Shown here: in pieces, positions 1 through 64,000 of the stretch | How positions within the stretch are numbered: the stretch's first letter is position 1 | Layout of the letters: each line of letters opens with the position of its first letter | Source of the DNA: Oligoflexia bacterium | Lineage (GTDB): Bacteria > Bdellovibrionota > UBA1018 > CAIPTA01 | Length of the DNA stretch: 64,000 nt | Assembly (NCBI GenBank): GCA_023954355.1 | Contig: JAMLID010000001.1 | Location: 68,361-132,360, forward strand | Direction of reading: 5' to 3' | Notes under the pieces: model-generated | The model's database searches: none | What the model saw: only the letters and a program-made list of their open reading frames with translations | Told to the model about the DNA's origin: nothing | Program-made: the position numbers and the translations under genes

Positions 1-349
1 CCTAAAAGGAACACTAGAGTTTTTTGCGAGAGAAATGTTTGGTAACAAAACAAAGATTCGTTTAAGAGGTAGTTTTTTTCCCTTCACTGAGCCTAGTGTA
101 GAAGTAGATTGCACCTGCGTTTTTTGTTCTGGTAAGGGATGTAAGGTTTGTAAAAAGTCTGGATGGATCGAAATTCTTGGTGCTGGTATGGTGAATCCTG
201 CGGTTTTTGAAAAGGTAGGGTATCCATCTACAGTAAGTGGTTTTGCTCTTGGGATCGGAATCGAGAGAGTTGCCATGCTTTTACATGATATCTCTGATAT
301 TCGTTTATTTTACGAGAATGACATCCGATTTTTACGACAGTTTTTGTGA
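1..349 (+). CDS. pheS: Phenylalanine--tRNA ligase alpha subunit, C-terminal fragment (gene begins upstream of window)
   Basis: Reading frame is open from nt 2. The translation ...[11 protein letters not shown]...[32 protein letters not shown] matches the PheS class II catalytic-core C-terminus. pheT follows directly. Confidence 0.9.
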
Positions 350-356
350 GGCATAG

Positions 357-2813
357 ATGAAAGTATCCCTGAGTTGGTTGAGAGACTATATTGATCTACC
401 AAATGATGTTCGGCCTGAAGAGGTAGCATCTAAGCTTACGTTTTCAGGATTCGAAGTTGAATCTGTCGAGGTGCAAGGGGCTGGACTAGAGCAAGTCGTG
501 ATTGGCCAAATTATAGAAAAAGAAAAGCATCCTAATGCTGATCGTTTATCGGTTACTAAAATAGATATAGGTGAAGAAACAAAATTAAATATCGTTTGTG
601 GTGCAAGCAATATAAAGGTTGGACAAAAAATTCCAGTAGCGCTTATCGGAGCCACAATACCTAATGGATTAACGTTAAAACCCACAAAAATTCGATCAGT
701 TGCGTCTGAAGGAATGTTATGTAGTTTAGACGAGCTATTGTTGCCAAAAGAGTGGCAATCAGAAGATGGAATTTTCATCTTGCCCGAAACAGTAAAAGTA
801 GGGCAAAAGTTTAAAGATTACTTGGGGTATAGTGATACTATTTTAGATATTAGTGTGACTCCAAATCGAGGCGATGCTTTATCTGTCATGGGTATTGCTA
901 GAGAAGTTGCAGCACTTTACAGCCTGCCAGTAAAAGCAAAAGAAGAAAAGCCAAGCCTAAAAGGGAAAAAGTCACAGTTCAAAATAGAAAATCTCGTAGG
1001 AGAAGAGTTTTGCCCTCAGTACTTAGGCTGTGAAATTCGAGGAGTAAAAATAGCAGAATCACCGGACTGGTTAAAAACAAGGTTAGAGGCTGTAGGACTT
1101 CGCTCAATTAATAATATTGTAGATTGTACAGCGTATATTATGTGGGATATGGGGCAGCCTATGCATGCTTTTGATCTAGATAAGCTCTCTAGCTCGAAAG
1201 TAAAAATACGCTACGCTCAAGATAAAGAAAATTTTGAAACGCTAGCAAATAAAAAAGTTGAATTAGAATCTACAGATTTAGTCATAGCAGATGAGAAGAA
1301 GGCTATTGCCCTTGCTGGAGTAATAGGCGGTGCTAATTCAGAAGTTAGTGATCAAACCAAAAACATTTTTTTAGAATGCGCAGAATTTAGCGCTGTCTCT
1401 GTTAGAAAAACTGGACGAAGAATTGCAACTCTTACAGATGCAGGCTATCGCTTCGAAAGAGGGATTGATCCCAATCGAGTAGGTATTGCTCTTGATCGCG
1501 CTATTGAGATGATCATTTCTTTAGCCGGTGGTGAGGCTTTTGAAAAAGTAGGGTTTTCAAAAAATTTCGAAAGAGAAAGTATGCGATTGCCAATGTCTGA
1601 TGTGGCCAAGCTATTAGGTCGTGGACCAGACATTCATCGTGCCACGCAGATATTGCGTTCATTAGGCTTCTCCGCAGAAGTTGCTGCTGGAGAACCAGAA
1701 GTGATAAAAGTACAGGTTCCTTCTTGGAGAAAAGACATTTCCAGGCCGACAGATTTGATTGAAGAATTGGTTCGTGTATGGGGATTTGAAAATCTCGAAT
1801 CAAAAGTTCCTGTAGGTGGTGTTGCTGCCGATGAGCCAGAGATTTCTAAACGTAGATCGTATTTTCAAACAAGAAGAATCCGAAGACACTTAGCTTCTTT
1901 GGGCTTTAATGAGTGCTTGAACTATGCTTTCACTTCTTATGATGAGCTCACCAAAGTTTTAGCAAAAGATGAACTGTCTAAATTAGTAAAAATCTTAAAT
2001 CCCGTTAGTGAAGACTATGCTGTGATGAAGCCTAATTTGCTTTCAGGTTTATTGCATAATGCAAAATACAATATGGCGCATCGACAAAAAGATTTGCGTT
2101 TATTTGAAATTCGTAAAGTTTTTGAACAAAGTGAGAAGCGTGCGGATCCGAAGCTGGATACGGGAACAAAAGAATCATTCGTTTTGGCTATACTTTGGTC
2201 GGGCGCTGAAAACGACGAAGTGTGGGATGGTAAAGCAAAGCAAGCAGACTTTTACTCTTTAAAGGGTGTTTTGGATTCTATATTTGCAATGCTTGGTCAA
2301 AAAGGGGTCCAATACCAGGCTTCTAATCTAGCGCATTCCTATTTTCACCCTGGGCAGGCAGCGTTGCTTTCCATTGGTAAAAAGTCTATTGGTGGGATTG
2401 GTCGAATTCATCCCATAGTAAAAATGCGCTTTGAATTTGAGTCTAACGTATACTATTGCGAAATTGATTTAGACTCTATTTTAACTGACAAGGCTAAGAT
2501 TGCGCGTTTTAAAGAGTTTTCTAAGTTTCCTAGAGTGGAAAGAGATTTTTCTGTATTGGTTAGCGATACTATCCAGGCAGATGAGTTAAAGTCTTTTGTA
2601 CTCCAAGAAGCAAAGCCTTTTATACAGGAGCTTGTCTTCTTTGATGTATATAAGGGAGAGCGAGTGCCTGCTGGTCATACAAGCTATGCATTTCGTATCT
2701 TTTTATCTTCTCAAGAAAACACGTTAGCGGATAAAGAAATACAAGAGATTCAAGATAAAGTCATGAAGGGTCTTAGCAGCAAGTACAACGCAAAATTTGC
2801 CGGACTGACATAA
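357..2813 (+). CDS. pheT: Phenylalanine--tRNA ligase beta subunit
   Basis: 818 aa. N-terminal tRNA-binding and B3/B4 domains and a C-terminal FDX-ACB-like region are present. Sits in the conserved pheS-pheT-ihfA order. Confidence 0.9.
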   Translation: MKVSLSWLRDYIDLPNDVRPEEVASKLTFSGFEVESVEVQGAGLEQVVIGQIIEKEKHPNADRLSVTKIDIGEETKLNIVCGASNIKVGQKIPVALIGATIPNGLTLKPTKIRSVASEGMLCSLDELLLPKEWQSEDGIFILPETVKVGQKFKDYLGYSDTILDISVTPNRGDALSVMGIAREVAALYSLPVKAKEEKPSLKGKKSQFKIENLVGEEFCPQYLGCEIRGVKIAESPDWLKTRLEAVGLRSINNIVDCTAYIMWDMGQPMHAFDLDKLSSSKVKIRYAQDKENFETLANKKVELESTDLVIADEKKAIALAGVIGGANSEVSDQTKNIFLECAEFSAVSVRKTGRRIATLTDAGYRFERGIDPNRVGIALDRAIEMIISLAGGEAFEKVGFSKNFERESMRLPMSDVAKLLGRGPDIHRATQILRSLGFSAEVAAGEPEVIKVQVPSWRKDISRPTDLIEELVRVWGFENLESKVPVGGVAADEPEISKRRSYFQTRRIRRHLASLGFNECLNYAFTSYDELTKVLAKDELSKLVKILNPVSEDYAVMKPNLLSGLLHNAKYNMAHRQKDLRLFEIRKVFEQSEKRADPKLDTGTKESFVLAILWSGAENDEVWDGKAKQADFYSLKGVLDSIFAMLGQKGVQYQASNLAHSYFHPGQAALLSIGKKSIGGIGRIHPIVKMRFEFESNVYYCEIDLDSILTDKAKIARFKEFSKFPRVERDFSVLVSDTIQADELKSFVLQEAKPFIQELVFFDVYKGERVPAGHTSYAFRIFLSSQENTLADKEIQEIQDKVMKGLSSKYNAKFAGLT

Positions 2814-2844
2814 AAAATCAACAACAGTATTGCCTTTTGATTTA

Positions 2845-2864
2845 AATAGGTTAGCCTATTTTTA
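2845..2864 (+). terminator. Weak hairpin plus T-tract after pheT (possible attenuator or partial terminator)
   Basis: aatagg-ttag-cctatt followed by ttta. The stem is AT-rich. Confidence 0.25.
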
Positions 2865-2897
2865 TACTTCTCCTTTTTAAGGATGATTGGGGGGTCC

Positions 2898-3212
2898 ATG
2901 ACTAAAGCAGAGTTAATCGAAGCGGTATACACAAAAGTAGGCATATCAAAGAAAGAATCTTCTGATTTAGTAGAGATGATTTTTGATACTATGAAAGATA
3001 CTCTCTCTAAGGGAGAAAAAATTAAAATTTCTGGATTTGGAAATTTCGTTGTTAGAGAAAAACGATCTAGATTGGGACGTAATCCTCAGACCGGCGACTC
3101 TATGGAAATTTCTGCAAGAAGAGTTTTAACATTTCGTCCATCGCAAGTTTTGAAAAATGATCTGAATGGTATTGAAGGCGGATCTGATGAGGATGAAAAT
3201 GATGAGGATTGA
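2898..3212 (+). CDS. ihfA: Integration host factor alpha subunit / HU-family DNA-binding protein
   Basis: MTKAELIEAVY...GFGNFVVREKRSRLGRNPQTG..., the HU/IHF arm motif. A C-terminal acidic tail is present. Position after pheT as in the E. coli pheST-himA operon. Start taken at the MTKAEL Met. Confidence 0.8.
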   Translation: MTKAELIEAVYTKVGISKKESSDLVEMIFDTMKDTLSKGEKIKISGFGNFVVREKRSRLGRNPQTGDSMEISARRVLTFRPSQVLKNDLNGIEGGSDEDENDED

Positions 3213-3630
3213 TGGATTAAACTCTTTATCTGATGCAACCAACAAATCTCTTTCTGTTGGTGAGGATAAAATTACTACTATTCCAGATCGAATGTATTTT
3301 CGTATAGGAGATGTAGCTGAAATCGTAGGTGTACAGCCTTATGTATTACGATTTTGGGAAAAAGAGTTTGATTTCTTGGTTCCCATTAAAAATGCATCAG
3401 GTCAGAGGCTATACCGAAAAGGTGATGTTGAGTCTGTGCTATTGATTAAAAAGCTTCTCTATATGGAAAGATACTCAATAGAAGGAGCAAAGAAGCGAAT
3501 TAAAGAACTGCGTAAAGAGGGAAAGCTATCGACAGCTAAAAAAGAGAGAGCACCCTTAGATGATCACAAGCTAGACTGTGTTCGTATGGTAAAAGATGAG
3601 CTTAGGTCGTTAATCGATTACGTTTCTTAG
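3199..3630 (+). CDS. MerR-family transcriptional regulator
   Basis: MerR HTH YFRIGDVAEIVGVQPYVLRFWEKEF. A GAGGA Shine-Dalgarno lies 5 nt upstream of the ATG at 3199. Overlaps the ihfA end, so probably cotranscribed. Start uncertain (3187-3292 are alternatives). Confidence 0.6.
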   Translation: MMRIDGLNSLSDATNKSLSVGEDKITTIPDRMYFRIGDVAEIVGVQPYVLRFWEKEFDFLVPIKNASGQRLYRKGDVESVLLIKKLLYMERYSIEGAKKRIKELRKEGKLSTAKKERAPLDDHKLDCVRMVKDELRSLIDYVS

Positions 3631-3975
3631 AGCTAGCCAAGATACTCAATTCTTCAATAACAAGATTGACCTCGATATAATCTGATTGTGATAGGTTTTC
3701 TTTTTTTCGAATTTCAGCCTTTATAGGTAAAAGATAAGAGTTTCGTTTTGTGTCTACCATATGGCAGATTTCCATTTCGTATTTTTAATTTTAATTTCCG
3801 CTTTTAGCCTTCCCCAACCTTCTTCTGAAGATAAGAGTTTCGTTCGAATTTTTTTTGATAAGGCTTTTGGTAAGCTAACGAAGTGCCAGGCTGCTGATCC
3901 AATATGCTTCCATATTTTTCCTTTAAAAGAATAATTACTAGAAATCGACTTAATTCGTTGATTCATTTATCGAGA

Positions 3976-4959
3976 TTATGGATCTGGAGTAGGCAATCCC
4001 ATGGCATTAAATGTCCCTGATATTTTCATTGCATAAAACCCATCAGGTCGTTTGGCTGCCATGGTTGTTAGTAAAGATTCAATACCTGCTACTGCTGAAA
4101 GAATCGAAGGGCTCAATTTAATTTGCAGTCTTAAATCGGCTCTTGAGGCTGCCAAGTAGTCAGAGAGGGTGATGTCTCCTGAAAGTCTCAATTCGAGATC
4201 TTTGCCTCCGAGAATAAATTTTTCAAATCGCGCTCTCCCTTTAGTCACTCGTACTTGAACGTCTGCTGGGCCAAAATTTAAAATTGGTAATGGGATGGGC
4301 ACCCCGAATGCTGCCGGGTCTACCACTAAATTTTTTCCCTTAAAGGATACAAGTCCATCACTTTTTGAGGCCTTTGCTGCTTCTGCAGCTAACTCAACAT
4401 TAAGATTTTCTAAAATCCCCTTAACTCCAGAGTCGTTTGCTAAAAAATCTAAAGCACTAAGATCTACACGTTCAGAATTTATTTTCATATAAGGGTCATC
4501 AGAGGCTGTGATTTTGCCTTCAAAAGCAGACTTATAGGCACGTACAGAAAAAGAAGCAGAGGGAGATAAGTGGCCTGTCCATGGAATAAGACTAAATATA
4601 TTTGGATAAATAGAGGCTTCGTCAAAAGCCAAAGAAATTCCTTGGTGTGGATTTTTAGGGTCGAGCTCTAGATTTTCTGCATACAAATGGGGGAGTAAAA
4701 AGAATTTCAGCTTCAAATTTTTGGCCTGCAAGCGAAAAGGCGAGCTATGATTTACTTGGTTGATGATTAGGTTCGTGACCAAGGAATCGGGAAGCTTAAG
4801 AGAAAAGAAAAAAATTAGAGAAAAGAAAAAAATTCCCACGTAAGCCGTGATTTTAATAATTTTTTTCTTTCTACTATCTTTTGGCTTTTCTATAGGTTTT
4901 GGAGGCTGATTTTTTTTTCCTGTGGCAAGGAGGTTAGTATCGAGTGTGTCAGTAGACAT
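3976..4959 (-). CDS. gspN: Type II secretion system protein N-like (last gene of gsp operon)
   Basis: Basic N-terminus plus a single transmembrane helix, then a periplasmic domain. Position after gspM in a colinear gspC-N cluster. Call rests on position and topology. Confidence 0.45.
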   Translation of the reverse strand: MSTDTLDTNLLATGKKNQPPKPIEKPKDSRKKKIIKITAYVGIFFFSLIFFFSLKLPDSLVTNLIINQVNHSSPFRLQAKNLKLKFFLLPHLYAENLELDPKNPHQGISLAFDEASIYPNIFSLIPWTGHLSPSASFSVRAYKSAFEGKITASDDPYMKINSERVDLSALDFLANDSGVKGILENLNVELAAEAAKASKSDGLVSFKGKNLVVDPAAFGVPIPLPILNFGPADVQVRVTKGRARFEKFILGGKDLELRLSGDITLSDYLAASRADLRLQIKLSPSILSAVAGIESLLTTMAAKRPDGFYAMKISGTFNAMGLPTPDP

Positions 4960-5543
4960 TATTTTTTACCTCCTTTTTTAATTGTAATTGTTGACCATAA
5001 GTAGCCTTCAGGGTCATCTTTCGTGTCGACATTAAGAGACTCAACTGCTGTGGTTGCTCCAGACTGCTCGATTAAGAATAGAATTCTAACTAGTTGTCGT
5101 AAGGAAATTCTGCTTAGATCAATCTTTATAGAAGATTTTTTTTCTTCTTCAATTTTTACATTATCTTTAGGGATTAAAGATTTTTGAGTGGCGCGCTCTG
5201 CAAATGCAGCTAAGTCGGCTCCAATATCAAAATCTCTTAAAATTGGGTCTTGATTCTGCGAACGAGCAGCAATTTTATATTCTTCTATTTTAGTTCCAAT
5301 CATTTGAGTTGAACGTATCTGCTCTTCCATGGCAGCGATATCATTTTTCATGGAGATGGTTTTTCCCCAGAAAGTGAAAAACGTGATCAGAAGAATAAAT
5401 ACGAAAAATGAAAATCCTCCAATTAAGATATAGCTCTGAGTCTGGGTATCTAGCTCTGCAAATTTTTGGCGAAGCTTTAATACTTGGTCATTATCCCAAA
5501 CCTGTTCTCTGAATTCTGTTTTTAGTCTTTGGACAAAACTCAT
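4959..5543 (-). CDS. gspM: Type II secretion system protein M
   Basis: 194 aa, one N-terminal transmembrane helix (ILIGGFSFFVFILLITFFTFW), periplasmic C-terminus. Overlaps the gspL stop. Confidence 0.5.
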   Translation of the reverse strand: MSFVQRLKTEFREQVWDNDQVLKLRQKFAELDTQTQSYILIGGFSFFVFILLITFFTFWGKTISMKNDIAAMEEQIRSTQMIGTKIEEYKIAARSQNQDPILRDFDIGADLAAFAERATQKSLIPKDNVKIEEEKKSSIKIDLSRISLRQLVRILFLIEQSGATTAVESLNVDTKDDPEGYLWSTITIKKGGKK

Positions 5544-7165
5544 GGTGATTGTTTTACTCCTGCGCTAAAAGTGAATTTTTTTCTTTGTCCTTTAGCATTT
5601 TCGATGGCACCAGCTTTGGTGTTGGTAAAAACAGAAACTTTTTTCAGTGCTTCGATAGCTTTTTCTGCCTGAGGGGCAGAGGGAGACTCAACCGTTAAGT
5701 TTATTTTTCCTGCTTGGTAGTCTAAAACTTTTATTTCCATCACGTCAGCTTTGCTGATTGATGAGCTCATATTATGTATCGTATCTAAAGCAACCGATAA
5801 TGGTGCTGAGCCGCCTTTTACTTGTGTTTCAAATTCAGAGAGTTTCTTTTTAAGTTCATTTTGTAATCTTGTGGGGCTTCCCTTTAAATTACTCATATAA
5901 CTAGTTGATACGCGGCCAATAACATTTTGGATTGTTCTTGTAAGTAGAGCATCTTTTTTGTCGTACTCAGCTCTTAAAAAAAACATTTGCCCAACAACAC
6001 TGAATACAGCAACTAGATAGATAACTAATGCTAAAGTTGCAGGATAGACAAATTGTTGAAAATTTAATTTTAAACCACGATTGGCCGCATGTAACTTTCC
6101 AGAGCGAAAATTAACCTGTGTTTTGTGTTCACCAGATGCTTGAGAAATTCCTAAAGCAGTTGCTGTAGGAATTAATAGCTCTAGCCCTTTTTGTGGTTGT
6201 ATGGTCAGGTTAGGATAAAGTTTATTGATTTGAAATGGCCCTGAGCGCTTTCCCCAACGCTCAGATATATATTCTTGTAATCCTGGAAGAAGGCTTGTTC
6301 CCCCACAAAAATAAATCATATCAATTGGTTCGTTAAAGCGAGACGTGAAGGCCATTATGCTTTGCTGAAAATCTGAGAAAAAAGGTTCTAAAGAAATACG
6401 AATCGTTTCAGCAAATGTTTCTTGGTCTGGAGTAAGTTTCATTCCGTTAGAAGCTAAAAATCCACGCTCCACTTTGGCTAATTCTGCTTCTGCGATTCCA
6501 ATATTATAGCGCTGAGCAATGGCACTGGTAATTTGATAACCGCCTACCATGGTATTGCGATGAAGCACTGGAAGCCCATTGCGAAAGAAGTAAGCTCCCG
6601 ACTTTCGGTGTCCAAGATTAATAACCGCTACATTTTTATAGGGATGTGCCTTAGCTTTTAAAAATTGAGATGAAAGCGCTGCATCTTCCATTAAAAGAAC
6701 GTCTGGAGATGCACCAGCAGATTCCATTTCTGCGATAAGCCTCTCTAAAAGATTGGTAGGAGCAAAACCCGTTAAAACATGCGTCTCTTTTTTCTTTGTA
6801 GCAAAAAGATTACTCGTAATAATACAAGATTCTGCATCGTAAGGAATCTCGTCTTCAATTGCGAATTTTACTGCGGCTTGAACCTTTCTTCTGTCTTTTA
6901 TGGGAAACGTTTGAAAGCGAGAGCTATAAATACTATTAGGAAGATTCGTAACGATACGGTCAATACCTTGGCCATAGCGATTTTTTACTTCAGATAAGAT
7001 CTGTAACTGCCCAGGACTTAATAAAAATTCTGGACTTGGGCTAAAGTTCCATGTGTCAGGAACAGATGAAATATCATGGAGTACAACATCTAGCCGTCTG
7101 AATTTTGATTCAACAATAACGGACTTGATTTGTGCGCTGCCAATGTCTATTGCTAAAATCTTCAT
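5540..7165 (-). CDS. gspL: Type II secretion system protein L (actin-like cytoplasmic domain + transmembrane helix + periplasmic domain)
   Basis: N-terminal MKILAIDIGSAQIKSV, an actin/PilM-like ATPase-fold start. Transmembrane helix near residue 380. 541 aa, long for a GspL. Confidence 0.6.
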   Translation of the reverse strand: MKILAIDIGSAQIKSVIVESKFRRLDVVLHDISSVPDTWNFSPSPEFLLSPGQLQILSEVKNRYGQGIDRIVTNLPNSIYSSRFQTFPIKDRRKVQAAVKFAIEDEIPYDAESCIITSNLFATKKKETHVLTGFAPTNLLERLIAEMESAGASPDVLLMEDAALSSQFLKAKAHPYKNVAVINLGHRKSGAYFFRNGLPVLHRNTMVGGYQITSAIAQRYNIGIAEAELAKVERGFLASNGMKLTPDQETFAETIRISLEPFFSDFQQSIMAFTSRFNEPIDMIYFCGGTSLLPGLQEYISERWGKRSGPFQINKLYPNLTIQPQKGLELLIPTATALGISQASGEHKTQVNFRSGKLHAANRGLKLNFQQFVYPATLALVIYLVAVFSVVGQMFFLRAEYDKKDALLTRTIQNVIGRVSTSYMSNLKGSPTRLQNELKKKLSEFETQVKGGSAPLSVALDTIHNMSSSISKADVMEIKVLDYQAGKINLTVESPSAPQAEKAIEALKKVSVFTNTKAGAIENAKGQRKKFTFSAGVKQSP

Positions 7166-7166
7166 C

Positions 7167-8516
7167 TTAATCTGCTTTCAAGTATATAACGTTGATGGTT
7201 TCAGTGTCACTTTTGTTTGTATTCTTTTTATTTGGATCTTGCGAGTCAGTTGCAGCATCTTCTGGAATAGGTGCAGTTATATCCACTTCTGGCTGTGCTT
7301 GTTTGTTTTCGGTATTTTGGTCAATTTTAGGTGGCATTGGTCCTATATGAGCAACCCAATTTTTAAAAACATCTCCGCTCTTAATATTTATATTTATCCG
7401 GTAAGAGGTTTCATCAACTAAGAACTTAATTCCCTGGGATTGTAAGCGATTTTTAGCGTCATCATATCGACCAATGGTTTCTACATAGGACCAAAAATCA
7501 TTTTCATCTTTATAGGGGCCTCCTAGAGTTTCATCTTGGCGTCTATCGATAATTCTTTGAGCTTCTTCTTCTCCAAGTTCTGGGATTAAGGCGCGAATAA
7601 ATGAGACGGGAATTTTATTAATATTTAATCCATAGGAAACCCCAGTAGTAAAGGTTTCCATGAACAAACCAGTTATCGTATCATCAAAGCCTTTGATCAT
7701 ACTTAATTCTGATAATGAATATAAAGGGGCATTTTTTATTGCATAGGGAGTAGGTTCTACTCTTTGATAATATTCTTTTTTGTCTCTATTGTCTCCATCG
7801 TCTTTAATTTTCTCGTCCATCCAAGCAAGAAGATTTCCAATTAAAGTTTCTCCATTCGTAGAAGAGTGAGAATTGCGAAACTCTTCATCTGCTTCGCGTT
7901 TTTGATCCAATAAACCGTTTACTAAATCTATATAAGATTGTTTCATTTTATCACGAATCTCTTGAGCTTTTTCTGGAGTAATTTGCGCAGCAACGGCAGT
8001 CCCACCTGTGGCACCTGCGCCAGCGCCTCCAGTATCACCTCCGCTAGATCCAGTTCCTCCAAGGCCAGTGTTCTTTGCTAAGTCGTTAGTGATCCACATT
8101 AAATTATTTAAACTAAGGCGATCGCTTTCCCCTAAAATATTTATACTGATGGTTCCATTTAATCCTAAGGATTTTTGAAAAGCTTCTAAGGCTTGTGTTT
8201 CAGCAACACCCAAGCCAGGAGGGGTAGGTGGGGGAAGAATGAGTGGAGTTTTCCAAATTTCGTCAGTTAGTTTTTGAGAGTCGCCTAGACCTAAATTTTT
8301 AGCTTGTTCTTTAGCCTTTTTTGCCGCCTTTAGCTGTAATAAGCCTAGTCGTAAGCCCGAGCGCGCTAGGAGTTTTGCTCTAAATTGGTCTCGTTGGCGA
8401 AAAACAATTCCGTTATATACTTGAGTTTCATAAACTAGTTCAGCTGCTAGAATGCTCAAAAGAAGCATTGTCACTAACGCCATCATCATAGCAATGCCTT
8501 TTTCGTTTCTAATCAT
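7167..8516 (-). CDS. gspK: Type II secretion minor pseudopilin K
   Basis: Hydrophobic N-terminal segment MMMALVTMLLLSILAAEL. Size and position fit GspK. Contains a Gly-rich insert GGTGSSGGDTGGAGAGATGG. Confidence 0.65.
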   Translation of the reverse strand: MIRNEKGIAMMMALVTMLLLSILAAELVYETQVYNGIVFRQRDQFRAKLLARSGLRLGLLQLKAAKKAKEQAKNLGLGDSQKLTDEIWKTPLILPPPTPPGLGVAETQALEAFQKSLGLNGTISINILGESDRLSLNNLMWITNDLAKNTGLGGTGSSGGDTGGAGAGATGGTAVAAQITPEKAQEIRDKMKQSYIDLVNGLLDQKREADEEFRNSHSSTNGETLIGNLLAWMDEKIKDDGDNRDKKEYYQRVEPTPYAIKNAPLYSLSELSMIKGFDDTITGLFMETFTTGVSYGLNINKIPVSFIRALIPELGEEEAQRIIDRRQDETLGGPYKDENDFWSYVETIGRYDDAKNRLQSQGIKFLVDETSYRININIKSGDVFKNWVAHIGPMPPKIDQNTENKQAQPEVDITAPIPEDAATDSQDPNKKNTNKSDTETINVIYLKAD

Positions 8517-9292
8517 TCTAAAAATTCCTGCGCTTTCTTTTGCTTTTCTTTTGCAGGGTCTCGATAATTTAAAGCCATATTAGGACGAATTTTTAATTCC
8601 CATTTTTGCTGAACGGCCGAATTTTTTGGATCTGGAGCTTCTAGTTTAATAGAGATCAAGTCAGGGAAACGCGATTCATCTTTTATGAACTGACCTTCTG
8701 AATCCCATTTATCTTCCCAGGTTTTATTTTCGATTCGATAATAAGAAAATTGAGCGCTAGTTAAGTTTTCAAGTACAGGAATTTTTACAGGCTGTTCTAA
8801 GCGATTGTCTTCTAGATTGAATGCATCCCAGTCAGTAGATCTGACGAGACTATAGGTGCCAGAGTCGGCTCTCTCAACCTCCCAAACAACTTTAATAAAA
8901 TCAGATTGAGGACTATCTTCTAAGAAATTAGTATTTCCGTTGCTGATAAAAGAAATTTTTTCTTTGCTACCTTGAAATCTACTACGTCGAATGTTGTCAG
9001 AACGAACGGGCGCACTCCAAAAAGCAGAGGCTGATTCCCCTTCTTTTACTTTTGCTTGGTCTAGTACGGGAGTGTAAATTTGAGAGATGTCGTTTTCTAG
9101 CGTCTGTAGACCTAAGGTCAGAGCAACATAGTCTGTAGATTCTTTACTAAGTTGAAAATTTACTGTGGCACTTCTGGTTGTTGCTTGAAAAATAGCGATA
9201 CTAATAAAGGCAAGCAACGCCATAGCGACTAAGACTTCTATTAACGTAAGTCCTTTTTGATTATTATATGCTTGCTGAGAAATCTGTATCAT
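8513..9292 (-). CDS. gspJ: Type II secretion minor pseudopilin J
   Basis: Prepilin-type N-terminus KGLTLIEVLVAMALLAF. Confidence 0.65.
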   Translation of the reverse strand: MIQISQQAYNNQKGLTLIEVLVAMALLAFISIAIFQATTRSATVNFQLSKESTDYVALTLGLQTLENDISQIYTPVLDQAKVKEGESASAFWSAPVRSDNIRRSRFQGSKEKISFISNGNTNFLEDSPQSDFIKVVWEVERADSGTYSLVRSTDWDAFNLEDNRLEQPVKIPVLENLTSAQFSYYRIENKTWEDKWDSEGQFIKDESRFPDLISIKLEAPDPKNSAVQQKWELKIRPNMALNYRDPAKEKQKKAQEFLE

Positions 9293-9770
9293 AGTTTACA
9301 ATAAGCTGAGAAAAACTTTCTCTAGATGTTCCTCCGTTTTCTTGCCATTCAATTACAACTTCCATGCGCCTTACGCTTTTTTGCATAAAATCTTCGAAAA
9401 GCTTTATTAGGGTGGGCATATTTGGGTCTTGCTGTTGCCCTTCTTCACCCAAGGCTTGTTTTGTTAAAAGATCACTCATTACAGAAAAATCAACGGTTTT
9501 ATAGGTTACGATCCATTTAAAGTCTTGGTGAGGTTCTGGAAAATTGCCTTCATCTTTTTCTGGTAGTCGATCAAATGCTGCGCCTTCATATTTTAAATCT
9601 AATTCGTTAATGATATTCTTAGCTAAGTTTGTAGCAACGATTAAATTGCTCGAACGTGTACTCGACATCAAACTAGAGCCTTGAGTAATAAATACAGCTG
9701 ATAGCACAACTACAAGAAGAGCAAAGGCAATCATGAATTCTAAAAGAGTAAAACCTTTTTGGTCTTTCAT
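9264..9770 (-). CDS. gspI: Type II secretion minor pseudopilin I
   Basis: MKDQKGFTLLEFMIAFALLVV prepilin leader and N-terminal helix. Confidence 0.65.
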   Translation of the reverse strand: MKDQKGFTLLEFMIAFALLVVVLSAVFITQGSSLMSSTRSSNLIVATNLAKNIINELDLKYEGAAFDRLPEKDEGNFPEPHQDFKWIVTYKTVDFSVMSDLLTKQALGEEGQQQDPNMPTLIKLFEDFMQKSVRRMEVVIEWQENGGTSRESFSQLIVNYDTDFSASI

Positions 9771-10399
9771 CGTTTATTTTCCTCTTGCCCTCTGGCTACG
9801 CTACTTTGACCAGTCACAGGATGTAACTTAAGAGAATACGAAATTTTTTCTTCGTCCTCAAAACGGATAATAGCCGGATCAGCGCTACCATTATTAAAGA
9901 AGTATACATCTACTACGCCTTCAGTTTGAGCCTCTTTGAGTCTTGGTATCGTGATCTCTTTGATGGCAATACCTTTTGGTATTGGTGACTTTTCTTTTAC
10001 TAGCTCTTTGACCACTCTCCATGTTTGCTCTTCTTTTTTATCAAAATCTTCTTGCTCTCGTTTTGATAGTTTTGCTCTATCAGTTTTTTTCATTTTGTAG
10101 GGGGCGGGTGCTTCTTCTAGCCAGTATGTTTGGTTATCAAGATCAACACGAAATCGAATGATTTTATTTGTCAGAAGGGCACGGTCTCGAGCTTCTCGTA
10201 ATAAGAGAGAGGTTCTTTTCGTAAAACTCTCTGCAGAAGCTCGAAACACATTTGTGAGTGAGGGAATCGCAAAAGCTGATAGTATTGCAATTAATGCAAT
10301 TACGATCAGGGTTTCGATTAACGTAAAGCCACTCTTAGAGATCGGCGCTTGAGATATCTTTTGCAGAACCTTCACCGCCTTCTTTTTTATCCGTTCCAT
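9767..10399 (-). CDS. gspH: Type II secretion minor pseudopilin H
   Basis: ...SKSGFTLIETLIVIALIAIL prepilin motif. The leader is unusually long, so the true start may be downstream. Overlaps the gspG 3' end. Confidence 0.6.
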   Translation of the reverse strand: MERIKKKAVKVLQKISQAPISKSGFTLIETLIVIALIAILSAFAIPSLTNVFRASAESFTKRTSLLLREARDRALLTNKIIRFRVDLDNQTYWLEEAPAPYKMKKTDRAKLSKREQEDFDKKEEQTWRVVKELVKEKSPIPKGIAIKEITIPRLKEAQTEGVVDVYFFNNGSADPAIIRFEDEEKISYSLKLHPVTGQSSVARGQEENKR

Positions 10400-10781
10400 A
10401 ACTTAAAATGGTATAAGATTTTCCATCATCAGGAGATAGATAAACGTATGCACCACCCCAAGGGTCGATGGGAAGTTTTCCTCCTTGAATAAAGCCCGCA
10501 GCTGGATAATTTGGACATTCTGGTCCGCTGGTAGGTTTTGCAACTAAAGCATCTAAGCCTTGTTGTTCGGTTGGGTAAATAGAGCAATATCTTCTGTAGT
10601 CTTCCAAAAGTTGCTTGAATTGATTGATCTGAATACCTGCAGCACTTCGGTTCCCTTCATCTAATCTGTTAATCAATTGGTTTGTAACAAATGTGCCAGC
10701 AACGGCAATCAATGCGATTACAATCAAGATCTCAATGAGTGAAAATCCTTGTTGGTTAGTGATAAGTGCTCTGTTTTTCAT
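10335..10781 (-). CDS. gspG: Type II secretion major pseudopilin G
   Basis: MKNRALITNQQGFSLIEILIVIALIAV, the classic G-F-S/T-L-I-E prepilin peptidase site. 148 aa. Confidence 0.85.
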   Translation of the reverse strand: MKNRALITNQQGFSLIEILIVIALIAVAGTFVTNQLINRLDEGNRSAAGIQINQFKQLLEDYRRYCSIYPTEQQGLDALVAKPTSGPECPNYPAAGFIQGGKLPIDPWGGAYVYLSPDDGKSYTILSYGTDKKEGGEGSAKDISSADL

Positions 10782-10793
10782 ATGTTCTCCTTT

Positions 10794-12014
10794 TTACTTA
10801 AGTTGCTGTAATTGAAGTAGTGGCACGAATACGGCCATTACGATAATTCCTACAGATAGTCCCATAAATACAATCATTAGAGGTTCTAAGAGAGAGGTCA
10901 TTCGCTCTACTTTTGCATTTACTTGTTCTTCATAGTTTTGTGAAACCATCTCTAACATTGGTGGTAACTCTCCCGTTCTTTCACCTATAGCTATCATATG
11001 TAGTAAAAGCGAAGGAAACTCGCCACTCTTTTTCAACGGATCAGAAATATTTTGCCCTTCAGTAATATTTTCTTTTGCTTCTAAAATTGCTTTTGCCAAA
11101 ATTTCATTACCTACTACAGCACGCACAATTCCTAGCGCTGTCACTAGGGGCACTCCACCATTTAGAAGTGTTGCCATGGTGCTTGCAAATCGACTCACTG
11201 CAACCATTCGAACGATCTCACCGAATAAAGGCAATTTTAAAAAAAGTCTGTCTCTTTTAACAATACCGCTAGGAGTAGAATAGTAACCTTTTACTAACCA
11301 CCCAATTACGGCTGCACCAATTAATAGGGCCCACCAATAATTCACTAAGAAAAAACTAAAATTCATTAGAGCCTCTGTATACCAGGGCATTTTCTTATTC
11401 ATAGAAACGAAAATATTCGCAATTTTTGGAATCACAAACGTAAAGATGACTAACATTAGTCCGCCGCCAATTACGGCCATTAAAAGTGGATACGTCATTG
11501 CGGATTGTACTTTTTGTCTTAGTCGAACTTGACCTTCCATAAAGTCTGCTAGTCTTGCAAGTACAAGAGGCAAAGTACCTGAGGCCTCACCTGATTCAAC
11601 CATGTTAATGAATATGGGAGGAAAAACCTTAGGGTGTCTTGATAGGGCCTCTTTTAAAGAAATACCTTCGTTTACTAATTGTCTAATTTCTGAAAAAACG
11701 GAGCGTAATTTCACTGACTCGGTTTGGTCAATCAGTGCAGCGAGAGCTTCAACAAGTGGGATATTTGCTTTAATTAAGGAGGCGAATTGTCTTGTGCTAA
11801 CGGCTAAGTCTCTAGTGCTGACTGAGCCAGATCCTGATAGAGTAGGAAACAGAGCAGCTAATTTCGATTTCTTTGCCGCTTTTTCATCTATAGAAAGTAG
11901 AACAACACCAGATTTTTTTAACTTCATTTTTGCCGTTTTTATAGAGTCGGCCTCTATGGTATCGCTTAACCCTGCTCCTAATCGATCTGTTCCTGTATAT
12001 TCATATATAGGCAT
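10794..12014 (-). CDS. gspF: Type II secretion inner-membrane platform protein F
   Basis: 406 aa with two GspF/PilC-type repeats and three transmembrane segments. Confidence 0.85.
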   Translation of the reverse strand: MPIYEYTGTDRLGAGLSDTIEADSIKTAKMKLKKSGVVLLSIDEKAAKKSKLAALFPTLSGSGSVSTRDLAVSTRQFASLIKANIPLVEALAALIDQTESVKLRSVFSEIRQLVNEGISLKEALSRHPKVFPPIFINMVESGEASGTLPLVLARLADFMEGQVRLRQKVQSAMTYPLLMAVIGGGLMLVIFTFVIPKIANIFVSMNKKMPWYTEALMNFSFFLVNYWWALLIGAAVIGWLVKGYYSTPSGIVKRDRLFLKLPLFGEIVRMVAVSRFASTMATLLNGGVPLVTALGIVRAVVGNEILAKAILEAKENITEGQNISDPLKKSGEFPSLLLHMIAIGERTGELPPMLEMVSQNYEEQVNAKVERMTSLLEPLMIVFMGLSVGIIVMAVFVPLLQLQQLK

Positions 12015-12017
12015 TTG

Positions 12018-13706
12018 TTATTCGTCCATATTCAGTGATCGAGTTAATTCTTGTAGTGTAGTTACACCGGATAAAACTTTTCTTGCTCCATCTTCCCACA
12101 TTGTGAGCATTCCTTTATCCATAGCGGCTTTTCTGATACTGCCAGAATCAGAGTTTTTCATCACGAGAGTACGAATGGTATCGTCCATAATGAGAAGTTC
12201 ATGAACGTTAATTCGACCACTATAACCTGTTTGGTTACAGTTTTGACAGCCTACAGCTTTAAAGAGAGTGATAGGGCCTTGAAGATTTTTTATTCCTAAT
12301 TCTTGTAGCTCAAGTGGGCTTGCTTCATAGCTCTCACGGCATTTAAGACAAACGCGTCTTACTAGTCTTTGTGCAAGAACTCCATTTACAGAGCTTGCTA
12401 CTAGAAAAGGCTCAACACCCATATCAATCAATCTTGGAAAAGATCCCGCCGCTTCGTTTGTGTGTAGAGATGAAAACACTAAGTGACCAGTAAGAGCCGC
12501 GGTGACAGCAAGGTCTGCAGTTTCGGTATCTCGAATCTCACCCACCATGATGACATCAGGGTCTTGTCGCAAAAATGATCGTAGGGCAGAGGCAAAGGTT
12601 AGATTGATTTTTGCATTTACTTGCACTTGTCCTACACCGTTGAGCTGATACTCGATAGGGTCTTCTACGGTAAGAATATTAATGTCATTTGTATTGATAC
12701 GTTCAAGACATGCGGCCATTGTAGTAGATTTACCAGAACCAGTAGGCCCAGTGATTAGGATGATTCCATTTTCTCTATGAACTAGTTTATTTACTTGCTC
12801 AAGAGTCTCACCTTCGAATCCTAAGCCCTCTAGAGAAAGAAGTTTGCCTCCTTTTTCTAAAATACGCATTACGATTCGTTCGCCAAACTGAGTAGGTATG
12901 GTAGAGAGACGAATATCGATTTCCTTACCAGCTACTTTTCTAAAAATTCTACCATCCTGAGGAATTCGCTTTTCGGCAATATCAAGATTACCCATGACCT
13001 TCACGCGGCTAGAAACTGCGGCATGAACTTTTCTTGGTTGGTGAAGAATATCGTGCATGATTCCATCTACGCGAAATCGAATCACAACTTCTTTTTCAAA
13101 AGGTTCTATGTGAATATCTGATGCTTTTTCTTTAACTGCACGAAAGATCACTGAGTTTACAAAACGAATTACTGGCGCTTCATCTTCAGTGGCATCTAAG
13201 ATATCGATTGGGCCTTCAAGGTCGTAGTTTTCTTCATCGTCTTTATCAATATCTTGAATCATATTAGACGTATTACGTTCATAGACTCTATTGATTGCGT
13301 CTTGGATTCTTGCAGGGCTAGTTACAACAGTATTCACCGTTGGACAGTTAAATATAATGCGAATATCTTCTAGAGACTCAAGATTAAAGGGATCACTCAC
13401 AGCAACGGTAAGGATATTGTCTTTGAATTCTAGCGGCAAAACTTCACGAGTTCTTGCGTAGTTAATGGGAATCTTATCTACTAAGGTTGGGTCAATTTCA
13501 TTGGCTTTAAGATCTTCTACATAGGCTAAATCGATTTGTGCACATAAGGCTCTCATGATTTCATGAGGCAGAACGTACTTTTTACGTAATAAAATATCAC
13601 CAAGACGACCACCTTCTTCAGATTGAAGAGCGACACACTCTTCTAACTGCTCTTTCGTGAGCGTAGTATATTTTATTAATAAATCGCCTATTCGATCTTG
13701 GTTCAT
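12018..13706 (-). CDS. gspE: Type II secretion ATPase E
   Basis: Walker A GPTGSGKSTT and a tetracysteine C-terminal motif (CLKC...CQNC). N1/N2 domains present. Confidence 0.9.
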   Translation of the reverse strand: MNQDRIGDLLIKYTTLTKEQLEECVALQSEEGGRLGDILLRKKYVLPHEIMRALCAQIDLAYVEDLKANEIDPTLVDKIPINYARTREVLPLEFKDNILTVAVSDPFNLESLEDIRIIFNCPTVNTVVTSPARIQDAINRVYERNTSNMIQDIDKDDEENYDLEGPIDILDATEDEAPVIRFVNSVIFRAVKEKASDIHIEPFEKEVVIRFRVDGIMHDILHQPRKVHAAVSSRVKVMGNLDIAEKRIPQDGRIFRKVAGKEIDIRLSTIPTQFGERIVMRILEKGGKLLSLEGLGFEGETLEQVNKLVHRENGIILITGPTGSGKSTTMAACLERINTNDINILTVEDPIEYQLNGVGQVQVNAKINLTFASALRSFLRQDPDVIMVGEIRDTETADLAVTAALTGHLVFSSLHTNEAAGSFPRLIDMGVEPFLVASSVNGVLAQRLVRRVCLKCRESYEASPLELQELGIKNLQGPITLFKAVGCQNCNQTGYSGRINVHELLIMDDTIRTLVMKNSDSGSIRKAAMDKGMLTMWEDGARKVLSGVTTLQELTRSLNMDE

Positions 13707-13708
13707 TT

Positions 13709-16267
13709 TTATTGCTCCGGCATAACAACGGATCCGCCTGATCCGTCGCCTCCATCCATAGGTTGTTCGATTCCCATAACTGGGGCGTCAATAGGTGGAA
13801 GAGGCACGATCCCACCATCAGGCGGATAATAATAATTTGGATCACCGTAATAATCGTTACCATAATCGTCGTCACGATCAGGACTAGAAGGAGTAGAGAA
13901 TGAACTCGATTCTAAATTCGTATCTCTAGGTAGAGGCTCAATCACCGTTAAGTCAGGAAGCGATTTACGCATACGAGAAATTTTCTTAGCCTGAGGGTCT
14001 TTGCTTCCAATATTTTCTCTAAAGAACTCATCTCTTTCAATTAAGTTTTTATCTAAAACTTTTCTCATCGTCTCGTACTGCTTAATAATCGTAGGAGTAA
14101 TAAATACTAATAAATTTGTTTTTCTTACTTGTGATTTTGTGTTTTTAAACAACCAGCCAAGAATCGGGATATCACCCAAGAGAGGAACCTTATTGGTAAC
14201 CTCGTTCACGCTATCACGAATTAGACCAGATAAAACTATGGTATCTTCGTTCTGTACAACAACTTTTGTAGTTGTAGCACGTGTATTTTTACCTTGAGTT
14301 AGTCCTTTAAGATCGTTAGGCACATTTTGAGAATCAAAGTTTTCTAAACGCTGGTCGATTTCTAATTTTACAAAGTCTGAGCCCTTATTGATTTGGGGCT
14401 TAACTTTTAAAGATATTTTAGCAGTGTCTGGCTCAAAGCTTGAGGTAACTACACCATTAGCTGCTGTTGATTTTTGTACTTGAATAGATTCAGCGATTTC
14501 AAATGTTGCTTCTTCATTATCAAGGGCAATAATTTTGGGAGTAGCAACTACATTGGCATCGGTGTTTCCTTGAATAAGCTCTACTAGTCCATTTAGGCTG
14601 TTTACTTTAAATGTTTTTGCGTTGTCTCCAGATCCGAAAGAGATATCTGCTTTTTGATTTCCTTTTTTAAATCCTAGGGCAAAACCGCTGGCTAGGGGAT
14701 TTCCTGAGAGCATTCCAGCAAGAGCACCGCTGGCAGAGTTTAAGGCGATTCCACTAGAGGGAGCAACAAAAGAGGTACCAAATGAGTTATCTCTATTGAG
14801 CGCCATTTCTAAAATAAGTGCTTCAATAAAAACTTGATCTCTAGGAACGTCGATAGATTCTACTACTTTTTTCAAAGTAGAAAAGTCTTGCGGAGATGCC
14901 GTTACTACAAGTGATTGAGTTGTTTTATCTGCACTTACTTTAATATCTCCTTGAAAAACACTACCTCCAGAATTATCAAAGGCAGGAAAAACTTTAGGTC
15001 TATTATTATTTTGTCCAGAGCTAGAGGTGATTCCCGTAAGAGTTTTTGCCATGGTTTCTGCGTCAGCAAATTTTAGGCGAATTACGTGAATTCTTCCACT
15101 ACCTTCAGATGCGGCTACTCTTGTATCTAGTCGTCTAACAAGAGCGCGAATCTCTTGGATACCTGCAGCGTTTGCTTTTACGATTAGTGTATTAGTGCGA
15201 TCGTCGGCGATAATTTTACTAATACTTGAACCGCCGCTGCGCCCTTTGGTTCTTGTTGCTGTTCTAATACCATTATTGAAGTTAGGTTGCGGCCTGACAG
15301 GAGCTCCAAAATTTGCTTGGCTTCTTGTATTATCGTTTAAGATTTGTTCAATGAGTTTTGCTAGGTCTTTGGCCACAGTGAACTTTAAGCTAATGACTAC
15401 TAGGGACTCTTGGTATCCAGCAACATCTAATAAGTTAATTAATTCTACCATGCGATTAATGTGGGTTGCGGTATCGGTAATTATGATTGTATTGGTTTGT
15501 CCATAAGCTTGCATTCTAGCTTCTCTTGGCATCCAAAGTCTGAAAGCATTTTCAAATTCTGTTGCATCAATATAACGAAGAGGGATTACTCTCGTGATGA
15601 ATTCATCGTTATTTGGCGGTTTCTTTTCAGAGTATATTGGAGTCTGCTTTTCTTTTGCATTTGCAATTCTTTCAATACGTAAATATTTACCAGAGGGGAC
15701 TAAGGCAAACCCTCTCATGTTTAGAGAAGTTAAAAATGCGTTCCAAGCATCACATACTGTAATCGGTGTTTGTGAAACTACAGAAATTCTTCCTTTAATA
15801 TCTTGAGGGTTATAGATGAAATTTTTTCCAGTAAGTTTAGAGATTGCTTTTGTTACATCTAAAATTTCGGCATCGGGATAATCAAAATTTTCTACTGTGT
15901 CTTTACAGTTTGCGGGCTCCATTTTAGAGCTACCAGGGCTTTTGCTAATAGCTAAATTACCAGCTGATGATGAGCTACCTGCAGAAAGAGAAGAGCCTGA
16001 TGGTGGAAACGAAGGGCGAACGACATTACCTGATGGTGGAACATAGGGGCGTGAACTGCTAGCGCCTCCGTCGGCAGATGGGTTTAGTGGTGGCGAATAT
16101 TCTCCATCTTCTCCCATAGAGTCTTCTTCAAAATCTTCTTCAAATGGGTTGAATCCTGCATCGGGGTTTGGTGGTAAATTATCAAAGGGATTCGGTGGAA
16201 GTGGAGGAGGATCTTCAGCAAATGCTTTAAGAGAAAGTAAAAGGGCTAGGATTAAGATTTTTTTCAT
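13709..16267 (-). CDS. gspD: Type II secretion secretin D with low-complexity Pro/Gly/Ser-rich N- and C-terminal extensions
   Basis: Secretin-family N domains and C-terminal secretin domain (NTLIVKA..., VPLLGDIPILGWLF). Signal peptide present. Confidence 0.85.
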   Translation of the reverse strand: MKKILILALLLSLKAFAEDPPPLPPNPFDNLPPNPDAGFNPFEEDFEEDSMGEDGEYSPPLNPSADGGASSSRPYVPPSGNVVRPSFPPSGSSLSAGSSSSAGNLAISKSPGSSKMEPANCKDTVENFDYPDAEILDVTKAISKLTGKNFIYNPQDIKGRISVVSQTPITVCDAWNAFLTSLNMRGFALVPSGKYLRIERIANAKEKQTPIYSEKKPPNNDEFITRVIPLRYIDATEFENAFRLWMPREARMQAYGQTNTIIITDTATHINRMVELINLLDVAGYQESLVVISLKFTVAKDLAKLIEQILNDNTRSQANFGAPVRPQPNFNNGIRTATRTKGRSGGSSISKIIADDRTNTLIVKANAAGIQEIRALVRRLDTRVAASEGSGRIHVIRLKFADAETMAKTLTGITSSSGQNNNRPKVFPAFDNSGGSVFQGDIKVSADKTTQSLVVTASPQDFSTLKKVVESIDVPRDQVFIEALILEMALNRDNSFGTSFVAPSSGIALNSASGALAGMLSGNPLASGFALGFKKGNQKADISFGSGDNAKTFKVNSLNGLVELIQGNTDANVVATPKIIALDNEEATFEIAESIQVQKSTAANGVVTSSFEPDTAKISLKVKPQINKGSDFVKLEIDQRLENFDSQNVPNDLKGLTQGKNTRATTTKVVVQNEDTIVLSGLIRDSVNEVTNKVPLLGDIPILGWLFKNTKSQVRKTNLLVFITPTIIKQYETMRKVLDKNLIERDEFFRENIGSKDPQAKKISRMRKSLPDLTVIEPLPRDTNLESSSFSTPSSPDRDDDYGNDYYGDPNYYYPPDGGIVPLPPIDAPVMGIEQPMDGGDGSGGSVVMPEQ

Positions 16268-16276
16268 TTATTTCTC

Positions 16277-17287
16277 CTAATTAATTTCATAAGACATATT
16301 CATCACTTGTTTGTTTCTCTTGATGCAAAGTTCAATATTTCTTGTGTTAGAGTTTTTTAATTCTGTTAGTAGCGAAAAGGCGCGAGCTGGGTCGTTCACG
16401 GGTTGTCCGTTGATGCCACAAATAACGTCTCCGTCTTTCATTCCTAGCTTGTCGTAGATAGATCCAGGAACAATTTGAAAGCACTCATATCCGTCAGCTT
16501 GCCCATTCTCCATATGAGGTACACAGCGCGCTTGTGTAAGTACTTCATTGAGGTTAGCAAGAGTTGCATCTACTTCTTTTCTATCAATTAAAAAACGATT
16601 ACCACCAGAACTTACGATTCCACCACCTTTAGTTGGAGCAGATCTTCTTGTAGTGGTAATCATATCTTTAGGCAATTCTACGTACTCTCTTCGTTGAGAG
16701 CTTTCATTAAAGAAAATAACTCTATCAGATTCAATTTGTTGAACCGTGGCATTGTTTCTACCGATGCGTTCGTTTATTCTTAGTGCGAGTACTTGATTGC
16801 TACTTTTATCATCAATACTAGCCACACTCTTGGTTGGGTCAGAGACTACTATTACGCCTAAAAGATTTAGTGGTAGAGATGTTTTCACTGGTGGCCCATC
16901 GTAGCCTTGACCTTCGTCAGCATTAGGAATCAATCCTTTTTCATTAAAAAGATTTCTGGCAAAGATTATTTCATACTTAGAAAGAGTTTTTCTCTCTTGA
17001 GTGGTGCTCATTCTTGGTCTTGGTGGGTCAGCGATGGGGTACCAAGGCGAAAGAGCTAAAACTAAAAAGTCGGCTACGAAGTAGCCACAAATAGCAGAGG
17101 CAATGCAGTTATATAAAAAAGATTTACGATAAAGTTTATCCCAGTTGATTAAGGGAATTTTTAGTTTTCCAACCGCGATAGTTCTTTTCTGACCAGGAAT
17201 TGCTGTAATTCCTTTAAACTTTGGTTTTTTAACACGAGCCCAAAGTGAGGCAAGCGTAGTCTTCCAATTGTCTGGTAATAGTTTCAT
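16277..17287 (-). CDS. gspC: Type II secretion protein C (transmembrane helix + PDZ domain)
   Basis: Single N-terminal transmembrane helix and a C-terminal PDZ-like region (...ICGINGQPVNDPARAFSLL...). First gene of the cluster. Confidence 0.55.
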   Translation of the reverse strand: MKLLPDNWKTTLASLWARVKKPKFKGITAIPGQKRTIAVGKLKIPLINWDKLYRKSFLYNCIASAICGYFVADFLVLALSPWYPIADPPRPRMSTTQERKTLSKYEIIFARNLFNEKGLIPNADEGQGYDGPPVKTSLPLNLLGVIVVSDPTKSVASIDDKSSNQVLALRINERIGRNNATVQQIESDRVIFFNESSQRREYVELPKDMITTTRRSAPTKGGGIVSSGGNRFLIDRKEVDATLANLNEVLTQARCVPHMENGQADGYECFQIVPGSIYDKLGMKDGDVICGINGQPVNDPARAFSLLTELKNSNTRNIELCIKRNKQVMNMSYEIN

Positions 17288-17501
17288 CCCTGAAATTTCA
17301 TCCTATTCCGTTTAGGCACCATATATGAAATGGTTGCAATCCCCTTGCCACTGTAAATAGAGTAGCTTGTTCGATGAAAACGCGAAAGGGTGCAGAATTA
17401 AAAAGAGATTTTCTTCTCTACACGCAAGAGTGTGAATGATGTTATGTGACAAGTTGGCAAAAAAATCAGAAAAATAAAATACTTTATGACAAATTGGCAG
17501 A

Positions 17502-17873
17502 TTATCTTTTTGCTACTTCGATTTGGTCACCAACCATAACATTTTGGTTAGAGGTTAGAGGAGTTTTGTCTGCAGAATACATTTCTAAAACACGAGCTAC
17601 AGCCATGTCATTTTCAACATGAATCACCTTTAGTCTAGCCACAGGAAATGTAAAATTTTTTCCCGCTCTTTGATTGATTTCATCTATGGTAGTTGAAACG
17701 CGAAATGCTTCTAGTTGTGAGCCAATTTTGATACCTTGGTTGCTTCCCATGCTTATGTAAACATCTCTATAGGTAGATTTGTTTTCTTCCATGGGAAATT
17801 CACTTTTAATCCCAAAAATTTGGTAAGGACCAGCAAAAGCCGTTTGTACTAATAGCAATAAGGCAAAAATCAT
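17502..17873 (-). CDS. Small secreted hypothetical protein
   Basis: Signal peptide MIFALLLLVQTAFAG. No recognisable domain. Confidence 0.4.
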   Translation of the reverse strand: MIFALLLLVQTAFAGPYQIFGIKSEFPMEENKSTYRDVYISMGSNQGIKIGSQLEAFRVSTTIDEINQRAGKNFTFPVARLKVIHVENDMAVARVLEMYSADKTPLTSNQNVMVGDQIEVAKR

Positions 17874-17936
17874 AAAACTTCTCCTATGTATCTCTTCGGA
17901 TACAGATAAAGAAAGCTTTAGAGGGGATTTTCAAAT

Positions 17937-18674
17937 TTATTCTACGTCTTCAACAGTGAGCGGATTAACTTTTTTACCTGTTTTCTTATCTGTGGTTCTT
18001 TTAGTTCCCGGATTAAGTTTTACTCGATCAGATTGGTTAATCATTAAGCGTAAGTCATCTCTACTTTGCAAAATACTATTGATTTGTCCAAGAGATAAAT
18101 TTTGCACTCTTTCTACTGGTCGAGAGGGGTAAGTATAGGTAGCGCTTACTGTACAGCTGGTCTCCATTGTTTGATTAAAGAACTCAACGCCTTGAGCTGA
18201 CCTTGCCGCATCACCTTGAAAGTGTGAACGAACAGAATCATCGCTAGGGCAGTTTGAAGATGAAATGGATGCGCGCATATCAAAATCAGCTACATGAGTA
18301 ATGACATCGCCACGACCGGCAAGGCAGTTGAATTGGTATCTATCGCCCTCTATAGGAGTATTGAATCCAAATGCATCATGAAAGCGAATGCAAGAAGCGT
18401 TTTCAGCAACGGGAAAGTTTGCAACCATATTTGCCATTGTTCTTTTTTTCATCATTTCTCTATAATTTTGATAATAAACAACGGCTTCTTCTGGAGTTTT
18501 AAAAATCGGAGCTGGGCTTCTATTCGTACTCGTCCAATCGAAATTTAATATGCTAGTATTTGGGAAAACAATATTCCCTTCTGCTTGTCCAGGATTTCCT
18601 GGAATTGATATTTTATCTGCAAATGAAGCTTGAGGCAGTAGTCCTACAAAAATCAAAAGAATTAGGGGTTTCAC
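17937..18674 (-). CDS. Secreted hypothetical protein
   Basis: Signal peptide MKPLILLIFVGLLPQASFA. Overlaps the upstream HD-GYP gene by 4 nt, so cotranscribed. Confidence 0.4.
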   Translation of the reverse strand: MKPLILLIFVGLLPQASFADKISIPGNPGQAEGNIVFPNTSILNFDWTSTNRSPAPIFKTPEEAVVYYQNYREMMKKRTMANMVANFPVAENASCIRFHDAFGFNTPIEGDRYQFNCLAGRGDVITHVADFDMRASISSSNCPSDDSVRSHFQGDAARSAQGVEFFNQTMETSCTVSATYTYPSRPVERVQNLSLGQINSILQSRDDLRLMINQSDRVKLNPGTKRTTDKKTGKKVNPLTVEDVE

Positions 18675-19732
18675 TCTAGTTTTCCTCCATAAATCATAAC
18701 GAGTTCAGCAAAAAGTTGTTTGTCTAGTTTATGCATCATGACAGATTGCATGAGCTTAAAAGCTTCAAAGGGTGTTTTGGCCTTAGAGTATGTTCTATCC
18801 GTTGTTAGAGCATTAAAGATATCTGCTATAGTAATAATTTTAGCAAAGACAGAAATTTGATTATCGATGAGTCCGTGAGGGTATCCACCACCACCACCTT
18901 CTTCATGGTGATGTAGAACTCCAAGTTTAGCTCTTTGTGTAAGGTCTCTGTTATCTTTTAGAAGCTCATATCCCCATAGTGAATGCTGTTTCATTTCTCC
19001 CCATTCTTCAGGGTCAAGGGGGCCGGGTTTATTGATAATTTCAGGTTTTACTTTCGTTTTTCCAATATCATGTAAAAGCCCAGCGATACCTAAATCGGCT
19101 AGCTCTTCTTCTGTTGTAATACGCAACTTTTTTCCTAAAGCGATGGCGTTTAATCCCACGCCTACAGAGTGTTGGTAGGTATAATGATCATGAGAAGAGA
19201 GTCTGATTAGGTGATAGAATGCTTTCGGATCTCTAACTAATACGTTAACGAAGCCAGATACTACCTTCATACCTTTTCGAATATTTTCAGGAGAAGGGTC
19301 TTGAAAAAGCTCTTCTGTTATAGTTACAGCATTAGCTCGCATTAAGCTGATTTTTGCATCTACGCTGATTTGGCTACTACTACCGCCAGTATTTTGAGCT
19401 AGAAAAGTCTCTAAATATTTGCGGATTAGTGGGCCATCTTTTCTTTGAATGAAAACACGGTCGATACCAGCATCTAGTAGAGATTGGATTTCAAATGCTC
19501 CAAACGTTTCTTGTGAGTCGCGAAAAGTTCTATATCTTTTTCCGCGCTTAACTAAGAAAGAAACCGCAGGAACCGTATCAGGTCTTACTAAATGGATTTT
19601 TAATGCAATAGGATCATGAGAGTCAGTGATAGCAAGCTCTTGATAAAATTCATTCAAAGATTTGCTAACAGCGTCTTCGCCAATAAACGGATTTGTTTTT
19701 TCTTCTTTTTCTATTTTTTCCGCAGCACTCAT
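18671..19732 (-). CDS. HD-GYP domain c-di-GMP phosphodiesterase
   Basis: HD motif LLHDIGKTKV and HHHEEGGGGGYP (HHE...GYP). Confidence 0.8.
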   Translation of the reverse strand: MSAAEKIEKEEKTNPFIGEDAVSKSLNEFYQELAITDSHDPIALKIHLVRPDTVPAVSFLVKRGKRYRTFRDSQETFGAFEIQSLLDAGIDRVFIQRKDGPLIRKYLETFLAQNTGGSSSQISVDAKISLMRANAVTITEELFQDPSPENIRKGMKVVSGFVNVLVRDPKAFYHLIRLSSHDHYTYQHSVGVGLNAIALGKKLRITTEEELADLGIAGLLHDIGKTKVKPEIINKPGPLDPEEWGEMKQHSLWGYELLKDNRDLTQRAKLGVLHHHEEGGGGGYPHGLIDNQISVFAKIITIADIFNALTTDRTYSKAKTPFEAFKLMQSVMMHKLDKQLFAELVMIYGGKLE

Positions 19733-20012
19733 GCCCCTTCTTTTCGGCTAAAAAGGAAAAAAAATTTAACTCATGGCTAAGAACTTACATCTGTAAAGAG
19801 ATTGGACAGTCGGGGGTGCTAGAATTTTAGACAACAAGAAGCTTGTCTTTATGAAATAATCAATAATATCATATATTTATGTGTATTTCTCTGGAGGCTT
19901 TGATTCTGGCACATGATCTGCATTTGCTTAGGGTGTTCGGTTCTTAGAACCAGCGGTAAAACGGTGAGCCTCAAAATGCGAAAGCAGTGTGGCGGTGCCC
20001 AGATGAAAGATT

Positions 20013-20378
20013 GTGGAGGTTAGAATGTCAGCCTATTTAGATAAGTCTCAGGGAATTACGTTTGTGTACTCAAATTTATTCGATATTTATAAAAAAGCCA
20101 AAGAAGCGAAAATCGATGAGCCTTTTGTAGCAGAAAGAACAAGGGTGTTAAAGAATTCAAACGACTCAATTAAAAAATTTGAGCCTAAAGTGATTGATGC
20201 AAAACAAGAGAGAGTATTTCCTGTTCCTATGGGAGTACGTGAAGCAGAAGAAAAAGCTCGCATAGCTGCAGAAAAGTCGGCAAATACACTAAGAAAAAAC
20301 TTAGGTGAGTTGAATCATGCTCACGATCGCTTAAAATACTTATTACAAGAATTAGATTTATTAACTAAAAAGAAATAG
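20013..20378 (+). CDS. Hypothetical protein
   Basis: 121-aa ORF with a coiled-coil C-terminus. Followed by a strong terminator. Confidence 0.35.
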   Translation: MEVRMSAYLDKSQGITFVYSNLFDIYKKAKEAKIDEPFVAERTRVLKNSNDSIKKFEPKVIDAKQERVFPVPMGVREAEEKARIAAEKSANTLRKNLGELNHAHDRLKYLLQELDLLTKKK

Positions 20379-20387
20379 TTAGTTATA

Positions 20388-20424
20388 AAAAGCCAAGGCT
20401 GTGTTGCGAGCCTTGGCTTTTTTG
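20388..20424. terminator. Rho-independent bidirectional terminator between convergent genes
   Basis: aaaagccaaggct-gtgttgcg-agccttggctttttt. 13-bp GC-containing stem with a T-run. Confidence 0.65.
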
Positions 20425-20460
20425 CGTTTTTAACGAATTTTGCGATGGATAAAATAGAAC

Positions 20461-21180
20461 CTATACAGGTAACCCAGCTTTAATTTTTGGAGCTGTAATA
20501 GTCACCATTCCCTCACTATAGGTTTTTTGGATTTTCTTTACATCAATGGGTTCTCTTAGGGCAATTTGCTCTACTACAGATTGATACGAATTTGTTTTAG
20601 TTTTGCGTCCGGCCTCAGGGTTTTCTCCTGCTTCTTGAAATCTTCTTGATAGAGAAACTTTTAGAGTATTGCCTTCGCCAACCACGAAAAGGTTTTCTAG
20701 CTCGTGTTTGGGTAATTTGATATTCACTTTATAAATTGAATCATCTTCAGAGACTTCTGGATTCAAAGATTGAATTCGATAAAATGGGTCTTCTGATTGC
20801 TCTGTGATTTGTCGTATTTTCTCCATAGAAGTCAGTCTATGGTCATTGATTGTTTTTTCTGCCACATTGTCGATTAGTTGCATTTGCTTTTGAGCAGAGT
20901 CGGCTAATTTTTGGTAGTGTTCTTGTGAACTATTGTTTAGTTGGTGCACTCGATCAGAGTTTATTTTTTTAGCAATTTCATATTTTTGTTCGGCATTTTT
21001 GGAAATTTCTACTAGAGAACGTTCTGTTTTATCGGTCTCGTCTTTTATGATCTTGCTTCTTGCGGTTTCCATTCGAGAACGTTCAAGCTCTAGGGCGTTT
21101 TTTTCATCCTCTAATTCTCGACGCTTTTGCGCCAAGTACTTTGCTTGAGAATCTGTATTATTTGTTTTTTCAACACTCAT
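20461..21180 (-). CDS. Coiled-coil protein with C-terminal Hsp20/alpha-crystallin-like domain
   Basis: About 140 N-terminal residues of heptad-like charged sequence, then ...YKVNIKLPKHELENLFVVGEGNTLKVS...EGMVTITAPK, an alpha-crystallin-domain signature. Confidence 0.5.
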   Translation of the reverse strand: MSVEKTNNTDSQAKYLAQKRRELEDEKNALELERSRMETARSKIIKDETDKTERSLVEISKNAEQKYEIAKKINSDRVHQLNNSSQEHYQKLADSAQKQMQLIDNVAEKTINDHRLTSMEKIRQITEQSEDPFYRIQSLNPEVSEDDSIYKVNIKLPKHELENLFVVGEGNTLKVSLSRRFQEAGENPEAGRKTKTNSYQSVVEQIALREPIDVKKIQKTYSEGMVTITAPKIKAGLPV

Positions 21181-21194
21181 AAAAAATCCAAATT

Positions 21195-21590
21195 TTAGTG
21201 TCTGAATCCTTGATGTTCTTCTGCAGAGTTTTGTACGATGCTTAAGAAAACCTTTGCTACATCGTCGTAGATTTCAGGTTCTAGCGTTGCTAAAAACGCC
21301 TTTTTTTCTGTAATTGATTTTCGAAGAATAACTTGTTCTAAAAGTTGTTCTGCTTTTGTAACTCTTTCATTTCTTTCGTTAGAATTTATATAAGGAGCTA
21401 CTCTTAATAGTGTTTTTTCATCAAACAATAAATGAATACCATTAGCCGAACTAGAAACTAAGTAGTTAACTTCTTTTAGCTGGTCTTCGTTAACATAGAT
21501 CATGTTTTTCTGCCTCCATGCAGTCATTTGGACTCTGTCCCTGAGTCCTATACACCACCTATATTTAAGTGTATCGAATAAATGCAGCAT
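21195..21590 (-). CDS. Hypothetical protein (true start possibly at internal Met, about 21506)
   Basis: ORF only. Lies 15 nt upstream of the Hsp20-like gene on the same strand. Confidence 0.3.
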   Translation of the reverse strand: MLHLFDTLKYRWCIGLRDRVQMTAWRQKNMIYVNEDQLKEVNYLVSSSANGIHLLFDEKTLLRVAPYINSNERNERVTKAEQLLEQVILRKSITEKKAFLATLEPEIYDDVAKVFLSIVQNSAEEHQGFRH

Positions 21591-21631
21591 TCTGCAAGTA
21601 GTCCGTGATACACTGAATAAGAGGGGGCTAA

Positions 21632-22510
21632 ATGAGCAAAAAACGTTGGAAATTTGGGGACTTTTGTCAATCCTGCCGAATGCCCTTAAATACCGATGAA
21701 AAAATTGTATACGTAGAAGAGTCTACGCATCGGTTTTTTTGCTCAGAAAAGTGTATTCGCGACTATTATGATCCGATGGCTGAAGCCATGAAAGAGCAGC
21801 TTTTTGATTTAAGAGATCCACACGATATTCCTGAGGCAGACTTTTCAAACTACGAAAGTTATGCACCCCTATGTTTATCGAATCCAGATGAAGTCTGGGA
21901 AGAAGTTTTAGCAAACGGCGAATCGTACACAATTTTTATGGCAAATTTTTCTAATGAATCTGGAAAATTTACCTACATCGTTGTGGCATTTTGCTTAGAA
22001 TATGAGCCCACTTATATTCTTCTCTCGTTTCCCACAAAAGATAAAAGAATTTTAGAAGAGTTTCGTATCGGTACTAGAGTAGAGTTAGAAACTTCTGAAG
22101 AAGAGGCATTGTCACAAGAAACAGCTGTAAGTTCTTTGTTGGCGAGTGATTATGTTTCAAATCAAGGCGATGCAATCCAAGACGAAATGATGGCGTTTCG
22201 CTCTCAGGATGATATTCCAAAAGAAGAATTTGAAGATTATCAACATTTGCTAGAGCAGACCATAGAAGGCCCTGATGAAGTGTGGGAACTATTAGATCCA
22301 GAGGGAAATACGTTGTTGACTTTAATTTCTCAGGCAGACGAAAATGTCAGTTATGTGGTGATTTGCACTCTTGACGAAGCAGAAGATGGTCAGCAAGAAA
22401 GTTGGAGAGTTGTATATTCGTTTCCCACAAAAGACCCCGCCTTGGTGCAACGCTATCGTAGAGGCGTGCCCAGAGAAGGGGGCGGAGCTAAAGCCTCGTT
22501 CTTACATTAA
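21632..22510 (+). CDS. Acidic protein with N-terminal FCS/MYM-type zinc-finger-like motif and an internally duplicated domain
   Basis: CQSC...(22 aa)...FCSEKC. Two paralogous modules of about 60 aa each (DEVWEEVL...SFPTKDKRILEEFRIG and DEVWELLD...SFPTKDPALVQRYRRG). Confidence 0.4.
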   Translation: MSKKRWKFGDFCQSCRMPLNTDEKIVYVEESTHRFFCSEKCIRDYYDPMAEAMKEQLFDLRDPHDIPEADFSNYESYAPLCLSNPDEVWEEVLANGESYTIFMANFSNESGKFTYIVVAFCLEYEPTYILLSFPTKDKRILEEFRIGTRVELETSEEEALSQETAVSSLLASDYVSNQGDAIQDEMMAFRSQDDIPKEEFEDYQHLLEQTIEGPDEVWELLDPEGNTLLTLISQADENVSYVVICTLDEAEDGQQESWRVVYSFPTKDPALVQRYRRGVPREGGGAKASFLH

Positions 22511-22519
22511 AAGATATTT

Positions 22520-22744
22520 TTATACTTTTTCTTCTTCTTTTATAGATTCTTTTTTTGAGTCTTCAGTCTCGGCATGAGTAATTTGTTCTTTTTTATTTAC
22601 AGCTTCTTCAGACCCATTCATAGCATCTTTAAAGTTTTTCATTGTTCGTCCTATGCTATGACCAAGATCAGGGAGCTTTTTCGGGCCAAAAAGTATGAGA
22701 ACAATTACGACTAAAAGGAGGTGTTCTCCAGATATTCCAAACAT
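22520..22744 (-). CDS. tatA: Twin-arginine translocase subunit TatA/E
   Basis: [39 protein letters not shown]: transmembrane helix plus amphipathic helix with the FGPKKLP hinge. 74 aa. Confidence 0.8.
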
Positions 22745-22811
22745 AAAATACCTCTTTCATGACAGGTATAAAGCGATCTGCCTAGGATTGCAAATGATTG
22801 TATGGCAGTTC

Positions 22812-23300
22812 TTAAGGTGTATAAATGATGGCGTGAGGGGGGGGGTAGGCTGCACTTCCAGAAATGTATTGAGCCATTCCATTCATATCTGCCGCAGAGA
22901 AGAAATATAAATATTTATAATCTGCAGAAGAGAGCACTATATCTGCTTGTCCATCGATGCCTATGCAGGTTGGGCTGTATACCTGCGTATCGCTTCTTGG
23001 AGCGATGCACATGGAGTCTCTAGGAAAATCGGCCTTTACGCGGATTCTCACAATTTTTCTGTCTTCTAAACTAATACAAACACTGCTGCTATTGAATACT
23101 TGTGCATAAGAAGGGTTGCTGCCAGAAACAACATTAAAATTTTTGCATGATCCAAAATTTGAAAGTGCACTTGGGCTAATCGTAATATGTGTTTGGCTTC
23201 CGAGGCGATCTTGGTCTTTTAAGCTAATGCCCTTGTCAGCATTTCCACAGCCTTGGAATATGGCTAATATTGTTATGAATAGTACAATCTTACTTTTCAT
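22812..23300 (-). CDS. Putative lipoprotein
   Basis: Lipobox LAIFQGC after a signal peptide. Confidence 0.45.
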   Translation of the reverse strand: MKSKIVLFITILAIFQGCGNADKGISLKDQDRLGSQTHITISPSALSNFGSCKNFNVVSGSNPSYAQVFNSSSVCISLEDRKIVRIRVKADFPRDSMCIAPRSDTQVYSPTCIGIDGQADIVLSSADYKYLYFFSAADMNGMAQYISGSAAYPPPHAIIYTP

Positions 23301-23545
23301 TGTGACCCTTTCTCATAACCTATGCAAAATCACGGGGAGTAAAGGGCGCTGGAGCATTGCTAGGTTGTAAGAACAGATACAAGATTAATGCCAGAAGGTT
23401 CTTTGGCGCTTTTTACGGTATACTAGCGATTTTCTAGGTTTTAAGACTGCTTGTATATTCGTTAGATAGTAGACAACTGTCTAAAAAACTAACAGTGACG
23501 AAAATCCTTTTTTTTTGAGATAATAAGAAAGAGGGAGTAGCTCCA

Positions 23546-24319
23546 ATGAGCGAGAAGAAGAACTTTGTTACATTTCAACCTGGGTGGGCTTTTGCCTTTT
23601 CATTCTTCTGGGGAACGGATCATTACGGATTTCGTGAAACTCTTGGGAGAAAAGCTTTAAAAATTCCGCTCTCTTCTATCAAGAAAATTTATCAAATTGA
23701 ATGTAAGCCGATTATCGGTTTAGGAGCAGGTCATCGATATATGGTAGAATACCGATCAGAAATGCGGGACTGCTTAATCTCGTTGGAAACACTTCCTGAA
23801 GAAGTTGATTCGTTTGAAAAAATTAAGGTTTCTTCTGCTGGAGCTCTTTTGCTAATGGCAAAAGGACTTATTCAAGAGCCAATGGCTCTCTTATTGCCTC
23901 TAGGTTTGCCCGTGTCGATGATGCTTTTAATGTTGATGTACTTGATGTGGAGCCAATATGTTTTACAGAATCCAGATGTATTGGCATTTTTTGTCCGTGA
24001 GGGATGTGATAAAAACTGCGTCTATAAAGTACTAAGTTTTCACTCGTTAGTGTTCTTTTTATTTATACTACAGCTATCTGTGATGATTTTACCGTTAGCT
24101 TTTTATTACTTCCAGTCTTCAAGATTTAGAACAGCATTTAGTTATCGAATGGCACAGACTTATACTGTGGCCTCAGTAATGGTAGGTGTTTTCGTCTTTG
24201 TTCAATTAATGATTTTTTTCCCCTTTAAGCAATATTCAAGGTTTATTGGTTTAGGGTTTGGTCCAAAGGTAGAAAAGATCCTAAAAAAATCGACAGAGAA
24301 ACCCGCTAAGCCGCACTAG
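23546..24319 (+). CDS. Hypothetical membrane protein
   Basis: Multiple hydrophobic segments. No motif recognised. Confidence 0.35.
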   Translation: MSEKKNFVTFQPGWAFAFSFFWGTDHYGFRETLGRKALKIPLSSIKKIYQIECKPIIGLGAGHRYMVEYRSEMRDCLISLETLPEEVDSFEKIKVSSAGALLLMAKGLIQEPMALLLPLGLPVSMMLLMLMYLMWSQYVLQNPDVLAFFVREGCDKNCVYKVLSFHSLVFFLFILQLSVMILPLAFYYFQSSRFRTAFSYRMAQTYTVASVMVGVFVFVQLMIFFPFKQYSRFIGLGFGPKVEKILKKSTEKPAKPH

Positions 24320-24824
24320 AATCTATGTTGTCAGTAGTAGGACCGGTCTCTTTTTGATCGATTGTTTCATTACTATCTATTCGAATTACTTTTGTTTTTG
24401 CTAATAAGTCGTGAAGTGCTTTTTTATCTTCTCTAAATAACGGAAGTAGAAAACCTATTCCAAGAGTTAGCTGACCACTTAGAAGATAGGCAAAAGAGCG
24501 GCCCAGTGATTGTCCAAAGGTTAGCTCATCATCTTTTTCAGAGACTACAGAGAGTTTGAAAAAACTTTTGCCTATGGTTTTGCCATACGACCAAAACGAG
24601 ATAGTAAAATAGCTTATGTATACGACTAAATGAGCAAAAGACTGAAAGATTCGATAACCTTGGTTAACTTTTAGATGATCCCAACTTTCTCTAGGATTGG
24701 TTTGTAATAGTAAATAACAGCTTACAATGGCGAATACGCATGTGATTGTTATTAAATACACAGTTAGTAAATCAATTGAGTAAGCTAATGCTCTTTGAGA
24801 ATATTTTGGTTGTCTTTTTGCCAT
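24306..24824 (-). CDS. RDD-family-like membrane protein
   Basis: Small polytopic protein with an N-terminal R..(YS)IDLL pattern resembling RDD family. Weak. Confidence 0.3.
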   Translation of the reverse strand: MAKRQPKYSQRALAYSIDLLTVYLITITCVFAIVSCYLLLQTNPRESWDHLKVNQGYRIFQSFAHLVVYISYFTISFWSYGKTIGKSFFKLSVVSEKDDELTFGQSLGRSFAYLLSGQLTLGIGFLLPLFREDKKALHDLLAKTKVIRIDSNETIDQKETGPTTDNIDSSAA

Positions 24825-24832
24825 ACCAAAAC

Positions 24833-26440
24833 TTATCGGAGGCTACGGGCTCTCCTAAAGAGAAAAGCCCATATACTTAGACAAAAGATTAGAGATAAAT
24901 AGAAGAACCAGTCTCCAATTCGTGTATAGAGTGTGGGGGAGTGATTTTTTAACATTTCTACAGGTAATATTTGTTGTGCTTCTACAAAAGGCAGACTGAT
25001 TAGTTTTGTCTCTCCCGTTATCGATACCGTGCCCGAGAGTCCTGTATTAGTTGCACGGATAGTGGGAATTCTGTGTTCAATGCTTCTGATTTGGGCTAAT
25101 TGAAAATGTTGCCAAGGCTCGAAAGTATCACCAAACCAGGAGTCTTTTGTGAGGTTTACAAAGACTTGAGCGCCGTTTTTGGCCATTTGTCTCATAAAGC
25201 GAAGAAGAATAGCTTCATAACAAATATTTACACCAAGTAAGTAGGTAGAGTCTTTTGAATGAAACTCAATTGGGAAAGGGCCTTCTCCGCGGCCAAAATC
25301 TCCCATTTGAGGGTTAAGGGTTTTTAGCGAAGGGAAGTATTGATCAAAAGGCATATACTCACCAAAAACTAAGAGTACTTCTTTTTGGTAGGATGTTTTG
25401 TAGGTCCCATCCTTATCGAGCAAAATGCCTGAGTTGAATTCCTTTTTAGAGAAACGTTCGTAGCCACCAAATAGGAGTGGTACTTGAATACTAGCGACGG
25501 CCGACCTTACTAAGTTCGCATATCCATAAGCCAAAGAACTTGATAATCCCTCTTTAGTAGGAAAAACAATTGGATAAGCAGTCTCAGGCCACAGTACTAA
25601 ATCTGGTTTTGACTCTTTAAAGGTAGAGGTCATATTGATCAACTTTTGTATTACTTGATCGAGCGAACTTTCACCTTTGCCTTGAAAAGCACTTGCTTCA
25701 AGATCTGCTATATTGTGCTGTATGAGGCCGATTTGTAATGTATTTTTTTCTGCAATACTTAATGCTTTAATTTCGTATTTTCCCCAAAAGTGAGCACTGG
25801 CGATTAGTAAAATCGATAAAGTAAACATTGGTAAGGCAAATTTTTTGCGTTTATAGAGAAAATAGAAAGAAGAACCAAAAAACAGGGGCAGAAAGCTTAA
25901 TAGACTAATGCCTCCTAAACTTGCTATTTGAGAGATATTAGTAAAGTAAACAAGTGGGCTTGCCGCATATTCAGGAAAAACTTTTAACTCGCCGGCTAGA
26001 TAGTCAAGGCTTATGTAGAGCATTGGCCAAAATAGAATTTTTAAAACAGACGGCAAAAGATCTATATTTTTTTTTGCGTAAAAAGAGATGATATAAAACA
26101 GCAAAATTTGTGGAGCAGCAATTAGGCAATAAGCAATTTGTAAGGCTATGGCTAGAGGTAAGGGAAATCCACCGAAGTTTTGGGCTACGTAAACGATCCA
26201 CATAAACCCTCCCCAAGAAATCATGGTAGATAAGAGAAGGCCAAGGCCAATGGATTGCTTTAGTGACTGAGTCGTATAAATAGAGCCTAAAAGGGCTGGA
26301 AAGAATAAAAATAGCAAAATGGGAATGTCCCATCGAGGAAAAGCTAAAACGTAAAAGATACCTGCGAAAATTGCCCAAATATTTGCTTTGTGTGCTAGCC
26401 TTTTAATCATGGAAGCTAATATACCTTCTAAACATATCAA
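24833..26440 (-). CDS. lnt: Apolipoprotein N-acyltransferase
   Basis: About 7 N-terminal transmembrane segments, then a CN-hydrolase domain with catalytic-Cys context NICYEAIL and ...DSWFGDT.... Confidence 0.8.
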   Translation of the reverse strand: MICLEGILASMIKRLAHKANIWAIFAGIFYVLAFPRWDIPILLFLFFPALLGSIYTTQSLKQSIGLGLLLSTMISWGGFMWIVYVAQNFGGFPLPLAIALQIAYCLIAAPQILLFYIISFYAKKNIDLLPSVLKILFWPMLYISLDYLAGELKVFPEYAASPLVYFTNISQIASLGGISLLSFLPLFFGSSFYFLYKRKKFALPMFTLSILLIASAHFWGKYEIKALSIAEKNTLQIGLIQHNIADLEASAFQGKGESSLDQVIQKLINMTSTFKESKPDLVLWPETAYPIVFPTKEGLSSSLAYGYANLVRSAVASIQVPLLFGGYERFSKKEFNSGILLDKDGTYKTSYQKEVLLVFGEYMPFDQYFPSLKTLNPQMGDFGRGEGPFPIEFHSKDSTYLLGVNICYEAILLRFMRQMAKNGAQVFVNLTKDSWFGDTFEPWQHFQLAQIRSIEHRIPTIRATNTGLSGTVSITGETKLISLPFVEAQQILPVEMLKNHSPTLYTRIGDWFFYLSLIFCLSIWAFLFRRARSLR

Positions 26441-27005
26441 TCGAAAAGAGTTTGAATGTAGAGACTGTGGTTTTTTAAATTTTGTCTCAATCGAGGGGTC
26501 TACATATAAGTGTCAAAATTGTGGAAATATAGAACTTTTCGATTTGGCTAAAGAAAAAAGCATTCAAGAACATAAAACGGAAGTAGTCGAGCCAATAAAA
26601 ACAATTGTTGCTGATGGCCGTAGAGTGCAAAAAATTATTGAACGCTATCAAACTGAGTGGCAGATGTGGTCTGCCTTAGTTGGAGATTTTTCTAATCATG
26701 AACTTCATGCTGCATATCTATCCATTTCGCTTTTAGAAAACAAAGTTGATGTGGCAACGGAGCGCTATAAAAAACACAGATCAGTAATGGTTTTAAGTGG
26801 CGATACATACTGGCAAGCAGAGATAGCCGACCATTATCTAGAAAAATTAAGCCAATTAGCTTTTGTTCGTGTCGAGCAAGAGGGGAGAAAGTGGAATCCT
26901 TTGCCTGAATGGTTATATTTACTTCCTCAAACGTCTCCAGTTCTTCGCATCGGTTGGATCGTTTTAGGAATTTTACTAGTCGCTAAAATTTTTAGATATA
27001 TTTGA
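26388..27005 (+). CDS. Hypothetical protein with N-terminal zinc ribbon and C-terminal transmembrane anchor
   Basis: CRDC...(17 aa)...CQNC, then a C-terminal hydrophobic helix. Its 5' end overlaps the lnt start on the other strand. Confidence 0.35.
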   Translation: MCASLLIMEANIPSKHINRKEFECRDCGFLNFVSIEGSTYKCQNCGNIELFDLAKEKSIQEHKTEVVEPIKTIVADGRRVQKIIERYQTEWQMWSALVGDFSNHELHAAYLSISLLENKVDVATERYKKHRSVMVLSGDTYWQAEIADHYLEKLSQLAFVRVEQEGRKWNPLPEWLYLLPQTSPVLRIGWIVLGILLVAKIFRYI

Positions 27006-27038
27006 AAGAAGCTTTTGTTGTTGAGATCAATAAAAAGG

Positions 27039-27135
27039 TTGAATCAGCAAACGAAAAATCTTTATGCCATCATGGCGTCCCGTAGTGGATGGTTTTGTGG
27101 AGAAGGGATATAAGATTTTTCGTTTGCTGATTCAG
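27039..27135. repeat. 22-bp perfect inverted repeat (gaatcagcaaacgaaaaatctt / aagatttttcgtttgctgattc) with an ~50-nt GC-richer spacer, between convergent genes
   Basis: Read directly from the sequence. Arms at 27041-27062 and 27113-27134. Confidence 0.6.
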
Positions 27136-27151
27136 TGTGTTGCGCGTAATT

Positions 27152-28324
27152 TTAGTGAAAGGCTATATCGCGTTTAGGCTTGGCGTTTGTTTTTTCTTGC
27201 TTCGCCTCTTGAGCTTCTTCACTTTCTAATTTTGTTAGAATTTTGCTATTGGCACCGTCACGTTTAGCTAATGTTAGTTTCAGTGCTTTATAGGCGTTTA
27301 CTTTTCCGCCAGAAGTAACCTTGGCCTCGAGTGAATCAACCTTATCAACAGACTTCATGATAATTTCTCGAACATCAGCAGGCTTCAGCTTTGGATTTTC
27401 GCTAAGAATTAGAGCAGCGATTCCAGTAACAAATGCAGTTGCTTGGCTTGTTCCTGTTAAGTAACCGTATCGACCTTTTGGAAAGGTAGAAAAAATGTTT
27501 TCGCCAGGTGCGGCTACGTGAACATGCTTTTTGCCCCAGTTAGAGCTAGCAATAAGTTTGTTTTTGCTATTCGTAGCGGCTACTGAAATGATATTTGATA
27601 GACCGTAAGCAGCTGGATAGTAAGAGTGCTCTGGCTCATCTGTGTTTTCGTATTCGTTACCAGCTGCAGCTACGAAGAGAATTCCTTTTTCTTCAGCGCG
27701 TTTGATCGCTTTAAGTTCAGCAGCACTAAATTCTGTACCACCGCCAGAGTAGTTGATGATATCGGCCCCGTTGTCGATGGCATAATGGATTGCTTTAACG
27801 GTATTTGCTAAATTTTGTGCACCACTTACGGTGTCCGAGTAGTATCTAACAGCCATAATACAAATATTTGGGGCTACACCAATAGCACCAGCTTTAGCTT
27901 TGGCTGTTGCGCCTAAAATGCCGGCAACATGAGTCCCGTGACCGTGCTTATCTTCTGGGTTCTTTTTAGAGGTAACAAAGTCGTAACCGTATTCGCCATT
28001 GCTGTTTTTACAAATGGCATCTTTTAAGTCTGGATGGTTAGGGTCAATACCAGTATCGATAACAAAAACTTTTACTTTTTTACTGCCTTTAGAAATTTTC
28101 CAAGCTCTTCGAGCATCAATATCAGAGTGCTGGTTTTCATCTTCGTTTTCGATGCCCCAGTTTCTAACAATAAAGTCAGCCGGCTCTGTTCTTTTCTTGG
28201 AAAGAGTTGATTTTAAATTATGTACAAGACCAAACGCAGTGGAAGAGTTTATTGCCAAAAAACCTACAGTAGTTAATAGTCCGGCTGCTAAGGCGACTCT
28301 TTTAAATGGATTCAACTTCAACAT
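27152..28324 (-). CDS. Secreted subtilisin-like serine protease (peptidase S8)
   Basis: Catalytic triad contexts VFVIDTGID (Asp), HGTHVAGI (His), GTSQATAFVTG (Ser). Signal peptide. Start set at the internal Met with GGAG upstream; the ORF extends to 28369. Confidence 0.85.
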   Translation of the reverse strand: MLKLNPFKRVALAAGLLTTVGFLAINSSTAFGLVHNLKSTLSKKRTEPADFIVRNWGIENEDENQHSDIDARRAWKISKGSKKVKVFVIDTGIDPNHPDLKDAICKNSNGEYGYDFVTSKKNPEDKHGHGTHVAGILGATAKAKAGAIGVAPNICIMAVRYYSDTVSGAQNLANTVKAIHYAIDNGADIINYSGGGTEFSAAELKAIKRAEEKGILFVAAAGNEYENTDEPEHSYYPAAYGLSNIISVAATNSKNKLIASSNWGKKHVHVAAPGENIFSTFPKGRYGYLTGTSQATAFVTGIAALILSENPKLKPADVREIIMKSVDKVDSLEAKVTSGGKVNAYKALKLTLAKRDGANSKILTKLESEEAQEAKQEKTNAKPKRDIAFH

Positions 28325-28560
28325 GTTTCTAACTCCAACAACAACACAATTTATAATCTCAAGGATCATGACCTCTGCAAAAGCAGCGTCCCCCCTTCTA
28401 AAGCAATGGCTGTGCCAGTAGTTGGCAGGGGCGCGAATGCATTGTAAGTGCCTAATATAAAAGAAGAAAAATGAATAAAAAACACCTGTATCGATAAAGA
28501 GACAGGTGGTTCTGGTGACGAACTTTTAAACAATTGTCAGTGACTGACCGATAGGCAGTT

Positions 28561-29427
28561 ATGACCCGTTCTCTAGCCTTATTTATTGCTTGTCTTGGCA
28601 CCTTGCTTTTTCTGAATCCTATTTTAGCAAGAGCTCAAAAAGATTGGGGCAGTTCCTATTCTTCAATCGATGAGCTAGTTGCAGTATTAGAAAAATCAAA
28701 AACGGGTAAACAGATTATCGAGAAAGCAAAGGGGCGAGATCCAGAAATTTGGATGAAAATAAAACTAGCAGAATCTTCATATACAGAGAGTGTATTTGCC
28801 AGGTCGTATTCGTTACTTGATGGGGGCGAAGAGATAAAAATACGTCACTTGGTGCACTTAAAGAAAGATTTAGGTTTTTCAGATGCCGTTTTAGATTTAG
28901 CCCATGAACTTGTGCATTTTAATCATAAGTCGGTGCTGGACCCTTATGGAGCTAAATTTAATTTAGAGAGTTTTGTTCGTCACGGAATCGAAGGTGAGGG
29001 TGGAGAACTTGAAGCCTTTCGCAATGAATGTTTGGTTTCTTGGGAGTTAGAGCAGAAGATTTCAGATTTCCCTAAGCACAGCCTATGTCAACCGTACAAA
29101 AAGGATGGAAGCTTTGCCTATGAGAAGGCAAAAAATGATTACTACGCTATAGGCTCATGGAAGTTAAGAGAAGAGGTGAGGGTGGCAGTGCCTGAAGTGC
29201 ACCGATCAAAGGTGATCTTCACTAGTAGTTATGCAAGTAAGCCTTACCCGGTGGCACTAGCAGAAGAGTACTATGCGACTAAGCAAGCGGCATGTACGAA
29301 CAATCAAAAGAAGCATCGACTCATAGCATCTCAAGCAGAGTCAGGTAGGGGCTTAGCCTCGATAGGTCAGTTGCAAAAAGAGAAAGAGCGACTAGAGCGA
29401 TATAACGAAGAACACTGTAGCGACTAA
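28561..29427 (+). CDS. Secreted protein with HExxH motif (putative zinc metallopeptidase)
   Basis: Signal peptide. LAHELVHFNH contains HEXXH. No further family assignment. Confidence 0.4.
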   Translation: MTRSLALFIACLGTLLFLNPILARAQKDWGSSYSSIDELVAVLEKSKTGKQIIEKAKGRDPEIWMKIKLAESSYTESVFARSYSLLDGGEEIKIRHLVHLKKDLGFSDAVLDLAHELVHFNHKSVLDPYGAKFNLESFVRHGIEGEGGELEAFRNECLVSWELEQKISDFPKHSLCQPYKKDGSFAYEKAKNDYYAIGSWKLREEVRVAVPEVHRSKVIFTSSYASKPYPVALAEEYYATKQAACTNNQKKHRLIASQAESGRGLASIGQLQKEKERLERYNEEHCSD

Positions 29428-29490
29428 TTAAGTTTAATGACTTGACGTGTCTTTTTATCTGCGTGAATTCGAGTTAGGCTTATCTTATTC

Positions 29491-30609
29491 ATGATAAGTT
29501 TAATTATCATATATATAAAGCGAGTTTTGGCCGTATTTCGGCATCCCATGCGTTCAAGAGAGCGAGCGTCTAGGTATGGCACAAACTCAAAACAATCTTT
29601 TATAAAGGGTGGGGCTGAAGAGCTAGACCCTAATATAAGTGATGCTTTTGATGTCTCGTCAGCTGAAGGACTTCTTCAAGAAAAATGGCTAAGTGGCGAG
29701 CTTATGAAAGAAAGTATGCGCTTTGTTGCCAATCAAAGGTCTGTGCATACGCGTAGAGCTTACGAGGGCGATTTAAAACAGTTTATTGGTTATATAAGAG
29801 CCGAGAATGCCAGTGGAGAATCTTTTGATCTTTTAGTGAAGTATAGAGATTGGTTGGTGCGAGAAAAAGATAAAGGGGGGCTAGGCTTAAAGAGGGGGTC
29901 AGCAAACAGAAAATTTGCAACAGTTCGCTCGTTTCTTACATGGCTGCAATCAAGAGGAAAAATTCGTGAAAATCCGTCACTTTGGGTAAGAAATTTTAGA
30001 GCAAAGGTTGAATCTTCTACCCAGGGCTTTAGCGATTTCGAAGTTTCACGAATGCTTGAGATTCCGTCTCTACGTACGGATTCAGGTAGGATGCATTCTT
30101 TGATTTTGCATTTTTTGTTCTATATGGGTTTAAGAAGAAGTGAGTTAGTCGCTCTAAGAGCATCGAATATTGAGAGAGCGCGAGTGGGAGAGAATTTGGT
30201 TTTGACTCTAAGGATTCCTGGAAAAGGAGACAAAGAAAGAATTCTGCCGATTCCGGAAAAAGTAAAAGACCGCTTGTCACACTATATGGCTAAAAAAAGC
30301 CTAAGCATAGGAGAGGATGTGCCATTATTTTCGCCTGTGCGAAATAATATTACGGGTGTGAAAACAAAAGCGATAGATGCAACTGCTATATATTATATAG
30401 TTAAAAAGTATGCGACTTTAGCTGGGGTAGAAAGAAGGGTAAGTCCTCACTCATGTAGAGCGACTTGTATTTCTAATGCCTTAGACCATGCGGCCTCTCA
30501 TCGAGCCGTTCAAGAGTTAGCGGGTTGGAGTTCTCCTTTAATGATTGAGCGTTATGATAAGAGGCGCACAGCCTTACAAGACTCTGCCGTGCATGTTGTT
30601 GATTATTAG
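29491..30609 (+). CDS. Tyrosine site-specific recombinase (phage-integrase family)
   Basis: C-terminal catalytic signature ...HSCRATCISNALDHAASHRAVQELAGWSSPLMIERYD (R...HxxR...Y). N-terminal SAM-like core-binding region RRAYEGDLKQFIGYI. Start may be the internal Met at 29548. Confidence 0.8.
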   Translation: MISLIIIYIKRVLAVFRHPMRSRERASRYGTNSKQSFIKGGAEELDPNISDAFDVSSAEGLLQEKWLSGELMKESMRFVANQRSVHTRRAYEGDLKQFIGYIRAENASGESFDLLVKYRDWLVREKDKGGLGLKRGSANRKFATVRSFLTWLQSRGKIRENPSLWVRNFRAKVESSTQGFSDFEVSRMLEIPSLRTDSGRMHSLILHFLFYMGLRRSELVALRASNIERARVGENLVLTLRIPGKGDKERILPIPEKVKDRLSHYMAKKSLSIGEDVPLFSPVRNNITGVKTKAIDATAIYYIVKKYATLAGVERRVSPHSCRATCISNALDHAASHRAVQELAGWSSPLMIERYDKRRTALQDSAVHVVDY

Positions 30610-30825
30610 AGCTCGGGTTTTCTTATTTTATCTTTAGTTGAAGGCTATTTAGCGTTGCCGTTCCAACTAGTTTGTCAACTGTAGGACTATCAGATGCCTG
30701 CAGTGGGTAGAATGAAGTAATAAGCAGTGTAAAAATCGCGTTAACTATATTCATATAGTTTTTTTACAATGAGGCATGCGATTAGTAAACCGAAGCTAGG
30801 CGGCTTGCTTGGTTTTAATAAAGTA

Positions 30826-31653
30826 CTAGTAAAGTTTTCGGCTGTTTTCTTCTATCCAGTCTTTATGAGCTGGCACGCTTTCATAAAAAGGCTGCTCATT
30901 ATATCGGTAGCCTGATGCAATGCCTACTACATAAGCAGTGCCCTTAATTACAGCATAAGCGGGGCCACCAGAGTCGCCTCCAGCCATACCGCCAATATAT
31001 TTTTGATAATCTTCTATAGTGCGAATTACTTCTGGTCTTGCATATTCCATTTGTCCGCTTATAGGGTGCACTGCAGTTTTTACAGAAGTTTCAAAAGTGC
31101 GAAGAATTCTACTTCTTGGCTCACGTTTATCTCCCATGAAAAATATATTTCCATATCCTGCTAATAATAATTCGTGTTCCGTGCTTAGTTCTTCTAAGTT
31201 TAAAAGCATGGGTGCCGGTTTGAATTCTGTTGGTGCCGCGGCATTTAAACGAATAAGGGCGATGTCATGAACTTTTTTTGTAGGGCTTATTTCTTGCCCT
31301 TTAATGATATAGTCTTTATGTCTAACTAAATTTCTACCTTGTCTAGCTAAGTGTTCTACCCAATTCTCTCCGTCATAATTACCAAAATAAATGGTAAGAT
31401 CGGAAGCTGGATGATCGTTCCCTGTAGAAAAATCAACTACGCAATGGGCAGCAGTAAGTACAAGGGTTGGTGCTATTAGGGTTCCCGTGCATTGCCCGCG
31501 GCCTGTTTTTCGAAAGTGTTTTTGCAATACCATTACAGTGGATTGGCTTGCATATGATTGTGGCTCGGCTAGCTTGCCATTGATTAGAGCCATGGATTGT
31601 ATTGGGGCTAAAGAAAGAGTTAGGGCGAGTGCGATAGGAGATTTGATTTTCAT
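30826..31653 (-). CDS. Secreted trypsin-like serine protease (peptidase S1)
   Basis: TAAHC (His) and GDSGGP (Ser) motifs. Signal peptide. Confidence 0.85.
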   Translation of the reverse strand: MKIKSPIALALTLSLAPIQSMALINGKLAEPQSYASQSTVMVLQKHFRKTGRGQCTGTLIAPTLVLTAAHCVVDFSTGNDHPASDLTIYFGNYDGENWVEHLARQGRNLVRHKDYIIKGQEISPTKKVHDIALIRLNAAAPTEFKPAPMLLNLEELSTEHELLLAGYGNIFFMGDKREPRSRILRTFETSVKTAVHPISGQMEYARPEVIRTIEDYQKYIGGMAGGDSGGPAYAVIKGTAYVVGIASGYRYNEQPFYESVPAHKDWIEENSRKLY

Positions 31654-31764
31654 AAATTAGTTCCTCTAGATGGGCGAGTTTATTTTAATTGACTTATTTT
31701 GTCAACTAATTAAGGCGGGAATAGCTAATTACATGAATTTATTTGTGATTTTATTGAATTAAAG

Positions 31765-31784
31765 GAGGGCATATTCATGCCCTC
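31765..31784. terminator. Hairpin (gagggcat-attc-atgccctc) immediately 3' of minus-strand gene 31797-32294
   Basis: Perfect 8-bp stem. The flanking T/A runs are modest. Confidence 0.35.
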
Positions 31785-31796
31785 TCTAGTTTTTGC

Positions 31797-32294
31797 TTAG
31801 TAACGAATACCGCTATGATCTAAAAGGCAGTCTCTTTCTTCGTAACCGTTGCGTGAGGTAGCGCAGCAGTGTTTTGCCACTCGAGGTGGTGTAAGTAGAT
31901 CCATACAAAGAGCTTCGTTTACTTTCATCATTGTGTACTTCTTGCAGCCTTCAGCAACCACTGGAGGGGTCTGATTATAAATGCAGCGCTCTTCATTCGA
32001 ATAAGTTGAAGTATTGAAATAGCAGCTTTTTGTTACCGCTGGGTTAGAGCGAATTTTTTTGCAGAGGCGTTCTGCGCTATTGGTAGAGGTATACCGTTCG
32101 CAAGCGTTAGAGATAGGGTCTTTTCTATAGTGTCGATCCCCGCCGCCGCAGCCGCTATAGCAGGCTTCTTCGGTATAGATGTCTAATGACTGCTCTTCAG
32201 CTACTGTGAGCCCCGTCTTTTGATTGATTTTATTTTCTGCTTTTGCTGCATAGGGTAGGCTAAACAAAAGGCAGGCTAATAGAGCGAATTTCAT
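31797..32294 (-). CDS. Secreted cysteine-rich hypothetical protein
   Basis: Signal peptide. 16 Cys in 165 aa. Confidence 0.4.
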   Translation of the reverse strand: MKFALLACLLFSLPYAAKAENKINQKTGLTVAEEQSLDIYTEEACYSGCGGGDRHYRKDPISNACERYTSTNSAERLCKKIRSNPAVTKSCYFNTSTYSNEERCIYNQTPPVVAEGCKKYTMMKVNEALCMDLLTPPRVAKHCCATSRNGYEERDCLLDHSGIRY

Positions 32295-32524
32295 AGGGTT
32301 TCTCCTTTTAAGTCCATGGTCAAAATCTTAATTTGCTGCTGGGCATTCTTATACGTTGCGCACCACCTTCGTTCAAGGCTTTTCTCTATTTTTAAGAAAA
32401 ATTAAAAATACAGTAATTTCAATGATTTATATTGTTTTATAAGGAGCAAATCTGGAGAACTTTTCGACAGAGAGGGTGAAAAATATCATCTTGTGCAATG
32501 CGTAAAATCTAATAGAATAGAAGA

Positions 32525-33190
32525 ATGAATTTAGTTCTTTTTAGTGGAGGAGGAAAATCGATAAACAAAAGAATCCATCAAGAGATTTTATCGTTTTTTC
32601 CTTCAGACCAAAAAATTACATTAAGCTTTATTCCTGCAGAAGGTGATTTTGCCGAAGAGGATTTTGTAGAGTTTTGCCGATTTTTTTCTTTTCTAAAAGA
32701 GCGAGCAAAATTCCGATTGGTTTCCATCGACAGTGTATTAGGCTCCAAAGAAAGAAAAGCGCTTTTAAAAAGTGATGGCATTTTTTTAGGTGGTGGAAAT
32801 ACCTATCATCTCTTAAATAATCTGCAAAAAAATAAACTTATGTTGCCCTTAAAACAGTTTGCTAAAAAGAAGCTGCTTATGGGGTTATCTGCAGGAAGCA
32901 TTGTAATGACTCCTAATATTATGACTGCAGCAGTTCCTTCTTCTGAGAGTGACGATAATACAATTGGATTAAAGAAACTTTCTGCCATGAGTTTAGTGCC
33001 TTTTGAGTTTGCTCCTCACTACTATCGAGAAAGAAAATCGGATGAAGAAATTCTTGATTATTCAAAAACGCGTTCACATCCTATTTATGCTTGCTCTGAC
33101 GGCCAAGGAATCGTCGTAAGAAATGGAGCGATTCAATTTATTGGTGGAGTAAAAGTATTTCACAAAGGGCAGTCGTATCAATTTAATTAG
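32525..33190 (+). CDS. Peptidase S51 (dipeptidase E-like) family protein
   Basis: LFSGGG..., GIFLGGGNTYHLL and the nucleophile context GLSAGSIVM. Confidence 0.6.
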   Translation: MNLVLFSGGGKSINKRIHQEILSFFPSDQKITLSFIPAEGDFAEEDFVEFCRFFSFLKERAKFRLVSIDSVLGSKERKALLKSDGIFLGGGNTYHLLNNLQKNKLMLPLKQFAKKKLLMGLSAGSIVMTPNIMTAAVPSSESDDNTIGLKKLSAMSLVPFEFAPHYYRERKSDEEILDYSKTRSHPIYACSDGQGIVVRNGAIQFIGGVKVFHKGQSYQFN

Positions 33191-33669
33191 TAATTGATCT
33201 CGGCTAGCAGCGCTTCGATTAAAGCACTGCAGTGATTGTTCAAATTTTCGTATAATAATTCGAATGCGGCAAAGTCTTTCCCAATTGGGTCTGGAATCTC
33301 TTGAGCATTTTCTGTGCTTAAAATGCTGCCGAAAAGTTGAATTTTACTATTTTGCTCTTTTGAAGCGGATAGATCGATTAGCTTTTTATATATTTCATTA
33401 TCCATTGCGAAGATTAAATCATTTTCTTCTAAGTCAATTAACTTGGTGATTCGGCTTTTACCAATTAGAGCGATTCCTTCACGTTCGCATATTTTTTGAA
33501 TGAACGGGTGATAGTCTTTGCCCTCTAATTCTGGCACGAATCCAGATGAATCTATGGAAACATTTTGCTCTAAAGCGTTTTCAAGTACTAAACGATTAAG
33601 AATAGCATGAGCTAAGGGAGATCTACATAAATTACCCTCACAAACGAAGAGGATTTTTATTTTATTCAT
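33187..33669 (-). CDS. Low-molecular-weight protein-tyrosine phosphatase
   Basis: P-loop ILFVCEGNLCRSPLAHAIL (CX5R(S)). Confidence 0.8.
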   Translation of the reverse strand: MNKIKILFVCEGNLCRSPLAHAILNRLVLENALEQNVSIDSSGFVPELEGKDYHPFIQKICEREGIALIGKSRITKLIDLEENDLIFAMDNEIYKKLIDLSASKEQNSKIQLFGSILSTENAQEIPDPIGKDFAAFELLYENLNNHCSALIEALLAEINY

Positions 33670-34624
33670 TTTTTAATCCTAGCTCATTTAGTAATGCTTG
33701 AATCACTTGTATTTGCTTGCCGCGATTTGTAGCAAAATTTTCATCTGTATATCCAAGCCAGTCCCAGCATCCATTAGGATTTTTGCTAGTTTTTAAAATT
33801 TGTGGATAAAGAATTACAACGCCAAGCGACTCTGCGATAGCGTTATAGCCAGCGTTTTTCACAAATTTTGTTCCAATAAATTCAGGAGACATCTGGCATC
33901 CATGAAACGCAATGTGAAGCGCACATGTGGTATTGGCGCATTTTTTTGGCAGATAGAGGTAGAAATAGGGGGCAATGCCAGAATCTTTAATGATTGGAGT
34001 AAAGTTATATATTTTTAAATTTTTACTTGAAGGCTTTTCTAATTCTTCAGGTAAAGAACCATAAAAATAGGTGAGAATTTTTTCTGCTGCACTAAAGCCG
34101 CATTGGTTAATCCAAGGAGATGCGCTTTTATTGCATTTATTTCCATATTGTTTTGTTGGGAATCCATGCCCCATATTAGGCACTATTGATGTTGTAATTT
34201 GAGCTTCATCTACTAAAGCTTGGTAGAGTTCTTTGGTCTTTTCTACCGCACTAGATTTAACTACAGTGTCTGCCTCTCCATGCAGGAGGAGTATTTTATC
34301 GTTTCTTAAATTTTGAGTAGGTGCAATTAAATCTGTTTTTTCATAATCTCTAAGTTTTGTAAGTAGCTCATGTGTGTTGATTTTTTCTGGCTCGCTCATG
34401 CAATGAGAGATGCCGTGCTCTAAAGAGCCCTTGGAACACCAAAAAGGCCCACCGGCAATGGCAGATGAGCCAGTGATTATATTTGATAACGCAATATGTG
34501 TCTGAATGGCCATAAAAGCGCCAGATGAGATGCCGGATACTGTAGTTTTTTCTTGGTGAATTTGAATTTTAGGAAGTGGTTCTGCAATTGCTGCAACTGT
34601 CAAAAGTAGGGAGAGGATAAACAT
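33662..34624 (-). CDS. Secreted alpha/beta-hydrolase esterase, PHB-depolymerase-like family
   Basis: Signal peptide. GISSGAFMA (GxSxG) near the N-terminus and LHIAFHGCQ...NPNGCWDWLGY near the C-terminus. Its 3' end overlaps the LMW-PTP gene start by 8 nt. Confidence 0.55.
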   Translation of the reverse strand: MFILSLLLTVAAIAEPLPKIQIHQEKTTVSGISSGAFMAIQTHIALSNIITGSSAIAGGPFWCSKGSLEHGISHCMSEPEKINTHELLTKLRDYEKTDLIAPTQNLRNDKILLLHGEADTVVKSSAVEKTKELYQALVDEAQITTSIVPNMGHGFPTKQYGNKCNKSASPWINQCGFSAAEKILTYFYGSLPEELEKPSSKNLKIYNFTPIIKDSGIAPYFYLYLPKKCANTTCALHIAFHGCQMSPEFIGTKFVKNAGYNAIAESLGVVILYPQILKTSKNPNGCWDWLGYTDENFATNRGKQIQVIQALLNELGLKNE

Positions 34625-34721
34625 GAAAAAGGTTTAACATTTTGCACGAATAGCGGCAAGAAAACCTAAAAATGTTTTCTATTTTGAGGTATGGTTCACG
34701 TTAAGGGAAAGAGAGAACCAT

Positions 34722-37316
34722 ATGAGTAAAAATCCACAACCCATATACCTAAAAGATTATCGAGCGCCTTTATTTGCGATTAAGTCTATTGATTTAGTTT
34801 TCGATTTATTTGAAGACTACACAAATGTGAGTTCTACTTTAAAAGTAGAAAGAATCGGAGAGCATAAAGAGTCGTTATTTCTAAACGGACAAAGCCTAGA
34901 GCTTACAAGTATTAAGCTAGATGGCAACGATAGTCTTAATTACGATTCTGATGAAAAAGGATTGTTTGTCCATGACCTACCTAAAACATTTACCTTAGAG
35001 ATTGGTACAAAAATTAAGCCTCAAGAAAATCTCAGTCTTGAAGGGCTTTATAAATCAGGCGGTATGTTTTGTACTCAATGTGAATCAGAGGGATTTCGAA
35101 AAATCACGTATTACCCAGATCGTCCCGACGTGATGAGTGTATATACGACAACGATTATTGCAGATAAGAAGCGATATCCTATTTTATTATCAAATGGTAA
35201 TCTTCTCGAAAAGAAAGATGTGAGTGATGATCGCCATTTAGCAAAATGGAATGATCCGTTTAAAAAGCCTGCTTACTTGTTTGCTTTAGTCGCTGGTGAC
35301 TTGGGGATGATCTCCGATCATTTTATAACTCGTTCGGGTCGAAAAGTTCGCTTAGAGATATATGTAGATAAAGGTAATGAAGATAGAGCTGGCCATGCCA
35401 TGGAATCATTAAAAAAATCCATGAAGTGGGACGAAGAGGTTTATGGCTTAGAATATGACCTAGATATTTTCATGATAGTTGGGGTTAATGATTTCAATTT
35501 TGGTGCGATGGAAAATAAGGGACTAAATATTTTTAACGCCAATTATGTATTAGCCAAGCCAACAACGGCAACTGATACAGACTACCAAGCAATCGAGGGC
35601 GTAGTAGGGCATGAGTATTTTCATAACTGGACAGGCAATAGAGTTACTTGCCGAGATTGGTTTCAGCTTTCTTTAAAAGAAGGATTAACCGTATATAGAG
35701 ACCAAGAATTTAGTGCTGATATGACATCTCGAGCAGTTTGCAGAATCTCTGATGCGAACTCATTGCGTATTGGACAATATCCCGAAGATGCTGGTCCAAT
35801 GGCGCATCCGATTCGTCCTACAAGTTATATTGAAATAAATAACTTTTATACTGCGACAGTATACTCAAAGGGGGCAGAAGTTATTCGGATGATTGCTACC
35901 TTGTTGGGTAAAGAGGGATTCAGAAAAGGAATTGATAAATATTTTGAATTATTTGATGGCCAGGCTGTCACTACGGAAGATTTTGTTCATGCTATGGAAG
36001 TGGCTAACGGGGTTGATCTCACTCAATTTCGAGAAAGCTGGTATAATCAAGCAGGAACACCAAAAATTAAAGTGAACACAAATTTTGATGCTAGTAAAAA
36101 AACTTTACAAGTAAAGCTAGAACAATCTTGTCCCCCAACTCCTGGGCAACCCGTAAAGAAACCGTTTCATATTCCGTTTAAAATGGCTTTATTTACCAAT
36201 AACGGTCATAAGGCTCATGAACGTTTGATTGAGTTGAAAGAATCTGTGAGTGAGCTCAAATTCGATGGAGTAGAGTCTAAGCCAGCTTTATCTTTGCTTC
36301 GTGATTTTTCAGCTCCAGTGACGATAGATTATTCGTATACGCGAGAAGAACTCTTTACCTTATTACGATACGATGATGATCCCTTTGCTAGATGGGAGGC
36401 AGGGCAAGCTTTTGCTTTAACTCTTTTATCTGAATTAATTAGTAAACACGTAAAGGGTGAAGAGTTAGCCACTGATGAAGAATTTATTAGTGTTATGGGA
36501 AAAATGGCGAGTGATGAAAAAATTGACTACGCATTTAGAGCCCAATTATTAACTTTGCCCGAAGAGGGGTATGTTGGGCAGAGACAAGCAACAATCATTG
36601 TGGATTCAGTTCATGATTCTTTATCTTTTTTGGGAAAAGAAATGGCAAAGAAAAACGAAAAGAATTTTTTATCTGTATATGAAAGTTTGGCTAAAAATAT
36701 TGCCTATGAGTATAGCTCAGAGCAGATGGGCAAACGAGCGCTTAAGTCAGTATTGCTGAGATACTTAATGAAGGTAGAGAAGGAAGAATATTTAAACACC
36801 GCTCTTCAACAGTTAAAAACGGCTAATAATATGACAGATGAAATTTCAGCTCTTCGCGCTTTGAGCGAAGTTGACTGTGAGCAAAAAGAAGAAGCTACCC
36901 AACATTTTTATGAAAAGTGGAAAAACGATACTCTAGTGATGAATAAATGGTTAGGCATACAGGCGATTTCTCCTCTGCCAGGGGCTTTAGATAGAGTTCA
37001 GCGCTTGATGCAAGATCCGGTGTTTAATATCAACAATCCAAATAAGGTTTATTCTCTGCTCTATAGTTTTGGTCGAGCAAATCATAAGCAATTTCATTCT
37101 TTAGATGGCAAGGCTTATGCTTTTATGACCGAAGTTTTATTAGATATCGATACAAGAAACTCTAGTGTTGCATCACGATTGGTATCGCTTTTTAATCAGT
37201 GGAAGAGATATGACCTAAAAAGACAAGAGCTTATGAAAAAGCAGTTAGAGAAAATTGTCGCTCACAAGGGTGTTTCAGCAGGTGTTTATGAGATTGCTTC
37301 GAAAGCATTATTGTAA
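34722..37316 (+). CDS. pepN: Aminopeptidase N (peptidase M1)
   Basis: GAMEN exopeptidase motif. HEYFHNWTGN...18aa...E zinc site. 864 aa. Confidence 0.9.
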   Translation: MSKNPQPIYLKDYRAPLFAIKSIDLVFDLFEDYTNVSSTLKVERIGEHKESLFLNGQSLELTSIKLDGNDSLNYDSDEKGLFVHDLPKTFTLEIGTKIKPQENLSLEGLYKSGGMFCTQCESEGFRKITYYPDRPDVMSVYTTTIIADKKRYPILLSNGNLLEKKDVSDDRHLAKWNDPFKKPAYLFALVAGDLGMISDHFITRSGRKVRLEIYVDKGNEDRAGHAMESLKKSMKWDEEVYGLEYDLDIFMIVGVNDFNFGAMENKGLNIFNANYVLAKPTTATDTDYQAIEGVVGHEYFHNWTGNRVTCRDWFQLSLKEGLTVYRDQEFSADMTSRAVCRISDANSLRIGQYPEDAGPMAHPIRPTSYIEINNFYTATVYSKGAEVIRMIATLLGKEGFRKGIDKYFELFDGQAVTTEDFVHAMEVANGVDLTQFRESWYNQAGTPKIKVNTNFDASKKTLQVKLEQSCPPTPGQPVKKPFHIPFKMALFTNNGHKAHERLIELKESVSELKFDGVESKPALSLLRDFSAPVTIDYSYTREELFTLLRYDDDPFARWEAGQAFALTLLSELISKHVKGEELATDEEFISVMGKMASDEKIDYAFRAQLLTLPEEGYVGQRQATIIVDSVHDSLSFLGKEMAKKNEKNFLSVYESLAKNIAYEYSSEQMGKRALKSVLLRYLMKVEKEEYLNTALQQLKTANNMTDEISALRALSEVDCEQKEEATQHFYEKWKNDTLVMNKWLGIQAISPLPGALDRVQRLMQDPVFNINNPNKVYSLLYSFGRANHKQFHSLDGKAYAFMTEVLLDIDTRNSSVASRLVSLFNQWKRYDLKRQELMKKQLEKIVAHKGVSAGVYEIASKALL

Positions 37317-38325
37317 GATATTAAGTGCTTTTTCGATTGGGCTCTTTTTTTCGTGTACATCGGTGGATAGTGACCGAAATACGAATTTTGCTCAGCCTTT
37401 ATTTGAGACTCAGGTCGACTTTACACCTTACACCTATCAGCAACGAGATCGTGTTTTATTGAGAGAGAAAGCCTTCTTTGATCGTCGGTTAAAAACATTT
37501 AAAGATGAGATGGCAGATCTGCAAGCGCAGAGAAATAAAATTTATTTAGATATTCAAAAAAATTTCCCTGATTGTGAAAACCACAAACACTGTATGTCAC
37601 AGCTATCTAAAGGGTCAGTTGCGAGATTTGAACGCTACAGTGCGTATTTGGAAATATTGCGAAAATACGATGCGAAGCTTGTTGTTTTAGAGGATCGTAT
37701 TCAGTTGCTTGAAAGAACTAGAAAAATGCGTGAAAGAGCTGTCTATAATCGATATCTAGTTCATGAGTTTATAAATGTTGCTTTAGAGTCGGATAGAATC
37801 TCTAGTATTCGAGTGCACTCTTTAGAGGCGTTTGATTTAAGAAGGCAAGCATCTCATGCGCTTTTTCGGTTTGTAGATACACCAACACTATTACCGGCAC
37901 AGGCTGCGGATTTAGATTTTCGCATGTTTGGTCTTCCTATAGATGAAGGGTCAGTAATTGCAACCTATGATGTACATATTGCATCTGATCCTTTTAGAAG
38001 AATTGAGCCTGTTCGATTTATTGTTTCTTTTCTTGTAAATATGCAGCAGATAGATACCTTTGCGTATCAAAGACATTTCAGGTCATATTGGGCAAGAAAA
38101 TTACTGGAGCCTGGTTTAGATGGTCTTATGAATGATGCTTTTTGTGGTTTTTATTCTATTGCGAGCAATTCGATTGTATCTCGTCTGCAGCCATCGAAAG
38201 TTTCAAAATGTTCTGGACGTAGAACGTTTATTCAAAATAGTAGAGGTGTGAATATTTATGCTAATACCGACTATTGGATGTTGCCGTTAGGGTTTCAAAT
38301 TATTCACGATAAAGATGTAAAATGA
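37255..38325 (+). CDS. Putative lipoprotein, hypothetical
   Basis: Lipobox-like GLFFSC after a hydrophobic stretch. Start uncertain (overlaps the pepN 3' end). Confidence 0.35.
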   Translation: MSLTRVFQQVFMRLLRKHYCKILSAFSIGLFFSCTSVDSDRNTNFAQPLFETQVDFTPYTYQQRDRVLLREKAFFDRRLKTFKDEMADLQAQRNKIYLDIQKNFPDCENHKHCMSQLSKGSVARFERYSAYLEILRKYDAKLVVLEDRIQLLERTRKMRERAVYNRYLVHEFINVALESDRISSIRVHSLEAFDLRRQASHALFRFVDTPTLLPAQAADLDFRMFGLPIDEGSVIATYDVHIASDPFRRIEPVRFIVSFLVNMQQIDTFAYQRHFRSYWARKLLEPGLDGLMNDAFCGFYSIASNSIVSRLQPSKVSKCSGRRTFIQNSRGVNIYANTDYWMLPLGFQIIHDKDVK

Positions 38326-38987
38326 AAAAAGCCATATTTTTTGTTTTCGTTTTAGGAGGTTTCATGAGCTGTGCAGGTGTAAATCAGTATCCAGATCATT
38401 GGTGGCAAAAAGAAGAAGAATCAACTAGGGCAGTTTGGGAAATTCTTCCGCAATCGGCGAATAGAGAAAAAGGTGAAGTTATTTTATCAAAAAGAAACGA
38501 GCTGGGATGTTTGTCTAATTTTGCGGCTACTCCCTTTGTTTTTAGAGATAAAAAATATGCTAGCATGGAAGGCTTTTGGCAAATGATGAAGTATCCAGAA
38601 GGTGTTGATGATCCAAGAAATATTGCTCCGGGTGTGAAATGGGATCACACAAGAGAAGAAGTTGCCCAAATGACCGGTTTTGATGCTCATGCGGCAGGTG
38701 TAAAGGCTGAAAAAAATATGGAAATTTTAGGGATTGATTGGATTTCTTTTGAGGGCGAAAGAATGAGATTTAAGTCTGATCCAACAGATATCCAACGACA
38801 TTACGATTTAATTTTTGGAGCGACCAAGGCGAAGGTAGAGCAGAATGAAGAAGTAAAAATGGTTTTGCTTTCTACTGGAGGTTTAAAACTATTGCCTGAT
38901 CACTTTGAAGATAAAGACGGTACTATTTCTTGGAAGTATTACGATATTCATATGAAGATTAGAGAACAAATAAAAAAACCTCTCTAG
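38322..38987 (+). CDS. Secreted/lipoprotein NADAR-domain (YbiA-like) protein
   Basis: Signal peptide with lipobox (GGFMSC). LSNFAATPFVFRDKKYASMEGFWQMMKY matches the NADAR core LSNF..PF...G..Y.S.E...Q..K. Confidence 0.5.
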   Translation: MKKAIFFVFVLGGFMSCAGVNQYPDHWWQKEEESTRAVWEILPQSANREKGEVILSKRNELGCLSNFAATPFVFRDKKYASMEGFWQMMKYPEGVDDPRNIAPGVKWDHTREEVAQMTGFDAHAAGVKAEKNMEILGIDWISFEGERMRFKSDPTDIQRHYDLIFGATKAKVEQNEEVKMVLLSTGGLKLLPDHFEDKDGTISWKYYDIHMKIREQIKKPL

Positions 38988-39004
38988 CGAGAGGTTTTTT
39001 ATTA
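38976..39004. terminator. Rho-independent bidirectional terminator
   Basis: aaacctctc-tagc-gagaggtttttt. Confidence 0.6.
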
Positions 39005-39021
39005 TTTTTGCTTTCTTTTGT

Positions 39022-39525
39022 TTATTGACAAAGGCCAGCAGAGCGGAATTTTTCGATTAGGCTCAATTGAGCTTTTAAATCTTTGCTCCAAATAGACATT
39101 AAGTTTTCTCCAACTTTAATTGCATAGAATCCAGTGTCTGAAGCAATGTCGCAATATTCGTCACTTATATGCGCAGAACAAATTCTGTTATTTTGAAGCT
39201 CTCTTTTTTGTGCAAGAAGAGCATCTAGGTCTTTTGTCCATGCTCCAAAGGTATCGCCATTTTTAGTTATCGCATAAAATCCAGAGTCAAATTTGATTCC
39301 ACAAGCAGGAATCCCCGGACGTACAGGGCGCTGTGGAATAGCACGACACTCACGATCAGTGCTAAGCCTTAAGTCGTCTAGAGCGCCCATAAGCATGGGG
39401 CGGTATTTTTGAGGGATATTATTTTGAACAATATTTTCTAGTTTTTGGATGTCACTTTCTACGCCAGCAAAAGCTGAAGCGGATAAAGATAGTGCTAGTA
39501 AGCAAAGGGTTGTTATGGTTTTCAT
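39022..39525 (-). CDS. Secreted hypothetical protein with two internal repeats
   Basis: Signal peptide. Repeated GFYAI(T/K)..G..........W(T/S)KDL(D/K)A.L motif. Confidence 0.4.
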   Translation of the reverse strand: MKTITTLCLLALSLSASAFAGVESDIQKLENIVQNNIPQKYRPMLMGALDDLRLSTDRECRAIPQRPVRPGIPACGIKFDSGFYAITKNGDTFGAWTKDLDALLAQKRELQNNRICSAHISDEYCDIASDTGFYAIKVGENLMSIWSKDLKAQLSLIEKFRSAGLCQ

Positions 39526-39680
39526 ATGGGTCTCCTATATAATTTTAAGCGACGCGAAAATATAATATTTAATTAAATTGGTCAAGAAATGGGCTATTTT
39601 TTTTAACTATTTGATAATTAAGAGCTTTATTTAACATATTAAATTTGTCAGTTAATTTTTAGCATGCTATAACCATTTAC

Positions 39681-40157
39681 ATGAAGGCTTTTTTTATCTG
39701 TCTTTTTTCTGTATTCGTCACACAAATTGCTCATGGTGGGTTTGCTGTAGATATCTACGTACCTCGTTTTGAGACAGTATTAGAGAATGTTGGCGACTCT
39801 ATTCAATGCGAACCAGTAGAGACCCCCGGATATGGCTATTTGATCGAGAAAAAAGAAGAGGGTATTTTTTTGATTCCTTTTTCGGCGGGTAAACCTCAGC
39901 CAGAAGAAAGGCACTTATGGATGAAGGTAAAGGATTACGGTGATCCTTTAACGACATATCTTTCTCATTATAAGAGAGATGGTGAGTATGGATCATATTT
40001 TGAGCTTTTAATTTTTAGTAATTACAACTTCAAAATTAATGGAGTAGTCGGCTACGCAATGTTTACTGAGGCTTTTTATACCAAAAAAGAAGATGGTAGT
40101 GAGCATGAAACATTGAAGCCTTTAGCAAAGCCGCTTCTAAGCTGTACAGTGCTTTAA
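39681..40157 (+). CDS. Secreted hypothetical protein
   Basis: Signal peptide MKAFFICLFSVFVTQIAHG. Confidence 0.35.
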   Translation: MKAFFICLFSVFVTQIAHGGFAVDIYVPRFETVLENVGDSIQCEPVETPGYGYLIEKKEEGIFLIPFSAGKPQPEERHLWMKVKDYGDPLTTYLSHYKRDGEYGSYFELLIFSNYNFKINGVVGYAMFTEAFYTKKEDGSEHETLKPLAKPLLSCTVL

Positions 40158-40275
40158 TTCTAGTAACTTATATAGAAAAGTACCGCCCCCATTTTATTAA
40201 TCTATTTTTATGATGTGTTTCTTGCACTAGTCGGTGTAAGCATTGAAAAATCATTAAAATCAGGGGAAGAAGTAT

Positions 40276-41745
40276 ATGTACCAAAAAGCCATAGATAGAT
40301 TTAAAGAGATTCAAATTCTTGGTTCGATTTCTTCGTTACTCCACTGGGATATGGAGGCAATTATGCCTTCTGGTGGTGCTGAAAGTAGGGGAGAGCAAAT
40401 TGGTCTATTGGCTAAATTTTCTCATCGCGCATTAACAGATAAAGAGTTTATCAAGAGTGTTGATTCTATAGATGACTCTACGCTCTCGGATGAAGAAAAA
40501 AGGCAAGCCTACTTATTACGAAAATATGTCTATCGAGCAAATACCTTAGAGGAGAGTTTTGTTGAAAAGTTAAGTACTCAAGAAGTAAAAACGCATTCAG
40601 ATTGGAAGCTTGCTAAAGAACAAAAAAGTTTTGCTAAAGTAAAAGATTCTTTTGAACGCTTACTTGAGCTTAAAAGAGACGAAGCCCGAAAATTACAAGA
40701 GTCTTCTAATATGAAGGCATTCTATTCTGGGAAAACTATATACGAAGTTATGTTAGATGATTATGAGCCAGAGTATTCTGCGAGTCAGATTCGTTCAACT
40801 CTTGAATCTTTAACTCAAAAAACGAGAGCTATATTTCCAAAAATTAAAGCAGCTCAAGAAGGCTGGGTTGTTAAATCATTTCCTATGGATAAAGAAAAAC
40901 AATATCAACTAGGACTTGAAGTATCTCGCTCAATGGGGCTTGATTATACAAAAACACGTCTCGATACGTCGACTCATCCATTTTGTACGAGCATAAATCG
41001 TGAATTAAGAATTACTACACGTTACGATGAAAAAGATTTTACTGAAAGCTTGTTAGGCGTAGTTCATGAGGCAGGCCATGGTCTTTATGAGCAAGGGCTC
41101 CCAGAAAAGTGGAGAAATACTCCTATGGGGCAAGCGGTTTCTTCTGGTGTACACGAATCACAGAGCCGATTTTTTGAAAATATTATTGGGCGTAGTAGGT
41201 CTTTTTGTTCTTATTTGGCAAACAAATTACAAATGAATGAGCAAGAAATTTTTCAGGCATTAAATGCGGTTAGAAGCTCATATATTCGAACTGAATCTGA
41301 TGAAGTTACATATAATTTGCACATAGCTCTTCGATTTAAGTTAGAAGAGCAACTTGTTATGGGTGATTTGAGTATTCAAAATTTGATTGGAGCATGGAAC
41401 CATGAATTTGAAAGCTCATTTGGTCTTAAAATTGAAAGTGATGACCAAGGTGTTTTACAGGATATCCATTGGTTTAGTGGAGCATTTGGATACTTTCCGA
41501 CTTATTCTTTGGGGAATTTATTTGCGGCAGAGTTGTTTGAGTTGTTTACCAAGAAATATCCAAACTGGGCTGAGCAGATAGAAAAGGGCGACTTTTCTCA
41601 AGCACGAGAATTTCTTAATGAGAGCGTGCATAGCCGAGCATCTAGGCAAAATAGTACTCATTTAATTCGTAATGTTTTAGGAAGAGATCTCAGCGAACAA
41701 GCTCATATGAAATATCTTGAAAAGAAATACTTGAGTAGCCAATAA
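40276..41745 (+). CDS. Carboxypeptidase Taq-like metallopeptidase (M32)
   Basis: HEAGHGLYEQG (HEXXH) and downstream GAFGYFPTYSLGN, typical of M32. 489 aa. Confidence 0.75.
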   Translation: MYQKAIDRFKEIQILGSISSLLHWDMEAIMPSGGAESRGEQIGLLAKFSHRALTDKEFIKSVDSIDDSTLSDEEKRQAYLLRKYVYRANTLEESFVEKLSTQEVKTHSDWKLAKEQKSFAKVKDSFERLLELKRDEARKLQESSNMKAFYSGKTIYEVMLDDYEPEYSASQIRSTLESLTQKTRAIFPKIKAAQEGWVVKSFPMDKEKQYQLGLEVSRSMGLDYTKTRLDTSTHPFCTSINRELRITTRYDEKDFTESLLGVVHEAGHGLYEQGLPEKWRNTPMGQAVSSGVHESQSRFFENIIGRSRSFCSYLANKLQMNEQEIFQALNAVRSSYIRTESDEVTYNLHIALRFKLEEQLVMGDLSIQNLIGAWNHEFESSFGLKIESDDQGVLQDIHWFSGAFGYFPTYSLGNLFAAELFELFTKKYPNWAEQIEKGDFSQAREFLNESVHSRASRQNSTHLIRNVLGRDLSEQAHMKYLEKKYLSSQ

Positions 41746-41825
41746 CGATAGCGTGTATGATTGATCTCTTCTAATGCATTAAGCAATTTCTTCCGATATC
41801 CTTTATAGGAAAAGGAACAATCAGA

Positions 41826-42890
41826 ATGAAGAGTAAAGTCTTTTTATGTTTAGGGTTTTTGTTAAGTTCTAGCTCTGTTTTTGCAAGTTCACATGATGTA
41901 GAGGTTACTGCAAGTGCGTTAAATGTGAGAGAAACAGGTGGAGCTATTCTTTGCACAATCCCTAGAGGAACAAAAGTAGAAGCCGTGGGTAAGCACGCTG
42001 ATGGAGAGCGTGTGAAGATTAAAATGAGTGCACCGGGCTGTCCAAGTGAAGGTTATGTATACTCAAATTATGTTCGTCCTATTGTTGCTTTAGAGGTTGC
42101 GACTAGTCCTTCTGTTTCTGGACTTGCTCTACGTTCGGCACCTACAACAAAAGGCAAAACCTTAGAATGTCGTATTAACCCATCAAATGGCGTGACTATT
42201 CTTCCAGATAAAGCTCAATACTCTGACGAAGTAACCTGGGTGAAGGTACGAACAAATACTCCAGGATGTCCTAGTGAAGGTTATGTGGCTAAATTTTACT
42301 TAAAGCCTGTAGATCTTTTTTCTGATTTAGAAATTGTTGAAGGAACGACGACAGAAGATTGCGTAATTTGTGAAAGCCTTTCAAAAGGCCTTAAGCTAGA
42401 TGGGGCAGGAGGAGCTTTACAAAAGTTTTCAAGAGACTTAGGTAATACTCTTGACGGTAAGTCTTTAGATAAAGCACAGGCACTGGCTAGAGAAGCAAGA
42501 AATGCAGCCAGTCGTTGTCGTGCTTATGCTCCTCATGTGTGTAAGCGTAGAGGAAAAAAACACCCATGCGGATCAAGCTGCTCTATGGGTAAGTCAAAGG
42601 GCTGGTGTAAGGCTGGGGTTAGAGAAGCGGCTGAGAAGGCTTTAGGGTTTACGATTCCTTCTGGTGCTGCAAATACAAAAGCCGTTACCAGAACGCTAAG
42701 TTCTCGTATGACAAAATTAAATGTGCAATCCTGTGCTGCAGCTCCAGTGGGAGCGATATGTCAGTATACAGGTGGTTGGCACGGCTTTGGTCATATTGAA
42801 GTAAAAGCAGGTAAGAGCCAATACTGTAGTGATTACTGCGCGGCAGCCCCTATACGCGGTAGAACATTTATGGGAGCATATTTTCCATGA
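41826..42890 (+). CDS. Secreted Cys-rich protein with two SH3b-like repeats
   Basis: Signal peptide. Tandem repeats ...VR.....C.IP.GTKV......ADG..VK......PGCPSEGYV....Y..P. Confidence 0.4.
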   Translation: MKSKVFLCLGFLLSSSSVFASSHDVEVTASALNVRETGGAILCTIPRGTKVEAVGKHADGERVKIKMSAPGCPSEGYVYSNYVRPIVALEVATSPSVSGLALRSAPTTKGKTLECRINPSNGVTILPDKAQYSDEVTWVKVRTNTPGCPSEGYVAKFYLKPVDLFSDLEIVEGTTTEDCVICESLSKGLKLDGAGGALQKFSRDLGNTLDGKSLDKAQALAREARNAASRCRAYAPHVCKRRGKKHPCGSSCSMGKSKGWCKAGVREAAEKALGFTIPSGAANTKAVTRTLSSRMTKLNVQSCAAAPVGAICQYTGGWHGFGHIEVKAGKSQYCSDYCAAAPIRGRTFMGAYFP

Positions 42891-43387
42891 GAGGTTTTAT
42901 GTTTAAAAAATCGTTGGTTATCTCTTTAAGTTTAAGCTTTTTTACAGCTGGAGCATCCTTTGCAGACTCATGTAGCTATTGTGCGAAAATAACAGAAATT
43001 AAAAAAGATTTTTCAAAAGTGAAGCCTGACTCCATGAATGAAAAAACCATTGATAAGCAAAACGCTCTAGTAGATCGCTCCATCGAGCTAATTAAAGATG
43101 TAATTAAAAAGAATCCAAAAATTCCAGACAGTGATATGAAAAATATTATTTCTTTGATGGTAGTAGCTGTGGACTACGATTACCAAAATCTTATGTCTGA
43201 AGATGTTTTAGGTGTGCTACAGCCTGAAATTGAAAGATTTTTTAAAACTATTACTTCTTTAGAAAAAGAGAAGAAAATCACAAGTAAGCAGGCAGACGAA
43301 TTACGTACAGCTATGGCTGTAGCTGAAGAAGTCGGTAAGTCTGGCACTGATCCAGAGGCTCCTGCGGAAGACGAAGTTTCTAATTAA
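42887..43387 (+). CDS. Secreted hypothetical protein
   Basis: Signal peptide. Overlaps the upstream gene by 4 nt. Confidence 0.35.
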   Translation: MRGFMFKKSLVISLSLSFFTAGASFADSCSYCAKITEIKKDFSKVKPDSMNEKTIDKQNALVDRSIELIKDVIKKNPKIPDSDMKNIISLMVVAVDYDYQNLMSEDVLGVLQPEIERFFKTITSLEKEKKITSKQADELRTAMAVAEEVGKSGTDPEAPAEDEVSN

Positions 43388-43461
43388 TACAAATCTTTCC
43401 ATATCAGCAACGCTGATGGTTAATCTCGCCATAAACAATACGTCGGATAAGATATATTATG

Positions 43462-44085
43462 TTACAGAACTATGCTGGCCGGAGGTGATGGATCTGTTTT
43501 GTCTGCGCTTTCGCAAGGTTTTGTGGGATTTTTTAAATCCTCTAAATTTACCTCTTTGAGCTCAGACTTTAATCCCCACAGCTTTTCTAATTTAGCTGGA
43601 GCATGCGAGGCAAGCCAGGCTAATAAGCCATATTTTAAATATCTTCCGGCAAAAACTAAAAGAAAGACTTCTAGTCCAGGCATTTGCACTAATCCAGCAA
43701 GAGCCACAGCTGGATGTTGCATAAAAGGACTTAGTGAGACCAAAAAAAGAGCAAAGCCCCCCCACTGTTCCATAAGATTCGCCGTGTAAATCCAAGTACG
43801 GCTTTGGTCAATATTCGGAACAATATCTAAAATAAAAGGCAATCCATAGGCCTCTACAAGCTGGCTTAGGGCTAATGCACCTAATGAAGAGCCTAGAGTC
43901 ACAATAGAGAAGATGAATATCCATCGCTTCGGAGAACAAAAAACTGCCGATATAAGCAAGCCATCTGTTGGAATGATCACAATAAAGTGATCAATTAAGG
44001 CCAAAAAAGAAACTACCGGCGCGTACCACCAGCGATTGCCATACTTTTGTAGGCGAGAAACCCAGAGTCGAACTTCTTCAGACAT
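43462..44085 (-). CDS. DedA/YqaA (VTT-domain)-like membrane protein
   Basis: Four to five transmembrane segments. Resembles YqaA-type small membrane proteins. Weak. Confidence 0.35.
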   Translation of the reverse strand: MSEEVRLWVSRLQKYGNRWWYAPVVSFLALIDHFIVIIPTDGLLISAVFCSPKRWIFIFSIVTLGSSLGALALSQLVEAYGLPFILDIVPNIDQSRTWIYTANLMEQWGGFALFLVSLSPFMQHPAVALAGLVQMPGLEVFLLVFAGRYLKYGLLAWLASHAPAKLEKLWGLKSELKEVNLEDLKNPTKPCESADKTDPSPPASIVL

Positions 44086-44154
44086 AAGACTAGTGTAATG
44101 GGAAACTTCAAAAACCCAAGAAGAAGCGGCTGCGCTAAGTCGATTTCTAACGAA

Positions 44155-44194
44155 AATAAAAAACCCAAGCTAAATAATCAGCTTGGGTTTTTGC
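44155..44194. terminator. Rho-independent terminator 3' of rplX-like gene
   Basis: aaacccaagc-taaataatca-gcttgggttttt. Flanked by A-run and T-run, so it works on either strand. Confidence 0.6.
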
Positions 44195-44210
44195 ATTCAG
44201 ACGTTAAAGG

Positions 44211-44543
44211 CTATGCTTTAAGTTCTGTGCCTGTTTTCTTGAAAGTACGGATTCTTTCGCCCTTTTTGCCTTGAACGATTTTGATTCTTCCGCCCTTATT
44301 GGTTTTTGGATCAACTAGGCTGATATTTGATAAGTGAATCGCCGCTTCTTTTTCGATGATTCCACCTTGTTGATTGGTTTGGCTAGGCTTTGTATGTCTT
44401 TTTACACGGTTAACGCCTTCTACAAAAACACGAGTTTTGTTCGGGTTATCTTTACCAGTAACGCCTACTACCTTACCTTGTTTGCCTTTATCTTTACCTG
44501 CGATTACTTCAACGAGATCGCCTTTTTTAATTTTTAATTTCAT
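44211..44543 (-). CDS. rplX: Ribosomal protein L24 (KOW domain)
   Basis: [25 protein letters not shown]...NRVKRHTKP...[17 protein letters not shown] aligns closely with E. coli L24. Confidence 0.8.
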
Positions 44544-44555
44544 GGCTTTTTATCC

Positions 44556-44705
44556 TTATCGTTTTTCTACGTGCCAGGTGTGTTTACGTAAGGCTTTGCA
44601 GTATTTTTTCTTACGGATTTTATCTGGCGTTTTTGATTTGTTTTTAGTGGTCACGTAATTTACGTGTCCAGATTCTTCGCAAACTAAATAAACTAATGTT
44701 CTCAT
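44556..44705 (-). CDS. rpmG: Ribosomal protein L33 (Cys-poor form)
   Basis: MRTLVYLVCEESGHVNYVTTKNKSKTPDKIRKKKYCKALRKHTWHVEKR. The L33 core is NY.TTKNK...P..L..KKYC...H. Only 2 of the 4 zinc-ribbon Cys positions remain. Not in the ORF track because it is under 60 aa. Confidence 0.8.
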   Translation of the reverse strand: MRTLVYLVCEESGHVNYVTTKNKSKTPDKIRKKKYCKALRKHTWHVEKR

Positions 44706-44708
44706 AGA

Positions 44709-44924
44709 TTAAAAGCTCCCGTTAGGAATCAAAGCGATCTGTCTAGCTCTCTTAACAGCTCTAGCTAACTGTCTTTGTTGTTTTGCGCTCAAGCGGTTTA
44801 CTCTAGCGGCGATGATTTTCCCCCCTGGAGTGGTAAATTGAGAAAGCATATCTACATCTTTATAGTCAAAAGATGTTTCTTTTGTAATTTTTGGGCGGCG
44901 TTTAAAAAACCCTTGTTCAGCCAT
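44709..44924 (-). CDS. rpsR: Ribosomal protein S18 (no Cys)
   Basis: MAEQGFFKRRPK...DYKDVDMLSQFTTPGGKIIAARVNRLSAKQQRQLARAVKRARQIALIP aligns with S18. AGGAGG Shine-Dalgarno 6 nt upstream of the ATG at 44924. Confidence 0.8.
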   Translation of the reverse strand: MAEQGFFKRRPKITKETSFDYKDVDMLSQFTTPGGKIIAARVNRLSAKQQRQLARAVKRARQIALIPNGSF

Positions 44925-45279
44925 GAAGATCCTCCTGTATAAATCTAAGGTCCCAGGCCCGTCAAAGGCACTATGAATAATTAGAGACCGAAGATGCATA
45001 GGTATGCCTTAGAATGATTTGAAAATCAATGCTTTGCTTTGGATTCTCTAGGATTCTCCTTCAAGAGAAGTCTCTTTCTCTTGAGAGCAGATTTTTCAGA
45101 TTCTAAGGGCGCTAATTTTTTTGACTAGAGATGTCAAAAATCCTTGATTTCTTTGAAGAAAATAGTCAACCGAGAGAGCTAAATATGCGATAAATAAAGA
45201 GACAAATATAGTGAAAAAATAAGCCGAAGTTCGGAGATTTTCATTAATAAGAAGTGTGAGATGAGAAAGGAGCTTCATT

Positions 45280-48012
45280 TTGGAAAAGTTCTCTTACGTG
45301 AACGCGCAAAATGTAGGTTATATCGAGCAACTATTTGAGAGCTTTTTGCAAAACCCTGAAAGCGTTGATCCTGAATGGAAAATGTTTTTTGAAGGGATAG
45401 AGTTTGCCAAAAAAATTGGTGGCGCTGTTGGTAATTTCTCAGATAAAGAGCTTAAAGTATTCGAGCTTATTCGCACCTATCGTCATTATGGTCACCGGAA
45501 GGCGAAATTGGATCCACTTGGTTTGAGTGAGCCAAAAGGCCAGCTCTTGGCCTTAAATAGATTTAATTTAGAAGAAAAAGATTTAGAAACGAGCTTTGAA
45601 ATAGGTTCAATTATCGGTTTAAAGGGAGCGAAATTAAAAGAAATCATAGCAAAACTTGAGTATTTGTATTGTGGATCATTCGCTATTGAGTTTACCGATT
45701 GCGAGCCTCATATTGTGCAATGGGTTTTAAATGAATACGAGCAAGCTAATCTAGATTTAGCTAAAGAAACGAGAAAAGCAGCTCTTGATCTTTTGGTAAA
45801 AACCGAAGCTCTTGAGAGATTTATTCATACACGCTTTGTGGGGGCAAAACGATTTTCTGTAGAAGGGGGCGATGCCCTACTTCCGATGATGGATCGATTG
45901 CTTCACTTGGCGGCAAAGAAAAATGCCTTAGAGTTAGTTGTTGGAATGGCCCATAGAGGGCGAGTAAATATGCTCGCAAATTTTTGTGGTAAGCCACTAG
46001 ATTTAATTTTTGCAGAATTTTCAGGAAACCAATTTGCTAACCAAGGCTTCAGTGCTGATGGAGATGTTAAATATCATATGGGATACTCTTCTGATCGAGA
46101 GGTTGAAGGGCAAAAAATTCATATTTCTTTAGCTTTTAATCCAAGTCACTTGGAGGCCGTCGACCCAGTTGTCAGCGGAATGACTCGCGCAAAACAAAGG
46201 CTTCGCAAAGACAATACCGACCGTAAACGTGTGATTCCTATTTTAATTCATGGAGACGCAGCTTTTATTGGTCAAGGTGTAGTAGCTGAAACTTTACAAA
46301 TGTCTCAGTTAGAAGGCTTTACGATTGGTGGAACCATTCATATTGTCGTGAATAACCAGGTGGGTTTTACGACGAATCCTGAATACTCGCGTTCTTCTTA
46401 TTATTGTACCGATGTGGGTAGAGCCCTAAGAGTTCCCGTAATTCATGTGAATGGCGATGATGTTGATGCTTGTCTGCGAGCTATAGAATTAGCATTTCGT
46501 TTTCGACAAGAATTTGGAATGGATGTGATCATTGATCTTGTTTGTTATCGTCGATTTGGTCATAACGAAGCCGATGAGCCAAGTTTTACTCAACCTAAAA
46601 TGTATCAAGCAATCAAGTCGCATCCCACGCCTAAAGAAATATATTGTAAACATTTAGCCGAAGAGGGCATTGGCTCTGAAGGCGATGCTCAAGTGGCTTT
46701 TGATAAAGAGCTAGACCGTATGCAGGCGATTCTAGATAAAACAAGAAGCGAAGAGGTCGCGCCTAAATTTTTCACCCTCGAGGGTGTTTGGAAGGGATTA
46801 CGCCGCCCTTCTCATCAAGATTTTTGGGTTACAGTCGATACGCAAGTACCTATGGATACATTAAAAGAGGTTTCTCATTTAGTGACTTCGTGGCCTGAAG
46901 GGTTTCAGCCGCACCCAAAACTAAAAAAACTTTTAGAGTCGCGATCTAAAATGTTAGAGACTGATTCTGTAGATTGGGGAATGGCTGAACTTCTTTGTTA
47001 TGGTTCATTAATTAAAGAGCAGATTCCTGTGCGAATTTCTGGCCAAGACGTGGGTCGTGGTACGTTCACGCATAGACATTGTATTTTTCATGATTCAGTA
47101 ACAGGGCAAAGGTATTCTCCAATAAATACGATCCACCCAGAAATTGCTGATTTTGTGGCGCATGATTCTTTGCTTTCTGAAATGGCAGTTTTAGGATTCG
47201 AATACGGTAATTCTACCACTGACCCAAGAGCACTAACGATATGGGAAGCGCAGTTTGGTGATTTTGCCAATGGAGCGCAAATTATTATAGATCAGTTTAT
47301 CGCAAGTGCAGAGTCAAAATGGCAAAGAATGACTGGGTTAGTTTTATTGTTACCACATGGATATGAAGGGCAAGGGCCAGAACATTCTAGTGCAAGGCTT
47401 GAGCGTTTTTTACAAATGTGTGCTCAAGATAATATGCAAGTAGCCTACCCTACTACCCCAGCTCAGCTTTTTCATATACTGCGTAGACAAGTGAAAAGAG
47501 ATTTTAGAAAACCACTTATTATTATGAGTCCAAAATCTTTACTTCGTCACCCTAAGGTAATTTCTTCTGCAGATGAATTAGCAAAAGGATCTTTTCAAGA
47601 AATTATCCGTGATTTATCGGCTACTAGAAATGCAGCTGATGTTAAGAAAATTATTTTTTGCACCGGAAAAATATATTTCGAATTAGAGGCCGAAAGAGAC
47701 GAACACTATAAAGATGAAAATGTAGCGATCATTCGAATTGAGCAATTGTATCCTTTTCCAGGAGATCAAATTCTCAATGCAGTTAAGCAGTTTCCGAATG
47801 TGAAACAAATTATCTGGGCACAAGAAGAGCCAAAAAATATGGGAGCATACTCTTTTGTCGCCCCAAGATTACAAGAGCTATTTGCGGGCTTGGCACAAAA
47901 GGGTTTGAGCTTTCGCTATTTAGGGCGAACAGAAAGAGCAAGCCCAGCTATTGGCTCACCAAAAATTCACCAACAAGAGCAATCAGACATCATCAAAGGA
48001 TGCTTTAAATGA
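45280..48012 (+). CDS. sucA: 2-oxoglutarate dehydrogenase E1 component
   Basis: 910 aa. ThDP-dependent OGDH E1 family ([17 protein letters not shown] motifs). Followed by sucB and lpd. Confidence 0.9.
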
Positions 48013-49256
48013 AAGTAGAAATAAAAGTTCCTGCCGTAGGAGAATCCATTAACGAAGCGACCATTGCAGAATGGTTAAAGAAAGATGGAGAACAAGTCGC
48101 CAAAAACGACGTTCTCTTAAGTTTAGAAACTGATAAAGCCACCGTAGAGGTTGTAGCTGAACATGCGGGGAAACTTTCAACTAAAGCTAAAGCTGGTGAT
48201 GTTGTTACAATCGGCGCTGTGGTCGGTATGATTGATACTGAATTACAAGGTACTACAATGGCAAATGTGGCTACTGTTAAAGAAGAGGTCACAAAACCAG
48301 CGGCACCAATTAGCGCACCAGCTAGTGCACCAGCAAGTGCAGCTTCTGCCCCTAAACCTGGTGTTAATGAAGTGTTAAGCCCAGCGGTCAGAAGAGTAGT
48401 AGATGAGAGAGGTCTAGATCCGGCGAATATTTCTGGCACTGGTAAAGATGGTAGAATTACAAAATACGATGCGCAGACAGCAAGCGCCAAGCCAGCAGCA
48501 GCCCCAGCGGCAGCGGTAGCTACGGCCCCAGCAATTGCACGAAGCAACACTCCTTCTGGTGGTGAGCGTAGAGTTCCTATGACTACGATTCGTAAACGTA
48601 TTGCTCAACGCCTAGTTGAGGCACAACATAATGCAGCTCTTCTTACAACATTTAATGAAATCGATATGAGTGGTGTAATGGCCGCTAGAGAAAAATATAA
48701 AGACGCATTCAAAGAAAAATATGGAATCTCCCTAGGCTTTATGGGCTTTTTTGTGAAGGCCGCGATCCACGCTCTTCGCGAAGTTCCTGCTGTGAACGCC
48801 TTTATTGATAAAGATGATATGATTTATCATGATTATTATAATATCGGTGTAGCAGTTGGTACAGAAAAGGGTCTACTTGTTCCTGTCATAAAAAATGCAG
48901 AACAGCTATCTATTGCAGGTGTTGAGCTGTCCATTCGTGAGTATGCAAAAAAAGCAAGAGACGGAAAAATATCTCCTGCTGATCTAGGCGGAGGAACTTT
49001 CACGATCTCTAATGGCGGAGTCTATGGTTCGCTAATGAGTACTCCTATTTTGAATCCTCCACAGAGTGGAATTTTAGGAATGCATAAAATAGAAGAGCGC
49101 CCCGTAGTTGTTGATAAACAAATTGTGATTCGCCCAATGATGTATGTTGCTCTTTCTTATGATCATCGAATTATTGATGGCAAAGAAGCGGTTACTTTTT
49201 TAGTGAAAATTAAAGAATCGATTGAAGATCCGCAAAGAATTTTATTGGAGATTTAA
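48009..49256 (+). CDS. sucB: Dihydrolipoyllysine-residue succinyltransferase E2
   Basis: Lipoyl domain [11 protein letters not shown]. Ala/Pro-rich linkers. Catalytic DHRIIDG. ATGA start/stop overlap with sucA. Confidence 0.9.
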
Positions 49257-50655
<1,399 letters not shown>

Positions 50656-50664
50656 GTCAATGTC

Positions 50665-51099
50665 TTGAGACATAAGCTGCTCTATCTTTGGAATCTATAC
50701 CCTCCCTTTTTAGGAGCAGGGATTCGCATTACTCATATTTCAAAAGACCTACGTCTTGTGCGTGCTCAAATGAAGCTAAGGTTTTGGAATCGCAATTACG
50801 TAGGTACTCATTTTGGTGGTTCTCTGTATTCTCTTTGTGATGCCTTTCATATGGTAATTTTACTAAATAAATTGAATACAGACTTCATTGTTCGAGATAA
50901 AGGAGCAAGTGTTCGATTCTTGAAAAAAGCCTTAGGTAAAGTAACGGTAGATTTTTCTATAGAAGAGAAAGAATTTTTAGAAATTAAAAAAATGCTATCT
51001 GGAGAAGTGCAAGTACGCACTTATATTGCTAAAATTATAGATGATAATAATGAAACGGTTTGTGAAATAGAAAAGCATATTCATATTCGAAGAAAATGA
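50665..51099 (+). CDS. Hotdog-fold thioesterase-like protein (DUF4442/YiiD_C-like)
   Basis: NYVGTHFGGSLYSLCDAFHMVILL resembles the DUF4442 core. Weak. Confidence 0.4.
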   Translation: MRHKLLYLWNLYPPFLGAGIRITHISKDLRLVRAQMKLRFWNRNYVGTHFGGSLYSLCDAFHMVILLNKLNTDFIVRDKGASVRFLKKALGKVTVDFSIEEKEFLEIKKMLSGEVQVRTYIAKIIDDNNETVCEIEKHIHIRRK

Positions 51100-51105
51100 G
51101 GGGTT

Positions 51106-51891
51106 ATGAGTTCTGTGCTTAATTTGTTCTTATACAATTACCAAGAAAAGAAGAGGTTTTTAGAAGAAAGACTTTCTTCTGGATTAGTTAATCATTATTC
51201 GTTTTCGCAAGTAAAGGTGCCACAAAAAGCAGTAGCTTTTTTAGAAGCGAATCAAGAATATATAAACGAATATAAATATATTCACTCAGTATCAGAAACC
51301 TATTTTCGAGGTAGAATAGCGGATGATTGGAAATCTATTCGCTCACTAGTGCCTTCACATACAAAGTCTATTTTAGATATTGGTAGTGGTATCGGAGGCA
51401 TAAATTTGTTTTTGTTTCATGCTTTGGATAAACCTTTGATTACGTTTGTGGACAAGGCAAAGCGCGAACAAAATGGTATTATTTATGATGTAATCGCTGC
51501 TGGTGAAGAGCTTTTGAGTTTGAATAAAGTTCCGTCAGAAAAAATTATTGGCTTAGATGCAAGTAGTGAGCAACTCATGAGTGACTTAAAAAAGCATACA
51601 TATGATTTTGTTCTTTCTACTAGGGCCTTGGCGTTCACGTTTCCCTACTCTCTTTATAAAAATGTTTTGAAAGAGTCTGTAAATTCTAGAGGTGTTTTAG
51701 TTACTGATATTGTAAAAACTGAAAACCAAAAGGTTTTGGAAAAAGATAAACTATTGACCGACAGATTTTCTAGCGACGGTATGCCTTCATCTCAAAAAGT
51801 ATTAGCTGAAATCGAAGATGATTTTTCGGCTAAAGCTAAAATTGTTTTTGAGACGAAGAGATTCATCCGGATTGCTATTCAAAAAGCATAA
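51106..51891 (+). CDS. Putative class I SAM-dependent methyltransferase
   Basis: Motif I-like ILDIGSGIGGINLF. Confidence 0.4.
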   Translation: MSSVLNLFLYNYQEKKRFLEERLSSGLVNHYSFSQVKVPQKAVAFLEANQEYINEYKYIHSVSETYFRGRIADDWKSIRSLVPSHTKSILDIGSGIGGINLFLFHALDKPLITFVDKAKREQNGIIYDVIAAGEELLSLNKVPSEKIIGLDASSEQLMSDLKKHTYDFVLSTRALAFTFPYSLYKNVLKESVNSRGVLVTDIVKTENQKVLEKDKLLTDRFSSDGMPSSQKVLAEIEDDFSAKAKIVFETKRFIRIAIQKA

Positions 51892-51895
51892 GGCT

Positions 51896-52480
51896 TTAAA
51901 GAGTGTATCGGCCTAAAATTAAGTAGCTATAATATACCCATTTGCTCTCTGTTTTTTGAAGACTAAGAGGATAATTTAATCCATCAAGATCAATATTGAG
52001 GGTGTCTTGTGCTGGAGAACCTAAGAAAATTTTCTCTATATTTTCGCTTTTCATATATTGGTATGTTTCGTATTTATTTTGATCAGTTGTAACCATCTGC
52101 GGGATTTCCCAAAATTCCATAGAATCGCCTTTGGTTACTAGTTTTGGCTCTCCTTGGATTTCGAAAAATTGAAAATATTTTTTTTCGAACACTTTACGTG
52201 CTCTATCTGCTATTTCTTTTTCTGAGCCGTTTGGGTTTAAAAATTGTGAACAAAGATAAAAGCTGTTTGGTTTTGCTTCACAGGTTGATCCTTCACTTCT
52301 TAGTTTCTCAACTCGTTCTTTTCCTTCTGATGATCCTGTGTATACAGCTTCATATCGTTTTTTTAAAACAACAGAATATTGACCATGAAATTGATATTTC
52401 CCAGGTGCTGGAATTTTTAAGTCTTGAGCTAAGGTTAATGCTGGGGCAAATAAAATAGATAAAATTATTATAATTTTCAT
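51896..52480 (-). CDS. Secreted hypothetical protein
   Basis: Signal peptide MKIIIILSILFAPALTLAQ. Confidence 0.35.
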   Translation of the reverse strand: MKIIIILSILFAPALTLAQDLKIPAPGKYQFHGQYSVVLKKRYEAVYTGSSEGKERVEKLRSEGSTCEAKPNSFYLCSQFLNPNGSEKEIADRARKVFEKKYFQFFEIQGEPKLVTKGDSMEFWEIPQMVTTDQNKYETYQYMKSENIEKIFLGSPAQDTLNIDLDGLNYPLSLQKTESKWVYYSYLILGRYTL

Positions 52481-52507
52481 TGGTGTTTTTTCCTTTCGGT
52501 AAGAGAA

Positions 52508-53203
52508 CTATATAAGGAATAAAAGAAATACCCAAAAAGAACTTATTGTTGGTAATAAAAAACCTAGATATTCATATTCTAAAAATATAATGCTTGACGT
52601 CACTGATCCAAAAATAAAGAATAAAATAATGCCAATGCGGTAGATCGAATTAACTCTTTGAGCACCACGCTCATCTTTGTTTTTCAAGAAAAGAGAAGAA
52701 ATTATAGATTCAGCAAGGTCTGTTGTGATCCCAGTCAAATGAGTCGTGCGAACAAGAATGCCTCTACTATTTACGATGAGCGCATTTTGAACACCACTTG
52801 CAAGGCATAAAAGCGCGACTAATAAAAAATCATTCTTAGGATTAAAGTCAGTAGAAAATTCCCCTAATTTATTTAGATTTCCTAAAAGAGTGCCTAAAGA
52901 GAGAATCAAAAAAATGGTAAAGGTAGGAATCCAGTAATTGGGTTTTAAGGCATTTTTGATTTTAAGACTGACAAAATAGGAAGAATACATGGCCCCTAGC
53001 AAGAAAAATAAGGGCACAAGAATCATACTGAAAGCGGTATAGTAATCTTTTGTTGCTAAATCAAAACCAAAGTGAGTTGCGAATCCAGTAACATGAGTAA
53101 TAAATCTGCCGCAGGCGATGAATCCACCAGCGTTGATGGCGCCAGCCTGAAAGGCCATCAGGCACCAAAGCCAAGGGTTTTCAATTAGACGCTCTCGTTT
53201 CAT
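52508..53203 (-). CDS. YoaK/DUF1275-family membrane protein
   Basis: AGAINAGGFIACGRFITHVTGFATHFG resembles the DUF1275 N-terminal signature. Start placed at the Met that forms an ATGA overlap with the upstream thioesterase gene; the ORF extends to 53236. Confidence 0.45.
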   Translation of the reverse strand: MKRERLIENPWLWCLMAFQAGAINAGGFIACGRFITHVTGFATHFGFDLATKDYYTAFSMILVPLFFLLGAMYSSYFVSLKIKNALKPNYWIPTFTIFLILSLGTLLGNLNKLGEFSTDFNPKNDFLLVALLCLASGVQNALIVNSRGILVRTTHLTGITTDLAESIISSLFLKNKDERGAQRVNSIYRIGIILFFIFGSVTSSIIFLEYEYLGFLLPTISSFWVFLLFLI

Positions 53204-53637
53204 TGCTCTAGTAGAGGTACTACAGCAATTGTGCATCGAGAGCTACAGACGAGTTTTTTCTCTGCATTGTGAATTTCAATTTGCCAAACCTGTGTTTTTT
53301 TACCGATATGAATAGGACGACCAACGGCATTGACTGTATTGCCAGCTTTAACGCCACGAATATGGTTTGCATTTATTTCTAAGCCTACTATCTTATGTGT
53401 TCTTGTATCGACATGTAAGATGGCGGCAATTGATGCAAGTGTTTCTGCTAGTGCAACAGATGCGCCTCCATGTAAATAACCATAGTACTGTACCGTTCTT
53501 TTATCGACAGGCATGGTTGCGGTAATTTCAGATTTAGATAAGGTTTTAATTTCAATCCCTAATGTTTCAACCATTGTGATGGTATTGGGATCACGAATAA
53601 ACTTCCACAGTTCTTCTTCTATCGATAAGTTGCTCAT
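53200..53637 (-). CDS. PaaI/YbgC-type hotdog acyl-CoA thioesterase
   Basis: ...YGYLHGGASVALAETLAS...HIRGVKAGNTVNAVGRPIHIGKKTQVWQIEI..., characteristic of PaaI-like thioesterases. Confidence 0.65.
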   Translation of the reverse strand: MSNLSIEEELWKFIRDPNTITMVETLGIEIKTLSKSEITATMPVDKRTVQYYGYLHGGASVALAETLASIAAILHVDTRTHKIVGLEINANHIRGVKAGNTVNAVGRPIHIGKKTQVWQIEIHNAEKKLVCSSRCTIAVVPLLEQ

Positions 53638-54497
53638 GGTGTGGGTGCTTGGTTTAGGGGGGCCGCAGTATCTACTTTAGGCGCTGTTTCGGGTAGTCCA
53701 GCGGTTGCTGGTGATGTGTCTATAGTTGTTTCACTAGCAGAAGATTTTTGTTCTGCTTGGCTTTTAATTTTCGTTTTAATGAGCTCAAGAACGCCAAATA
53801 CACGTTTTGCATTTATACCAAAGTCAGTTTTAATATTAACTCTGGAGCGTGAGCGAATATGCACAAACGATGTAGATTCTGGACCATCTCTTACTTGAAT
53901 GGCAAAGTCATCTGTTAGTGAGTACTGTTTTGTTTTAGCGACGAATTCAAACTTTCTTTCTTCAGCATTTTTGTACACTAAATGTAATTCTTCAAAAGAC
54001 GAGATAGCAGCGTCTAGCTCTTGATATACGAGTGCGGGCAATGCATTTATTTTAAAAGGCATTACATAGGGATACAAGGCTTTTTGTTGTTCTGCGTATT
54101 CTGGATGATATTGACGATCGATTAAGTAGCTATCATCAAGATAAGATTCGCTATTTGGTACAGAAATGCGAAATACGGGATAGGTAAATTCAATTGGTGC
54201 CGAAGGATCAGTTACAATATCACTCAAAGGATTGTTATATCCAATATAACCAAGCCAAGCGGCTCCAGCTATAACAGGCAAGGCAAAAAATAAGGGTAGT
54301 TTTGCAGTTTTTCCTTTTCTTTTTATTACAAGGCCTAGAAGAGCAAAAAGAAGAATTGCTATTGCAGAGCCTATGCTTAGATATAAGCCGAACGTTGAAG
54401 AAAAGATTTCTTCTGTGGCTCCATACCAACCAAGGATTCCTGTAGCGACTGCAATGAGAGATAAAAAGGAAAACATTAGCTTTTCCAACTTTGCCAA
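53634..54497 (-). CDS. Hypothetical membrane protein
   Basis: Two or three N-terminal transmembrane helices. Pro/Ala/Thr-rich C-terminus. Confidence 0.3.
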   Translation of the reverse strand: MAKLEKLMFSFLSLIAVATGILGWYGATEEIFSSTFGLYLSIGSAIAILLFALLGLVIKRKGKTAKLPLFFALPVIAGAAWLGYIGYNNPLSDIVTDPSAPIEFTYPVFRISVPNSESYLDDSYLIDRQYHPEYAEQQKALYPYVMPFKINALPALVYQELDAAISSFEELHLVYKNAEERKFEFVAKTKQYSLTDDFAIQVRDGPESTSFVHIRSRSRVNIKTDFGINAKRVFGVLELIKTKIKSQAEQKSSASETTIDTSPATAGLPETAPKVDTAAPLNQAPTP

Positions 54498-55579
54498 TAA
54501 TTTTGGACTTCAAGTGTATCCATAGAGGGATCTCTTTCAAGTGGATAGCGAGAGTCTATCATTACTGCGTATTCGTTTGTGAACTCCATGCCTTTGATCT
54601 TTTCAAACGCTTTAGGGTGTGGCCCATGAGGGAAGCCCGCAGGGTGAAAACTCATCATTCCAGAGTGAAGATTCGATCGCGAAAAGAAATCTCCATTGTG
54701 ATAAAAAAGAACTTCATCGTAATCTATATTTTGGTGATAAAAAGGAACCTTCAAAGCATCGTCATCAAACTCAATCGGTCGAGGAACAAAAGAGCAAACA
54801 ACAAAATTTGGAGCCACAAAAGTAGTATGTGCAGAAGGAGGTAGATGAGATCTGTGGCTCATAAGTGGCATGAGCTGATCCATGTTTAGTTTGAAGGGGA
54901 ATAAATCACCTTTCCAACCAAGAATATCAAAAATACATTCTTCATACTCAAAGCGAGTGATTTGGTCTGTGTGTTTTACGTCTACTTCTATGCAGCTTAA
55001 ATTATTTTTCTTAAGGTATGCATGCAATTCTTCTAGATTGGGAAGAACTAGTTGAGCCGTATCATAGACTGCGTTTTTGCCTACCATGCCTCGGTCTGGT
55101 TCGTTAAAAGAGCCTGTTTTACTTTCAATAAGTAAAAATTGTGAGTTCGCGTCAGGTAAGAAGATATGTCCAAAGCATTTAGGAATCACAATATAGTCAC
55201 CAGGTCGATAATCAAAGATTCCATATTCTGTTAAGAGCTTGCCTGTTCCTATATGAGCAAAATAAATACTATCACCATCGGCATTACGAAAAGCGGTTAG
55301 CTGTTTGGCCTCGTTTGGTTTTATCCATTGGTTGTATATAGAGATATCTTTATTAAAAAGTAAGCGCTGTCGTTTTCCACTTGCGTCGGCTTTTACAAGA
55401 TCGAACATCCTTGGTTTCAATGGACCATCAATTGTTTTCCAACGAGTAGATGCTTGTTTTCGAATGAGGTGAGATACGGGTCCAAAAAAACCTTTTCTTC
55501 CTTGTTCTTCTTCTACTCTACCTTCGGGTATTCCCTTATGAGCTTGTTTTGTATGTATGCCTTGTGCTGTAAAATACAT
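54476..55579 (-). CDS. hmgA: Homogentisate 1,2-dioxygenase-like cupin protein
   Basis: C-terminal ...FYHNGDFFSRSNLHSGMMSFHPAGFPHGPHPKAFEK... aligns with the HGD active-site region (YYHRN...TPHGPD..FEK). About 60-80 residues shorter than canonical HGD. Confidence 0.55.
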   Translation of the reverse strand: MYFTAQGIHTKQAHKGIPEGRVEEEQGRKGFFGPVSHLIRKQASTRWKTIDGPLKPRMFDLVKADASGKRQRLLFNKDISIYNQWIKPNEAKQLTAFRNADGDSIYFAHIGTGKLLTEYGIFDYRPGDYIVIPKCFGHIFLPDANSQFLLIESKTGSFNEPDRGMVGKNAVYDTAQLVLPNLEELHAYLKKNNLSCIEVDVKHTDQITRFEYEECIFDILGWKGDLFPFKLNMDQLMPLMSHRSHLPPSAHTTFVAPNFVVCSFVPRPIEFDDDALKVPFYHQNIDYDEVLFYHNGDFFSRSNLHSGMMSFHPAGFPHGPHPKAFEKIKGMEFTNEYAVMIDSRYPLERDPSMDTLEVQNYWQSWKS

Positions 55580-55661
55580 TGCTCACCTCTTTCCCTAGGA
55601 GCTTATCACTTTTATAGTGGGTAGCGAAGAGGAAACATTTCTTGCTGCGGGTTGTAATTTT

Positions 55662-56750
55662 TTAAAGATAGTAGTGCATCAGTAAGGTGGCATAATCTTC
55701 AAATTCTCTACTCACTTGTAGATTTTTCTTTTGGTATAGAGAAAGAGAAAATTCAAAATGTGGTCTTGGGTACCAAGTGGCCCCTACTCCCGTGCTTAAT
55801 TGAAAGCTCGTATTTAGATCGTTATCTGCTTTCAAAAAATCGCTTAGAGCCAATAAATGAAATCCTTGAAAAAGCTCATAGCCAAGGTGAGAAAAAAAGG
55901 CCCAACTTTCTACTCTATCTACTTGTCCTATTTTATTTTTTTTAGACTGAAAATCTAACTCGGTCATTAAATATAACTTTTTAGTAAATCCTAAAATTCC
56001 GTGACCTGCTAGAATCCATCGATCAAATTTTTCGGTAGATCCGTTCCAAAGGCTTGCTCCAACTCGATGAGAGCTTAAGAAAAAACGTTCTACTTGTAAT
56101 GAGGCAGATCTTTCGTTATTTGCTAAGCGAGATTCGGTTCTTGCTTGAGATACTGAACCGGCTATATGCCACTCTTCCCCATTCCAATGAGTTTCTAAGG
56201 CATTTCTTTCACTCGTATGGCCAAAACCTAAAAAGCCTCTTGAGGGGAGTGTGTGGTTTGGGTGATTAATGCCAAAGACAGGGACAAAGCGGCCTAATCG
56301 AAACTGTACTTCGTCTCTGGCTTGATAGTTTATAGAAAATCGAGTGAATCCTCCTTTGATATGGTTTTCTTGATCGGGTTTTCCGTATGAGGCGACAATA
56401 GAGATGGCATCAAGAGAAACGGCGGCTTCTAAAGATGATTGCATTAAAATATATCGACCTTCTCTAATAGATTTATTTTCTCGATGAACTTGTAGGGCTC
56501 TTATGTCACCGCCAATATTAATGGCTTTTGGCATTTTTTCTGGCTTGATTGCACCATGCATGAATAAAGCTTCGTTTTCGTAGCTCCAGGTGCTGAGGGC
56601 TTCTGCAGAAATCATTCGTCCATATTCGTTAAGCAAGCCACCTCCATTAGAGCTTACATGGCAAGAGTTACAATTCATATACCCATGCCGTACCATTTCT
56701 GGAAAGGCATGGGCGGCATGAGAAAGTGCTACGAGAATTAAAAAAATCAT
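55662..56750 (-). CDS. Cyc2-like fused mono-heme cytochrome c / outer-membrane beta-barrel protein
   Basis: Signal peptide, then a single CxxCH (NCNSCH) within 15 residues of the mature N-terminus. About 330 aa follow with alternating amphipathic beta-strand character, ending in an aromatic-rich C-terminus (HYYL). Confidence 0.5.
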   Translation of the reverse strand: MIFLILVALSHAAHAFPEMVRHGYMNCNSCHVSSNGGGLLNEYGRMISAEALSTWSYENEALFMHGAIKPEKMPKAINIGGDIRALQVHRENKSIREGRYILMQSSLEAAVSLDAISIVASYGKPDQENHIKGGFTRFSINYQARDEVQFRLGRFVPVFGINHPNHTLPSRGFLGFGHTSERNALETHWNGEEWHIAGSVSQARTESRLANNERSASLQVERFFLSSHRVGASLWNGSTEKFDRWILAGHGILGFTKKLYLMTELDFQSKKNKIGQVDRVESWAFFSHLGYELFQGFHLLALSDFLKADNDLNTSFQLSTGVGATWYPRPHFEFSLSLYQKKNLQVSREFEDYATLLMHYYL

Positions 56751-57331
56751 AAAGCTTTCTTTTGAATAAGAGCTGTTGTTTGAACATCAACAATGTCTGC
56801 AACTGTGATTCCTAAATAAGAAGGTACAGGAATAGCAAAATCTTTTAATTGAATTTTAAAATTAGCGTTTAGTTTTCCCTTTTGAATTTGGAATGTTCCT
56901 TCAACGGCTTTTTTTACGCCATGAAATTCTAAAGTTCCTGTAAATGGAGCTTCTTTTGAATCGAGCTTATTTTCGAAATCATCGCTAACTGCCAAGTCTT
57001 GAATGCTTAGGGTTGCTTCAGGATATTTTTCTGTTTCTAAATATTTTTCTTTCATATGCTTATTTCGCAAATCTATTCCAGTGTCGAAGCTATCTATTTT
57101 AACAATAATTGTGCCAGATAGTTTTTTGTTTTTCACCTCAAGATTTCCATTGAGATCGTTAGATTTACCTTTGATTTTTAGCATTGAAGGTTTTCCTGTT
57201 GCTAAAAATTCGAGTTCTCCGGATGCGATATCTAGAGGGATATTGGCAAATGCAGATATTTGAAAAAATATCGATATTGTTGCTATTAGTATGATTTTCA
57301 TATTTTCTCCTTTGTTAATTATTGGGGGCAC
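56747..57331 (-). CDS. YceI-family periplasmic (polyisoprenoid-binding-like) protein
   Basis: Signal peptide. DSFDTGIDLRNKHMKEKYLETEKYPEATL matches the YceI signature. Overlaps the neighbours on both sides. Confidence 0.7.
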   Translation of the reverse strand: MPPIINKGENMKIILIATISIFFQISAFANIPLDIASGELEFLATGKPSMLKIKGKSNDLNGNLEVKNKKLSGTIIVKIDSFDTGIDLRNKHMKEKYLETEKYPEATLSIQDLAVSDDFENKLDSKEAPFTGTLEFHGVKKAVEGTFQIQKGKLNANFKIQLKDFAIPVPSYLGITVADIVDVQTTALIQKKAL

Positions 57332-57944
57332 CTAAAGCTATCCATCGAAGTAAGAGGTTTTTTTCTTCTTCTGTTAGTTGAGTCGCATCAAAGGGGGGCA
57401 TTGATCCTTGGCTGACTTCAAGGTTAATTGCATCTAAACTTGCTAATACGCTTTCGTAATCTTTCACAAGGCCTCTACCGTGACAGCGAGAGCATTTTAG
57501 TTGAAATACAAATTGATTTACTACTTGGTAAGTAGGATTTTCTAATTCTTCTGGTGATGGTCTAGTTCTAGGCGGTATAGGCTGTGGTTGAGGGGTAGTT
57601 TCCCCTGGTTTAAACTCTGGAGCGCCATCGGCCATCCAAGCCAATATGGCATTAATTTCTTCGTTTTTTAGTTTCCCTGAGGGAGGCATGGCTCCAGGGC
57701 TGCGTTCGGATCGTAAAATTCTATCTTTAATGAAGTCTAAGTTTTCAAGAACACTAGTGTAATTTGAAAAGATATCTCCTCCATGACAGCGAGCGCACTT
57801 TGGCTGAAAGACCATTTGATTAATTTCGGCAAACGAAATGTTTTTTAAGTTTGATGCAAGATCAACTTCTTGCTTGTCTACTCGGTAACTGCAAGATGAT
57901 GCTAAGAGGAGAAGAGTGTAAATGAGTAATTGTGCTTTTTTCAT
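57315..57944 (-). CDS. Diheme c-type cytochrome (two mono-heme repeats)
   Basis: Two repeats, each with CxxCH (CARCH, CSRCH) and a downstream MPP(S/F) candidate Met ligand. Lipoprotein-like signal LLLLASSC. Confidence 0.75.
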   Translation of the reverse strand: MKKAQLLIYTLLLLASSCSYRVDKQEVDLASNLKNISFAEINQMVFQPKCARCHGGDIFSNYTSVLENLDFIKDRILRSERSPGAMPPSGKLKNEEINAILAWMADGAPEFKPGETTPQPQPIPPRTRPSPEELENPTYQVVNQFVFQLKCSRCHGRGLVKDYESVLASLDAINLEVSQGSMPPFDATQLTEEEKNLLLRWIALGAPNN

Positions 57945-57969
57945 ATGAAAATCTTCTCCTCTTCTTTTT

Positions 57970-58350
57970 TTATTGAGTTACAACCTGAATGCTTCCGGCC
58001 ATTCCGTTGCCTTGGGTATCACCATGATTTGTACAAAAGTAAGAATACTCACCTACTCCAGGCATTCTTTGTGTGACGGCTACTTCAGCATCAGTATCCA
58101 TAACAAAGGGATTGTCGTTCGTAGGGTTTTGAATCCCTTGGAGTGGATGTCGCTTGCTGGCCTGTATGGTGATGACTGTTCCTGGCAGCACTCTTAGGCA
58201 TTTTGGGCTATAGCCCATGCCCTGAGTTTTGATTTCTACATTAGCCTCACTGGTGAATACATAGTCAGTTTCTGTACAACTTGTATTGGCCAAGGCTGAA
58301 CTAGCTGAAATTAAAGAAAAAATTGTAGTTAAAAGTAATTGTGATCTCAT
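57970..58350 (-). CDS. Cupredoxin-like (type-1 blue copper) protein
   Basis: Signal peptide from the internal Met (MRSQLLLTTIFSLISASSALA). C-terminal YFCTNHGDTQGNGM (Cys-x2-His...Met) and an upstream His. Small beta-sandwich size. ORF extends to 58458. Confidence 0.5.
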   Translation of the reverse strand: MRSQLLLTTIFSLISASSALANTSCTETDYVFTSEANVEIKTQGMGYSPKCLRVLPGTVITIQASKRHPLQGIQNPTNDNPFVMDTDAEVAVTQRMPGVGEYSYFCTNHGDTQGNGMAGSIQVVTQ

Positions 58351-58443
58351 TTTGTTTCTCCTTCTTGTAGAAAGAGTAAAGCAAAAAAACTTGCGTTGTA
58401 ACGAGGAGCGTCTTATAAAAATGATGAGATTTGAAGGGATTTT

Positions 58444-60249
58444 ATGGAGCTCACTCAATTACATTCCCTCTTTGAGAAAGGTAAGTTTCGGCAGCTTGTA
58501 GATGAGCTGTTTGATAGCCCGAAGAGAAAAAAGCTAAGCCAAGGTGATATTGTATCGCTAGTGGCAGCGCTTAGCTTTTTAGGTCGTATGGATGAAGCGA
58601 ACGCCCTTTTTCAATCGAGTAAAAAGACGGTTCAGCAAAAAAGTTTTTTGGTAGCTTGTCGATTTTTTTTAGGAATTTCTTACTATCGAATTGCACAAAT
58701 TGACAAAGCAAAAGAGTTTTTTTTATTAAATGAGCAGACTAATTCAGAAAATCCAATGGATAATTTTTTTATTCATCAAGGGCAAACTTTTCAATTTTAT
58801 TATTTAGGTCAGTATTCGTTGGCCGTAAGTACAGCTATGAAGGCTAGAGATTGTGCCATATATGCAGAAAGTATTTATGCAAGAGTATTGTCGACCGATG
58901 CGTTAGGCGTAATTAATGTCAATCTTGGAAACATCAATAAAGGCCTGATGCATTTAGAAGAAGCTAAGAATTTGTCCTTGAAATTAGGCAATATAAGCAC
59001 GGCATCTTCGATTGCTACAACTTCTATAATGGTAAAGTCAGAGGCTGGTAAGTTAGGTAAAAACAGCATTCAAGAGTTAGAAAATCATCTAAGTACGTTA
59101 GCGGCTGAGGACACGTTTGCCTATTCAAATTTGTGTATGGAAATTGCCCGACAAAGTACTTTGCGTGGCGATTATTTAAACGCAGACAGAGTTTTAAAAA
59201 ATGCATCAGATTATATCTACGCGCAAAATAATCGAAGGCATGAGATGCAATTAAACCTAAGGTGGGCAGAACTTTTTTATCAAAAGGGAGACACCTTTCA
59301 AGCAAAGCACTTTGTTCGTTCTGCAAAGCGGTTGGTAGATGAAAATTTAGATAAATCTTATCTCTTACGCATTTTGGCTTTTGAAATAAAACTAGCTGAT
59401 TCCTCTGATCAAAAATCTAAATTAACCAGAGAATGGATTGATTTTTATATTAAAATGAAAAATGAATCTTACGGTACGTTTCGAGATCAAAATTTTTACG
59501 CAACATTAAAATCGGATAGATCTTTTGAGTGTGTAGAAGATGAAGTCTATTTAGTGAGAAAAAAAGCCGCAGAACTTTTGGACAAGAGCGAAAAAATTGA
59601 ATTGTACCTAGATCATTTGTTTTTAACAGACATACGAGATGAACTAAATCTTTCTAAGGCAAGGCGGATTATTTGTGAAATCCCTAATGAAAAAGGACTT
59701 TTAATTTTAGATAAAGACGTAATCCGATACGGGAAAAAGCCACTAACGCCAACACAGAGAAAGATATTGGAATCTTTTTCTAAGGGGGTTCTTTCGAAGG
59801 AAGATTTAGTGAAGCGTGTTTGGGGGTATAAGTACAATTCATTAAGGCATGATCCTATGGTTTATTCTGCGATTAGTGGATTAAGAAAAGACTTGGGTGA
59901 GGCAAGCTCATGGGTGCAAATAGTAGAAGAAGGGTATTTTTTAGATGCCGAATTTAAGGCTAGTTCTGAAAAGGTAAGTGCTTTATTAAAAGAGAGTGTT
60001 GATGATAAAGCTTTAGAAGAAGCAGATGCCCTGCCCTTAAATCACCGGCAACTTCAGATTATTGATTGGATGAGGCGTGAACATTCGTTTTTATCAGTAA
60101 ACGACTGTAAAAAAAGATTTAAACGCTCAGAAATTACCTGCCTCAGAGACCTTGACGGATTGCGCAAGCTTGGGTTAGTGATGAGGGTAGGAAAAGCAAG
60201 GGCAACAAGGTATATGTTAAAAGAAAACTATGGAGGATCTTTAAAATGA
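58444..60249 (+). CDS. Large multi-domain transcriptional regulator: TPR-like N-terminal region + OmpR/PhoB-type winged helix + C-terminal DeoR-like HTH
   Basis: LTPTQRKILESF..LSKEDLVKRVWGYKYNSLRHDPMVYSAISGLRKDL matches the OmpR-C (trans_reg_C) signature. The C-terminal LNHRQLQIIDWMRREHSFLSVNDCKKRFKRSEITCLRDLDGLRKLGLV resembles a DeoR-type HTH. Confidence 0.55.
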   Translation: MELTQLHSLFEKGKFRQLVDELFDSPKRKKLSQGDIVSLVAALSFLGRMDEANALFQSSKKTVQQKSFLVACRFFLGISYYRIAQIDKAKEFFLLNEQTNSENPMDNFFIHQGQTFQFYYLGQYSLAVSTAMKARDCAIYAESIYARVLSTDALGVINVNLGNINKGLMHLEEAKNLSLKLGNISTASSIATTSIMVKSEAGKLGKNSIQELENHLSTLAAEDTFAYSNLCMEIARQSTLRGDYLNADRVLKNASDYIYAQNNRRHEMQLNLRWAELFYQKGDTFQAKHFVRSAKRLVDENLDKSYLLRILAFEIKLADSSDQKSKLTREWIDFYIKMKNESYGTFRDQNFYATLKSDRSFECVEDEVYLVRKKAAELLDKSEKIELYLDHLFLTDIRDELNLSKARRIICEIPNEKGLLILDKDVIRYGKKPLTPTQRKILESFSKGVLSKEDLVKRVWGYKYNSLRHDPMVYSAISGLRKDLGEASSWVQIVEEGYFLDAEFKASSEKVSALLKESVDDKALEEADALPLNHRQLQIIDWMRREHSFLSVNDCKKRFKRSEITCLRDLDGLRKLGLVMRVGKARATRYMLKENYGGSLK

Positions 60250-60713
60250 AGGTAATGGTTTTTTGGGGTTTAACTTTGTTGATCTCTACATCTTCTTACG
60301 CTGGATATAAAGCAAACTATCGAGTACCTGTTGAGCAAAATTTAGAAGCCTACTCTATGTATCCTATAGATCACTTTAAATTTTCTCAAAGAGGGCAAAA
60401 AGTAGTTATTGAATATGATTTACCAGAGACACTAGCAGGTGAAAAAAATCGAGCTAGAATTACTGGTGAAATCATCAACGGACAGATGATGGCATATACC
60501 CCCATGGGTGAGTTTCGCTGTTTCTTTCATGCGAATAATATAAACATGTGTAAAGTTCACTACAGCAATAGAATTAGAACAAGTATAGAGAAGGTAGAAG
60601 CGGCTTTAGTTGAAAGTGGAGTTTCTCAAGAAGAGATTCCTTTTCGTTTAGAGGTGGCAAGAACGTTTGGTGGCGACTTGCAGGGCGAACTGTTTTTTTA
60701 TCAAACTCGTTAG
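60246..60713 (+). CDS. Secreted hypothetical protein
   Basis: Signal peptide. Overlaps the regulator stop. Confidence 0.35.
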   Translation: MKVMVFWGLTLLISTSSYAGYKANYRVPVEQNLEAYSMYPIDHFKFSQRGQKVVIEYDLPETLAGEKNRARITGEIINGQMMAYTPMGEFRCFFHANNINMCKVHYSNRIRTSIEKVEAALVESGVSQEEIPFRLEVARTFGGDLQGELFFYQTR

Positions 60714-60721
60714 TTCTATCT

Positions 60722-60751
60722 GCGCCCTACTATTGGGCGCTTTTATCTTTT
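60722..60751. terminator. Rho-independent bidirectional terminator
   Basis: gcgccc-tactatt-gggcgc-ttttatctttt. Confidence 0.55.
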
Positions 60752-61790
60752 ACTTTAAATAGCCTCTTTTAACTTGGTCTCTTTCGATGGCATCGAAAAG
60801 GGCTTGGAAGTTTCCGTTGCCGAATCCGCCATGGTTTTCTCTTTGAATGACTTCATAAAAAATTGGTCCAACCATATTTTTAGTAAAAATTTGTAAAAGA
60901 TAGCCCGCTTCATCTCCATCAGCGAGAAGCGATAAGGACTGCAATTTTTTTGTTTCTTCCCACAGCAATGGCAATCTAGTTTTTAAAACTTCGTAATAGG
61001 TATCTGGAGGAGAATCTAAGAAGGAGATTTCTTTCTTATTCAATTCTTCTACTGTGTGAATGGCGTTGGTTACTAAAAAAGCCACATGCTGAATGCCTGG
61101 CCCATTATACTCTTCTAAATATTCTTGGATTTGAGATTTCCCATCAGAAGGTTCATTAATGGGAATGATCACTTTGTAACCCGGACTTACCATTACCTTA
61201 GATAATAAGCCGGTTTTAGAGCCCTTAATGTCAAAATATCGTACGTTTTGAAAATTAAAAGTTTTGGCATAAAAATCACACCATTTATCCATATCGCCTC
61301 TTGGCACATTATGAGTTAGGTGGTCTATTTTAAGTAAGCCCATTTGTGGATTTGCCGGCTCATGAGTGGGTGTGAATGAATTGCGAAATGAAAATTTGTT
61401 ATCTATGAAATAAATAAGAGAATCCCCTATTCCATAAATTGCCGGAAAGCTTACAGAGCCGTCTTTGCCTTCAAAAGGACGTGCGCCATTTTTAAGAGCG
61501 TGTTCAAATGCCTTTTTTGCGTTTTTAACTCTCCAGCCCATGGAACAAATGCTTGGTCCATGACCGTTGTGAAATTTTTCAGCGAACGAATTTTTTTCTG
61601 TATTGAGTAAAAATACACATTCATTTTGCTCATACATCTCTAGCGCTGTTGTCTTTGATTTTGCGGTACGAGAAAAGCCCAATCTTTGAAAAAGACTTCT
61701 TAGTTCGTCTGGCTTTGGACTCGAGTATTCAATAAACGCCATCCCTTCGATACCAGCTGGGTTATCTACATTCATTTCTGGAAAAGACAT
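60750..61790 (-). CDS. hppD: 4-hydroxyphenylpyruvate dioxygenase
   Basis: Two vicinal oxygen chelate modules. C-terminal ...FYEVIQRENHGGFGNGNFQALFDAIERDQ..., typical HPPD. Start set at the Met with AAGGAG 5 nt upstream; the ORF extends to 61835. Confidence 0.85.
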   Translation of the reverse strand: MSFPEMNVDNPAGIEGMAFIEYSSPKPDELRSLFQRLGFSRTAKSKTTALEMYEQNECVFLLNTEKNSFAEKFHNGHGPSICSMGWRVKNAKKAFEHALKNGARPFEGKDGSVSFPAIYGIGDSLIYFIDNKFSFRNSFTPTHEPANPQMGLLKIDHLTHNVPRGDMDKWCDFYAKTFNFQNVRYFDIKGSKTGLLSKVMVSPGYKVIIPINEPSDGKSQIQEYLEEYNGPGIQHVAFLVTNAIHTVEELNKKEISFLDSPPDTYYEVLKTRLPLLWEETKKLQSLSLLADGDEAGYLLQIFTKNMVGPIFYEVIQRENHGGFGNGNFQALFDAIERDQVKRGYLK

Positions 61791-61917
61791 ATAGGCTCCT
61801 TTATTAAGATGCAAAATATTGGCTGAGCCTAACAAAAGAACTAGAGCCTGTCCTCAAATTTATTAGAGATTTGAGAAAGTCTAGGATTTGTCTTAGATTT
61901 AAACACGGAGTGTTCTA

Positions 61918-62619
61918 GTGGAAAAAAAATCATCTCAGCCGATTATTTTGTATACTGATGGGGCTTGCTCGGGAAATCCAGGCCCTGGTGGGTGGGGATC
62001 AATTCTTTTGTCGCCTAAGGGATATGTTGTAGAGCTTGGGGGGGCAGAAAAAGAATCCACAAATAATCGTATGGAGCTTATGGCTGCTATTGCTGGCTTG
62101 GAGTGGCTAAAAGAGAGAAAAGAACTCACCACTAAGCAAGTAAATATTTATACAGACTCTAAATATTTTATCCAAGGTCTTGAGAGCTGGATTTACGGTT
62201 GGAAAAAAAATGGGTGGAAAAATAGCGAAGGTAATCCTGTGGCAAACCAAGATTTGTGGCAGCGGATTGATCTTTTGCAAAGAGACTTTTCCCTAAAGTT
62301 AGAATATGTGCCTGGCCACCAGGGCGTACCAGGAAATGAACGCTGTGACAGAATTGCTGTAGCCTACAGTAAAGGTGAGGTGGTTCGTTTGTTTCAAGGA
62401 GAGTATGGTTCGTATTCTATTGATCTCACAGCGCCAACCTCAGGCTCGACTAAGAAAGCGAACCCCTACTATTTGTCATATGTGGGAGGCCAGATATACC
62501 GTGACGAATCTTGGGCAGAGTGTGAGAAGCGTGTTAAAGGTAGAGCTGGAGCAAAGTATAAGAAATTAAAATCTTCTTCTGAAGAAGACATCTTGCTAAA
62601 GAGCTGGGGCGCAAAATAA
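61918..62619 (+). CDS. rnhA: Ribonuclease HI with C-terminal Cauli_VI/hybrid-binding-like domain
   Basis: RNase H fold motifs (YTDGACSGNPGPGGWG, ...ELMAAI..., TDSKY, GH.G..GNE.CD). The extra ~80-aa C-terminus with YYLSYVGGQIYRDESWAECEKRVKGRAGAKYKKLKSSSEE resembles the RNase H1 hybrid-binding/viroplasmin domain. Confidence 0.8.
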   Translation: MEKKSSQPIILYTDGACSGNPGPGGWGSILLSPKGYVVELGGAEKESTNNRMELMAAIAGLEWLKERKELTTKQVNIYTDSKYFIQGLESWIYGWKKNGWKNSEGNPVANQDLWQRIDLLQRDFSLKLEYVPGHQGVPGNERCDRIAVAYSKGEVVRLFQGEYGSYSIDLTAPTSGSTKKANPYYLSYVGGQIYRDESWAECEKRVKGRAGAKYKKLKSSSEEDILLKSWGAK

Positions 62620-62682
62620 TATAGCGCAATAAAATCCCTTTCCCCCTAGCCTTTTTTAAATCTATCGCATAAAGTTCTTAGC

Positions 62683-64000
62683 ATGATTACAAAAACTGCA
62701 ACGAACTCAGGTACAACATCAACTTTTTCTATGCCTACTGGCAATAAGGACTTCCGCGTCTGTAAAGAGGCGATGGATAATCCAGATACATTTGCTAAAT
62801 TAGCGCGCTGGGGACGAGAAGAAATCAATATTGCTGAGACAGAAATGCCTGGTCTTATGGCTATTCGAAAAGAATATGCGCAAAAGCAGCCCCTAAAAGG
62901 TGCGAAAATTACAGGTTGCCTCCATATGACCATTCAAACAGCTGTTCTTATGGAGACTCTCATTGCTCTTGGAGCAAAGATTCGTTGGTCTAGCTGCAAT
63001 ATTTATTCTACCCAAGATCATGCAGCAGTAGCCATGGCAGCGGCTGGGATTCCCGTATTTGCTTGGAAAGGTGAAACATTAGAAGAGTACGACTGGTGTA
63101 TTGAGCAGTCGGTTGCTGGATGGGGCGCTGATGGTTTTAATATGATTCTTGATGACGGTGGCGATTTAACTCAAATGGTTCATCAAAAATATCCAAAGCT
63201 GGTAGAAAAAATTATTGGAATCACCGAAGAAACCACAACCGGCGTGCATCATCTCTACTTGATGATGAAAGAAGGAAAATTAAAGATTCCTGCAATTAAC
63301 GTAAACGATTCTGTAACGAAATCTAAGTTTGATAATTTATACGGTTGTCGAGAATCTTTAGCAGACGGAATAAAGCGAGCAACAGACGTTATGCTTGCTG
63401 GAAAAGTTGCAGTGGTTGCGGGTTATGGTGACGTAGGTAAGGGTTCTGCTCAGTCATTGCGCCAGTATGGCTGTCGCGTATTGATTACTGAAATCGATCC
63501 TATTTGTGCTTTGCAAGCAGCAATGGAAGGTTACGAAGTAACCACTATGGAAGAAGCTGTGAAAGAAGCAGATATTTTTGTAACCGCTACAGGTTGCTGT
63601 GATATTATTGCAAAACAACATTTCGAAAATATGAAAGATGGAGCGATAGTTTGTAATATCGGACACTTTGATATTGAGATCGATATGGCTTGGTTAAATG
63701 CAAATTCGGATATGCACGAAATTAAGCCGCAGGTAGATCTTCATACCATGAAGAGTGGAAAGAAAATCATTGTATTGGCAAAAGGTCGCTTGGTGAATTT
63801 AGGCTGTGCTACTGGACATCCTAGTTTTGTAATGTCGAATTCTTTCTCTAACCAAACACTTGCTCAAATTGAAATGTGGACGAATAAAGATAACGATAAA
63901 TACCGTAAAATTGACGTCTATCGCTTACCAAAAGAATTAGATGAAAAAGTTGCTGCTTTACATTTGGGTAAAATTGGCGTGAAGTTGACCAAATTAACAG
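62683..64000 (+). CDS. ahcY: Adenosylhomocysteinase (3' end beyond window)
   Basis: ...[23 protein letters not shown]...[37 protein letters not shown]..., then the NAD-binding GYGDVGKG. Not in the ORF track because no stop codon falls inside the window. Confidence 0.9.

Follow-up and report, generated by a model that had tools for sequence, protein, structure and literature searches.

An Oligoflexia bacterium (GTDB lineage Bacteria; Bdellovibrionota; UBA1018; CAIPTA01) carries, as the last gene of a compact four-gene cluster, the determinant for a fused monohaem cytochrome-porin that, on profile and motif comparison, is a distant relative of Cyc2 lying outside Cyc2 as now defined. This protein, hereafter the haem-porin, probably functions as an outer-membrane single-electron conduit with a haem-c plug, built to the Cyc2 design and served by YceI and cytochrome c partners. 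The window analyzed, i.e., the whole stretch of DNA under study, comprises 64,000 nt (assembly GCA_023954355.1, contig JAMLID010000001.1, positions 68,361 to 132,360 of the forward strand); coordinates below are those of the window.

All four genes originally predicted on the minus strand at 55662 to 58443 are present as ORFs. In transcription order, they encode a pseudoazurin/plastocyanin-like type-1 (blue) copper protein of the periplasm (57970 to 58350; 126 aa), a dihaem class-I cytochrome c lipoprotein (57315 to 57944; 209 aa), a YceI-family periplasmic lipocalin with a signal peptide (56747 to 57301; 184 aa), and the haem-porin (55662 to 56750; 362 aa). The cupredoxin boundary previously placed at 58443 had to be moved, there being no start codon at that position; translation probably begins with the ATG at 58350, preceded at 8 nt by AAGGAG, and the product then opens with a signal peptide. 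The TTG at 58458, a mechanical call, was rejected as it would overlap the divergent regulator gene. The YceI gene probably starts with the ATG at 57301, again with AAGGAG upstream. With these two starts, the gaps are 25 bp and 13 bp, and genes overlap solely at the YceI/porin junction, where stop and start share a 4-bp ATGA. A consensus scan of the minus strand found no terminator-like site within the cluster or in the 82 bp that separate the porin gene from the next gene downstream. CxxCH occurs in only 2 of the 138 window ORFs (≥60 aa, 64 kb), namely, the haem-porin and the dihaem cytochrome c.

Divergently, on the plus strand, lie a 601-aa regulator candidate (58444 to 60249) with TPR, OmpR-type winged-helix, and DeoR-type HTH regions (Pfam Trans_reg_C, 5e-6; HTH_DeoR, 5.8e-4; TPR_MalT, 1.9e-4, the last below cut-off) and, translationally coupled to it, the gene for a 155-aa secreted protein with no Pfam or NCBIfam match and no family assigned (60246 to 60713). 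In 9 of 86 loci, all from close relatives, a homologue of the regulator adjoins the module, and 7 of the 86 have a homologue of the 155-aa protein; an association of the regulator candidate with the module is possible.

The leader of the haem-porin, MIFLILVALSHAAHA, is hydrophobic and ends in AHA directly before FP, by inspection a signal peptide, and this cleavage context (A-x-A followed by [FY]-P) is kept throughout the family. The haem segment at the mature N terminus, AFPEMVRHGYMNCNSCHVSSNGGGLLNEYGR (residues 15 to 45; 56616 to 56708, minus strand), contains the sole CxxCH of the protein, CNSCH (residues 27 to 31; 56658 to 56672, minus strand). Among 509 non-redundant family sequences (≤90% identity), C27, C30, and H31 do not vary, and in 542 of 545 family sequences the Cys-Cys-His triad falls into the same alignment columns. 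In a confident AF2 model (pLDDT 88.9, pTM 0.84), residues 77 to 361 (55668 to 56522, minus strand) form a 16-strand β-barrel, with a long loop L3 (residues 156 to 181) folded into the lumen and a C-terminal β-signal, HYYL. In structural comparison, it comes closest to the phosphate porin OprP. The OprP/OprO phosphate-selective porins (2O4V, 4RJW) have no haem segment and at most 15% identity to the haem-porin, whose locus has no phosphate-transport context. Met103 (56442 to 56444) and His166 (56253 to 56255) are invariant in the family and His331 (55758 to 55760) is 98% conserved; together, these residues may provide a distal haem ligand and a metal or substrate site at the constriction.

Mean-field DCA on the 509 non-redundant homologues (Meff 472) recovers the β1-β16 closure of the barrel, and 66 of the top 300 couplings join residues 17 to 72 to all 16 strands (mean height 0.25; 77% in the periplasmic half). 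The haem segment, the most conserved portion of the protein and, by these couplings, coevolving with the barrel, is accordingly modeled as a plug in the periplasmic mouth. The original prediction had ascribed the Cyc2 architecture to the 362-aa protein and expected an N-terminal haem domain in a barrel of 16 to 18 strands. Signal peptide, single N-terminal CxxCH, and a plugged OprP/OprO-type barrel of 16 strands bear this out, and of the outcomes it had named as adverse, neither lack of a transmembrane β-barrel nor lack of detectable Cyc2 homology (hhalign E value of 3.5e-10; see below) was what emerged. We infer both the outer-membrane location of the protein and its haem attachment.

Profile comparisons indicate a remote homology to Cyc2, beyond the core of that family. 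Full-length hhalign of the haem-porin family against canonical Cyc2 gave a probability of 96.7% (the E value being that quoted above), the N-terminal segment alone against the Cyc2 N-terminal motif an E value of 6.6e-10, and the barrel alone 6.6e-4, compared to 0.026 and 0.18 for reversed controls. With a Cyc2 HMM built from 74 motif-bearing Cyc2 sequences, the family porins ranked 1 to 56 unbroken among 3,068 ORFs, and in reciprocal searches each family ranked top in the other's loci. The window haem-porin scored 15.8 bits, the only match in the 138 window ORFs. Family members reached at most 22.8 bits against the Cyc2 HMM, and Cyc2 at most 24 bits against that of the haem-porin family, which is not significant at library scale.

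Set against the published definition (Keffer et al. 2021/FeGenie), with A. ferrooxidans Cyc2, M. ferrooxydans Cyc2PV-1, and Leptospirillum Cyt572 as comparison proteins (PMC8406198), the haem-porin has the signal peptide (by inspection), the single CxxCH near the mature N terminus, and the 16-strand OprO/OprP-like porin. What it does not have is AxPxFAR[Q/K][T/Y], a motif said to be unique to Cyc2 that serves as an inclusion filter (Keffer et al. 2021, PMC8406198). The window protein reads A-F-P-E-M-V-R-H-G and the family consensus A-[FY]-P-E-[MNL]-[VI]-R-H-G, the overlap with 102 canonical Cyc2 sequences being limited to A, P, R, and the 3-residue distance from the first Cys. PxL four residues after CxxCH is also missing, displaced by a GGG insertion, the family reading CH-V-S-P-x-G-G-G-[LVI]-L (Pro at +3, Leu at +8/+9; Ser at +3 in the window protein). 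Some canonical Cyc2 sequences have an insertion of two residues, GG, at that point, and L-[TN]-x-[FY]-G-R is common to both families, displaced by 3 residues. With its 362 aa, the protein is also below the FeGenie length filter of ≥365 aa (most Cyc2 being ≥400). The claimed kinship with Cyc2 therefore holds as remote homology and shared architecture but fails by the published definition on motif, PxL, and length.

The likeness thus consists of a mature N terminus starting at A-x-P-x-[hydrophobic]2-R exactly 3 residues before the single CxxCH, a 16-strand OprP/OprO-type barrel whose periplasmic mouth is plugged by the haem segment, and a frequent cytochrome c gene in the neighborhood (41 of 102 canonical Cyc2 loci). 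The differences are the signature (PEMVRHG versus PxFAR[QK][TY]), the GGG insertion after the haem motif, and the shorter length of the haem-porins (about 360 to 390 aa versus mostly ≥400); in addition, no conserved barrel residue of the Met103/His166/His331 type was found in 74 canonical Cyc2 sequences.

The haem-porin family is large (≥2,511 clusters at 50% identity), with lengths mostly of 357 to 395 aa; all its members bear the annotation "hypothetical," and neither Pfam nor NCBIfam gives a qualifying match for any of them. Its named sources are Bdellovibrionota or have an uninformative label, one conflicting label excepted, and the named hosts come from many habitats, not iron mats. They live as aerobic heterotrophs or as predators and are not known to require Fe(II) as an electron donor, nor is extracellular electron transfer known to have been described for the Bdellovibrionota, a largely predatory phylum.

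The YceI gene matches PF04264 with 72.2 bits (cut-off 23.7; E value of 7.7e-20). Although originally regarded as an addition to a triad of redox genes, YceI is the most constant partner, lying directly upstream of the haem-porin in 49 of the 69 loci with enough upstream DNA, usually with a 4-bp overlap, whereas it is found beside canonical Cyc2 in just 1 of 102 loci. As this tight coupling is without a Cyc2 counterpart, the chemistry may differ from that of Cyc2. About 20 of the 69 loci have no adjacent YceI and keep the cytochrome c; no gene other than these two recurs near the haem-porin in related loci.

The dihaem cytochrome c has a lipobox (LLASS-C18) and two domains (CARCH, 57783 to 57797; CSRCH, 57480 to 57494) joined by a Pro-rich linker, and it matches Pfam Cytochrome_CBB3 (E value of 4.9e-13). 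Homologous cytochromes c with one to three haems are found in 52 to 56 of 86 family loci; by regular expression, 46 of 65 are lipoproteins, and by eye most of the others are too. A soluble cytochrome b562 is also encoded in 6 family loci, and in one related locus (L006) System II cytochrome c biogenesis genes adjoin the module. The cupredoxin, whose signal peptide ends in ALA before NT, is below cut-off for Pfam Copper-bind (18.1 bits, E value of 0.0037), and its type-1 Cu ligands H68, C106, H109, and M117 (spacing C-x2-H-x7-M) all align with those of pseudoazurin 1BQK. Its homologues are restricted to 3 of the 86 family loci, all of this lineage. The frequent company of YceI and a lipid-anchored cytochrome c suggests an undescribed electron route across the outer membrane.

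In the conduit that we consider probable, the mature N terminus (some 60 residues), with one covalent haem c, would plug the periplasmic barrel mouth, and a small redox-active solute would reach the pore from outside or by delivery and swap single electrons with the haem. His31 would be the proximal ligand and Met103, from strand 2, the likeliest distal one. The haem would in turn exchange electrons with the lipid-anchored cytochrome c from the same cluster, and this, in the window lineage, with the soluble blue copper protein, able to reach the respiratory chain. A stoichiometric partner would be the YceI lipocalin, coupled to the porin in translation, and its most likely role is to bind an isoprenoid quinone or a lipid where the porin faces the periplasm. 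Electrons might flow in either direction, and the substrate may be Fe2+, Cu+, or a YceI-borne quinone; Fe2+, proposed by analogy to Cyc2, is possible but somewhat doubtful. A haem protein in an outer-membrane barrel as a trans-membrane electron path is also what the porin-cytochrome complexes MtrAB, MtoAB, and PioAB have in common with the haem-porin.

The constancy of YceI lends itself to another explanation, unlikely in our view yet the strongest of the alternatives, in which the module is an envelope quinone/antioxidant redox system, an outer-membrane counterpart of BcnA-LcoA, and no metal is oxidized in the pore. YceI would bring ubiquinol or an isoprenoid to the outer membrane, and the haem-porin and lipoprotein cytochrome c would re-reduce or re-oxidize the carrier, so that lipid peroxyl radicals are quenched or electrons are sent outward to extracellular oxidants. 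Ubiquinone-8 is a known ligand of YceI proteins, which are found paired with cytochromes, gene fusions included, and whose published structures contain it or other polyisoprenoids (PMC9113575, PMC8981238). BcnA-LcoA (cytochrome b561) of Burkholderia and E. coli yceI-yceJ (PMC9113575), as well as Cbp2D/E of Cellvibrio (PMC8981238), are, like the window module, YceI lipocalins genetically coupled to a cell-envelope haem protein. The translational coupling of YceI, its virtual absence from canonical Cyc2 loci, and the loci with cytochrome b562 in place of cytochrome c all fit such a system. The window module differs from these systems in that its haem partner is inside an outer-membrane barrel rather than an inner-membrane four-helix b561 or a secreted multidomain protein, and in that it adds a lipoprotein cytochrome c. 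Against the quinone/antioxidant reading, the haem partner is of the c type and in a porin (no cytochrome b561 was found beside or fused to YceI in the window cluster or in recurrent neighbor clusters), and the loci without adjacent YceI still keep their cytochrome c. Moreover, no aldehyde reductase or other detoxification gene is recurrent nearby. His/Met c-type haems and cupredoxins normally have a higher potential than UQ/UQH2, so reduction of the quinone by them would run uphill.

An improbable reading, the strongest form of the original prediction, is that of a true Cyc2-type respiratory Fe(II) oxidase that lets its hosts live on dissolved Fe2+ as an energy source, as in Acidithiobacillus, Zetaproteobacteria, and Gallionellaceae. 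The plugged architecture, the remote homology, and the periplasmic cytochrome c and cupredoxin carriers in the operon argue in its favor, and Cyc2 itself, for which a plug model has been proposed, is a demonstrated Fe2+ oxidase, but the function of divergent Cyc2 homologues is held uncertain by the same authors (PMC8406198). The Cyc2 signature is lacking here, and the named hosts are, one conflicting label aside, Bdellovibrionota of varied habitats. The carriers also match neither Cyc1 nor rusticyanin. The best PDB sequence matches of the dihaem protein are single domains of c-553/c6 (E values of 4.7e-4, for c-553, to 0.2), with neither cytochrome c4 nor A. ferrooxidans Cyc41 among its PDB matches, and those of the cupredoxin are pseudoazurins (E values of 0.012 and weaker), rusticyanin being absent from them. 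The "same triad" as Cyc2-Cyc1-rusticyanin, as the cluster had been described, is on these sequence matches an analogy and not orthology.

The rus operon of A. ferrooxidans is cyc2-cyc1-orf1-coxBACD-rus. In both clusters, genes for a monohaem cytochrome-porin of the outer membrane, a dihaem cytochrome c, and a cupredoxin run in one direction, but the window cluster has the opposite order and ends with the porin, its dihaem cytochrome is a lipoprotein whereas Cyc1 is a soluble dihaem cytochrome c4, and it has no cox genes. No oxidase domain, aa3 type included, was found in the ORFs of ≥110 aa at 41.8 to 62.6 kb of the window, these flanks contain no other respiratory genes and no linked carbon-fixation genes, and neither an oxidase nor another respiratory gene recurs in the 86 related loci.

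That the protein is an ordinary solute (anion/phosphate-type) porin with a structural or vestigial CxxCH and haem and coincidental redox neighbors is very improbable, since, despite the OprP-like fold, a below-cut-off Porin_O_P match (E value of 0.006), and a precomputed PF07396 label on five homologues among the matches listed, its haem motif is invariant, the haem segment and the barrel coevolve, most loci, from very different genomic contexts, have a cytochrome c gene beside that of the porin, and a plug in the periplasmic mouth would block ordinary diffusion.

Cyc2 is a widely used marker gene for microbial iron oxidation, with family bounds set by one motif and HMM cut-offs. The haem-porins form a large sister family of the same architecture outside those bounds, with YceI as a fixed partner, and are a caution for metagenome surveys that a "Cyc2-like" architecture does not equal iron oxidation. 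The gene is present in cultured Bdellovibrio sp. HCB337 and HCB-162, and heterologous expression is already established for the Cyc2 type. If the haem-porin is an electron conduit, the fused cytochrome-porin design reaches beyond iron oxidizers, a redox partner in the outer membrane is defined for YceI lipocalins, and Bdellovibrio-like organisms acquire a testable surface redox function. More speculatively, and on balance rather unlikely, haem-plugged porin, quinone- or lipid-carrying YceI, and outer-membrane-anchored cytochrome c would make up a redox device of the Bdellovibrionota, passing electrons between the periplasm and the surface or outer-membrane lipids rather than oxidizing Fe(II) lithotrophically; it would, e.g., keep the predator's outer membrane reduced or oxidize Cu+/Fe2+ during prey contact. 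If true, the cytochrome-porin superfamily would gain a new functional class, and YceI its first partner in the outer membrane.

ORF calling in the window delineated four consecutive minus-strand ORFs spanning positions 55662-58458 and encoding, in transcription order, a cupredoxin, a diheme cytochrome c, a YceI protein, and a 362-aa heme-porin. This confirms, with corrected boundaries, the four-gene cluster of the original prediction. The most probable start of the cupredoxin gene is the ATG at position 58350, which has AAGGAG 8 nt upstream and gives a 126-aa product with an N-terminal signal peptide. A mechanically called TTG start at 58458 was rejected because it would run into the divergent regulator gene, and position 58443, initially proposed as the operon boundary, falls on a lysine codon. 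The most likely YceI start, also read from the sequence, is the ATG at 57301 (184 aa). The genes are tightly packed as first described, but an overlap exists only between the YceI stop and porin start codons (ATGA), the other two junctions having gaps of 25 bp and 13 bp with the corrected starts. CxxCH motifs occur in 2 of the 138 ORFs of at least 60 aa in the 64 kb, both inside the cluster. A consensus scan detected no minus-strand terminator-like site anywhere in the cluster or across the 82 bp that separate the porin from the following gene, and a repeat search found no terminator hairpin 3′ of the porin gene; transcripts could hence extend into the HgmA-like gene (54476-55579). Upstream of the operon, the repeat search revealed an imperfect 20-nt palindrome (58433-58466, 70% complementary) over the regulator start codon and just upstream of the operon’s short promoter region, and no other inverted repeat.

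The module sits between housekeeping genes in a region of even composition (GC, 0.33 to 0.43), with no Rfam RNA family in the 53- to 62-kb interval. On one side are sucA-sucB-lpd, DUF4442, DUF1275, a 4HBT thioesterase, DUF1499, and the HgmA-like cupin, a divergent homogentisate dioxygenase-like protein (minus strand; HgmA_N, E = 1.7e-12) starting 82 bp past the porin. On the other, at 58444-60713 (plus strand) and transcribed divergently from the operon, are a 601-aa regulator with TPR, OmpR-type winged-helix, and DeoR-type HTH domains and a translationally coupled 155-aa secreted protein that matches no Pfam or NCBIfam family, followed by HPPD (60750-61835, minus strand; Glyoxalase_5, E = 2.4e-39) and RNase H. 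The module is bracketed by tyrosine catabolism genes (HPPD and HgmA-like). In close relatives, the HgmA-like/DUF1499/4HBT trio is found a few kilobases off, with unrelated genes between, and the flanking tyrosine catabolism genes were rejected as module members because their recurrence is confined to the closest relatives, where such unrelated genes intervene. The dihydrolipoyl dehydrogenase gene lpd is split over two frames (49257-50655, plus strand), one ORF carrying Pyr_redox_2 (49257-50378) and the other, which overlaps it, the dimerization domain Pyr_redox_dim (50191-50655; E = 9.7e-44). The split is a frameshift, either a MAG assembly error or a pseudogene.

No Pfam or NCBIfam model matched the 362-aa porin at threshold, the single match, Porin_O_P, being below the cutoff at 16.3 bits, and no PDB sequence match was found. 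A profile search retrieved 2,511 clusters (50% identity) at E ≤ 1e-3, 778 of them at E ≤ 1e-30. Among the matches listed, all source names were “hypothetical protein,” and the hosts named were Oligoflexia, Oligoflexus, Bdellovibrionales, Bdellovibrionaceae, Pseudobdellovibrionaceae, Halobacteriovorax, and Bacteriovoracaceae, including the isolates Bdellovibrio sp. HCB337 and HCB-162. B. bacteriovorus was not among the hosts of these matches, which is no proof of absence. One family match is labeled Methylotenera by NCBI and Oligoflexia in nr, a few MAGs with the family bear only the label “Proteobacteria bacterium,” and M9962_00635, from an Oligoflexia MAG, is identical to the window porin. 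A tblastn search of the porin against PLSDB plasmids, aimed at Cyc2 homologs of Ralstonia or Burkholderia, gave a chance match alone (Deinococcus, E = 4).

Cyc2, the fused cytochrome-porin of iron oxidizers, is defined by six features: a signal peptide, one CxxCH, an upstream AxPxFAR[Q/K][T/Y] motif, a downstream PxL, a 16-strand porin, and a length of at least 365 aa (PMC8406198). The window protein departs from this definition in the signature motif, in the position of PxL and, narrowly, in length. For comparison, a degenerate DNA pattern for the motif was scanned over 185,579 species genomes; with Arg fixed as CGN, the sample is biased to TTC/CGN-using genomes of higher G+C. The scan yielded 102 motif-bearing proteins, including those of Acidithiobacillus, Sideroxydans, and Gallionella. 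The strict motif, P-x-F-A-R-[QK]-[TY]-x3-CxxCH, was also found in genomes well outside the known iron oxidizers, with examples in Acidobacteriota, Gemmatimonadota, Myxococcota, Bacteroidota, Nitrospira, Massilia, Ralstonia, and Sulfurospirillum; several of the motif-bearing ORFs are short (93 to 300 aa) and perhaps lack the full barrel. In the 102 canonical proteins, the motif opens the mature N terminus and its end is separated from the first Cys by 3 residues, and the N terminus of the family is laid out in the same manner. The family consensus is A-[FY]-P-E-[MNL]-[VI]-R-H-G-Y-x-N-CxxCH-V-S-P-x-GGG-[LVI]-L-[TN]-x-Y-G-R, versus A-[ILV]-P-x-F-A-R-[QK]-[TY]-x3-CxxCH-x3-P-x-L-[TN]-x-[FY]-G-R for Cyc2.

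Searched with the family HMM, 74 full-length Cyc2 proteins scored 24 bits at best (E = 1.6 for 1.8e9 sequences), which is not significant at library scale; the 2,511 family matches are therefore not canonical Cyc2, and the homology is shown instead by profile-profile comparison, with split and reversed controls, and by rank tests. The family and Cyc2 profiles aligned with a probability of 96.7% (E = 3.5e-10, 316 columns), the N-terminal segments by themselves with an E of 6.6e-10, and the barrels by themselves with an E of 6.6e-4 across 231 colinear columns, compared to 0.026 and 0.18 for the reversed controls. When the Cyc2 HMM was run on 3,068 ORFs of the family loci, the porins filled ranks 1 to 56 unbroken and 88/88 were found; conversely, 13 of the top 15 hits of the family HMM on 5,837 ORFs were Cyc2. 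We conclude that the family appears to be a sister to Cyc2, homologous yet distinct.

Mean-field direct coupling analysis (DCA) of an alignment of 509 nonredundant family sequences (Meff, 472) recovered, in its strongest couplings, both the hairpins and the pairing of strands 1 and 16 that closes the barrel (residues 80 to 82 with 359). Loop L3 (residues 156 to 181) is coupled across the barrel to residues 201, 233, 246, and 304, as fits a loop that folds inward and constricts the lumen. Residues 17 to 72 are linked to all 16 strands by 66 of the top 300 couplings, which cluster toward the periplasmic ends of the strands, at a mean relative height of 0.25 and with 77% of them in the half that faces the periplasm, indicating a model in which the heme segment plugs the barrel at its periplasmic mouth. 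This bears out the proposal that an N-terminal heme domain is plugged into the barrel, an arrangement also proposed for Cyc2 (PMC8406198). Met103 in strand 2 and His166 in loop L3 do not vary across the 509 sequences, and His331 in periplasmic turn 7 is conserved in 98% of them. This sets the family apart from canonical Cyc2, where the alignment of 74 proteins showed no conserved His or Met beyond the N-terminal segment, although very divergent barrels may blur such positions. Since invariant residues yield no coupling signal, their assignment rests on neighboring residues: positions 101, 107, and 108, beside Met103, couple with heme-segment residues 18, 28, and 26, and positions 326 to 330 couple with 19 to 23 and 52 to 65, suggesting that Met103 would be the likeliest distal heme ligand and that His331 may pack against the plug.

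Gene neighborhoods were sampled in 80 metagenomic and 6 genomic loci. YceI lies directly upstream of the porin in 49 of the 69 loci with enough upstream DNA, usually with a 4-bp overlap, and a cytochrome c takes this place in most of the remaining ones. Unbiased clustering of all neighboring ORFs returned the porin (86 loci), YceI (64), and a class I cytochrome c with one to three hemes (52 + 4), and no recurrent gene beyond these three across the 86 loci. Rarer neighbors were the regulator (9 loci, with its 155-aa companion in 7, in close relatives only), cytochrome b562 (6 loci), and the cupredoxin (3 loci). These counts define a core module of lipoprotein cytochrome c, YceI, and heme-porin, to which the cupredoxin is a lineage-specific addition; the regulator pair is possibly part of the system. 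Around canonical Cyc2, a cytochrome c is a frequent neighbor (41 of 102 loci), but YceI was present in 1 of 102 loci, and there not co-oriented. Most partner cytochromes are lipoproteins whose conserved start reads C-[SN]-Y-x-x-[EK]-K, and since the residue next to the lipobox Cys is not Asp, they would be sent to the outer membrane by the Escherichia coli Lol rule. In L001, L003, L004, and three more loci, the small cytochrome b562 gene (PF07361) immediately precedes YceI, whether or not a c-type cytochrome is also encoded close by, which would make the soluble redox partner interchangeable. One Oligoflexia MAG locus (JARLHE010000024.1, L006, 1-13176) has tandem paralogous heme-porins of 381 and 391 aa behind a single YceI gene, with a monoheme cytochrome c between them and flanks encoding a multicopper oxidase, a LysR regulator, an Fe-S flavoprotein, and the System II cytochrome c biogenesis proteins ResB/CcsA. 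L167 also has two heme-porin copies.

In the window, the YceI protein is a clear lipocalin (PF04264, E = 7.7e-20). The cytochrome is a 209-aa lipoprotein (lipobox ending at Cys18) with two class I cytochrome c domains (CARCH and CSRCH) joined by a proline-rich linker, each motif being followed by an ...MPP Met. Its best relatives of known structure in a PDB sequence search were c-553 and c6, with no c4-type Cyc1 among the matches. The cupredoxin is a small blue copper protein; its Pfam score falls below the cutoff, but in an alignment with pseudoazurin 1BQK, the four copper-liganding positions are occupied by His68, Cys106, His109, and Met117, and rusticyanin was not among its PDB sequence matches. 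Likening the operon to the Cyc2-Cyc1-rusticyanin (rus) module was sound as to architecture and Cyc2 kinship, whereas equivalence with the rus operon and iron oxidation was overstated, there being neither a c4 Cyc1 nor a rusticyanin match.

The data favor a model in which the module would act as a Cyc2-type single-electron conduit at the outer membrane. The heme would lie where a narrow porin opens to the periplasm, reached from the outside only by small solutes, and would be wired on the inner side to the anchored cytochrome c, with the soluble cupredoxin next in the chain in the window organism. The constant YceI partner must belong to the mechanism. Lipocalins of this family carry ubiquinone-8 or other polyisoprenoids, and elsewhere they are genetically linked to cytochromes or fused with them (PMC9113575, PMC8981238), which lends support to the main rival explanation, an outer-membrane redox system acting on a quinone or on lipid radicals. 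For the electron conduit, Fe2+ is the default substrate candidate because Cyc2 proteins oxidize dissolved Fe2+ (PMC8406198); we regard it as rather doubtful, given the differing signature residues, the lack of linked respiratory or autotrophy genes, and hosts that are not iron oxidizers. The invariant heme triad and the plug make a simple solute porin highly improbable.

In a nonexhaustive literature search, we found no description of the family and no mention of Bdellovibrio together with YceI; one of the papers naming Cyc2 and Bdellovibrionota together treats Cyc2 purely as a survey marker. The family newly recognized here is large, appears to be a sister to Cyc2, and is so far known from Bdellovibrionota; it has conserved barrel residues of its own and YceI as a partner. 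Cultured carriers and an existing expression protocol make the finding directly testable, and it would come as a surprise to those who study extracellular electron transfer or predatory bacteria.
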